A stretch of DNA of 61,847 bases, filler included, from Sluysia triapertura (lineage: Eukaryota): assembly GCA_046118255.1 (NCBI GenBank). It is 5 parts of 5 records of this genome, joined end to end, with 100 filler letters (N's around TTAATTAATTAA, not from the genome) between each part and the next. Parts side by side here need not be neighbours in the genome. Positions count along the whole stretch, not along the records: positions 50,754 to 61,847 come from JBJNIA010188987.1; 4 more parts are not named here. One strand, written 5' to 3'. The notes under the pieces are model-generated. The model had not been told where the DNA came from. It worked only from the letters and a program-made list of their open reading frames with translations, and did no database searches. Position 1 is the first letter of the stretch. Every line of letters begins with the position of its first letter. The position numbers were made by a program, and so were the translations under genes. Positions 1-61,847 of the stretch are shown here, piece after piece.

Positions 1-73
<73 letters not shown>
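1..73. repeat. (ATA)n microsatellite
   Basis: Perfect trinucleotide run at the window start. Confidence 0.98.
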
Positions 74-74
<1 letters not shown>

Positions 75-1777
75 GGTCGTGATGACTCTCGATCTGACAC
101 TATTATTTTCATGTCAATTATGCATTTTCATAGCAAAATGCGGTTCCACAAACAGTGTTAATACATGAAGTCGGTAGATCCAATTAATTAATGTGCATGT
201 AGACCAAAAATGCTTATACCTTAGAGTCAGTTCTATGGTACCAATTTTAATAATCAAAATTGTTCAGCAAGAAAACTCTTACCTAATTCAGGATGATAAA
301 TTGAAAATTAAACATATTGGTTATAACAATATTTACTGTAACAAGAATACAAATACAAAACTTAATTTATATAATATCATTTGATACAATGTGCAACACG
401 TCAAATTCAATAACATGTATAAAATGATCTCACAATGAGCATTAATTTTATATATACTTGTACAAAATATAATCATTAAAAGACGTGTAAATTTAACTTT
501 ATTAAATTAATTAATTAAGGAAATTAATTAAAGTAAACTATTTTTATGTTGTCTTCGTCGACATATTTCATATAATTTCAGCATTAATAACACTACTACA
601 TTATAGACGCTGCTTTATCATACACAAAGTTATTGAGTCACATTGATTTTCAAATAATTTAAATTAAATTAATTAATAAATGTACTTATATATTATTTTC
701 TTTAAAACGTGTAACTATTCGCTTTAGTCAATGGTGGAACAATTATGAGTACTGTAATTTGTAGAATAATAATAAAGCAAGTATTATTGAAAGAATAAAG
801 TGAAATATCATGGTTATTGTGCTTGCTAATGGGATATATTTGCAAAATGTTTAATCTAGAATGAAAGGTACGAAGTTAGAAAGCTTTAGAAGGTATTATT
901 CTGAAAAATACAAAAGTACATTTATTAATTTAATGAAAATTGTTTGGTTTAATAATTTTATGAAAAATATCTGTACATGAGAAAATAATATAAGAACGAA
1001 AGTATAATTTTGAAATCATTAGTTTTATTCATATTAAGATTATTGTTAATTAACATTTTTATTTTTCCTATTTTTTAAGTTGTATACTAAGTTATACAGA
1101 AAGTGCCTCTATTTTTAATAATTACGATTAAGAATACATTATAAGATAAAATAAAAGTTTAAAAAAATTCAAAGACCTTTTAAATTTAGAGATTTTTTTG
1201 TAACAATAAAATTTATTCACATTTTTCAATAAATTACTCGCTCCGGCAATAATACATCAGTACAGAAAGCCCAACCACAATGTATTAATTTAGTTTTTAC
1301 AGGTGCAATAATGTTTATTTATGCTTACTTGTACTTTTTTCATTATTGTGATATTTCTGTTTAATTCGTTGCTTTATCTTCTCGCTAATTCAGTATGATG
1401 AGTTCTATACCATATTCTTAGTATATATTTTTCTTTTTTAATTCTTTTTAAATACGTTTTTCGGGATTCTGGATTTTGATGCTGTTTCTCTGAAGCTACT
1501 GAAAATAGTAGAGTTTCTTTTATCTTTTAGTTTTAAAAGATTTATTTTAATGATATTTTAAATGATTTTAATATTAAATTGATTAATAAATTTAATCCAT
1601 ATTTCTTTCCAGTTAATATTTATAAAAATATTGACAAATTTTTCATTCGATTATGAGAAGTTCATCTAACTTAACAGTTTCTACTAATTTTGAGCATGTG
1701 TTCACATTAGTTCACTTTTGTGGGATAAGTTTTATTAATTTAATATTAATTTATTATTAATTTTATCATTAATTTAG

Positions 1778-1980
1778 GTTGGAAAGCTATTATTTGCGAA
1801 AGAACTGATTGTTCAAATAAAGCAACCAGAACTGAAGCTAAAAAGATGAGTTTTGAACCGCACATTGCAGCCATTTATGGGAATAAAATGCCACCTTTGT
1901 ATCTTTGTTTAGATTGTTTCGATTGTTTAACTAGAAATAAAATTACAAATTTTCATGATGTCATATTACCAATTAAATCT
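1778..1980 (+). CDS. unc-79: UNC-79 internal exon (NALCN channel complex subunit), Cys-rich N-terminal region
   Basis: tttag|GT TGG ... TCT|gttaga. Translates (G)WKAIICERTDCSNKATRTEAKKMSFEPHIAAIYGNKMPPLYLCLDCFDCLTRNKITNFHDVILPIKS, matching the UNC79 'EAVK...GDKPPPLYLCxxC...DVLLP' segment. No stops; splices in frame to 9801. Confidence 0.9.
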
Positions 1981-2199
1981 GTTAGAATTTTTAAAATATA
2001 AATTAATTATAATTTATTAAATATCGTTAAATATAATATTAATATCAATTTTTTGCTAACCATAAGCATAATATATAATATACAACAGAAATTATTCTTA
2101 GCACATAAAAATAAAAACAATTTTAATCAAATAACAATAACGTGTTTTAAGGATAGCATCATTAACATAATTTTTTTCAACATAATTTGTGGTATTGTT

Positions 2200-2850
2200 T
2201 TATCAAACAATGAATAAGATTATGATTTCTGGTTTCTTCATCCTACTGATTTTACAGCATTATCGATTGTGTTATCAGTTTCTACTGCAACTTCACTACA
2301 CTGTCACATTATCATGCGGGTATATAATGGTTCAGCCTTTTTCTCAACCGGGAACTTCAATTTCCGACTTAGCAAAAATAATGCTTTTCACGTACGTATT
2401 TTTATTCATTGTCATTTTTGTTTTATTGTTTGAGACATCATTACATTGAGCTTGTATATAGGCACTAAAGGTTAATCAGCGAACGTTTACTTTTAAGTTC
2501 TGCACTGCTATTTATTTAGGACGTGCTGGAAAAACACAACTTGAAATTGATTTACTGTGTTTTCATATAGCGAATTTGCTTGGTCAATATTCAGTTGTGA
2601 ACATAAAGATTGTAATGAATATGATCTATTTCTATTCTCTGGCATACACTCGACCTACTAAAACTAGTTTCATGAATTTTAATAGGTTTAGTATATACTT
2701 TATTTCATGCGTAACGATTTTTATTACTATATTAATGTCTTCTTTGTTTCAATCTCTTTTATATATTTTATTTCATTTAAATTTAAAATGTCATTCATTG
2801 CTATTTATAGCAATCTTTAACCCGTGTTGATTTTAACTGGCCTCATTCTA
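2200..2850 (+). mobile_element. Degenerate Penelope-like retroelement, GIY-YIG endonuclease remnant
   Basis: Frameshifted 'IFSCEHKDC' ... 'YTRPTKTSF' ... 'SLLFIAIFNPC' resembles the Penelope GIY-YIG layout (VY.F.C..C, YIG.T.R.L..R, ESLFI...P.LN). Confidence 0.4.
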
Positions 2851-3469
2851 GGACTCTAAGCAACTCTCTTGTTAGTCTTATTTTATACTCTTTATTACGA
2901 CTACAAATGAGAATTTCGTTTAAATCAGCGACATCATTGTCAATTGTTTCTAACTTTCTGGAAAGACTAAAGTCAAGACAAGAACTGAAAAATATAATTT
3001 TGAAACTTTTGAGGTTAGACGATAGAAACCAAGTTTAAAAATGAAATGAGGCACATTAACCGTTATCAGAATGTACAAATATGTGCACAGGTTGTATTGA
3101 AGTTCAACGAAGTGCATAAATGGGTATTTTAACCAGATTGTAATGGTTTAATTGAATTTGTTTTATTATGTAATATTAATAAAATTATATTATCATTTAT
3201 TAACAAATATTTACTCATGTTATCAAAAATTGTTATTAAGATACTACGTTTTAAAAAAAGGTGATCTTTCATTAAAATTTTATAATATGCAGTGAAAAAT
3301 ATATAGATTCTACTAAATAGATAAAAGAATAAGGTTAATTTTAAATCAATTAAGTGTCTTTCTATCGGATTGGAAAATTGTATAATCGTATAAAAATTGC
3401 GTTGTTTCATATAAACATGTGCTGGAGAATTGTTTGAACTTGACTGTGGTTTGACTATACGATTTAGGT

Positions 3470-4604
3470 GTTGAGTAACATAATACTTTTCAATTTCAGG
3501 AAATATGAAAGTAGGAATAGAACTTGCTTTAACAACTCGTACAGTTTGACCAACTCTATGATGATATGCGTCAACATTTTCTGGAACATTGAGATTGACA
3601 ACCAAAATAATATCTTCTAATCATTAATTAGTAAACTCATTATCAAACATAGCACGTGCATCACTTGATTTGAAAAGGTTCATGTTTTCTTGTTTTTGCC
3701 GGAGCATTTGTGGATTCGAGCATGTTGTCGAAATGTCTTTAATATTCATTTTATTTATAATAGATTCATTTATAATACCATGTATCAAGACTATCTTTAA
3801 CAAAGACTAAAACTTTAAATAGATATGTTTTATCAATATAATGCATTAATGTTTCGCATATTATTTTAAAAGCATCTTTTTCTTCAGTATCATTTGAAAT
3901 AGCTCAAACATAATGTTTCAACTTCGTTGGAAAATTATTTTCTGATGTGACATCAACAAATTGTGGATCATAAGACAAAATTCTATATTTCTTTTCAACT
4001 TCACCATAACATGTTGCTGGATAAATTTGTATTTGTCTGAAAATCTTTATTTTTCTTTCTTTTATTGTTTGATTTTGGTGATATAATTCGTAAAACTTTT
4101 ACAATTTCTTCACCTAATTGATAACTGATCATTTTATCTGCCCGTCAATTACAAAATGTTGAATAGAATAAAAAATTTCTTGAATTTGATTAGTATGATC
4201 AAGTATCATTAAAATTCGACCAGGAGTTGCTACTAAAATGTGAACATCAGAAATACTAAGTTCTGTTAATTGATCAATCATGTCTTAATCTCCAGCCAAA
4301 CGCATTCTTTCAGATTTAATCCTTCATACATTTTTATTAATTCACCACACTCTTGTATTACTAATTCGACTGTGGGAATCAAAATCATTACATACATTAA
4401 TGGTTGATCATTAACTAAACATTGTCGCATAACTGGAATACAGTAGGAAGCAGTTTTTCCATTGCCGGTTTCAGATAAACCAATAATATCTTTATGTTTC
4501 AGTAATAATGGTATAGCATGTTGTTGAATTTGAGCCGGCTTTGACCATTTTAATTTCGAAATATTATCTAAGATTTCAGATATTATCATTTCAGCTGTTA
4601 TCAT
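3470..4604 (-). pseudogene. Intronless DEAD-box RNA helicase pseudogene, antisense inside the unc-79 intron
   Basis: Q motif (KPAQIQQHAIP), motif I (SETGNGKT), Ia (IPTVEL), Ib (ATPGRI), motif II broken by a 1-nt loss (ID-x-ADKM), III (YPAT), VI (YHHRVGQTVR). Several frameshifts/stops and no evident introns. Confidence 0.88.
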
Positions 4605-5199
4605 TATTGAAATAGTATATTATACTTTTATCAGTCTTATAAATTTTTTGACTGTGGCAATCTTCAATTTGTTGTTAATCTTTTTATTGTTTATGAAAAC
4701 TTTAATATTGTTTTTAATTTTTAACTCATTCATTAAATTTTTACTATGGTTAAAAATTAATGGTAACGATTTTCTGCTGTTGATATTGATTGGACATCCA
4801 ATCCATTTAGATCAAAACAATACTGTAAAATTATATTTGATTGGACGTCCAATCAGTTATTATGTCTCATAAATTAAAAATCACTACGCACCATGTCTCG
4901 CGTGCATGCCTGTCATCATGTGGTCTGAATAGTTGATAATTAAGAATTGTAAAAATAGTGACAGGCACTTAAACTTTTTAAATAGTAATCTGCTAAATTT
5001 GACAGAAATGTATTGAATGTATTGGTAACTACCATATTTGACGAAAATAAATTGAATTTGTTTGTAGTTACCATGATAATAGTGATGATGAAAAATTAAA
5101 AATGATGCTAGCATAAAAATAATAATCATAATAATATAAAAATTACAAAAGTGCAGAATAAAATTACATAAATACACGAACTGTCTCGACATAAATATA

Positions 5200-5773
5200 A
5201 TTGAAATTATCTTTTAAAATTAAGCGAAAAATTCAATGGTGAAGTTTTCGATGGTATACAAGATTGAATGTTGAAAGATTGTAAGCTTGAAATGTTTTGG
5301 ATTTAATTTGAAGGTGTCTATTTGTGATTTAGGATGTGATTGTGATTTTAGTGTTACGAGATCATGAATAAATGTTTTAAACGAGTTTTTAGAAATAATT
5401 GATAATTTTGAGTGTAATTAAGATTTGGGTGTTGATATATTATTAATTTAAATGTTTTGAGGTATGAAAAATGGTTTTAGTGCATCTGAAGAAATAAAAT
5501 ATAAAAAAAGGTATTAATGGAAAATAGTTAGAATGTTATGGAATATAATTTAAGTTTGAATTAAGTTTGAATGTTGAATTACGTTTGCAATGTTTTGAAT
5601 TAATTTTTAATGTAATTATTTGATGATTTTCGGTATTAAATGTGAATTTGATGTTATGTAATTTTATATTTGTAATGTTTTAAAATAATATGAATTATGA
5701 AATGTTGTGAAAGGTGATTTTGTTGTGAATTTTTTTTGAAACAAAACTCTAAGATATTGGGTTGGTCACCACA
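5200..5773 (-). repeat. Solo-LTR-like, strand-skewed repeat (starts TGTGGTGACCAACC on minus strand)
   Basis: G/T-rich plus strand ending ggttggtcaccaca. Related termini at 12419, 25398, 26303 and 49792. The distal boundary is approximate. Confidence 0.5.
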
Positions 5774-6395
5774 CAGACAACTTATGAATCTGTTAAGGTT
5801 TTTTTTTAAAGTGCTTAACCTACAATCATAAAAGAGTAAAGTTTAAATTAGTAAGTTCATCTGCGATCTTAAGGGCTTGTCCTCAGAATTTAGAAACAGC
5901 AGTAATATGAAAAAGATTTGGAGGTCGGTATCTGTATGAGGATCTGCTTATAAGGTGGTACTGGAAAATTTGTAAAATCTAGTAATGTAAATAGACATTA
6001 GTAATGGATTTAGTTTGACTTTAGGAACTCGTTCAATGATTATTCTCGTCTTAACGAGAATTTGTTTTGAATTGATTTTGTATCCTTTATTAAAACTGGA
6101 TTATAAAAGTGAACATTTTATGTGCCCTCTTAAATTGGTTCCACAAACAAACAATGATAAATTTTAATAAATTAAATATCTCCAGATTTTGTATTCTCTA
6201 TTAAAGGAGGATTGAAAATGGGCACAAATAAGTTTTGGGTGGTTATTATAAGTGCAGAAAAAAATGCTTTACATTATTATGACAGAATTTTTGATATAAT
6301 TTTATTGGAATTAATATAAATTTTGTTAATAATAAAGGATATCACCAATTAGTATCACTAAAAATTTTTGATATTTGGTTATACTACTTGGGTAG

Positions 6396-7965
6396 TAGGG
6401 TGGGTCGAAAATTATTATTACGGAACTCCGTATTTATTTGACAAATTACCTCTGAAATAAGAAACAAAATTTTAAATTGCTTTTGTATTACAACAAGTGT
6501 TTTGTATTACAACAAGCAATTTTTGAATCTGAAAAATTGCATTAACCAGCATTTTCAGCTTGGTGCATTCTATTATTACTTTATTAATTTTAAGATTTAG
6601 TATGCATATTTTGCTTCTAATTTGTATGCCTGTTATTTATTTAGAACTACAAGAAGCGTAATACGGCACTCTGTATTTGGCGATGCCAGTGAACTTCCTC
6701 CAATGTACTGCCAACAAATTTTCAAGTTGTACAGCTGTTATCAGTCTGTGGAACAAAGCTTCCATTTCAACGATACATTACCGATCTGTAATCAAACGTG
6801 TGGAAGCAATGATTTCAACAGGTTCAGAACTGTCTTGTTCTAAATAAAGTTCAACACATCAGTCTACCTTTCAAGCCACTTTGAACTCATTGTTTGATAT
6901 AGCTGCATGTAAGTGCAGTTTGTCTTATGACAATTATACAAAACAAGTATGCGTATCTTGTCATTGTCCTAGAAATCTGAAAGTTCCACCAGATGAACTG
7001 TTGTTTTTATATGATCAAAGAAACTCTCGCAAAATCTTTATTGCAAAAATAGACTTCTAAGCAACAACCATATTGCAGAAGCGTTTACAATGGAAAACTA
7101 AAGAATAAACTTCTATATAAAATGTCAAGAAAATTTTCAGATGCTTAGTGAAGAACAATCTAATAACAGTTGTGCAAATGATCAAAGTGTTGAAGAGGAC
7201 AGCGATGAGGAAGTACTTCATGATAGTGATGATAAATCCGGTAGTAGTGATGATGCAGATGAAAGTCAAAATTCCAATACCCCTTCTAAATTTTGTAAAA
7301 GAAGCAGACAGTTATGGTATATCAGACAGAGCTGCAGCAGTTGATATTATAATCAAGCGAAAACTCCACGCATCTACAGCTGAAATACATCTGTTTAAAG
7401 TTCCACCGATTAACTATGATTCGACAAACTACGTTGATCTGATTAACTGTGACGATATCACTCACGATGAAGCTGACAGATGATGGTATTGCTAAATTCA
7501 GCAATGAGCCACTCACTTTGAATTACAAGAACCACACTCAAGTTGTGGAACGTTGCATAAAACTGGTTACAGATGCCTCAAAAGCTGTTTATGGTTTTGA
7601 GGCCAGGGATGGGTTTATTCGTGCAAGAGTAAATTCTCGCAATTCAATGCCTCGTCTTGATTCAAAACAAGATTACTGTGATAACTTTTTGCAGTAGCTA
7701 TTTGTTGGAAAAGGACATACCTATATTCTGTGAGTAATTATCATTGCTTGACTGTTTATATTTGCAAACAATATTGATTTAGGCGTGTCTCATTATTTAT
7801 AAGTCTGCTGTGGTTGTCAATACCATTAAAGCGAGTATTTTCTAAATTAAAAATGGGGCACTTATAAGTGTCCAGAAATAATTTCTTTGTGATTTTCTTT
7901 CATTTCACATGCAAACGCAAAGTTTTCCTGAGTTCCCTGACAAAGTTTTATTTTCACCCATCCTA
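6396..7965 (+). mobile_element. Internally deleted hAT-superfamily (hATm-like) DNA transposon, 1570 bp
   Basis: TIRs TAGGGTGGGTCGAAAAT / rc TAGGATGGGT-GAAAAT. 8-bp TSD TTGGGTAG / TTGGGCAG. Transposase remnants include 'LFDIAACKC' and the C-terminal 'HTQVVERCIKLVTDASKAVYGFEARDGFIRARVNSR..MP'. The hATm subfamily label is from memory. Confidence 0.8.
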
Positions 7966-8040
7966 TTGGGCAGTGATGTTATTTAATGTTTTAACTTTTT
8001 CAAATCTTAAATATAAAACAAAAACTGTAACCATAAAATT

Positions 8041-9187
8041 TTATTCGACATCCTGATCATACTCATTTTCATCAAAAATAGACTTACTGAGTTGTCCCTC
8101 TTGGTTTGAAGTAGACAGTGCTTCACGAAATCTAACATATATGTAATGCCCATCTTCATAGTTTGAACCTAATCCAGATGATATTGAGTTTTGTAAAGTT
8201 TCAGTCTTTATCTCATTCCAAGACCCGCCAACCAACAAATTAACCAAAGACTATGCTGATGGTCTTGGTTGCATTTTTGGTATTTTCAACAGATTCAGAA
8301 TTTTCCCATTAATTAATTCGCGAAAAATGAGCGTAAGATTCCTATATCTCCTGCTTGAAGATATGGTTTTAACACAGCTGGTTTAACGATCATCTCTATC
8401 TTTCGCCTACTACAGTGATCTTTAACTTGTCATATGTGTACTCGACATGAATTCCAAGAAATACAGATATCATTGCTAACATCAATCAAAGAAAACAGTC
8501 GATCCTCTTTATAATTAATTCTGGACCCAAGATTTTAACTGAGTCATGTAACACACTAAATGATACCTCTATCCTTGCCTTTGTATTATTCATGGCATTG
8601 CCTTTCTGCCTTTTGTCCAAACAGAATTAAATCCAGTTGATTTCATGATGACATGATGTGACAGTATTTGTTTTGTCATCCTCAGAAAAACTGCTGTTTC
8701 GTCCATGATCAAAGTTTTTTGAATATCTAAATGCACAATACGCGATTTCAAATATTTAATGTAACTAATAGCACCTACAGTCAATTCAGTGTCTGATAAA
8801 TTAGTCAGATTGGTGGTGCGCCTAATACTGAACCCGTTTCTTTTCATGAATCCAGTAATCCATTTTCCAGTAGCTTTTATCTCAATATTTAATTCTTTTC
8901 ATAAGACAATTGCACTGTCCTGAATATATCCTGAATATGTAACTTTCATTTTCCGTATTCTGAGATGTTCCATTGATCTCAAGCTGGTTTTCTTCCCTGC
9001 ACCAGCTGCTATTTTCAATGATGGAGTATGTTTCCTTGTTCCTAAACCACTGCAGAAATACCTATTGATCGTATATTTCTTCACTTTTGGCTTAAAAATG
9101 TTGCTTTACAGTATAACATGTCTTGCCTTGCAACATAAACTTGATAACTACTTTTTTGAAAGCAATTGTAAATGTTCGCTTAACCAT
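8041..9187 (-). mobile_element. Decayed pogo/Tigger-type transposase (HTH + DDE_1)
   Basis: 'MVKRTFTIAFKKVVIKF' N-terminus, 'KATGKWITGFMKRNGFSIRRTTNL' CENP-B-type HTH, 'LIMDETAVF' first catalytic Asp. Many frameshifts. Confidence 0.8.
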
Positions 9188-9800
9188 TTAAAAGTTTTGA
9201 AATCGATCATTTATTAATTTTCAGTTAAACAAACGAGAAAAAATATCATTTATTTAATTAATTCTTTGAGTATTGATACTATTTAAATAATATCACCAAC
9301 ATCCTGCCACGTTTAGTTATTTTATTTAGGCTAGTTTAGCGATATCCGTTAGATAATACAGATTTCACCGGAAGTAATAATAATTTTAAACTGATATTTT
9401 TGAAAGATATATAAAAGTATCTGTTGAAAAAATTCTTAATAGTTTGATAGAAACTCAGGTAATTTTAATATTCGAGAAAAATGAGTAAAATTGAATTCGG
9501 ATGTGAATGATTTATTTCACTAATTCGATTAGGAATGAGCAGATCTTTGACTTTTTGTTTATTATAATGTTTTTATTGATAACTTGATAACATTATATAT
9601 GAATAGAATATATTATCAAGATCCAGACAATTATTTTTATTTTTTGATATCACAATAACTGTTTCGCAATTTATTTAATTAAACTTTTGACAAAATTCTA
9701 CCTAACCTGCTAATTCTTTTTTATTTCTAATAAAGTTTTATTTTAATATTATCCATATACGTAGAAGTAAAGTGTTTACAAAGCCATATTTTATTTTTAG

Positions 9801-9971
9801 GTTAAAAATGTTTGTGAATCTAAAACTTGTCGCAGTAAAAATAATAGTGCTTTTGTTACTTGTTATCATCCAGAATGTATTTCATTAAATGGCAATAAAC
9901 CAATTAGATTTTGTGAAGGATGTCATATTCAAAAACATCTTGGTGCTCAATCAAAAAAACATATTTATCAA
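9801..9971 (+). CDS. unc-79: UNC-79 next exon (second Cys/His cluster)
   Basis: ttttag|GTT...CAA|gttatt, 171 nt. Encodes VKNVCESKTCRSKNNSAFVTCYHPECISLNGNKPIRFCEGCHIQKHLGAQSKKHIYQ, matching UNC79 'C..KNC....AVVTCFS..C...GNRPVRYC..CH....HLYQ'. Phase 0 is compatible with the previous exon. Confidence 0.9.
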
Positions 9972-11329
9972 GTTATTTTTTTTGTATTTAAATTTTAATA
10001 GAAATTAACCTTTTCAAATTCTTGTTTAACTTAAAGTAGAAAATATTTTTTTAAATTGGATTACGTCAAGGGATGTTTTCCATTGACATTATTATATCTA
10101 AAGAATCATTAGCGATTATATTAGTGATTATATTAAGTATTATTTATTGTAATTCCATATTTTATTTTGATTAATAAGCATTGATGTTACACGAATTTCT
10201 GTAAATATGACACATTTTCTGAAGTTTGTTGACTGCTTAATTAGTTTATATGAAAACTGGACAGTAATTATAGTCTTGAATGTACGATTTTTAAACTTAA
10301 AGAAAAAGAAAACGCGTGACTCTCTTTGGTTTACATAATTTAAAGCAAATCAAAAATGATAGAAAATTTCAGAATTTAAGAAAAAGTTACTTTCATTTCA
10401 AAAAATAATTTACGATTTTATAAATTTGAAAATAAATTATTCTTAATTTTGGTTATTTCATTCGCTTAAATATGTTGAAATAGAATAATCTTGAAAAGTA
10501 GGCAATGATGATGAAGTAATTTTTAGTATGAACTGCCAAATATTTAGTCGAAGTTAAAATTACATTACGGTTTTCGATTTACTTGTTTAGACACTCTAAG
10601 GATTATTCACTTCAAATTTTATTGATATCTTTATACTCGTTCTTTCAGTTCTTTTAGTTTCATTGTCTTATAACACAAATAACATGTTACTTACCGATAT
10701 TCAATTTTATTATAATTTTTAAAATTAAACCGATTCTTTTGTATTGTAACCACTACGACCATATTTAATTTCCTAGTAATCTTTCATAACCTTTCTACAA
10801 ATTAAACATTTACATTCTTTATTTATAATTAGCAAAAATTCAAACTTTACACAATAAATCTACAAAATCCATTTATTAGGTCATTATAGTCGTTCGACTA
10901 ATTACAGAATGTTTATAAATATTCGTATATCGAAAAGCTACAGTTACATTGTCATTTTCAATTATTAAACACATATATCACACCTTTATCCAAATTTGAA
11001 ATTATCGAAGAATTTTTTTCTAAAACCAAATCTCAATTATATTCAATCACGTTTGTTTTTGGAGTGGTATTGGTTTTTAGATGTTTATATGATATTAATT
11101 GATAATGAATCATTTTGTTTGATTTTAGTATGGTTATTACATTATTATTTAACGGAAACAATTTAAAATTTATATAATAAAATTTATACTTTAGATTTAC
11201 AAATAGTTTCAAATCAGTAAAATTATAAACATTTGAAATCATGAATAAAAAATGAACAAAGTAAACATAAATTTATTTCTTTTATCCTAAGATATAAGAT
11301 TATATCAAGTTTAATTTTGATGAATGACT

Positions 11330-12300
11330 CCTGATGTTAAGTGGTGTATTCGCATTCTGGACAGCTGTACACTTCTCTGATTGTAGGTTCCTGAAATAAA
11401 AGGGATTAAGATTAAATAATGTTCTAAAATAAAAGACTAAAATATGAACAAGGGCAGTAGTGTAAGCAATGATTTAAGTATTTCCAGGAACATTTTTATG
11501 ATTCACATTATCTATTGACTTGCTTTGGCTTGTGGTGAAATGAATATCACTTATGAGATTGTTAAGGCGTTATAAGTGGTTATGGAGGACATTTGGATTG
11601 GTACTAATATTATTAATTTGACTAATGGTATGATAAAATTAACATGATGGTCCGAATTTGCTACATTGACCTAGTCTGTTGGATTGAAATGGACATTGTG
11701 CTGTTCTAAATAGACTCCCATTTTGTGGTTTTGAAACGACATAGGCTAAGGTGAGATGATTGAAGTAGCGAAATTGTTTGTAACATAAGGTTCTATTGAA
11801 TAATCTGCCGCGATTTTACTATGACATGTTTCGATGTTATACTAGCTTTACACTAGCTTTCTTACTTTTATCTTTCGTAAAAGCATATTTATATTCATGG
11901 AATTCATTGAGGCAATGAGGAATATTTCGTAAGTAAGATGTAGCATAAAATTTAATCACCAAGTCAGAGTCAATTACTAAACTATTAGTTTCGTTTTAAC
12001 TTTATATATAACACAATCATGATATTACGATACTTCATGAAGGATTTTGTATTGGTATTAATTTCTTGTATAAAGTCATTCAAAGACTGGAGAAATCTCC
12101 AAAGGTTTTGAGTAGGTAAGACGTTTTTAAACAAAATTTTATGTAAAATTTTGACGAAAATACCTTGACACAATAATTTATGAAGTCTGATGGTAATTCA
12201 TCATTTCGTCCGGTATACCGATTGAAATTGATTATATCATTTAGTGACATAATTGATTATGACTGTTGATCTCAAAGTATTTTCAGTATTGAAGACGAAC
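11330..12300 (-). mobile_element. Possible LINE apurinic-endonuclease remnant
   Basis: Degraded minus-strand coding-like text with 'VANSDHH' (SDH motif) near 11650. Otherwise heavily decayed. Confidence 0.3.
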
Positions 12301-12695
12301 CTGAAAAACTAATAAATGAATTATTTGCATTTAGTTTTATTTGAGTTAGAATTTTGCATTTATATTATAAATGAAATGATTATTTTGAATTTTTTAAGTT
12401 AAAAAGGTTGGCCACCACATACGTAACCTTTACATATGTAACATTTTTGTATTGAATTTATTAAATATTTCTGCATTCTATCGTACATTTTTCAAATCTT
12501 CGTTTATTACTTTCCACAGTATATTACGAGCAATTTCAATAAAATATTGATAATTTTTTCATATTTTTACAATTAATTCTTGTGTAATCTTATCTGTAAA
12601 CTTTAAAACCCCAGTTGGAATTATGTTATCAATAAAATTTCCCTTCCATTTGTATTATTCCTTATGTTTTATTTTTTCATTGATATACTATAGTC

Positions 12696-12766
12696 CAGCG
12701 ATGGCGAACCTTTCTGAGAAGTGGGTCAAATTTTGTTTACTAATTTTTAGACTAGCTCGTGGGTCA
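12696..12766 (+). mobile_element. hAT (Charlie/Buster-like) left terminus, cut by the assembly spacer
   Basis: CAGCGATGGCGAACCTTT resembles the CAG.G.TGGC.AAC hAT TIR. Confidence 0.55.
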
Positions 12767-12866
12767 NNNNNNNNNNNNNNNNNNNNNNNNNNNNNNNNNN
12801 NNNNNNNNNNTTAATTAATTAANNNNNNNNNNNNNNNNNNNNNNNNNNNNNNNNNNNNNNNNNNNN
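12767..12866. other. Artificial 100-bp contig spacer (44N + TTAATTAATTAA + 44N)
   Basis: Identical structure occurs four times; the 12-mer gives stop codons in all six frames. Confidence 0.97.
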
Positions 12867-12989
12867 CAAGGAATAAAATATTATACATTTTTTTATATTT
12901 ATAAATTGTACTTATGTTAAAAATAAAAAAATATTACGATATTTTTTTTGTTCTGTATGAAAATTTTTGTTGATACTTTCCCCTCATTC

Positions 12990-13031
12990 AGAGTTGTCCC
13001 GCTTTGCCCATCTAAAAATCTGGTCACCATA
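12990..13031 (-). mobile_element. hAT Tip100-like terminus fragment
   Basis: rc TATGGTGACCAGATTTTTAGATGGGCAAAGCGGGACAAC resembles TAGGGTGACCAGA...CGGGACA termini. Confidence 0.45.
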
Positions 13032-16000
13032 TTTATATTACAATTTTATTTAAAGTCTTGTTGGAGAATAAATTACGTTTATTACCTATTATTTGTTTTA
13101 CTATTGTAGTTCAACTTATATGTTCATTGTCTACTTTTATAATTTTTTGTTTAAGTTTTAGTTACACTTAATTATTTAATTGACAAGATATAACATTATT
13201 TAATCATAGTTTCTTTTGTCTTTCTTTTATTTTAATAAAGTTTAGAATTAGCCAAGATAAAGTTTAGAACTAATTACAATTAAACCTGTTATAATAACAT
13301 ATCCATTATCATTCTTGACATATTACTAACCTTCATTATTTCTAATACTTATTTCATTTAACGCTGAAAAAATCAATACGCTGGCCCTTTAGTGAATAAG
13401 TCCAGTGTCACAGAGAACTCGCATAAAATAGCAAATATATACATTAATACACTGATAAAAGATATAAGTAAAGTGAACAAAAGTAGCAAAATATTTTACA
13501 TATAATAGCGAAATTTTCACATACTTAATACATTAATAGCACAAATATAAAAGAGTAGAATTTCGCAGGACACATAATTCCGAACACAATTTTTTAACAT
13601 TTTAAATCTTCATCGTTCACAAATCTTAACAAGGCTTCATCTAAACCATCATTCATTGTCAAAACAACAGCATTCATAATCTTCGATAAATTTTCAGTTT
13701 TTGGATTCAAGTACTGCATTTTTGGGATATTTTTACATTTGGCAAATTCGATTTAAAATTTCCGTTTGTTCATTTCTACAGAAGGTTACACACTTTACAT
13801 AGTGTATTAAAGTGTATTGAATTTTTATTTGTAACATTTTTCGAACAGCTATATTAAAGAAGCAAAAAACTATTTCAAAAAGTTCATAATAACAATTAAG
13901 CGATCTTTAATTGTAGTAATATTGCATTATTTTTCGTATTGATTAAAATATAACATTTAGCTTATTAATTAGTTATACATATCGAATGTAGCAGCCATTT
14001 TGTTATTTATGATAGATTAATGAGCATAGTATTATTCGAAATAATTAAAAATTAAAATTGCATGAAATACATAAATCCTTTTAACTGGACATTACTTCTT
14101 CCGAATTTCTGTTTGCTTCTTTTGAGTTTTCGAATACTTTTTCATATTGTAGTTGATATTGTGCAATTCTTGTTTCAATAATTAAACCATAACATTTCTT
14201 TATATTCATTGGCTGTAAAGAAAGTTTCGAGATAGTATTGATATATTATTTGCACTTACTTCATTGGGCTCTGTTTTAGAAGTGAATCTACTTCTTTCGA
14301 AAAAATAAAATTAGAAATTTTCAGTTATGCCACTGTAGTGATTAAGCTCATTTAATAATGACTGATTTCGCATATTGTCTACTTGACATCCTGCACTGGA
14401 ACTATAATTGTTGCGATTTATTATTTAAATCTTCTTATTTCTTATTCTTCTTCAATTTCTTGTTATTGTTTAAGACTATTATATTCAATTTCTAACTCAT
14501 TGTTCAGCAATTACGGAAACATTGTGTTTTATGAAACCCCATATATGAACTAACAGCTTAAGGTGAACTTGATTCGTAATTTTTACGCTGTTTTGAGTAT
14601 TTCTTCTCTTTATTTCTAAAGCTTGTGTAATAATTGTCAAAACTGGTTACAATTCTGAAATATTTTAGTTTTATTTATTATTATTTTTGCACAGCAGTAT
14701 TATTTTTTAGGCTAATAAAATGTAACACCTGACATTATAAATAGGTATAGATTTTTGCATAAAATAATGAAAAACCAAAGGTAAAGAACTTATGAATTGG
14801 CGGTTATTTGATTGCAATGATTGACACGTTATTGACATCATCAGATATCATTTCTAACACACTCCTTTGGCAAGTAATGAGTACAAATAATTAATAACTC
14901 ATATTTTAGTCGCTTCACCATATTTGATCCATTATCGATTTGAGATTGTAATAACGTAAGTTTTTCAACTGTAAGGTTCTTCCTAAATTAACTTTCGGAA
15001 TAAAAATCTTTGAATTTTTTAACGATAAATTGTTTATAAAATCTTCACACATAAAGTATTACATTATTGGCTTAATACTATGTTATTATTCGATATTATA
15101 ATAAAACTTTTTGAATAAGTTTGTTTCATTTTGGTTTTTTAGTTACAACACTGTATATACATATTTGTTTATTTTTTCATTTGTGTGCCTACTAAATACA
15201 CGCATTTCTTTTATTATTTGTAATTCCTCATAACAGTAACAACCAAATAAGGGTATTTTTATTGTTAAAGAAATCGGAGGAAAGCCGTGAGTACCGTCAA
15301 ATTCAGAAATAAAAGTAAAAAAAACTAGTTGCCCTTTATAAAACGAGTTAAGGAGCTAAGTTAGATCAACTCACCAATTTAGTGAGTTTGAATATAAGGA
15401 GACAATCCGATTATACAATAAAACTTTCAGTATTAAAATAAAAATCCAGTCTGAATAGTGCTTCGAATTTATTTGCTGCGTTAAAATCCTATAGATACGT
15501 CGTTCGGGAAAACCTAAATCGTATATTATAGGCGAACCCAACTTAGTTTTTGACTTTGTAATATTAAATTCATATAATTAAATTGCATTTTACACATCAA
15601 CAAAAATTAAACAGGAAAAAAACTCACAATAACGCATAACTTCCCATAAATTTGAAATTTTGTATTTCAATTTAAAATCACATCGCTTTCGAACATAAGT
15701 ATTTTAAATATATTTTAATAAAATTTAAGGAATTCTTACAGTACACATAATATTCTTACACTTCATAAAAGACAGTGTATTAATTATGCATTATAACCTT
15801 AAAGGTTTCAGAAATTTAAGGAAAATAAAATTTTTTAGAATATACGTTTAAACTTATTGTTAACCGTAGGATTTATTAATATTAAGTATATATAATTATT
15901 CATAATACATAAAGATAACACAACCAACCAAAAACCGGTGAATATATTTAGGATCTCCTTGTCCGAATTGTCTATAAAATCGATAATCAGCCACAAGTCT

Positions 16001-16536
16001 TAATGTACAATATTTCCTTTGTCCATCTTCATTTGAATAACGCTTTGAACGAACTTAAATTTGTTTAATATTTTTAATTAAAATATAAATTCAACAAAAT
16101 AAATATACATTTGATAATAATTAATTAGGAAAATGTTTAAATTAATATTTATTAATTTGAATAAAGATTATTCATCAATAATTAATTAAAGCAAAAAGTA
16201 GAATTTTCATTGATATAAATATTGTGTACAAATTTTATCTCAATGTACAAATATAAACTTTTATTTTGCTATACTTTTAAATTTTTAAGAGGAGATATGA
16301 GTTGTTATATGGATTCAAAAGTGAACATGGAAGAAAATATTTATTGTATTGTTAAAAAGTGCAAATATCAATGAAATAAAATATCACATATTCGAAAATT
16401 TATTAATAAAGTAACGCCTAAATTTATTGTTCATTCATTGATGACTAGCTATGGTTTATTGTACTCCATCTCATATAGAAAAGTGAAAAAATTACAATAA
16501 TTAATAATTACAATTAATAATTAATAATTATCCTCC

Positions 16537-16760
16537 AAGTGAGAAGAAGATCTAATGTAACACCTTATCTTAAGGAATTACATTGGTCATCAATAAAAGC
16601 AAGAATATAAGTCAAAATCATGACAATAATTTACAAATGCTTACATTACGGAAGTCCTGAATATCTCTTAGAAATAATAAAAGATTTGGAAACCAAGATG
16701 AATATTTCATTGAGACAAGAATCTATACGGAATCACAGTGATAATAGAGTGTAAAATATA
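16537..16760 (+). mobile_element. L2/CR1-group LINE ORF2 C-terminal remnant
   Basis: RRSNVTPYLKELHWSSIKARI*VKIMTIIYKCLHYGSPEYL matches the L2 'ITPVL..LHWLP...RI.FK....YKAL.G.AP.YL' motif. Confidence 0.8.
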
Positions 16761-19700
16761 CTACCAGCTACCAGAGAATGTCAAATTACTGGAAGATTAT
16801 GAAATATTTAAGCAAAAGGCAATGTTCTTTTGTTTCAGAAATATAAAAACATAAAATGATTTTAAAATGTAAAAATACAGAGAAAATATTGTTAATTTGT
16901 AGAGGGTTTATCAGAAAAAGTTTAAAGACAGGTGACACTTTTTCAATCACTGCATTTCCATTGTTATCAAGCAATGGCATCATTTGTAATAAATCTTGAG
17001 GCTTACCAGAATGTGGAGGCCATTTGTAAATAAATATTCTAATACCACTACATCTAGCATCTATAATTTTGGTACTGAAGTATTTGTAAAACTTTTATAC
17101 AAAAGTTTTTTGTTAGATTAAAATTTATTATTAATGTTTAATTCAATTACTAAATACTTAATTATCTTATATTTCTTTAAAAAAGGATTAAACTTCAATA
17201 CATCATGCTTTTTGGGAAGTCAGGAATTGCATCAAAACGTTATCATGTCTGGTTGAAATCAATTCGAAGCCGCGAACTAGAGATTTTACGAACTTTAAAA
17301 TTATAAATTTGTTTTGCGCACTCCATAAATTTCGACTTTTGTTATTCAAAAGTTTGTTTAATTATTTTCAGTCACTTAATAAAATTTTAATTAAAAACCG
17401 ATGCCTTTTAAATCTGAAATTTCATAATAATATGAAGGACCTTAAGTCCATTTTTGATCCTAAACTTTAATATTAAATGGTTCTCATAATTTTACAAATT
17501 TAACTCTAGCAAACGCCTTACCGCCATCTCAGTATATATTAGGATGCTCCTATGAACTCTAGCAAAATTTAGATGTTATCTGTTTGTTTTCTCCAGGATG
17601 CAGTTTTGTGCCAAATTGAGTATAAACACTATTATTGAAAGATTTTTCCGTTATTTTGATATTTAGGACTTGCACAACTAACAGAAACAGCAACAAGATG
17701 CCATTATACGGATTTGCTTGTTAGTAACACAGTAACATTGTTCAGAGTCCATATCATCAAGCAGTGTCATAATAATGCTTGTGTACTTGCTTATTTAGAC
17801 AAAAAAGATGTCAACATTCTAAAAATTAATATTTTTTCGTGCCAGTGTCAGCAATTTTGTTTTGTTGTGCTACAGTTTGCACATATTGTCAGAATTTTAT
17901 AATTTTTTGAATAACATTCAGTATTAACCCTACTGTGTTGTACGTAATGCTTTTACTACAGAGTATACCTTCACATTAATTTAAATTTCAGATTGACAAT
18001 GTAGCATTGGGGTTTTGTATTAGTCAGCCACTGTCAAGACATAAGCTTCAGATGCTATCTGGCTTGTCGGTGGGACGCATGCGAGTTTTAGTCTCAGACT
18101 GTTGTCTCGTGGAGAGGTCCTTATAATCTTAACAAAATGAGCCTGGAAGATAGCATTTCCAGACAATGCGGTTGCTATTACCAATCTGGAAAATAGCCAG
18201 AATTTCAACAAGGGCACCCAATCACGTAGTGGAGCAAGTAAGAAAACTCAATGGCAAGGGCTCAAGAAACTAATTAACCGAAAGTCAGATAAAAATTTAG
18301 TATATCAGGAAGAATTCAAAAAAACCTTAACAACCTATTAGACAATGCGCATAATAATGCCATGGATCGCTTGTTTCTGGAAACACAAAGGGACGAGGGT
18401 CGTCGAAGTTCCATGGCAAGGTTAAAGAGAAATACAAAGAAGGAAAGCACAAGCATCTTTGGTTGCATCCACCAGTGCTGAAGAAACTTCATCGTTGTCA
18501 GAGAGCAGAGTGAATGGTGTAACTCCTGCAATTGCAGCAGCAATAGATAAAATAAACACCAGTAATCACAATGATTCTTATCTCCTATAGCAGTAGCATC
18601 GAAAATGAGCTCCGATCATTATTAGCCACAATGCTATGCATGATATTATAAGATTTGAGTTTATGTTCTGTGTATGTTATTTGATGATTAGATATTTTGT
18701 GTAATATTGTTTTGAAGTTTGTTAGAGATTTTATTTATTAAAGATGTGTTATTTTGTGTTGTTTGCGTTGTGTTTACAATTGAAGCATTTTAGTCTTGAG
18801 TTCGCTACAATTACTATTATTATAATTATAATTACTGTTACTAAAATTATTATCACCATTATTATTACTACGATTCAAGAAAGAATCAGAAAAAAAATAT
18901 ACGAATAAGAACTTTGACAGTATGCAATCATTAAGATTATAACAGCTACGAAGTTATTGAAAAATTTACATTAATAATTTAAGTACTTCCTTGCACATTT
19001 CACTGACTGGGATTGAATCTATCATTCGTTATTCAATGCTTTATTCAATGCTTTAATTTCAATAAATTTTTTAAAGATTTTATAGGCTTGTTTAAAATAG
19101 CCATGGAAAAATTATTAATGAATTTAGATATATTTTACGCATTGTATAAAATGTGCGTATCTTACATAAAAAATTAAATTATTTTTGTTTGCTTTTGATT
19201 TGGGGTAAGATCAATAAGAATGGAAATTTTCTGTCAGATTTATTACAAATGTATGATATCTTTTCAGATGACAAGATATTGTCCTTTAATAATAATTATT
19301 AAAATAATAATCATTGAAATAAATTGGCCAAATAATAGAAACTGATTATAAACAAAATTAATTATAGAAGAATTATTATTATAATTATATAATTATATAA
19401 ATTCCATTAGTATTAGGCAAGGACATCGAATTAACTTAAAATTTTGTTGAACAACATATTTAGTCAAATCATTTGATATTTTATTGGGGAATACTAATTA
19501 GATTAGTATATTATTGGAACATTTTATCGGATTGAACATACTTAAAATTGAATGGTCAGATCTTTTGAACATTTTATAGAAATATACCAACTGGACACTA
19601 TGTTGGACCAAATATCTGATTTTAAAGACATATAAAACAAAATAATTATTAATATAACATTTAAAAAAGGTTAAAATTTGTTAAACTAAAATTAAATTTG

Positions 19701-22700
19701 TATATATTTTGTATAATGTTATTATTAGTTTTATTTAGTTATTAATCCTAGTTTAGTTAGTTTTATTTTTATGTGGAAATATAAATATTAATAAAACATC
19801 TTCAAAAAATTACAAATATTAAATTAAATTGAAATTATAAAAATAAAAATTTTATTACAAGTTAAATTATTAGTAAAATACGAATCAGCAAAAATCATTA
19901 GACCATATAAGTACTACAAAAAGATTAATTGAACTAATACTCATTCAACCGAATTGATAAAATTAAAATTTTGTATGTCGTTGTTTGATAAATTCAATTG
20001 TTTTTTTTAATTTTGTGATCAAATAACAATCTATCTAATCAATTAACAGGCAGTTGTAATTATTCAATCTATTCTTCGTGACCATTAATCAATTGAGTTT
20101 GTTGTATCTTTAGTTTTTTCTAACTTATGTTTTTATACATTTTCAAAGAGTTTATAAAATTTACTCAAAAATCTTAATACAATTTTTATTAACTATATAA
20201 TAAAATTAAATTAATCTATTTTTCTTAAAATAAATAATTTTTCGATTAACTCTGATTTTCAGATACATTTAAGAAATAAATTTAAATTAAAAAGTTTATA
20301 TTTTATTTCGAATAATACTGTCAATATGTAAAAAGTAATAAATAATAACTACGTTGTTCACAAGCTGTGTATGTATGCAATACAGCAGTTCAAATCAATA
20401 ATCATTATAATTGTTCAAAGTTTATTTAAATAATTATTTAACAATGTTTATATTATATATGAGGATTAATATTTAAATTTGTTAAATTTATTTATTAAAT
20501 ATGTAAATAAAATAAGTAAAATATTTTAAATACATAGCTATAATTTAATTTCTTTAAATAATTTCAAGGACACTCTAAAATATTGTATAAATATATGTAA
20601 AATTTGTAGTATAAAATTCATAGTATAAAATTTATAGTATGAAAATATAGTAAAACGCTCACACAATTTTTTAACTTCTATTTACATATTGTGGCGTCGA
20701 AACTAAATATTTTAACCACGCATAACATACCAAACGAAATAACTCAAAATCTTTTCACATAAAAAAATTCAAATAAAAAAATTAAATTTCTATGAAACAT
20801 CTTCAATTTCCTTAATTTTCTTTTAGCACTCTTTTTCTTACACACTTCTTAACCTCCTATCAAATTGTCCTTTTGACTTGCATTTTTCTAACACTCCTCT
20901 TCACTATCACCTCTTCCTAACTCTTTTTTACACAACCGATAGGGACAACAATAACAACGATAATAAACCAACCAATTCAATAACCAAGTGTGAATAATCA
21001 TTTCAACCAACGAATTCTTTAACCAGAAAAGTACTTTGCCGCCTTGCGAGTTTTTCACAAAATCCAGTATATGTAGAAGTAATCCCGAATCAACCATCAA
21101 CTAAACATTACAAAACATTGTCGCTTGCATAAAAAGAGAGATTAACGTTAAAATTTCGATAGCGAATTCGTGATAAAATTTTACTTCAATGATGAAATAC
21201 ATTCATGCAGTTGAAATAATTCCACAATCGCTGGAAAATAATAAACAGTTTATGATAGAAAGAAAACGCAAAAGTTATGGCAAATAAAATTGGTGACCCA
21301 AGCAACCATGAAAGAGCTTAAGAACAAGTTATAAATGAGTGTTTGTGCAAAGGCGGTAGTAAACTTGGCTCAAATATGCGATTCAAATGTAATACTAATT
21401 TACGTATCATGCATTCATAATCTGAAGTGGTTTTAAAAGTCATGTAAGAAAATTGAAGATTCTGGTGATCATTCAATTAATTCAGTTTCTAAATTGACTA
21501 AGTTTAATAGACTAAAATTACACGTTTCTGATGATGAAAAACAAAGTGCAGAATCAGTAGTTATTATTAAAAACATGCTAGACGATAATCATTATTAGAA
21601 ATAAACATGAATATCAGAAAATTAATAATCAAAAATTAAATAATCAAGTGAATGCTATTCTGTCAACATTAACAAAAAAAAGTAGATGAACTTGAATTAG
21701 ATAATGATAATATTATAAATAATACTGTATATTTTCAAGAGAATATTGGTAATGTTGAAATAAATTTTATAAATGATCAATAATCGATCGGCAACAGTCG
21801 AAAGTAAGGGAATTATTTATTGAATGTATCAATTTTAGACGAAAATAATTGATTTTATGCTTTATCGTAAAATTTTAAGATTACAATTTTTCATGTAAAA
21901 ATAAATATATAAGTTGCCAATGGATATTTTATGATATATATATACACTACTAAAATTAGTAGTGTTCACAATTAATTTAAAAACAATTATATTTAGACTG
22001 CACAAGAAAATTGCAACACGAGATAAACTCAATTATCAATGTATTTCGTATTTACTGATAAATGTAACTACAAAATCAATCAGGATCAAAACGATGAGGA
22101 AGCTAGCGAAAAAGCATTAGAAGAAGCAAAGATTCTTGAGTTTAAAAGACAACAATTATGCCGACAGCACACGAATCATGATGTCAGCGACATGCAAATC
22201 TTCTAGAATCTATTCCAACATTCAGGACCAACGCTTTTAGAAATCATCACAAGTCAATGACTTTTACTACTCAACTGGCTGAATATGTTCTACAATCTTT
22301 AGTTAGCTTTCACGCCGACGAATTTTATAATATCAAATCATGATCTAATTTTATGTTAACTATTAAATTAGATGGCTGTCTTATTCGCGCGACCATTTCA
22401 AAATTGAAGTAGAAAATGGAAAAGTCAATAAAACTATGAAGAGATCCATTAGTAGTGTTAGTCCAGGTAATAAAGTACCTATTTATCGCTATACGTCTGA
22501 CATTTCTTGTATGATCATACAAATTGGTGAAATGATAAAAATTTATTTATAATCCATTAGTGAAAATAATGACTACTTCTTCAAGTTTCTGAAAGTATGT
22601 TGTGTAAGTCATAAAACAGTACTTAATTATCATCTATATTTTGTGATTTATTCTTATCTCTATTTTTAAAATGTCTTCTCTCAATGTTTTATTCATGTAA

Positions 22701-23149
22701 TAAAGTAGTTTTGAAGTTTTATTTTTGTATTAAAGCCTTTTTAAAAGAAAATATTGTATAACTTCTGTTTATAACTGATTTTAAGTCTAATATTGAAATT
22801 AAACCGAATAAAATTCTTTTAAATAAATATTATATAAAGATAATGCTTAATCCAAACATTATTTTTGTATTTGGCATTACTCTCTTTGAAAGCTGTTATA
22901 TTCTTATTTGTTATATTCTTATTTTATATTTTCTGGCATAGTAAATTATTCGCTAGTTTCTTTTTATAAGTTTGTTACCATTTTTATTGGTAGTAAATTA
23001 TACTTCTGTGTTGTTCTACATCTTCATATTCATTTTCATAATCTTTTTGGCTTCTATAATTACAATTAACCTGTCCCTTAACCTTCCTATTCGGGCTTTG
23101 GTATTGTCCCCTTACCTTATTAAAATCCTGAGTAAATACATTTTGTCTT

Positions 23150-24124
23150 AACTTCTTATAATCTCTTGCATAATATCCTTTTTTATTACAGTTGTCACAG
23201 ATTAATTCTCCATCTATATTAGTTTGAGTCTTATTATTATTTTCATATCTTGTTGGACTTTTACTTCTATTCCTACTAAAGTTAGAACGTGGTGGCCATC
23301 TCGGTGCTGGTCTCTGTTCATAATTAGAAGCACCATAATTACTTGATCTATTTTGGAATCCTCTGTTATTATTTCCTCTATAATTATTTGAACTACCCCT
23401 GTAATTGTTTGAACTATTTCTGTAATTACTTGAATTATTTCTATTATTGAGTCTATAATTATTTGAATTTAAGTTATTATTATTGCCTCTACGTGGGCTA
23501 TTATGTCATTATATTCTTCATAATTCCGTGAGTTATATTTACTATCATTATAATTATTTCTTGTTAATTTTGGGCTTTTATCCCCTTTTTCTTCATTATC
23601 GTAGCTTATGTAATCAATATTATTATTATTTTTCTTATATATAATTGAGTGTTCTATGATTCTTAATATTTTAATTACTTCTTTAAAAGATTTTCCTTCT
23701 ATTAAGTTAACATAAGTTATTAATCCAGTTTTCACTTTATCTTTTAATGTCATTTCTTTTTTATCGTCTGGGATTTTGGCTCTAGCAACAAGGCTTTTAA
23801 GAGCGCAAGCATATTCATAAACAGATTCATTAGGTTTTGTATTCTAGTATTGAGCATTTTTGCATAATATTTACCAATATCATCAAGAGCTATTTCTTCT
23901 GTAAATGCATTAACAAATTCATTCCAAGTTTGCTTATTATCACTTATTTCTTGGTATATCTGGATAGCCACTCCAGTTAGGTATTTTTGGATCCGTTTTA
24001 TTTTATCGGCTTCATTTCAGCCGTTAGCTTCTGCTATACTTTCATATTCAAATAAAAAATCGCAGAGATCTTCCTCTGCTCCGTCAAATTTTTTCATTTA
24101 GGGTAAAGACATTATTGGTCGCAT
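23150..24124 (-). mobile_element. Ty3/gypsy-type gag pseudogene
   Basis: 'KKFDGAEEDLCDFLFEYESIAEANG*NEADKIKRIQKYLTGVAIQIY...TWNEFVNAF' capsid motif, an Asn/Arg/Gly-rich linker, and a degenerate zinc knuckle 'CDNCNKKGYYARDY'. Confidence 0.8.
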
Positions 24125-24586
24125 TTATCTGGCTAATTGTGCCATATATTCTTTAAATTCATTAGGTAAAGCCATATAATTCCTTAATTTTGATCTGTAA
24201 TCTTCGTATAATGCAAGTTGCTTCTCTATTTTTTCTTAAGACTTAATCTATCAATAATTAACTTAGGGAGTAATAATTTTGCCTAAATTTATCTTATTCT
24301 TAGCTAAATCTTAATACAGTGGGATGCGAACTTATCACACCTGTTTTTAACAACAGGTGCGATAACTCTTAAAGATGCGATAAAATTTTACAAAACAAAC
24401 ACAAAACTATACAATTATTTTGGAATAAAAAATCTGTACAAAGTGTTCTTTTTTGTGCTTAGATGAAAATCTAGAAATAACTCGTTGCTTGAGATTTATC
24501 AGTTCTGCGTAAGAATCATGATCATGTTCTAGTAATATAGCCTCAAGCTCATTTAATTTCATTATTGCATCTTTGTGTTCAGTTTT

Positions 24587-24686
24587 NNNNNNNNNNNNNN
24601 NNNNNNNNNNNNNNNNNNNNNNNNNNNNNNTTAATTAATTAANNNNNNNNNNNNNNNNNNNNNNNNNNNNNNNNNNNNNNNNNNNN
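24587..24686. other. Artificial 100-bp contig spacer
   Basis: 44N + TTAATTAATTAA + 44N. Confidence 0.97.
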
Positions 24687-24829
24687 TTGATAATGAGATA
24701 AAATTGCAATGCATGAATCTTTAAAGTCTTTCTGTCAAATCTCACAAGATCTTTTCTGTCTTTAAATTCTGTCTTCTTACATATACAGTAAGGATGAAGT
24801 TGGAAGTGAAAGTGATAAGAGAGATGAGA

Positions 24830-25398
24830 ATGTAGGGTGATTAGATGTTGTTGAAAGGTTTACGCTGAGGATGTTTGTTAAAAAGGATTGGAGTTTGTTT
24901 GATTTTTGGATGATTATTGCGAAATAATTTTGTATATGTTATGATGTTTTTACGAATGGTTGTGAATGGTAAGTATGGTTATGTGGCGTGGAATTAGACT
25001 GTCGTTATTGTTTATAACTTTAGGTGGGATAGTCTTGTTTCTGAATTGGTTAATAATAATATTTGGATATTATTGTATCAATGATTTATGAAATTTGAGT
25101 TATGGTTTTGATTTCTTTGACGGAGTGTTTGATGAATGGATGTTGTGAATTGTTTGATAGGGTGTTTGGTGAGTGAGTGTTTTGAGTTATTGAAATGGAT
25201 GTGAAAGTTTATTGAGTTGGCAATGTTCAGATGTGATTTAGTTTATTGTGAGAAATAGTTTGGTGAAGTGTTGAAGGTTATATTTTATTGTTTGTGAATG
25301 AGTTAAGTGTGTTTTATGTTTGAAGTGTGTGATGAGTGGTGTTGTTTTGAGTGATGAATTTTTTATTTTATTATTAAGTTAAGGGGTTGACCACTACA
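24830..25398 (-). repeat. Solo-LTR-like strand-skewed repeat
   Basis: Almost C-free plus strand ending ggggttgaccactaca (rc TGTAGTGGTCAACCCC). Confidence 0.5.
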
Positions 25399-25915
25399 AG
25401 AATCAAATAGAATCAAAAAGAAATCGATTGCAAGAAATTACTGATTCATATTCAATTATTTACATATATTGTGTTACTTAATATTTTAAATAAATAAATC
25501 ATGCATTTAAATATCAGTTCAACTCTTTTTAGTAATATTTATCCAATTAAGCTTTATTTTACCACAACGCATTGAAGTGGCTAAAATAAAGTGATACATA
25601 TTGACTACTAAATTTAGCAGTTTCCACAACAAATTACTTAAAGCTAGTCAGACATTAATTAGAGTGTTATAAAGTTATTAGGACATTAATACAAAAGGGT
25701 TGCAAAGTTATACAGACATTGATTCAAAAATGATATAAAAGTTTGTATAGACATTGTAATTGAGACTTTAATTGAAAATATTTCAAGGTTTTTAATAAAA
25801 AATTAGATTTTAAACATTAATCAAGAATTAATTCATAGTTTAGTGAAAATTCATATTAGAGATATTTACTTAGCTATACAAAAGTGCTTTATTCCAATTC
25901 TACAATCTTAATCTC

Positions 25916-26300
25916 AACATTAGACTTCCCACAACCCAAAACAGTTACACAAATGCGAAGTTTCTTATGCCTAGTAAATTATTGTAGAATCATCTGGTTA
26001 GAAAAATCAACAAATTAATTGGAATACTAAATCTCTCGAGTCCTTCCACCAAACAAAACAAGCAATTATGGAAATTGAAAGTTTAGCATTTCTACTACAA
26101 CATTTACGTTCACCTTAACAATAGATGCTTCAAATATAGCAATAGGTGCGGTACTAGTTCAAAATCAACAAGAAACAACCAGACCCATCGAATTTTACTC
26201 TCATAAACTTTCTGCATAGTGAACTCGATATTCTGCAATTTATCTTTCCGCAAAAAAACACTTTGAGTATTTATTACTCCCGACGCAATTCACACTCAGA
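25916..26300 (+). mobile_element. Ty3/gypsy pol remnant (RT connection / RNase H)
   Basis: 'DFPQPKTVTQMRSFLCLVNYCR' and 'FTLTIDASNIAIGAVLVQNQQETTRPIEFYSHKLS...RYSA'. Confidence 0.88.
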
Positions 26301-26302
26301 AT

Positions 26303-26925
26303 TGCGGTGCCCAACCTCTTACTGTTACAAATTTTATTATCTCATCTCATAAAACTATATTCACCTTCAGAATCAACAATACACATTTTAAAGATTCATT
26401 AAAAACATTTCACTCATAACCATAATCACATCGATTAACATTTAAAATCAATAATGCACATTTAAATTTCATTTAGGACATTTTAACTCATAATATCACA
26501 ACATTAGAACTACATTTTACATCTTAAACCATCAAATATACATTTAAAACTAATTCAATTCATTTTCAAGTTCCAATATTCTACATTCACACCTTACCTT
26601 CTTTCAAAAAACGTCAAACTATATTTAAAAATTCATATAAAACATTTCCAATTTATACCTTACAACAACAAAATTATATTCAAGTTCAGATCCTTAATAC
26701 AGTTAAAACATTTCAATCATCGTTTCACAACATCAGAACTACAATTACACATTCAAATTAATGCAAACTTCTCAAATTAATAATCTAACTGCATAGGAAT
26801 CACACGCACTATCAGAATTAACAGATTACAACTAAAAAGTTCATAAAAACATTTTATTCACAATTCTTCAATACTTATCTATTTTAAGAACTAGCATTTC
26901 AGTAATAAACACAATTCAAATATGT
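26303..26925 (+). repeat. Solo-LTR-like A/C-rich repeat interrupting the pol remnant
   Basis: Starts TGCGGTGCCCAACC (same family terminus) and is strongly G-depleted. The end is approximate. Confidence 0.45.
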
Positions 26926-27114
26926 TAAGAAAAGGAAATCTAAATATTAAGGAAGATTATGTTATTATTAAGGCAACATTTAAATGATTTATGCATTTTC
27001 GTATTTTCTAAATTTGTCATTGTTATCATTTGTTTGCTTTCCAAATCAATAATTCTAATTTTTGGGGTAAAAATGCCTAAAGTACCATTTGGTAAAATTA
27101 ACTACAATAAAATA

Positions 27115-27186
27115 AAATCGATAGCTCAGTGGTAGAGCATTCGAATTGCGCACGAGAGGTCCCGGGTTCGATTCCCGGTCAGCCCA
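27115..27186 (+). repeat. tRNA-derived repeat / tRNA pseudogene (Ala-like body)
   Basis: Intact A box (TAGCTCAGTGGTAGAGC) and B box (GGTTCGATTCCC) followed by a T4 run. The acceptor stem 5' strand (AAATCGA) does not pair fully with TCAGCCC and the anticodon stem is imperfect. Related copies occur elsewhere in the window. Confidence 0.8.
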
Positions 27187-27893
27187 TTTTACGAAGTCTA
27201 ACTATATTAGTAGCTATCATTATCAGTAATGACAGTATCACTTTTTACATACAATTCACTGTCATTACTGATAACCATTTAACTAAAACAATTTAACTAA
27301 ATTGTTTATACTTTTATTGGTTGTCCAACCAGAACCACCGTTGTATTATTGTCAGTACTGATTGTGCATTGAGTGTTGCTTATTTTCATTAAACAGTGTT
27401 CCATAAGTATAAAAATTTATAATATCTTGTAATTATTATTTTTTAGAAAATAGCAAATGTAATAAATTCAAATTTGTGATTTTAAGCAAAAGGCAATCAA
27501 CTGAATTAGAGTTCAAAAAATAATTACGTATTTTTATCGAATATATTGTTTAAAAAATGTTCAAACAAACCTTAGATTTCGTTGATAATTGCTCCAAAGA
27601 TGAAGAAAGTTATACTTAAAGAAAGTGACTTAAAGAATATAGTTGATAAGTTATTAATTCGAATTCATAAACACATTTTTAATTCTTTGCTGAACGATAT
27701 TGATCTACAATTTAATGATAAATCGAAGAAATTTTACTTAAATCGTTGTCACACATTTCAGCAGATGATATTTTTATAAAGTGACAACCAAACGATTGTC
27801 AACGATATTTATCAAGGAATTCATAATATTTAGTAAACAAAATCAGCAAGAGAAAGAAGATTAAAGATAAGCAGATCTAAATTAGATTTAACC

Positions 27894-28340
27894 ATGCCGG
27901 TAACTGTTAATGATATACACCATCATAAATTTGGTAATGCTTCTAAATCAAAATTTATTGCAATTTTTATAAATCAATCGTCTATTAAACGTATTACTTC
28001 GATGATGAAAGAAAATGTCACTGTCAGACCAAAGGTTAATAAGGCTGATAAAATATCTGCATCAAACCCTATAAAAAGTAAAGTAATTATTAAAGAGAAT
28101 CGAAGCCATGTTGATAAGTATGATAGAATGACCGAAGAAGAAATCATGAAACAAACACTACCTGATTACTTAGGTGAAATTTTTGACTCGATTATGTTTA
28201 GTATCAATCCGACTATGACTTTTGTCTGTTTAGATCACCATTATAGTTTGATTGGTAATCGTATCAGAGGAGTTTTATCTTTTTGTCCGAGTATTCACAT
28301 AGATCAAATACTCTGGAAGCTAGTCACGAAATTGTCTTGA
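27894..28340 (+). pseudogene. Intronless partial TDG copy within a 148-aa ORF
   Basis: NRSHVDKYDRMTEEEIMKQTLPDYLGEIFDSIMFSINPTMTFVCLDHHYSLIGNR aligns colinearly with the TDG exons at 38100-38364 but lacks the 38201-38294 intron. Confidence 0.85.
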
Positions 28341-29814
28341 TAAATAAAACTAATGTAAAAGTGTCAATTCCATCTGAAGTGGTGAAATTAAGTCAGAAAT
28401 TACGAAACTACATCACTGTTTATTTCAAGAATTCACATCTAGATGTGAAACATAGAATATCGGTCGACATAATAATGAAGGAATTCAAACATAGCATCAC
28501 AGAAAATATTATTAGTTTCGTATATTTGTAATATATTAAATTAAATTTTAATTTTACTTGATACGTTTTATGACAATCGTATAATATAATACTTGATTGA
28601 CTTATAATAATTTCTTTTAAGAACTAGGTGTTAATCAATTTTTTTTAGAAAAAACTCAAAGATAGACAATGATTTATTAAATTTTATAAAATTATATAAG
28701 ATGTTATTCGTAACGATGATAACAATTCTGGTTGGACGACTGTAATAATGTATGATCAATGAACAAGAGATAAACCACCAATCATGTTGACATTCATTTG
28801 TACACAGTGATTAGTTATGTCAGCATGAATGGTGGTAATTGATGATTTATTTAAAAATTACTAATTTAAAATTAAAAATAATACAGATACAAAATAAAAA
28901 TTATAACATTAATAATAACAACGACAGTATTATTATTATTGTTATTGCCACAAATTCTTATTTTTCTTTTAAAAACATGATATTTTCTTTTATCTTTAAT
29001 TTTTCTAAACATATTGAAATTAAAGGTGAAAAGGATGAAGTTTATAGGATCATAATTTTGTAATGTAAATGTCTTGAGAGGATTGACATGCGTTTTAATG
29101 TTAGTTTTAATATTGTTTCCTTAGAGTTTTAACTGAATTAAAGTTTCTAGCTAAAATGTTATTAAAATATAAATGATTCTGACCTAAATACTTTGAAGTG
29201 TTAAAAAGAGTGATGAATGTGCACTGGTGTTTTGAAAGAAAGTCATGCTTGGTTGTTATGATTTAATGATAAACAATCGTGCATTTAGATGTTTGTTAAG
29301 TAATCTCGAATATGATTGTGATTGACTTGTTTGAGATAAAAGAATGCAAAATAAAATATTTTTAATGAGTTTTTAATGTAATTTAATGGTTTAAGACGTA
29401 ATTGTGGATTGGATTTTATGAGGTGTCGAATAATTATTTTTGACGGATTGTTTAATGTAAATTGATGGTATTATATGTTATGAGATTGAAGACTTGAGGT
29501 ATTTTGAATAGTGAAAGTTTCAATCATAAAGTTTCAAACCGTCAATTTGGTCAACCAGCGATAATAAAATGCACCTGCTCCCACTCTGTGCTATCTCGAT
29601 ACCTACTCTCCCATACAACTCCAAACAACCTCAAACATCAAGTCACTGCAGTCGTATTGACTCACCAGTTGTGCCATATGTCCTACTTCAACGCCTACTC
29701 AGTTGTTCTTGACTGTAATTTGCGGTGATGTTCAAGCTTTCCTGAACAACTTTTCTCTACCCAAACTTGCAAAGTGGACATACATAAACTGGATTTTCAA
29801 CCCAAAAAGGCACT

Positions 29815-30110
29815 GGATACGTTTAAGGGATGGTATGAGAGTTACTAGAACAGAATGGGTGACATGAATTAAAATATTAAGAATTTTGAAAAGTAAAGAA
29901 TGACATCGGAAATACCAGAATATTTATATAATTTGATAAAGAAAGCTGTTTCTATTCGTAAGCATTTGGAACGAAACAGAGAAGATATAGAGAGCAAATA
30001 AAGTTTAATTTTGGTTGAATCTAAAATTCATCGTCTTGCTAGATATTATAAAAGTATCGTAAGAAACCTGGAAATGTGAATCATCAACTGCATCAACCTT
30101 AGTTTCATAA
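29815..30110 (+). pseudogene. RPS13: 40S ribosomal protein S13 (uS15) pseudogene, 5'-truncated
   Basis: 'LRDG...KILRILKSK...[47 protein letters not shown]...ESSTASTLVS*' with stops and frameshifts. Confidence 0.93.
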
Positions 30111-32090
30111 TTTAATATAATTGTTGTAATGGCTAGGTTACTTAGAATTTACATTATAAAATGAAATATTATTGATTATGAACTTAAGGACCGTTCTAAA
30201 TGTTAAGTATATGATAACGTAAAAATTAAATTTAAAATTTATTTAAAATTTAAATAAAAAATTTATTTCAATTAAATTCTCGAGAATTATAATCGATAAA
30301 AAACGGTCTTTTATTATTTTTTTACAAAATTATAATCAAGGCCTTTCCTGAACAGTACATTTTCAAAATAAAAGCAAAAATAAAACTCCATTTTATATTT
30401 TAAATCAAATAAAAACAACATAACTTCGTGGACTCATAACTGTTCAACATTGAATCTCATTCCTATTGTCCGAGTGAACATTCCAATCTTGACAAGGCAA
30501 ATTTCCTTTTAAAAACAAAAAACAAATAACCTACAGCTTCTAACCGATCTCATCTAATTTTCTGACTTCTCATATTAATACATTCAGATGCTAGCATTGG
30601 AAGGTGAATTTTCGAAAATCCAACATGAGCTTTGCCTTTAGATTTCAGGTAATGATGAATAAAACCAAGGTCAACATCACATAGCGTGCGTCTAATTATA
30701 CAGCACAATCAAAGGGAACTAAAAAATGATCTAGTTTTACATCAGGGTAAACGAACTCCAATTTATGAACATCTTAAATAGAAATCATTAATTCTGAGGT
30801 AACCTTAGAAAATGTATGGTACAATTACGATACCGATAATTTGAAGACTAAATTATCTGTGTAATAACGCAGCGCTGGAAATCCGTACGCATCGAGATTA
30901 AACAAATTTAAATGGTAATAACATCTATATTCTGTCATGACACTTTTAATATACTTTTCTGACTGCTTTTCAAATTTTACAGCAAAACATTGCTTAAACC
31001 TGTTCAAATGTGTCTGCTTTGAGAATTCTAGCATAATGTCTGATATCTTTGGTAACGTCCGAGGATGCTTGAAAAAAATTAATTTGTAACATATCTCCGA
31101 GTGATTTATTGCAGCTACCAAATATTTTGAAAATTTTTAAAATGCATAAACATCTTTGAAATGTAATGAATTTTGTAATGTACATAAATTTTATAACTAA
31201 CTATCTGGTTTTTAATTGGCCAAAAAATAGCAGAAAATAATAGTGATACACACATATACACATAAGTATGACACCATTCTAGTTCTTAGTTGAGCTCATT
31301 TTAACAGCTTCTACAAAAACAATTTTCGTATTCCTCTTGAAGTTTTATATCGAATTCTAAAGACATTTTTAGTTAAAATAAAAGAATTTAAATTATAAAA
31401 TTTAATAAATTGTCTTATGTAAATTATAAATAAAATGTGACCAAATTGGAGAATCAAAAATATCAGCATTATATCTTAAATTATGTCGGTTTACATCAAA
31501 TATATTTCGAGTTTTATTACAGGTTTGTTTCTCCTTCAAAATCTTAACTTTGAACATATTATAATCGTGGAAATCAAAATATTTAATATTCTTATTTAAT
31601 CGTTTATATTATTATAACTCCGTAAATGGATACATATATTATGTGTGCTTCGAATTTTGGATATGGTTTGAACATAGTGGAGAAATGTTCAAAGGCTTCC
31701 AAAAACACTTCTAAAGCTTTTGATTCTCTTCTGGTGGGTCTTGAAATAACACGAAAACAAAAAACACAAAAAATAGAATACAAAGTTTGAGAGTATTATT
31801 GCAGGTGATGTTCATGCGAATGGGAGAGGTGATATCATAGCTTATATATATTTATAATTCTATTTTAGACCTTATAGTCTATGGAATATTTGTAGGTGAA
31901 TTTCATGTAAATTTATGAATGATTATGGCAATACAATACTGGATTAGTTTCGTTATTTTATATTTTTCAAAGCAGCTGTATATACCTTGAAATTTTAAAT
32001 ATTGTGAATTTTCAACTGATTGTAAGCCATATTCTTTTGGGTTTAGTTTTATGGTAGTTTAATGGCTTAAATAGTATATTCAAAAGAAAA

Positions 32091-32486
32091 ATGGTCGAAT
32101 GCATGGAAAAGGAAAGGATATATCCCAAAGTGCTATTCAGTATAAGTGATCAGTTCCGAAGTAGTTAACACTAAAAAGTGAAGAAGTTATTGATGTTATT
32201 GTTAAGTTAGCAAGAAAGGACTGAAGCCATTTCAACTTTTAACTTTTATTAGGTTGTATGGTAGTTGCTAAAACTGAATGGGTGATAGGATGTAAAATAT
32301 TAAGATTTTTGAAAAGCAAAGGAATTTTATCGAAAATAGCAGAGGATTGTATAATTTGATGAAGAAAGCTGTTTATATTCGTAAGCACTTGAAGCAAAGC
32401 AGAAAAATATGGATATCAAATATGGTTTAATTTTGGTTGAATCTAAAATTCATCGTCTTGCTAGATGTTATAAAATAATAAAGATA
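32091..32486 (+). pseudogene. RPS13: Second RPS13 pseudogene, 3'-truncated
   Basis: 'M(G)RMHGKGKDISQSAIQYK*SVPK*LTLKSEEVIDVIVKLARK...KILRFLKSKG...EDCII/KKAVYIRKHL...LILVESKIHRLAR' with stops and frameshifts. Confidence 0.93.
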
Positions 32487-32534
32487 TGAACCAAATCGGA
32501 TGCCCTTTTCCATGCTATCTTCAGTAAACAAAAT

Positions 32535-33450
32535 GTCCCGACCGCTTGGAAACAGTACAATATTCCCTTAATCATCAAAACCAACAAATTCACATCGGCA
32601 AAGTAGCATTCTGGAGAACTATAACTATTGTGGACTCTAGCAATAGGGTCTTTGCTAAGATCCTTAGTGATAGACTGCACTCTTGGATCAAATGCGGCAA
32701 CTTGATTAGTAATCATCAACCTGCTATTCTCTAATCCTATGGGTGTAAGGAACACAATTTCCTACCACACTCACTAAAGGAAATGAATTACAGAAAATCC
32801 AAAAAGACTGAATTCCACATAGTTGTTCTGGAGTTGGCTAACACATTCGGCTCGGTGACTCACAACCTCATATTATCATGTATGGGACTATAGTAAAAAC
32901 TCGACCACAATCTGTAAATGCAACGATGTTACTACCGATCCAATACCTATTACATGACACTATTCTGTCTGGCAAGTGACTACTTCTTTATACTGTATGC
33001 AGATAACGACAAAATTCAAATCGGTGACTTGAAATTTCCTACTCCGATGACATTGCTCTTATTGACACTAGGTTAGAGAACCTCCAGAGAAAGCTACACA
33101 TACTGGTAGAAAAAGCAATGAAAATAGTGAGACTCTCTTCCTCTGAATTCTCTTTAGGGAAAACAAATGACAAGACATTGCTGAAATGCTGCAGGAAAAC
33201 CTTAAATATGCACATGATTCAGTGATCAAGGAATTTGAAATCTGTAGAAATTTCATCAAATTTCGGCTCCCATTCCACTTGCGAAATCTCATTATCAATG
33301 TACAAACCTTAAGTAGCCCATATACCCAACAATAGCGCAACATGACACAAACAGAATGCTCAAACTGTTCATTGGACACAAAAACTCCAGTTTATTCTAC
33401 TAACCCTGGAATCCTCCAACAACGCCTTCAGAGACATGTATTACAAGGTC
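32535..33450 (+). mobile_element. Non-LTR retrotransposon RT remnant (R2/NeSL-like clade)
   Basis: 'WRTITIVDSSNRVFAKILSDRLHSW...ISNHQ...GCKEHNF...IVVLELANTFGSVTH' and 'YSDDIALI' (YADD box). Confidence 0.85.
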
Positions 33451-33799
33451 ACCGGTCTTAATTTAATAGTAAAAAATGATGATGACATAATTCAATTGTG
33501 GGGGAGAATATACTATAAAATAGTATTATTGCCTATTAATTAAAAAATTAACATGACATAAATTCATCATACTAATGTCTATAGTTGACAGCTATAGGGA
33601 AGTGGAAAGGAAAAAGAAAATACGGGGTCTGGCAAACTCTTATAAGACCTTAGTGAGGACTAAAAGACTATAGTCGTAAGTAAACAGTGAAGGCCAAGTC
33701 TATAGTGAAGACAAGTCTATAGACGTACCACTTGTGTATCCTATAGTGAAGATGAAGAAAGAAAGAGTTAATAATACTATTGTCAGTACATGTTTATCT

Positions 33800-33866
33800 C
33801 ACATCAAATTGTGCAGCAAGAAGTCCCGGTTTCGATCTCCGGTCAATCCATTTTATGAAGTCTAAC
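33800..33866 (+). repeat. tRNA-derived repeat, 3' half
   Basis: gtcccggtttcgatctccggtcaatccattttatgaagtctaac matches 27158-27202, including the downstream flank. Confidence 0.75.
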
Positions 33867-35442
33867 ATTACCACATTCTACAATACAATTAAAATCACGA
33901 ACACATTGGCAAAATAAAATTCAATGAAATATATTCTCTTGGATGATTCATTTTATTCAAGTAATAAATTCACATTTTTCATCACCTATAACTTTATATG
34001 TTTACAATAACTTCTTTCACGTTTCAATTTTACGCATCTGTTTATGTCGAGTCTACAGTTTCCTACCTAAAACATTAATTCCGGCAAGGCAATCTATAAT
34101 TTAAATATATCACAATGCACTTACAATGAAAGCACAACACTTTTTAAGCACTTCATAACCTTGAATTTATTATATAGCCTTAAAATAATAACAGGTTTAA
34201 ATGTAGTGATGCTTTGCATTTATTTTCTTTAGACATTATTCTACCTTTTTATATCTGAAGACTTTATCATTATTGGTAACTATTCTTATAGGAATTCCAC
34301 GAAAATAGAATAAATTATTTACATGTGGTATCAGAGTGCTCTAGTCTGCTTTGTTAATATGGAGTCGAATGGAAATCAATCTCTGACACTTAAGAATAAG
34401 AAATTTTGCAACATCTAGATTGGTTCTGGTAAAGTCCATTTTGCTGTGCTGGTATAATAGTTTTTAATGATATGGGTATTTATTTGCAATATTGAACTTT
34501 TATTATTGATAATTCATATTTATTGTTATAATTAATAAATTGTTTTAGTTGTGATACAAAGTACATAATTGAGGTTAACCTTAATTTAATTTTCTGAGTT
34601 TTGAATTTAAAGTTATTTAAAAGTTAAATTAAAATATTTAACCGAATCTTTTAAACCATAATCTTAATAAATTCTTTATTAAACCATATTCTAATAAATT
34701 CTTTGTCAGGTCCTTCTAATTTAATATTGCTGAATTTTTACAGAATTTAGAGTCAGTGTTCAAACCTAACAACGTTCAATATTATTTTAGTGTCTTTACA
34801 TCTGCACCATAAAAGGTAATCACTTTTTTCGTTATTTAGATTAAATTTAGGTGACATAGCTGCGTTAATTTCGAAAAAATTATCCTCAATAGAATTTAAA
34901 TTATTATCACCACTCCTGCCAATGAGCTTCTTAGACTTTTCCGACTTTGTTAAGTCTCTTTTATGTGTAATGTCTGTAGACTCATATACATGTAATTGTT
35001 CTGCATTGTTGTCATCAAACTCAAACACAAAATATCTTGCAGAATTTCATAATTATTGAAAATGTTTTACTTTTGAAAAAATACAAATGTTTTATTTAAT
35101 AAATCACTTACAAAATGAATTCAGTGACTTAAGGTTTGCCTCTAGTGAACGGTTTATACCTACGTCGGAGACTTTCATGCAGAATATATTAGAATTTATT
35201 TGTGGTTTTTACTTTTAAAATTATATTGCGCTGCGAGTCTTCTATGATGTTGGGCTTAAACAATTAAGGGCCAACCCAAAGATGTCAGTGTAAGAATAAT
35301 GTGCATGTTTATAGGAGGTCAAAGAAGATGGTTTTTGTAGGGAACTCGTCATTCGGTATCAATCACAATTCATCACACAACATTCATAATAATTCATCTC
35401 ATAAAACTCAACACAAATCATCACTTAAAAACGATACACACA

Positions 35443-35542
35443 NNNNNNNNNNNNNNNNNNNNNNNNNNNNNNNNNNNNNNNNNNNNTTAATTAATTAANN
35501 NNNNNNNNNNNNNNNNNNNNNNNNNNNNNNNNNNNNNNNNNN
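35443..35542. other. Artificial 100-bp contig spacer
   Basis: 44N + TTAATTAATTAA + 44N. Confidence 0.97.
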
Positions 35543-35562
35543 TATGGTGAATGATTTACCTT

Positions 35563-35637
35563 AAGCGCTTTTGAGTACTTTCGCGGTAGATATGAGCGCA
35601 ATATAAATTAATATATTATATTATTATTATTATTACT
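35563..35637 (+). mobile_element. L2-type LINE/SINE 3' tail (stem-loop + (ATT)n)
   Basis: GCGCTTTTGAGTAC...ATGAGCGCAATATAAAT followed by attatt repeats. A second copy is at 53530. Confidence 0.7.
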
Positions 35638-36649
35638 GAATGCGCGGGTCAATTCCGTTAACAGGAGTAAATTACCGCAAATGGGGTAAAAGTTTCAGGT
35701 AATGAATTAAATTAATAACTTAGTTTCAAAATTTACTGACTTCATTTATGATTTTTTATCAAAAAATTTGGATTTTGCTAATTTTTAAGCAATGTTATTA
35801 AATTTTGTATTATTAAAAAAATTCACGATTTTGAATATTACAAAAATATGAAAATTATTTACGAAATTTGCTCAGAACAGCCGAAAATCAATATTTAGCG
35901 AACTAATTGAACAAATGATAAGCAATCATTTCAAGAAATAGTCAAGGAAAGTGTGCGATGTGACTCGTACAACGCAATGCACCACAAGTTTGTTATAAAT
36001 TATCTATTTGCGCATGTGTAGAGAAAATATGAAAACTAATTGCAAAAATATGTCAACGTGAAAGAGCTAATGAAACTATTAAATCAAAAATTAAAAATGA
36101 TCGATCGTCTTCTAAACTATATAAAAATTATTAAATACACACCACTTCTTCAGAAAAAATAAATGCAAATTCATTTGAGTAATTTCAAAAACTGGACAAA
36201 TAGAGTTCCAAAAATAGAATTTTTTAATTTTTATTGCTCTATAGTAATTCAAAATTTTCAAGGATCAATAAACGCATAATATTAACTCTTGGGTATCTAG
36301 AAGTAGTCACAAAGGATTTGAAAGTTATTTTTAGTACACATCTAAGTGAAAAAAACTTCACATGTTAATTTCCATAATTTACTCTATATATGTCTAATTA
36401 ATTAAAACATAATATAAGTTCTTAAAATAAGATATTGAGAATAAAAAAATCCTGATAATTGTATATATACATCTGTATGTGGCCGATGTTACCACTTTTT
36501 AAATTTTGATTATTAGTAAACCTTCAAGGGAAATTTATAATGATCTAAAAAGAATAACAAAAAGAGATTTTCGAGAATGTTTTATTTGAATTTAAATAGA
36601 CGGATTTATTGTAAAAATGAATATTCACAAATGAGCGTTAAAGAAACTA

Positions 36650-37315
36650 TAAGATTTATTAAAGCCGGCGACTCCGAATCAAGAGATCTGGACAATGGTA
36701 AGGTGAATATGTGAAAAGTCCTATTCAATCATACTTGAAGAAAAGTAAGAATGTTATAAGTGGTAACTTTTTTCTATTCTGTTATTTGCAAAATACTTAC
36801 TCTCGATGCAGATGGCAATCATTAAAACCGTGGGGAAAAACAAAAAAAGTTTAGTTCCAGAATTTTAAACTCAAAGAGACAGAGAGAAAGAAAGATAATA
36901 ATATTCTTGTGAAATTTAACGCAAAGAAGAACAAATATGTAATCGAGCTTAGCACACAACATCAAATTTCTGAAATAGTAAGTCTGCGATAACAAAGTCT
37001 TATAACTTTTCATAAGCTATATGTAAATATATTGGATTAGCTAATTAGGTTTTATTCGACTAAACCCTCGACTCGTCGTTGGCCTATAGCTATTTTTTAC
37101 AATACTTGTTATGTGGCTGCATATAATGCCAAGAGAGTTCTTAAAAATGCTATCTGAGAAACTTCTTAAAGATTGAAGTAGACAATCTGTATAAAGAGGA
37201 CTTTGACATATGTGCGAAAAAAAATCTAAGAGAATCATGTCAACTTGTCATTAGTGCAATCAATTTGTTTATGAAAAGATAGAGATATCGATCTGTAAGA
37301 AATGTTTCAGTACCT
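36650..37315 (+). mobile_element. piggyBac transposase remnant
   Basis: 'KTVGKNKKSLVPEF', 'YSTKPSTRRWPIAIFYNTCYVAAYNA', and C-terminal Cys cluster 'KRGL*HMC...TCH*CNQFV.....ICKKC'. Confidence 0.8.
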
Positions 37316-37905
37316 AAAATTTATATCTTTTTTTTTATATGGCCATTGTGGACATGGTTATTTTAAAATGTAGCTTTTTCGGTGGTTAAATTTTAATTTT
37401 GCTAACAGATTAGTGAACAGTAAATCTGTTAGAAAATTAATCTGTAAATTTAAAATTGTTCAACGTTTTTGTTATTTTACTAATTTGTTATATTTTACTA
37501 ATTAGTTATTTTTGTTATTTTGTTATATGCACCACCTTGAACATTTAAACTATTTTGGTTAAGAAAAACATTTTATTTCAACGCATAAATAATAAAAAAT
37601 TTAATTTCAGAGAAAATTATGTCAAAATATGTGAAGTAAATGAATAAATTATTTTAAAAGTGCATATATATATTTCATTTTAAAATTTTCAATAATCTAT
37701 AAAATTTTACATCATCATAGCGAAATATGTCAANNNNNNNNNNNNNNNNNNNNNNNNNNNNNNNNNNNNNNNNNNNNNNNNNNNNNNNNNNNNNNNNNNN
37801 NNNNNNNNNNNNNNNNNNNNNNNNNNNNNNNNNNNNNNNNNNNNNNNNNNNNNNNNNNNNNNNNNNNNTATTAAAACAAATTAATATTTGGTTTAACATT
37901 AATAG

Positions 37906-38200
37906 TCATCAACTAATCGAAAAAAAGAAGCCAGAAATTATATCAGCAACTCCCATAGCTCCTAATACAGCTATTTTAACAACATTTAACAGTGTAGGAA
38001 GTTCTAATGTAACCACAGCAACTATTACTCCTTTAAGCAATAATATAATAACCGGTGGTACTGATATTAAAGCAGCAGCAATAGTAGCACCACAAAAACG
38101 TAATCGTGGTCAAATTGATCGTTACAATGGTTTAACGGAAGAAGAAGTTGTGCAAAGAAAATTACCAGATTATTTACGAGAAGGACTTGATATGATTGTG
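37906..38200 (+). CDS. TDG: Thymine-DNA glycosylase exon (low-complexity N-terminal part and start of the catalytic domain)
   Basis: ...RGQIDRYNGLTEEEVVQRKLPDYLREGLDMIV|gtttga matches TDG 'DRFNG.SE.E....LPD.L...LDIV'. The acceptor at 37905 is inferred; upstream exons are lost in or before the N gap. Confidence 0.88.
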
Positions 38201-38294
38201 GTTTGAATTTTTATTTGATTTTATACTATTGAATTTTGTAAATAGTATATCTTAATTTAAAAATAATGTTTTGTTATTTTTATTGTTTTTTCAG

Positions 38295-38364
38295 GTTGGT
38301 ATCAATCCCAGCATGACTTCTGCTTCAGTTGGACATCATTATGCAGGAATTGGAAATCACTTTT
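38295..38364 (+). CDS. TDG: TDG exon carrying the catalytic Asn motif
   Basis: tttcag|VGINPSMTSASVGHHYAGIGNHF T|gtaagt. Not in the ORF track. Confidence 0.95.
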
Positions 38365-38708
38365 GTAAGTGTGAATGCTGTTTTTCAGTACATTTTGTGT
38401 CATGCATAAAAATAATAATAATAATATTTAATATTATTATTAATTAATAATCTTAATTAATAATAGTAATTAATTTATTATTTATTTTTTTTAATCCTGT
38501 GGAATGTGATTTTATACGAGAAATATATTTAACAAGCAGACAAAACCTCATAAAAATACTGATTATCAGAGTTAAATGAATTTATTGTTTGAAATTTTTG
38601 AAAGTAGTATATATCCTGAAAAAATGATTTTAAGTTTTATAATTATAATTCAGATATTTTCTAAATAAATAACAATATATAAATAACAATAAATGATTAT
38701 TTATATAG

Positions 38709-38924
38709 GGACATGTATCACAGAAGCAGGTATTGTAACAGATCCAATAACTTGTTATGACGATTATCGAATGTTGGATTATGGTATAGGCTTTACAAAT
38801 GTATGCAGCAGACCTACAAAAGGTGCTGCTGAAATTTCGCGAAAAGAAATGAAAGCAGGTGCTGCTATTATGTTAGAAAAAATGCGAAAATATCGTCCAA
38901 AAATTGCTGTTTTTAATGGAAAAG
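38709..38924 (+). CDS. TDG: TDG exon
   Basis: atatag|GG completes Trp. Encodes WTCITEAGIVTDPITCYDDYRMLDYGIGFTNVCSRPTKGAAEISRKEMKAGAAIMLEKMRKYRPKIAVFNGKG|gttagt. Confidence 0.95.
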
Positions 38925-41900
38925 GTTAGTAAAATGCTTTTATTTAATTAACTCTTAAAAATGCTTATGCGGGGTCTTTTGTACATTTCGGAAAGATTGT
39001 AGTTATATATGCTTTAGAATATTAACTCTTTTGTTTATCAAATTAAAACGTAAATCGCATGTTAAATCGGCTCTAAGAGACTTCGGAATTGTATTAGATG
39101 ATGCTGTAGAACATCGCCTGGGCGAGTAAATCTGCCTAAGAAATGTAGAGGTGTCCACGGAAATATGATTAAAAGGTGTATATGAAGTACACAGAAAATT
39201 GCAGCAAATTGTTACATGATCCATATGTGAAGATTTCTTGTATTAATCATAATAAAGTGTTATTAAATTCATCTTTCTTTGAAAATATATTCATATTTAT
39301 CATGAAACTAATTAAATTAACTGTTTAATTGTTTCCGATTATTTGTTATTGTACATTAACGCACTTAACACATTTCGAGCAAGCACTATTCGGTGACATG
39401 ACAAAATTGCCACCTGGTGATCTGTTTATTTGTATATTTCTTGTTAAAGGTATGCTTTAATTAATTTCTCTTATATTTTTATTAACTTTAGATGCATTTT
39501 ATTATTTTTTTTATGTCATTCACATTAGAAGTAATGTGTTAATTAATCTTTGATCGAAGTCAAAATAATATTTAATAAAATAGTATACTGTAATTTTACA
39601 ATTTATGAGTGCATCTTTTCTTCACTGAAGTTTGCTTCACCGAGATTTAGTAACACTTCTTAATCAATTAATTTAAATATTTTGATTGTAAATTTCTAAA
39701 ATTTATTTATTTCTATTTTTTAAATAGTAAATTTTAGAAAAATTTTGGATGTTTGTTGGAGTAAGTTTTTATTTAATCAAAATTACAAGGTACATTTTCT
39801 AAAAATTCTCTAATTGTTTTTCTAACTCTAAATTCGAAAACATTGATATTAATTTCTAATTTCCACTATAATAAGGACGTTTTTAGTCTTATGAAATTTT
39901 TCTTGAAACAACTTTTACCATATATAATGCTATTTGAATAGTTTCAGTACCAATAAAAATAATGCTCTACCATATTGACAAATAAAGTTATTGTCTTCTA
40001 TTTCACGTTTTATCTTACTGGATCCAAAATATTCAAAAATCTTTGAATGAATGTTTCCCTAAACGCTCGATGAAGAATGATGACTCCTGCATTGGAATCT
40101 TCGAAGCTTGAATTAGCATGCTGATCTTTTTTTATGGGATATCTGTGTGATAAAATATAGTCTACTAAAATATTGCTGGTGTTTTTTTTATATAAAACTT
40201 AAATAAATTAATAGAGTCCGCTTACAATATACGATTTACCAATGGCGTATCTGTAAGTAACGTGAAAGTATGCTTAAAGAATAACGATATAAAAATTACT
40301 TTTTGCTTCAACGTGAACTATAAAAATAGTAGGAAATGATATTAGATAGATATCGTGAGTAACTTATATGCTAAGACACAATGATAGCGGTGACTAACGT
40401 GTTCGTTTATATCTAGGTTTTTTGTTGATAATAGTGTAGAAGATTTACGTGTAAATTTTATCAAAGAAAGTAATTAATTATCCTAAAATATATGTATATT
40501 TTAGTAGAATAATGTTACAGTTAACTTTGTATTATATTGCGTTATTTACCTCAAAAAATGGTCAGATGTCGTTAAATACAAATTCGAGCGATTCAAACGT
40601 TAATATTATAACAAAAACAACAAATATTATATAAAGTGTATTATATAAAACTTAAAAAGGCTACATATACAAATATAACTTATATCAAAATAATAATATG
40701 AACAATAATGATAACAATAATTGATTTTTTAAGAAGAATGGCCTAGCTCAAGGACTTGGTCAAGTTGATGATATTTTGTAATTGGCCTTAATGACCAACT
40801 AAAATAAAATGAATTTAGAATTTAATGCGATTTTGTTATTGATCTTAAGGACCAACAAAAATTGGATAGTTTAAGTAAATTTTTTAACTCTTGCAAGTAT
40901 TTAAATTAAATTTACTGCTTAATCTTTTTTTTAAAAATTTGATAAGAAATTGTTGTCCACTGTGGCCCTACTCAAATATCTCGACAAATATTTTCGAAGG
41001 ATTGAATACAAATATTGTTTATGTGACTACTTTGATTTGATATAACTAATTTTCTTGTGTTAACTAATTTCTTCTCCATCAATATGACATTGTATCATAA
41101 AATTGTGCTTTGTATAAAATTGTGCTTGTGGCTATTTTTCCATATCTTTATATAATTCAGTGGCTACATATTAATAATTTTAGTTCATTTAAAGAAATAT
41201 TTCTAGAATATTCTTTAAATTTTTATTTTTAATTTTAATTCTTTGAATGATAATAATTTTATTAATTTTTTGTAATATTTTTAATTTTTATAATATTTAT
41301 AATTGTTTACCTTTTTACAAAACAATTATAAATAATAAAACATAAATAATTTTATAAAAATATTAATTTACAAATAAAAATATTTATTTGCAACCCTTAC
41401 AATATCGATGAAGAAATTTTTCGCTAACAATAACTTATTAGAAAAGTCAATTATCTCTCTTACAAGGGCGCAAATATGTATCTATTTCGAAAGTATTTTA
41501 AGATATTAAATGTTTGTTTGAACTATTCGGGCCATTAACCAAATAAGTAACTAAAGGTGAATATTTAAATATAAAAATTATTTTTACGAAACTGCTAAAA
41601 TGACCGATTACTAATGATAATAAATCTTACTATAAAAAACAAAATTATTCTTACACAGTTGATGGCCTAATAGTCACATCACCTGGTTTTACTATAGGAA
41701 AAATTAAATTTAAGTGTGCTATTCAAAAATTGATATAAAGTGACGTACGAACCCTCATCGTGGGTTTAAAATTTTAATCTGTTCAGTGTTTTATTTACTC
41801 TACTTCTATGCATATATAAATAGCTACAAAGAATTCATTTAGTCAATATTATGTTAGCAAATATTAATGGTAATATCTCTTAAATGTGGATCTCAATTGA

Positions 41901-44125
41901 TAACGTAATACCAGATTCAACAAACATTTCCATTGATGATGAGTTTATATTTTTAATTTATAATAGGTTTTAATTTTATTTATTTTCATATGTAACAAAT
42001 TCATTCCAAAATTTCATCTGGAATTTCTGGATATCATTGAAAATATCTTATAATGACTGGTACGATGATTATCTGCTTGGCACATCAGATAATATGAGTA
42101 ATACCAAGCAACGATTGCCTCAAGAAATCAAATAGAACAAATATAATTTTATTTTTACTTAAAAAATGAATCTAAAAGCATCGCGAGCAATTCTTGAACA
42201 TATGAAATCAATCTACCTAATCAGACATTGTATTCAGACATGTTTGAATCAATATTCAGAGTTATCAGCATTACTACACATAATTTCCGAGGTATCCACA
42301 ATGAGATTATAAAGATGAAGCACCATCGTCAACTAGTTTTGGCTCACAGAAACTGTTTTATTTTTATTTTCTGCTTTCATGTAAAACTAAATTATTTTTT
42401 ATTTTGTACTTGGTTTTAGTCAAAATTTTTCTTTTAGTTTCGTAAAATATAAAGCTTTATTGATAATATTTTCATTCAAAAATAAGGTAGAAGGCGATAA
42501 AATATAAAATATTTGAACTTAAGTTAAATAATTTTAAAAATGACAAAACNNNNNNNNNNNNNNNNNNNNNNNNNNNNNNNNNNNNNNNNNNNNNNNNNNN
42601 NNNNNNNNNNNNNNNNNNNNNNNNNNNNNNNNNNNNNNNNNNNNNNNNNNNNNNNNNNNNNNNNNNNNNNNNNNNNNNNNNNNNNNNNNNNNNNNNNNNN
42701 NNNNNNNNNNNNNNNNNNNNNNNNNNNNNNNNNNNNNNNNNNNNNNNNNNNNNNNNNNNNNNNNNNNNNNNNNNNNNNNNNNNNNNNNNNNNNNNNNNNN
42801 NNNNNNNNNNNNNNNNNNNNNNNNNNNNNNNNNNNNNNNNNNNNNNNNNNNNCCTATCAATACAATAAATGATGTTAGTAATGAGGATATAGAATTTAAA
42901 ATACAAGCACTAGAAACTAATTAATTTCGTCTTAATGATATATTACTATTTGAGTGAGTTGAAAGTAACAAAATTTGATGATACAAATTTACTTTCCAAG
43001 TGAGATGTATTTACAATCATATGCCTCAAGTATTGTGGAAAATGTTATTTTATCTTTTAATATCTAAATTATATTTATGATACTGGCAATATGATTAGAT
43101 TAAAAAAGATGGAATGCAATGAATTGAAAAATGGAAAACATTTGTTCTATGTGGTTACTTATTGGATTTTTCAAATTATCTAAATTATCGGATATTACAG
43201 AGAAATACATCAAGATTTTTCCTTATATTTGATAAAGGAAATGATTATAAAGTTGTTTGACATGAAAAATTATATCTAAGCTTGATTATAGTTTCATCAA
43301 ACATAATTTATCCTATTTGTTAGACAAAACTTCCATTGTATGATGTACCAAAATGAAAACGCAGATTTTATAAAAATGGAATTTTTGGTGATTCGCGATT
43401 ACAAAAATTTGTTTTTCTTACATTTCGAACTATTGATATAATCAGTGAAATTACCAAAAGTGATGCATCAAGTTTTGCATAGTAATTTCAAATCAATTAG
43501 TATAAATTGAAATACAAACCATCGAGAAAATTATATATTTGATTCTCACGATTTACATTTGGTTGCAGTCAATTATTAGAAACATGGAATATCTTAATAA
43601 GAATATGAACAATGGAGTTGGTATGACATTTCGAAAAATTAAGTCACTAAATGTGAAAAAAGATTAGAAGTACTAGGACAATTTTGATTTATGAAAATAC
43701 ACAATTAGTTTACGTAATAAACAGTGGATTATAATCAACGTGAAATCTCATTGTAATGATGCATTTGATCCATTGGTGTTTTTACCCAAAAAATTCGAAA
43801 TATACTAATTTGTAGTGAACAATTATCTCTTTTGAGCCTGTACTGTAATATTTGTGTAAATAATTTTCTAGTTTTATTCTATTTTTGTTTTAATACAGTT
43901 TTGGAATGTCGAATATCAATTTTGAAATATAAATTTTTACCATGGTTAGTAGCACATTAGTGCAAAAATCAGTTAAACAAATGTTACTATTTTTAGTATC
44001 TTGTTTCATGTAATACTATTGTAATTAGTTGATAAGAAAAGTATTCTGTTGATAAATATATTCACAAAGAAGATGCGATTCATTTTAATCGCAAGTTTTT
44101 ATTTGTATTTTAATGGTAAATTTAG

Positions 44126-44395
44126 ATCATAAATTCTTGCAATAAATTTTTTGTGCCGACATATTATTCGTATACACATAGGTAAGTATTTATTTTTAAT
44201 TTTATTAAATTTTTTAGTGCGAAACAGTCGAAAAGGAAGAAGATTCCTATAAACATGCTAAGCATGTTTGATTCTTTCAAACAATTTAAAAAAGAAAATT
44301 TTCCAGAAGTCCAATTTTTTTGTAAAAGTAAATTTTTAAATTATAAGTAAAAATTTTAATTATATTTAGAATATTTAAAAATGGTCAAAAAATAG
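44126..44395 (+). other. Candidate 3' end of an unrecognised spliced gene with very short introns (44182-44217, 44328-44369)
   Basis: GTAAGT...TTTAG and GTAAAT...TTTAG introns. The joined exons are open: IINSCNKFFVPTYYSYTHSAKQSKRKKIPINMLSMFDSFKQFKKENFPEVQFFCKKYLKMVKK*. Confidence 0.35.
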
Positions 44396-47378
44396 TGATG
44401 ATGGTATTAATAATAATGGGACAACAATTCAATGATAGAAGTACATAGTATAATCTAATATAATATCTTTTATGTGTACGTGACCTAAAAAATATTAACC
44501 AAAATATAAGTTATAAGTTTTGAGAATATAAAATTCGTTCTATTTTCTAGTAGATGAAATAAAAAGTCAATTAGATAATATAAAATTCAAGCAGGAAGTA
44601 GGGTCAAGTTTTCTAAGGATAGATAAATTAAGATATAGTTCATTAGTGAACCAATTAAATTAATGAAAAATGTGAAATTATCCCAGAGTTAAGTAGGCCA
44701 AATTTTAGAGGTACATTTTATAATATAAAAATGTCCAGATCTAACTTACTAAAACGTCAAATAGGTTTATTGATGCCTATAGCGTTAATAATATTCAAAA
44801 TCATAATAATTTATTTTTTTGTATTCAGTATTATCTATTTTGAAGTAAGATAAAATTTAAATTACATCATACATTGGCGCATCTTATAAATGTATATATA
44901 AAATTAGGTGCAATCTATAAGATAGTTAAGTTTAATCAAAGGTGCATTAAAAAAAATAAATTGCTTGTAATTCAAATAAACGTAGTCAAGCAAAAACAAA
45001 ATTTCAGAAAAATTTATAAATGTTTAATAATTAACCTTATGAAAATCCGAACTAAGTAAATTAGTCATGCATACGATTAAAATTGCTGATGAAGTAGTTT
45101 GTTTTCAATTGGAATATGAAAACATGCAAAAATATCATAGGTAATTTAATTGTAAGATTGAAATTAATGTGGTATTACTGATTTAAATGTATTATTAAAT
45201 CAAATAGTTAAAGATACTTCAAATCATGTTGAAAATCATCCAAAATTTCAAGATATAATAGGTAAATGTAAAGACTAAAGTCAGAGTAAAGTAAAATAAA
45301 CTGAATGGATATTTTTGAAACAAAAATTTTATTTATTACTTTCTAGTTTGCTGAATATATTAAAGTAAAAGGTTCCAAATTAAGTCACCAAAATACAAAT
45401 ATTACGAAAATCAAGTCCGGAAAAGTAGTTTTGTCCAATTTTGACAACGCACGACACTGGCTATTTCATTGATAATAATATTGATGAAATTTTTTTGTTC
45501 TTATTTTGCAGATTCTTATAAATTCATATAATGTGCTTTTGTCTTGCCATTTAATCTTAATAAATTTGTGTATAGACTATATATTTTTATTATTACTACA
45601 GCTTTTGCGTGAATTTAAGAAATTTTACAATTTGAGGACATGAAGATAGTTGTCTATTATTCTTAATTATAGATTTAAATAGGTTTTGTGATAGTAATAT
45701 TTGAAATTAGATAATTACAACATTATTGTAAAATTAGGTTAGTATTGTTTGTATATTTGATTTCTTCGGAGGTTCATAATATTCAAATGATAAATAGGCT
45801 GGCGTAATCATGGTTAATATTGTTTAAAGATATAAATATTTCTTTGGACTGTCTTACAATTCTTAAACAATGTTATCGTCGTATTATTAGATTGACTATA
45901 TATATTATCGCAATAATCTTAACAGGCATAACAGTGGTGGGATTATACATCATATTTTGAGGGATGCAAATGAATTCGGTTCGAGAAAATGTATAGATTT
46001 TTCATTTTTTTTTATTTCAATTTATTATTAATCGTATTTTTGATTGGCTATTAAAAGCTGGCTTAAGGCCCGGCAAACATGTATGTGAAATTTATTCGAT
46101 CAATTAACTTAACCAATAAAGCAAAACAATGTAAAAAAACACGAATAACAAATCGTAAATTGCCATATTTTAACACGTAGTTATACATTGTATTCAGAAT
46201 GTTCTTTTTTGTTTTCATAAATTATGTTATTGTTTTTTGTACTGTGTATTACAACCAAACATGTGTGGATGCATAAACCGAATATTTCTTGGTCAGAACC
46301 GTCATATCAATAATATTCGATATTGATTTATATATAATAAAGTATATGCCTGATATTTTCTAAATCACATAAACAGAATCGTTAATTTAAAGGTCTTTTA
46401 AAATCATTAAGTCGTATTACTTTTACCTCAACAATATTAATATTTAGAAAAATAAAAACCAGAATTTAATATTAATAAAATAATATAGTAATGGTATGTG
46501 GGTTTTGCAGAATATGGATTTTGCGCTATTGTAGCTAATGTACCTGTAACATCAAGGACGTTTTTCAATATTCCATCACTTTGTCATCGTAACATATTGA
46601 ATGAATATCGCTGAACCATTTGTGAATATCTGATTTTATTACTTAATAAAAAATTAGTAATTGTGGCTCTGCACAGTAAAAAATATTAGTAATTAAAATA
46701 GTACTCTCGTAATTGGCAATAATTATAATAATGTTTGTTTTTGGACAATTTCCATCGATATAAAGAATCATATAACAACGTATGTTGAAAGATAAAGTAT
46801 ACAAATAATGACTCGGCAGATAAATAATATGCTTGTTAGTCAAATATGAATTGAACATTGCCGTCAATATAAACAAGATAATTAACATAATAAAATTACC
46901 CATATGTAAACATGGTTAAATAATATTAACATCAAATTTTTTAATTTATTCAGTTTAGGTGTTCTTGAACTATGTTTGTTAACAATTGGTTTTTTATAAT
47001 ATTGCTTTTTAAAAAATAAGCCATGATTTAAAGAAGTACAATGCCAGTGAAAATTTCATATTAATTTAAATTGCAGCTCACTATGTTCCTGGATCAATAC
47101 CAAAATTAATGATTATAAATTATAATAAATTAAAGATAATTACAAGAGCTTTCATTTAATACTAAAACAATGATAATTTTTTGGACAAAAGAAAAGGATT
47201 AAGAATTAGAAAAACAGTCAAATGGTATAAAAAAACTTTTCGACATTCAGTAAATATATCACTTATGGAAATCAAGAAAGAACTAATTAGAAAAGTTTGG
47301 CAGCCAAAGAGAAATATTGAGAGGAAGATCCTCTGAACTTGCAGAGCTTCGAAATTTAGTTTTGTCAAAATGAAATTG

Positions 47379-47520
47379 TAGGGAAATCATATAAAATTCA
47401 TCACACTTCATCACATAAAAACATTACTTACACAGAACATTAAACAAACAACTTGACTCATTCAAAAAACAAACATAATCATTGTACATAATTATCATGA
47501 ACTATACCTACTGTTATTAT
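47379..47520 (+). repeat. TGTAGGGA-starting A/C-rich repeat (LTR-like)
   Basis: Aligns with the reverse complement of about 58095-58233 (cacttcatcacataa..acatt...cacagaacattaaa.aaac.actt.actcatt). The same start occurs at 35337. Confidence 0.65.
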
Positions 47521-50199
47521 AATTCCAGTCGTATTAAAATGCATAATAATTATTAGGATTATTGTCGTATAATATAATTGCCACGATTATCACATAATAA
47601 CTTTCATATTAACATCAACAATACCATTATTTTAAAACATAACAATCACGTTATTGTTATAATTATTACTTCTTTTATCCTTAATATCAACCTTTCTTAT
47701 TCTTTTGTTTTTCCGAACATGTACATATGTATGTATAAATTTATGTTTGTGTGTATCTGATAAGGTATGTCATTTATGTGCAGCTGTATTTGAGAAGACT
47801 TTAAATAATAAATGCTGAAGAATGAAAATGTGGACTACAGTTGGACCATGAACATTATTTAAATACTGCGATGTCGTAATTTGTGAGTACTTTGTTCTTT
47901 TAAAACAAAGTTATTTCTCTAATACAATGAAAGTGAAATCATTATGTGATAATTGTCCAATTTGTTTATACTGGCGAGACTGGAAAGCACTAATATGCAC
48001 CTAAAACCTCAACATCAAGCATCTAGTCCTATGAATATGATTTCAACGTATATGATGGACAAAAAAGGAAAATAAATATGAGTATGAATTATTCTTAGGA
48101 CAGAGGCTTTTGAAATGCCGCATCGATAAGTTGATACAATAATTCAAATATTTGTTAAACAATAGAAAAATGTAGCGGATTTAAAAATAATTACTTCAAA
48201 CAAAACACCAAAACATTAAATAATTACGAATTAAACACTTAGTATCATCCTCGAAAATAGTATGGTTGAATAATTTAATAAAAGTTTAACTGAAGTGCTT
48301 CAAACCATTGGCAACTAGAAGCAAAATAATTAGAATCTATATCATCCATCATGTTTATACTAAGAGAAAATTAAATATAAAACTTGGATTCGTACCCTTT
48401 TTTAATGTATTTAAGAAAAAGATATGAAAATTATTCTAGAATTAAATGACTCACAAAGACCAACTTGTGAACAGAATTAAAACACCGATTAGTAAATGCT
48501 TGGAACACTGCAGGATTAAAAGTTCTTCAAATACTAAAAAAACTAAAACATCTCATTACTTTAAAGGAGATTTTGTTTTGATTTCAGATTCTGTAAATAT
48601 CACAAAATGAATTTATGAAAACAAATGATTCAAATCTTCAAATGAAACCATTTTATTCATATCTGAAATTATAAAAAATTAAATAATAATTAATAAAATC
48701 TGCAGTATTGATTTTTTTTAAAAGGTTTTCTTATTTACTCTTGCAATAAATGCAAAATCACAAAATGATTTCAGTATGTTGAGGAAAGAATCATTTAATG
48801 TTCTTAATTTCGCTTCGCATATCGTTGATAAATTATACAATCAAATTACATCTAAATACAATGTTAATAATGTAAAGTTGGTTCTCAAAATTATAATTCT
48901 GACCAGTTTTACAGTTTATTTGACAAATGGGAAATGTGTAGCAGACGATAACTTCAACTTAATTCTAAGATTTATATTTTATAATTATGTACTTGTTCAT
49001 TCATGTTATCATGAATACAAGCGAAATAATCAAAATCAGACATTTAATAGTACTTCATTGTGTTATTCCTCATGTTCACATGATTAAGAAAACAATATGA
49101 TTAAATTATATACGAAATGAAATTTTATAATGTGACTATTACGACATGACTATTATTTTTTCTAAAGATTTCTCCGGAGAATACAAACAAGTATCTGCCA
49201 AATTCTCATCCACTAAATCTGTATTAATTAAATCATTGCTCATCAATTTTTTTTGATCTTTCTCGGTTATTTTCCTGAACTAATAATCGCAGCAGCATTT
49301 AAACTTGCTACTCGTATTTCTTGGAATATTGGTTCAACTTTCTCAGTCAATATACTTTCATTTTCGCCCTTTCGTGAACATATTTTGGATTTTCATTGGT
49401 TTTAGTCTTCTTGTAATTTGATATTTCTTTTTGGAATTGGTTTAATATCTTTTAGGCGTGGTTGTTCAGAATTTGATCCATAAGAATCATTATTTTTAGT
49501 ATTAAGAAATTCCTTTTAAAAATCTTGTCTTCATTGTTATGTTAAAACGAAAGTAATGCGCGAAGTTAAGTTAAACATGATAAATTGTGATTGTAAACCC
49601 TTTAATTGTTAAAATGTGTAATATTATAAAAATTATGTTTGGGTTTTATGTATATTTGTTGATTTGATAGTTTGTGTTAGATTGCGTTGAAATTTGTTTA
49701 AGATTTTATTTATAAGGAATATGTTGGATTGTGTAGATGTTTGCTCATGATTTTGCTTACGATTAGTATATTTTTGTCTTGAGCTCACCACAAAATTCTT
49801 ATATAAATTATATAAATACAGTTGGCTTTCAGATTAAGTAACATCAGATCATAACATATTGTGGCTCAATTTTATGACTATTAGTTAATAAATATAATTA
49901 AGCCCCAACAAATTTTGTAAACTTAGAAGTATACAGTTCAGTAGCCGACATTAAATAATGCTTTCATTTCAACCAATCACTACTCACTAAAAAATCCATT
50001 TCTGTTTTACTAACAGTTGCTCTATTGCTTGAGATAACTAAACCACATAAGATAGCCTAGTGTAAGCATAAATTTCTTAAAATCATTACAAAGAATACAG
50101 ATGTCTAAATTGTTTAATTTTAAATTTATATCAATATAGCCTTAACAAACCAAAGAATCAACACCTGATTGGTATGTTACAAATTCTGCTATACCAGTT

Positions 50200-50420
50200 C
50201 GTTACCAATATCGCAACTTCGAAATTTGGACATCAGTTGTATATTTACAGAATCTGATATATATTTTAAATTAATGCTTTCATTAAAAATTTCAAACTCG
50301 ACAGGTGATCTTTGGCTTTTGTTAAGTGAAAAAAATGAAACTCGAATTGAGAAAAAACGGTAATTTACACAATGTCTTAATTCATTGGATGATAAAACTG
50401 TTGATATTAAAACACCACCA
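50200..50420 (+). mobile_element. Possible hAT dimerization-domain remnant
   Basis: 'CIFTESDIYFKLMLSLKISNSTGD...KNETR...CLNSL' resembles 'FPN.....I.L.LP.SNASGERSFS...KN.LR....RLNSL'. Confidence 0.4.
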
Positions 50421-50653
50421 TTACTATTTATCAAAAAAAGATTTTTATAATTTTGTATTAATACATTTGAAGTGTTGTTTTATTATTCTGACATATAATA
50501 AAATGAGGGAATAACATGTTCTCTGTTTGTTTAGTTTCAAATGTTGGCGAGATTATATGTACTTTTTAATCTTCGGAAAATATACTACAGAATTAATTCC
50601 ATATAAATATAGTGGTTGTTACAAATGGTCAATGTTTCTGCTTTTATTATTCA

Positions 50654-50753
50654 NNNNNNNNNNNNNNNNNNNNNNNNNNNNNNNNNNNNNNNNNNNNTTA
50701 ATTAATTAANNNNNNNNNNNNNNNNNNNNNNNNNNNNNNNNNNNNNNNNNNNN
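50654..50753. other. Artificial 100-bp contig spacer
   Basis: 44N + TTAATTAATTAA + 44N. Confidence 0.97.
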
Positions 50754-53529
50754 TAATATCCAGAATTGAAGAAATTTAACTTTTCTTATTACATTACTTG
50801 CGTTAGTTTATTTTTATAAGGAATTGATATCACTAAGATATCTCGCAAAATCTTAAATTTTATTTGTAATTAATTTGGATTTTATAATAGATCCATCGAA
50901 AAGTCATCTTTAAAATTAGTGTGAAAGTGAAGAATTGATTAATTCTGCCGTAACATTGTATATTTTGTCATTATATAGTTTTATTTTTATATACATAAAT
51001 TTTTCTTAATAAACCTTCAAGTCAAATTCATTGTTTCTCGATTTATAATAACTTTTATAGTTTCAACTATAAAATCACCACTTAAATAGGTTTGTTAGAA
51101 TATAATTCTAACGGCGTAAACTAATTATTCCGATCCTGTTTCAAAGGATCGTCGAAAAATCATACTTAAAACTATTGAGTAAATTTTATAGACAGATACT
51201 ATTGAGTCAATTTTATAGACAGATACAAATACCTTTAAAATACCTGGCATAACCGTAGGATTTTCTAAATTTTGTTAACCTCCAATACTTTCACTCCACA
51301 AATCCAACGGCTGGCCCTAGCTGATAAGTCTAGTACGTTGGTGAACTCAAAATTTTAATTTAACTTTTATTCTACCTTTCTCACATAAGTAATTATGGAA
51401 ATTAAAGACTTTTAAATCATCAAACAAATTTAAAATTCGTGAAAATGTGATTAAAACGGAATAGAGCAAAATAGGCTTCAAAATTAAACCAAGCTTCAAA
51501 GGTCCACAACTTCAGAATCAATAGATATTTTTAATGATGTTCTTAATTGTATAGAATAATTTCAAAACTGGAGAAAATAATATAATATTTACAGAATAAT
51601 ACGGAAATGATGTCAAAATAATTCGATTAGCTATTGGAATACATAAGGGATTCAAAGTAAGGTTAATCTATCGTACATATTTTACCACCTCTTCACATAA
51701 ATTGAGCTAATTCAAAAATTTTGTTTAAAAAATCCTATTTTATAAACATTTTTCAAATATTCTATAATTATTTTTATTATTACTAATCCAATAATTAAAT
51801 TGTTTTTATTCTAAAATTAACACAATTAAAAGCAAAAAAGTTAATAAAAATAAGAATACTAAATAATGAATAAAATATAAAGAAAAAGATATTAAATGTT
51901 AAAGTCAATAAAAAAGACGACGAATGAAGTCAATATTAACAAAAATTATTTCTATTGAATTAAAATAAATCAAAATTGTAATATATTACATTTTTTGTCT
52001 ATTTATTATTATTTATTTTAACTTCAAAATCTCATTTTAAAAAATAGTTTATTTTTTCATTTTATATTCTTCGAAAAACTAAATCTACTGTTTTTTGTTT
52101 AATCGAATTAAATTCATTATCTTCGGAAAATTGTTTTTAAAAATAGTAACGTATTACTGTTTTACTTTTATTGCTAATTATTATTTTTAATTTTAAATAT
52201 AATTAATAATTTCATTATTAATAATTATGAAAAAATAGTAATAACTTTTTGTAATTTATCTTATGGTTTTTCATCAGTTTATATAATTTTTTAATAACTA
52301 CATCGATAAATACATTTGAGTTCTGGTTGTTTCCGTAAAGGCAAATAATAATTATTATTGTCATAATAATTAATCGAAATAAGTGTTTATCTACTTAAAC
52401 AAACAATGCGAGTATTACGGCAACATCAAATATTATTTGATTATTATATTAGCGACAATTTTATATATAATATTGGCTTAAATCATAAAAAAGATATTAC
52501 TTTTATTGTCGTATTATAACGTAAATAAACGCTTTATTTACAAACAAGTGAATAAGATTTGTTTTTTACATCTTTATTTTTTCAGATTAATTTTAATGAG
52601 TTTGGTGTATTTTCAAATGGTTAAAACATAGCACTTTTGATACCATTTGTACTGTTTTTTTTCTTGTTTTTGTGTTATAAAAAAAGAAAGAACGATTTTG
52701 CGAAAATACAAGCCAAACAGATGAATTGTGATAAAAAAAACCTGTGGTGAAACATCTTCGATAAATAAAAATGCACCAAGTACTAAGAAGAACAATACAT
52801 TGGCAATATAACTTACATGATGTGATATTGAGGGTTTCTTTAAGTCAGTTGCGCTAGATTTCTATCTAAGAAATCAGAAAACGTTTTAAGTGATGCTATT
52901 TTTATATATTATTTTATTTCAATGTAAATACTACAATCATTACATGTATAATCAGCATCATCAAGCATTATTTCGAATTCATATCAATTCATTTTAACAC
53001 GCATAGAAATTCTATTTTAATAATAGTAATGATAACTTAAAACTGATGTTTTTAATGATTTATTTAGGAGGATTTTTATATATGTATGCATGTATGTATT
53101 GTAAAGCCTCTTTTATTTCACCACCTACCATTTCTCCACCCATACTTATGAAAAATTTTAGAGATCTCGGTGCTTTGGAGGAGCTAAACGTTGAAAAGGA
53201 CCCGAAAAGATGCCAGTTTGTAACTCTGGTCCAGAATGAAGTTATTATGGAATCTGACATTCTCGATGAATAAAAAATTATTGATACTTGGTTTATGTCT
53301 TTATTGAAGGAAAATAACTTTTTAAGAAAACTTCTAGCATTTACCAACTATCAAAAATTTATGAAGAAATGAGTATTTTCAAAGGGGAAATAAAATAAGT
53401 TTTACAGTATATAAAATATGTATAATTATTAATTATTTTAATTGTTGTCAACTCAAAATTTAAACACTCTAGTCATAAATGCAATCGAGAACAAACATCA
53501 ACACAATAAAAAGTGAATTTTATTTTTAT

Positions 53530-53600
53530 GCGCTTTTGAGTACTTACTTTGCAGTAGATATGAGCGCAATATAAATTAATATATTATTATTATTGTTATT
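53530..53600 (+). mobile_element. L2-type 3' tail, second copy
   Basis: Near-identical to 35565-35630. Confidence 0.7.
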
Positions 53601-53924
53601 TTTATTTTTATTATAAATATTATTTAAGAAAATATTATTATTAATCTTTATCTACGCCATAAGTAAGAAAGTAATTTATAATTAATGTAATTTTAAATAA
53701 TTATGTATTTAATTATAATACTTTACACTAATATCAAATAAGAAAAAAAGTATTGCATACGTGTTAAAATGTTTTTTATCATTAATTTTTCTTGTGAAAT
53801 TACATACACATAAAGATGTACTGTTTATTTTCTTCATTTATCACAAATTAAAAATTAATTATTAAATTTAATTATTTAATGATATAATTATGTCTTTCTT
53901 TGGTTTTCTTAATATTTGCTACTC

Positions 53925-54250
53925 TAGCCTTGAAGCTCTCCAGACATGAATCACATAGAAAATCTGTGGGAGATTGTCAAAAGGAGAATTTATACCCATA
54001 AATCAACCATCAGTCGGAACTTATTGAAACCACAATGACGAGATCAAAAAATTGTGCTCATGTGGCATGCCTTTCAAGATCAGAAAATTATTGGATAACA
54101 AAGGAGGGCAAACAGAGTACTGATAGAGCAATTTGTACACATTTGATTTGTAGTAAATTGTGTTATCACATTCTTCATGAATAAAATTTCTGTATGTTTT
54201 GGATATGAGTATTTTTACTTTCACCAAATACTTTTTGGAGAAAGTAGTTA
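53925..54250 (+). mobile_element. Tc1 transposase 3' remnant with probable right end
   Basis: 'SPDMNHIENLWEIVKRR' ... 'NKGGQTEY*', then caaatactttttgga, which resembles a Tc1 TIR. Confidence 0.8.
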
Positions 54251-54538
54251 TTTTCCAACATTTTACATTTTCCGTGACATCGTTTTTATTAATAGTTTCA
54301 TAGTATCCTTGAAAAATGTTGAATTTTATAAACAGTTATATATACAGTTTTATGAAAATTTTAAAACTGTAAATTTAAATAAACAATGTATAACCTTCAC
54401 AATAATTACTCAATCTACTACATAAACATTCCAAAATTCACAATTACATAGTATAATATCGAATCTTAACCATTTTAAGTCACTTTACAATTCATAAAAC
54501 ATTCAACAAACGCTTCATTTTAAAGGCATGATCTAACT

Positions 54539-54947
54539 AAGAGGTTCCGAAACGTTTTCCAATTGTAGACCCCTTGTCATGTTTTTCAATTTTAGATAGA
54601 CTCCCATTCTATTCACTTTGAAATATTTAAATTTCTAACAGTAGTGAAGTACCTATAGTGGTCTATAAACCCCTAGAAGTCGTACTATGGAGCGAGTGAG
54701 ACACGTATAAAATGCTCCGAGATCAAGTTTCAGACCGACGATATTAATTATATTAATAATATTATATTTTTGTAATTTTTAAATGTCAAAATTATATCAA
54801 TTATACTGTTTTTTGCAATTTTTGAAATTTCTTGTCATTGAACCCCATTTTCATTTCATAGACCCCCAATTTTTTTCGCCCACGTAGACCACTTACAGGT
54901 TTTCATCGACCCCTGGGATTCGATATAGACCAATTTGGGAATCACTG
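54539..54947. mobile_element. hAT (Charlie/Buster-type) MITE, 409 bp
   Basis: Left aAGAGGTTCCGAAAC, right TTTGGGAATCACTG. Subterminal GACCCC repeats. 8-bp TSD ATCTAACT / ATTTAACT. Confidence 0.8.
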
Positions 54948-55291
54948 ATTTAACTTATAAATTCACACGTTTTTGGATTGTCAAATAAACACCAATTCAC
55001 TAGAAAAGATCAAATTATAACAGTATTCAATGCTCTCACCAAATTCATATACCGTACAACTCAGAAAACACTTAGCACATCTTCAATCATAATTAAATCT
55101 TCAAAAATCATTAAATAATCTTTTATACATACTGAATTTTACACCTTTAACACTCATTTAACTTATTGAGTTATTTATTAAATCATTTTTACTTCAAATC
55201 ATTCAACATTAATCTTTACGGTACATCTTTAGCCGTAATAATACTTATTATTATTATATATTATAATAATAATTATAAGTTTATGTACATA

Positions 55292-55445
55292 ATTAATAAT
55301 TTTGTCATTAGTTATTTTTGAATGACAATTGAAGCCATATTTTACTTTGATAAGAACCGGAAATATTATTATGATTTAATTAAAATATTACAAAAGGTTC
55401 CTCAGTTAGACATAGGAACATTTATGTGCAGTCATTCTTGTACAA
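55292..55445 (+). repeat. Left arm of a 154-bp inverted repeat
   Basis: Reverse complement of 56839-56992 with 4 mismatches by manual alignment. Confidence 0.95.
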
Positions 55446-55755
55446 TTGATAATTTGATTCAACTCAATGGAAATTTGTCAACTTCTGACACCACTTTGCG
55501 GAGGGCTTTTATTTTTATTAATTGAAACAGTATCAAAAACATTAAACTTTGTAAAACTAATTATTAAATTTTTTTCTAACAAATGAACTAGTTAACGAAA
55601 TAGGCTTAATGCCTTTAAATAAATAACAACACATTAAAACAAAGCCAAAAAATCATTTAAATAAATTTTAAGTGTTGAAAGAACATAAATCTGCTTATTC
55701 GATGTTGGTTTCACGAGATTAGATGCGAAATTGAAATTACTCGATACTAAATATA

Positions 55756-56962
55756 TTATTTGTCGAATATATTTGTGTAATATAGGCACTCTTTCATTTC
55801 ATCTTCTATATCTATGTTAAAACCCATTTCGTAAATTGTTTTCTTTGACTTTTGATGTGGTACATAACGCATTTGATTCCATAAACGATCATCATTATCA
55901 TCAGCTTTAATTTTATGTGGAAATAATGGAAGATGGCAATCAAATAAATTTGTATCATTACATATTTCATTATGTAAATCTGGGAATTTGAATTTACTTT
56001 GTATATCGAATAACTTTATGGTAAAATATTTCATAACATTTAAAATCACAACTGAACATCTTTGTAATGCATTTACAGATTCATTTTTACTAAACCACAA
56101 TATTCCATGATAAATAATTATTATTTCAATTGTATCAACTAAATGACTAGTATTCATTAACGCTTCTTCTACAATTTCTGTATCACGTTCTGATAAATTT
56201 CCCAAACTTACTAATCGAGGTGCAAATAATTGCCATAATGAATCAAGTTACCTAATCCTGAAAATATAACAGGAGTTGACCAAAGATCTAAGTTCATTTT
56301 ATGTATTCCGTTTGTTAAATCTTTATGAGTTTCACTAAAACACATTAATTTTGACTTTCAACCCACTAAATTTATCATAATCCAAGTTATTTATTCTAAT
56401 AAGACTTCTTTATGTTTCAAGATTTAACTTGCCAGATTTTGATGTTGGACTCCCTCTTGTATCTTTATCAGTCATAATTGTATAATTGTTTAATAAATTT
56501 TTAATTTTTTATACTTTTATCTATTCCGTATGATTTATTCATTGTATGAAATTTAATAAAATATCTATCAGTAGGATCAGCAGGATCAATTAATAAAAAT
56601 ATAAAGAAATTATTAATTGTAATATCGTTTCCAACATCTGATCTGTAATTCATATAAAAGTGAGCAATATGAGAACAATTTAATTTTAATTCTGTATAAC
56701 ATAAATTGGGATTGTTTTCCTTTTCTAATTTTAAAAATTTTTCGAGAATATTCCAAATATCAGCCAAATGGCGAAATGGATCGCAAGTTCATTCAATTTT
56801 CTAAACAACTGGATATTAATTTTTGTTCGTTCAATTGGTTGTACAAGAATGACTGCATATAAATGTTCCTATGTTTAACTGAGGAACCTTTTGTAATATT
56901 TTAATTAAATCATAATAATATTTCCGGTTCTTATCAAAGTAAAATGCGGCTTCAATTGTCAT
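55756..56962 (-). pseudogene. Disrupted ~400-codon intronless ORF of unknown family inside the inverted repeat
   Basis: ATG at 56962 (MTIEAAFYFDKNRKYYY...), open blocks 56501-56767 and 55756-56205, and frameshifted protein-like text between them. Confidence 0.55.
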
Positions 56963-56992
56963 TCAAAAATAACTAATGACAAAATTATTAAT
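56839..56992 (-). repeat. Right arm of the 154-bp inverted repeat
   Basis: Reverse complement of 55292-55445. Confidence 0.95.
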
Positions 56993-58230
56993 AATAATCA
57001 TAAACCAAATCTATATTGGATTAGTTATAGATTACCCGATTATATTAAACCGATCTATTATGATATAACATTACAAATTTTAACTTTCAAGATCATAATC
57101 TATTTCTTCTCTAACGTTTACTGTGTTTTGGATACAATTAAGTAGATTTGGTGGCCAAGTAGAGATGTGTCAACATCTTTGATTACTACTTTTATATACT
57201 AATTGCGATTTCGATGACTCCACATTTGTTGTGCATGATAGCCATGACCAGTTGGCTAGTTGATTCTTGTAACACTCCAAGATATTAATTGGCGACGTTC
57301 TACACGAAATGATGCTTGATGCGTTTTTTCTTTTTTCAGAGTCACTCTGACAGATTTTTCTATTCGACAGAGAGTTAGTTGATATTGCTGTATTTATCGA
57401 ATAGCATGAGAAATTTGATATAATTTAAATTAAGAAGATAAGTTGTTATTAAACTATGCTTGATGTTGTTAAGATGGATGTTTTCTGTGTCTTGAGTTCG
57501 AACTGTTTGGAAAAAAATCATGAAATGCTAGATTTAGAAGCATCTGGATGCTAAAATAGTTTCTTTTTACCAAATATATTTAAACAAGATTCGCATTGAC
57601 AGTTAAGCAAATCATTTAAAAAATGAATACTTTTGTGACATTAAAATATAAACAAAAAAAATTAGAGTGATAAAAGATAACGAGAAGTAATAACAGTAAC
57701 AATAGCATTTGAATGAAAACAATAATTATAAGACTTTGTAAATTTTTGTAAATAAGGATGTTAATATGTTAATAACCAAGTGGAAATTTTATGTGTATTA
57801 TCATTCTTATGAGTTTGTTGTAGATACGTGTTATATTAAAGCTAGATTGTTTATATTGCTGATGTTTCTATTCTTTGTAATTTATTAATTTTTGAGTTGC
57901 TATGTTATGATTTTTGAATCAAGATTCAAATAAGCTTGTGCATTGTTATGTGAAATTAAGTGAAGGTGTAGATAATAAGTGCAAATGGTTATGTGTATGT
58001 GTAAATTGTTTGAATCATTAATAAAATAGTCAGCAAAGTATAAAGAAAATGTGAAAGGTATAAAGCAAGAGGAAGTAGCTTTGACAAAAACAATAACTAT
58101 AGTTAACGATAATCATATGCAATGACTGTGTTTGTTTTTTAAATGAGTTAAGTAGTTTATTTAATGTTCTGTGCATGTAAGAAATGTTCTTATGTGATGA
58201 AGTGTACTTGTGATTTGGATGTGAATTCCC

Positions 58231-58295
<65 letters not shown>
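58231..58295. repeat. (AAT)n microsatellite
   Basis: Perfect run between an LTR-like start and the tRNA-derived repeat. Confidence 0.97.
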
Positions 58296-58297
<2 letters not shown>

Positions 58298-58620
58298 GGA
58301 CTGACTGGGAATCGAACTCGGCACTTTCTTCCTTCACAGATGTGTAGTTCGATTCTCTAACAATTTTTTACTATAGTCAATTATGCTATTATTATTCTGT
58401 GGCACTTTAGGCCTGTACCAAATTAATAAATTAGTAAATTCAACATGTGGGCTTCACAAAATGGACTACCCGGGAATCTAACCCGGTACCTTCTCGCATC
58501 ACAGCTATGCTCTTCGATGCTGTGACTACTGAGCTATCAACCCCGTCTAACAATTTTATTTTATTATAATCAATTATATTATCATTATTCTATGGCACTT
58601 TAGACCAGCACTCCAACAAT
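58296..58620 (-). repeat. Tandem pair of tRNA-derived repeat units with shared upstream flank
   Basis: rc GGGGTTGATAGCTCAGT...GGGTTAGATTCCCGGGTAGTCCATTTT (58462-58544) and a second B-box half at 58297-58345. Each is preceded by a G(C/T)CTAAAGTGCCA.AGAATAAT flank, also seen at about 27075. Confidence 0.8.
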
Positions 58621-60720
58621 AGTAATAATATTAATAATAAATTGGCCAAAATAATAGTATCATACATTAATGACGCATTACATTATTCTATTGCGTAACT
58701 GTTCAACCAATGAAATGGGATGTGGCTATATCAGTGTCAAGTTACATTTTATTGGAGCAAATTAATTGGTACATTTAATTAGCACACAAATTAAAAGTTT
58801 CGGCAAAAACAAAATGATGGCAGTAAATAAAAATTGAAATATAAATTTAGAAAATGAGAAAATCATCCATTTTTAGTTGATATTGTTTTACAATGTCAGA
58901 TCGTAAAAAGTTATCATTTCAAGAATTTTTATGTAGAATTCGATCAAAATTCAAATAAGAAACGCATAAGTTTAACTCAAACCAATATTAAGTATTGTTA
59001 ATTTAATTATAAATTCGTTAAACGTACTGTCAATTCTAATCGAAATGTGACTTCAACGAATAATATCATATTATCAATGCCAATTATGTCAATAATAATT
59101 ACACAAATATGATTTTAATATTTTAATATATTTTGTAAATAAAATTATGATTTTAAGATATTAATAAACAAAAAAATTAATACATGAAATGAAATGTGAA
59201 AATAATTACTGATTAATAGCGAAAATAATATATAATTAAAATAATTTTAAAAACATTCTTAATGTTAAAATATGCTAAATACCCATACTAAGTCCGAAGA
59301 TGTGCCAAAACCTTTATCAACAAAGGTCTTTCAATTACACAAATGCATTTACTTCGTTTAGTACTCTGAAAGATGTCTTCATTATTACATGTCCTAACAG
59401 CTGTGGTTTTTTAACTCCTAACCAACGGCAAAATAAAATTGATCAGGGTCCGGTTACAGTAAACGTCTTATGTCGTGAAGATGGCGTTTCTGTAATTAAC
59501 ACCAAGTAAATTGTAAAATGAAAATTCGAGTAACAATTTAAAATAAAGTTTGTCAACTAAACTAGAGGGTCTTATTTCTATTATCAATCGAACTAATTTA
59601 CAAATAAACTCGATATGTTAGATTCGTTTATTAAATAAAGATCTAAAGGAATACAAATTTATTAATAAATTAATGCAAAGTAATTAAAAAACAGAATAAA
59701 AAGATAAAATTGATGTAATAAATGATTTTAAAATCAAAATCGAAATGATCTTTGATTAATTATAATATTTTAACGTACAAAGAAAGTTTAAAATTTAAGT
59801 TTAAAAATTGAAATCCTCCTATAACAATAAATCATACAAAAAACTAAATTAATATCCACGATGGCTGAGAAGATTTGATTAAATTAACTCTGAAACAACT
59901 AACTAAAATGGCGTCGGTAAAATGGCAAATTGATGTAGTTAAAAATTATGCATCGAATAATTGTATTCACATAAAATTTGTAAAAACGAAATTGTAGTAA
60001 TGCACTTGTGTTGATGAAATTTGTTTACATAACGAAATTGTGTTTGTAATTGGACTGATGCTAGTTTTTATACCAGTCATCAACCAATAAGAATAGATGG
60101 AATGTTCTAAAACATTCTAGAAGCTTCTATTCTATTTTTAGAAGCTTATTTTCTTTTTTCGAAATTTTAATTTCTTGTTTGGATAATAAATAGTTTTCAG
60201 ATATTAAGATTTAAATGATTTTAAAGTTTTTAAATGATATTTTACATAATTTTAGAGGGTTGTGATGGCAACCTTACACTTCATCAAATTATTAAGATTT
60301 AAAATTTAAGTTTTATTAATTAATTTGTTTCAATCTAAATATGCTCTAAAAAATAATTGACTTAAACAACGACATTTCGAATATTAATGATACATATTGT
60401 TCAAAAAGAATAATTAATAAAGTAAATCAGCAATTTCTTTCATATTTAATAATTACGTATTGTTTTTTTGTTGTGCTCAATAATTAGCTACTGTTTTCGA
60501 CCTTTTATTTGTCTTTTTTAATATAACAAAATCAATAAATTGATTTAATTATGAATATTTAAAACTTTATTTTTAATTGTATTGAAAATGTAAAAATATC
60601 GTTTTAAATAAATATTCTACTTTGAATATTCTACTTTATATATTTTATTTTATATAAATTTTACTTTATGTATACTACTTTATAAATACATTATTCAAAC
60701 TTCAATTTAAGAGACTATAC

Positions 60721-61721
60721 AAAGTATTGTACAACATTAGTATTTTATTGATGTTCCTGAGTTTTTCAATACCTCTACACAATTTTTGACATCGAATTAA
60801 TCAATGTATTTACACTTTTTATTTCAGTCTTTTCCCAAGCATCCAATATTGCATCTTGTAATTCAAAAATGGAGAAAGTAGTGCAAGTATTGCCAAAAAG
60901 TTAAACAGATCAAGACATGCGATATCCAATTATTTGGACAATAGTTATAAAAGCAAGGAAAAAATTGGGACGTCCTAAAGTACTTTCTAATTGGTAAAAA
61001 ATGAGTTTAATAAGGTATGCATAAAATACAACTTACAACTCGCATAATGTCAGATTTAGAGCTAAAATGCAGTAAAATGAAGTAAAATGCAGTACGGAGA
61101 ATATTAAAAAATAGTGGTGAGGTCGAATTCATTAAAATGCTAGCTCATAAAATAGCAAGAATTAACTTTGCGAAAATCATATTAATAACCACACTGACTG
61201 GACAAAGATAATATTCTCAGATAAAAAGATATTTAATTTGGATTGTCTTCATGGTTATAAATACTATTGGCATCATATAAAGGATTCAAAAGATATCTTT
61301 TTAAAGAGAATTTGTGATGGAGGATCAGTTATGGTATGGGTGCCGTAATTTATGATAAAAGTTAGCTTTGTGTGTGGTTCCATCAACTCTTAATGGTGAT
61401 TAGTAGTTCCGTATGTCAAACTTCAGCAGGATAACGCTCCTTGTGATCGATCTAAACCAACACGTAATAAGTTCACTGAAGATTGATTAAAAGTGTTAGA
61501 GTATCTAGCAAGATACCCTGACCTCAATCAAATAGAAAATTTATGGTTGAAATTGTCCTTTAATGTTTATAGTCAAGGAAAACAGTATAACAATATATCG
61601 GAGTTAACAAATGCAATATTGGATGTTTGGGAAAAGATTGAAATAAAAAGTGTAAAAAGTTGTGTAGTGGTATTGAAAAACTCAGAAACATCAATAAAAT
61701 ACTAATTTTGTACAATACTTT
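60721..61721 (+). mobile_element. Decayed Tc3-like (DD34E) transposon with an inverted copy of its 3' end at the left
   Basis: 'SIAKKLNRSRHAISNYL', 'GRPKVLS', 'WTKIIFSDKKIFNLD...YYWH', 'GGSVMVW', 'QQDNAP' with 34 residues between D and the E of 'IENLW'. 60721-60864 is the reverse complement of 61601-61721. Confidence 0.9.
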
Positions 61722-61847
61722 TGAAACGAAATTTATCTAACTAAATACAATATAGTAATTAAAAGTGTAGTAAAATTGGAAACTATAAATAAGTAATAGT
61801 TTATTCGTGTTTTATTTATTAAATAGTATTGTTAATTTGTTATAATA

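What the first reader, a model, noticed from the sequence alone, without database searches (positions are those of the whole stretch)
55292..56992. Fold-back unit: ~97%-identical 154-bp inverted arms built from the 5' end of the unknown gene they enclose
Seen: the arms 55292-55445 and 56839-56992 differ at 4 positions. Each carries ~30 nt of leader plus the first 41 codons of the same frame (MTIEA(I/A)FYFDKNRKYYYDLIKILQKVPQL(D/N)IGTF(M/I)CSHSCT), both pointing inward. The minus-strand copy continues as a ~1.2-kb intronless, disrupted ORF that I cannot assign to any family. The plus copy continues into a different 26-codon tail. The arms look much younger than the decayed interior. Inference: either a long-TIR (Mutator/Foldback-like) element carrying cargo or an unknown transposase, or a local inverted duplication whose transcript would fold into dsRNA able to silence the parent gene family. 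I found no TSD.
Basis: partly seen in the sequence, partly recalled or inferred. Interest (0 to 1): 0.7.

Follow-up and report, generated by a model that had tools for sequence, protein, structure and literature searches.

The report
Inverted repeat around an orphan ORF
A real 167-bp inverted repeat encloses 1.4 kb holding one convincing but relative-less coding stretch; it is most likely the remains of a cut-and-paste transposon with long terminal repeats, and the claim that its arms come from the start of the enclosed gene is not supported.

Summary
The inverted repeat is real. The arms 55292-55445 and 56839-56992 match at 150 of 154 positions, and weaker homology runs out to 55279/57005 (167 nt, 95%). 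I found no target-site duplication.

- Only the last 163 codons on the minus strand (55759-56247) are open beyond chance. About 0.007 such runs are expected per piece, and this one has clear codon-position bias.
- The other stretches, including the 41-43-codon arm ORF, are no longer than chance gives in 25%-GC DNA. The arm ORF shows no coding bias.
- The right-arm ORF stops two codons past the arm, and three more in-frame stops follow within 45 nt.
- GT-AG spliced paths exist, so "intronless and frameshifted" is not the only reading.

None of the pieces matched Pfam, PHROGs or NCBIfam. The 163-codon stretch also found nothing in PDB sequences, the ESM Atlas, 1.84 billion protein representatives, or the viral and metagenome contigs.

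A Tc1-like element 3.7 kb away (60720-61723) has the same layout: roughly 140-bp terminal repeats that hold the end of its own transposase gene.

Best reading, at 0.4: a relic of a long-TIR DNA transposon. Rivals are a local inverted duplication, two insertions of one short repeat, and a hairpin-RNA locus.

The parts
55279..55445 (+). Left arm of the inverted repeat. The core 55292-55445 is 97.4% identical to the right arm. In the outer 13 nt, 9 positions match.
56839..57005 (-). Right arm of the inverted repeat (core 56839-56992).
55322..55525 (+). 67-codon ATG ORF: 41 codons inside the left arm plus 26 unrelated codons. It has no coding bias (GC1-GC3 = 0.00) and no relatives.
56831..56962 (-). 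43-codon ATG ORF of the right arm with its TGA stop. With a 4-nt indel, arm homology runs 5 nt further (ATTGA) and then covers this stop.
55756..56247 (-). 163 open codons plus a TAA stop. This is the only stretch that is coding beyond chance: GC1-GC3 0.22 and G1 0.25, each about 3 sd above the null. No relative was found anywhere.
56504..56788 (-). 95 open codons in the frame of the arm ORF. The length is as chance gives. Coding bias is weak (GC1-GC3 0.14, about 4% of null runs reach it). There is no ATG before codon 45.
56214..56508 (-). Three short open pieces of 32, 24 and 48 codons in two frames that tile the gap. Their lengths are as chance gives. They may be decayed coding sequence, exons, or non-coding DNA.
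56190..56251 (-). Candidate 62-nt GT-AG intron (donor TAG|GTAACT, acceptor TTTATCAG|AAC). It would join the 48-codon piece in frame to the 163-codon stretch. It is not validated.
   Evidence: Read. One search lists the same donor with an acceptor at 56211.
55446..55755 (-). 310-nt stretch between the stop codon and the left arm. Two minus-strand AATAAA signals sit at 55508-55519, ahead of the left arm in the direction of transcription.
55438..55445 (.). Palindromic octamer TTGTACAA at the inner end of the left arm. Its twin is at 56839-46. Because it is its own reverse complement, it reads both as the end of the repeat and as an 8-bp direct repeat around the interior.

Best explanation
The unit 55279-57005 is the relic of a cut-and-paste (class II) DNA transposon with long terminal inverted repeats of about 167 bp. 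The arms are the terminal repeats. The short ORFs that start inside them are by-products of the repeat, not proven gene starts. The interior carries what remains of the element's own gene or of captured cargo, and only its last 163 codons are still open. Shown: the repeat, its sharp limits, the one real coding stretch, and the transposon-rich setting. Inferred: mobility, and that the arms are binding sites for a transposase made by this or a related copy.
For: - The arms are equal in length and sharply bounded: 167 nt at 95%, around 1393 nt. The whole unit is 1.7 kb, the usual size for such elements.
- The piece is poor in genes and rich in DNA transposons. It holds a mariner-like fragment near 53933-54170 and a Tc1-like element at 60720-61723.
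- The C-terminal ORF of that neighbour matches the Sleeping Beauty transposase at E=3e-4. Its repeats of about 140 bp contain the last ~34 codons of its own gene.
- So 'arms made of the end of the enclosed gene' is shown here to be ordinary anatomy for a long-TIR element in this genome.
- The arms differ at 8 positions and one 4-nt indel, which rules out a simple fold-back assembly chimera.
Against: - No target-site duplication at 55279/57005 or at 55292/56992. A palindromic TA or TTAA would be hidden inside the repeat.
- The outermost 13 nt are the least conserved part of the arms (4 of the 8 mismatches), whereas working termini should be the best kept.
- No piece of the interior matches any transposase family or any protein at all.
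- There is no second copy within the 11 kb. Copy number in the genome could not be tested.
Confidence: 0.4

Rival explanations
1. Local inverted duplication. About 170 bp (56834-57005) was copied in reverse orientation to a site 1.4 kb away, by template switching or templated insertion during break repair. It has no function.
For: - No target-site duplication.
- The inner junction lies at a palindrome (TTGTACAA), followed by a 4-nt slip and 5 nt of microhomology (ATTGA).
- A cluster of 4 mismatches within 6 nt sits close to the outer end. Both features are the kind of scar that error-prone copying leaves.
- It is a single copy within the piece.
Against: - As far as I know, templated insertions are usually tens of nucleotides long, and fold-back duplications adjoin their source. 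Here 1393 nt separate the copies.
- The transposon-rich setting and the neighbour with the same layout favour a mobile element.
Confidence: 0.28
2. Two independent insertions, in opposite orientation, of one short dispersed repeat of about 170 bp (MITE- or SINE-like) that happen to flank an unrelated orphan gene fragment.
For: - Arm length is typical of miniature elements.
- The arms show no coding bias and are cut off from the interior ORF by stops.
- The region is full of repeats.
Against: - Neither arm has terminal repeats or flanking duplications of its own.
- There is no poly-A tail and no tRNA-like head.
- There is no third copy in the 11 kb.
Confidence: 0.17
3. Hairpin-RNA locus. A minus-strand transcript that runs through both arms folds into a duplex of about 160 bp, which is diced into siRNAs that silence the enclosed orphan gene or its paralogues.
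For: - In the minimum-energy fold of the whole unit, 159-160 of the 167 arm positions pair arm to arm. The arm duplex is -229 kcal/mol and has perfect runs of 70 and 45 bp.
- In Drosophila simulans, hairpin-RNA loci are reported to arise by partial 5' duplication next to the target gene (PMC10317233).
Against: - No expression or small-RNA data could be reached.
- Two AATAAA signals precede the left arm on the transcript strand, so an ordinary mRNA may end before the hairpin is complete.
- The arm is not shown to belong to the coding gene, and no paralogue is known to act as a target.
Confidence: 0.06
4. Assembly artefact: a chimeric or fold-back read built into the assembly.
Against: The arms differ at 8 positions and one indel, are short, and lie 1.4 kb apart. 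A fold-back chimera would give identical arms running to the end of the read.
Confidence: 0.04

Closest known systems
Long-TIR Tc1/mariner elements (Tc3-type), as exemplified by the neighbour at 60720-61723
   Same: Terminal inverted repeats of 140-170 bp overlap an end of the internal ORF. The unit is 1-2 kb. It lies in the same transposon-rich region.
   Different: The interior has no DDE_3 or HTH match, whereas the neighbour matches the SB transposase. No TA duplication is visible. The terminal bases are poorly conserved. There is no significant similarity between its arms and the neighbour's repeats (13% of shuffles score as high).
Mutator-like elements / Pack-MULEs
   Same: Long terminal repeats of 100-400 bp that can flank captured or non-transposase sequence.
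   Different: No 9-11-bp target-site duplication. No MULE transposase domain.
Foldback (FB) elements
   Same: Long inverted arms around a variable middle.
   Different: FB arms are built of tandem subrepeats. Tandem Repeats Finder finds none in these arms. No 9-bp duplication.
Drosophila hairpin-RNA (hpRNA) loci
   Same: An inverted partial copy placed next to a gene, able to form a long perfect-run duplex (PMC10317233).
   Different: The loop is 1.4 kb and contains the presumed target. No small-RNA or transcript evidence. The link between arm and gene is unproven.

Membership tests
Class II TIR transposon (any superfamily) | Terminal inverted repeats | tested here: met
   167 nt, 95%
Class II TIR transposon (any superfamily) | Target-site duplication flanking the repeats | tested here: inconclusive
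   No direct repeat of 2-11 bp at either candidate boundary. A palindromic TA or TTAA would merge with the repeat.
Class II TIR transposon (any superfamily) | Transposase (DDE/RNase H-like or other) encoded inside, or a related autonomous copy elsewhere | tested here: not met
   No Pfam, PHROGs or NCBIfam hit for any piece. HMMER over 1.84e9 representatives gave only a spurious repeat match. Autonomous relatives elsewhere in the genome could not be tested.
Class II TIR transposon (any superfamily) | Several copies at different sites, and empty sites | not testable with these tools
   No access to the genome.
Tc1/mariner, long-TIR type | DDE_3 / HTH transposase and TA duplication | tested here: not met
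   No domain hit. No TA pair at the boundaries.
Mutator-like element | 9-11-bp duplication and MULE transposase | tested here: not met
Foldback element | Arms made of tandem subrepeats | tested here: not met
   No tandem array within 55279-55445 or 56839-57005
hpRNA locus | Arms able to form a long RNA duplex | tested here: met
   159-160 of 167 positions paired in the minimum-energy fold, perfect runs of 70 and 45 bp
hpRNA locus | One transcript spanning both arms, and Dicer-dependent siRNAs from them | not testable with these tools
AATAAA signals before the left arm are a weak hint against.
hpRNA locus | Arms homologous to an expressed target gene | tested here: inconclusive
   The arm ORF shows no coding bias and is separated from the real coding stretch by stops. 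No paralogue was found.

The most novel reading that the evidence does not exclude
The 163-codon stretch is the C-terminal part of the transposase of an undescribed family of DNA transposons. Such a family would move through terminal repeats of about 167 bp, leave no visible target-site duplication, and have a protein with no detectable relative in 1.84 billion representatives.
Probability: 0.1. Interest if true: 0.6.

Novelty: new member of a known kind. Interest (0 to 1): 0.25.

Why it matters
If it is a transposon relic or a small inverted duplication, it is ordinary genome debris in a repeat-rich, AT-rich region. Its main value is as a caution: in 25%-GC DNA, open frames of 40-100 codons and shared frames arise by chance and should not be read as a gene. 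It would matter only in two cases. In the first, the orphan 163-codon ORF proves to belong to a multi-copy element with fixed ends, which would be a new transposase family. In the second, the arms yield small RNAs, which would be a young hairpin-RNA locus outside Drosophila. Both are cheap to test once the genome and its read sets can be reached.

Tried and rejected
Protein searches on the interior pieces and the arm ORF, all blank:
- Pfam, PHROGs and NCBIfam.
- Word search on the 163-, 95- and 67-residue pieces.
- HMMER over 1.84e9 representatives with the 163-residue piece. It gave one hit, a low-complexity repeat protein that matches only residues 1-25, so I treat it as spurious.
- PDB sequences.
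- ESM Atlas. Best scores were 0.75 and 0.84, below the lead threshold.
- Exact look-ups of six ORFs. None is in the collection, so this genome's own ORFs are probably not in the protein databases, and absence of paralogues there says little about copy number.

Structure:
- AlphaFold2 on the 163-residue piece gave mean pLDDT 45.6. That is too poor for a fold search, so I ran none.

DNA searches, all blank:
- Viral and metagenome contigs, by protein and by a 28-nt arm pattern.
- No tRNA and no Rfam family in the piece.

Ideas tested and dropped:
- The arms as Tc1-like termini facing inward, prompted by the TTGTACAA octamer shared with the neighbour's repeats. The alignment score is reached by 13% of shuffles.
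- The interior as a hAT-like insertion with an 8-bp TTGTACAA duplication at the centre of a palindrome. The interior has no terminal repeats of its own.
- A ciliate genetic code. TGA stops are also in frame, and all five Gln codons in the 163-codon stretch are CAA or CAG.

Full report
**The repeat itself**

The piece (50754-61847) is eukaryotic DNA of about 25% G+C. The reported inverted repeat is there.
- The arms 55292-55445 and 56839-56992 differ at 4 of 154 positions: 55337, 55338, 55409 and 55426.
- Homology continues outward, through a patch of 4 mismatches in 6 nt, to 55279/57005. That makes 167 nt at 95%, with 1393 nt between the arms and a blastn E-value of 1e-73.
- With a 4-nt indel the match also runs 5 nt further inward (ATTGA; read).
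- Both inner ends lie at the palindromic octamer TTGTACAA (55438-45 and 56839-46).
- Each arm has a 30-nt leader and an ATG followed by 41 shared codons. The plus-strand copy runs on to 67 codons.
- I found no flanking direct repeat at either candidate outer boundary.
- The arms contain no tandem subrepeats.

**The enclosed 'gene'**

On the minus strand the arm ORF stops at 56831-56833, and three more in-frame stops follow within 45 nt. Stop-free pieces of 95, 32, 24, 48 and 163 codons then follow, spread over three frames.

I calibrated these lengths against a second-order Markov model of the piece.
- Runs of 95 codons or more are expected 0.59 times per piece. Runs of 163 or more are expected 0.007 times.
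- Three other stretches of 95-108 codons do occur elsewhere in the piece.
- The 163-codon stretch (55759-56247) also has GC1-GC3 = 0.22 and G at first positions = 0.25. Null open runs give 0.003±0.062 and 0.14±0.037. It is, or recently was, coding.
- The 95-codon piece has a weak bias (0.14, reached by 4% of null runs).
- The arm ORF has none (0.00).
- In this piece 5% of ATGs open 42 or more sense codons, and each arm holds ten ATGs on the two strands. An arm ORF of this length is therefore unremarkable.

The statement that the arms carry the first 41 codons of the gene they enclose rests only on shared strand and frame.

A search for GT-AG paths shows that two to five small introns can join the ATG at 56962 to the stop at 55756, giving 257-296 codons. 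One candidate, which I read directly from the sequence, has good consensus: 56251-56190, 62 nt, donor TAG|GTAACT, acceptor TTTATCAG|AAC. Such paths are easy to find in this composition, so they prove nothing. They do mean that 'intronless and frameshifted' is not the only reading.

**Relatives**

None were found.
- Pfam, PHROGs and NCBIfam gave nothing for any piece.
- The word search was blank for the 163-, 95- and 67-residue pieces.
- HMMER over 1.84 billion representatives returned one hit for the 163-residue piece. It is a repeat protein matching only residues 1-25, which I treat as spurious.
- PDB sequences, the ESM Atlas, viral contigs and metagenome contigs gave nothing usable.
- The single-sequence AlphaFold model was too poor to search with (pLDDT 45.6).
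- None of six exact ORFs from the window is in the protein collection. This genome is probably not represented there, so the blanks speak to other species rather than to copy number in this genome.

**Context**

The piece has no clear host exon and holds several repeats.
- A mariner-like fragment lies near 53933-54170.
- Two tRNA-like SINE-like units sit behind an (ATA)21 array at 58229-58611.
- A 1-kb Tc1-like element lies at 60720-61723. Its right-hand ORF matches the catalytic domain of the Sleeping Beauty transposase (E=3e-4).
- The terminal repeats of that element are about 140 bp, with 109 matching positions and one 23-nt indel. They contain the last ~34 codons of its own transposase gene and start CAAAGT after a TA.

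**Mechanism**

I put a relic of a long-TIR cut-and-paste element first, at 0.4.
- For: the layout, the size, the sharp equal arms, the setting, and the local precedent.
- Against: no visible target-site duplication, the outermost bases being the least conserved, and no transposase signature.

The rivals, in order:
- A local inverted duplication by template switching or templated repair (0.28). It fits the missing duplication, the palindrome and microhomology at the inner junction, and the mutated patch near the outer end. The 1.4-kb distance is unusual for that mechanism.
- Two independent insertions of one short dispersed repeat (0.17).
- A hairpin-RNA locus (0.06). It is physically possible: 159-160 of 167 arm positions pair in the fold of the whole unit, with perfect runs of 70 and 45 bp. 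Hairpin-RNA loci born by partial 5' duplication next to their target are described in Drosophila simulans (PMC10317233). But two AATAAA signals precede the left arm on the transcript strand, and no expression data could be reached.
- An assembly chimera (0.04). It is unlikely because the arms differ at 8 positions and one indel.

**Limits**

Copy number, empty sites, long-read support, transcripts and small RNAs are therefore all untested. These are the tests that would separate the explanations.

**Verdict**

This is a real inverted repeat of a known general kind around an orphan coding remnant. The link between arm and gene, and the age contrast between arms and interior, do not. Interest is low to moderate.

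Noticed in passing
window 60720-61723: Decayed Tc1-like element of about 1 kb. Its terminal repeats of about 140 bp include the last ~34 codons of its transposase ORF. It matches the SB transposase at E=3e-4 and has TA on its left flank. It is internally deleted and frameshifted.
   Followed up: partly
window 53900-54170: Mariner/Tc1-like transposase C-terminal fragment on the plus strand. The motif region 53933-53969 is 76% identical to 61510-61546.
   Followed up: no
window 58229-58611: A perfect (ATA)21 microsatellite, followed by two diverged tandem copies (74-83% identical) of a unit whose minus strand looks like the 3' half of a tRNA. This is probably a SINE pair. ARAGORN and Rfam call nothing here.
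   Followed up: no
window 54520-54940: C-rich stretch with a recurring GACCCC-type motif, a 21-bp periodic array at 54826-54877, and the strongest negative GC skew of the piece. Probably another repeat family.
   Followed up: no
window 51171-51226: 27-bp unit repeated twice in tandem at 96% identity.
   Followed up: no
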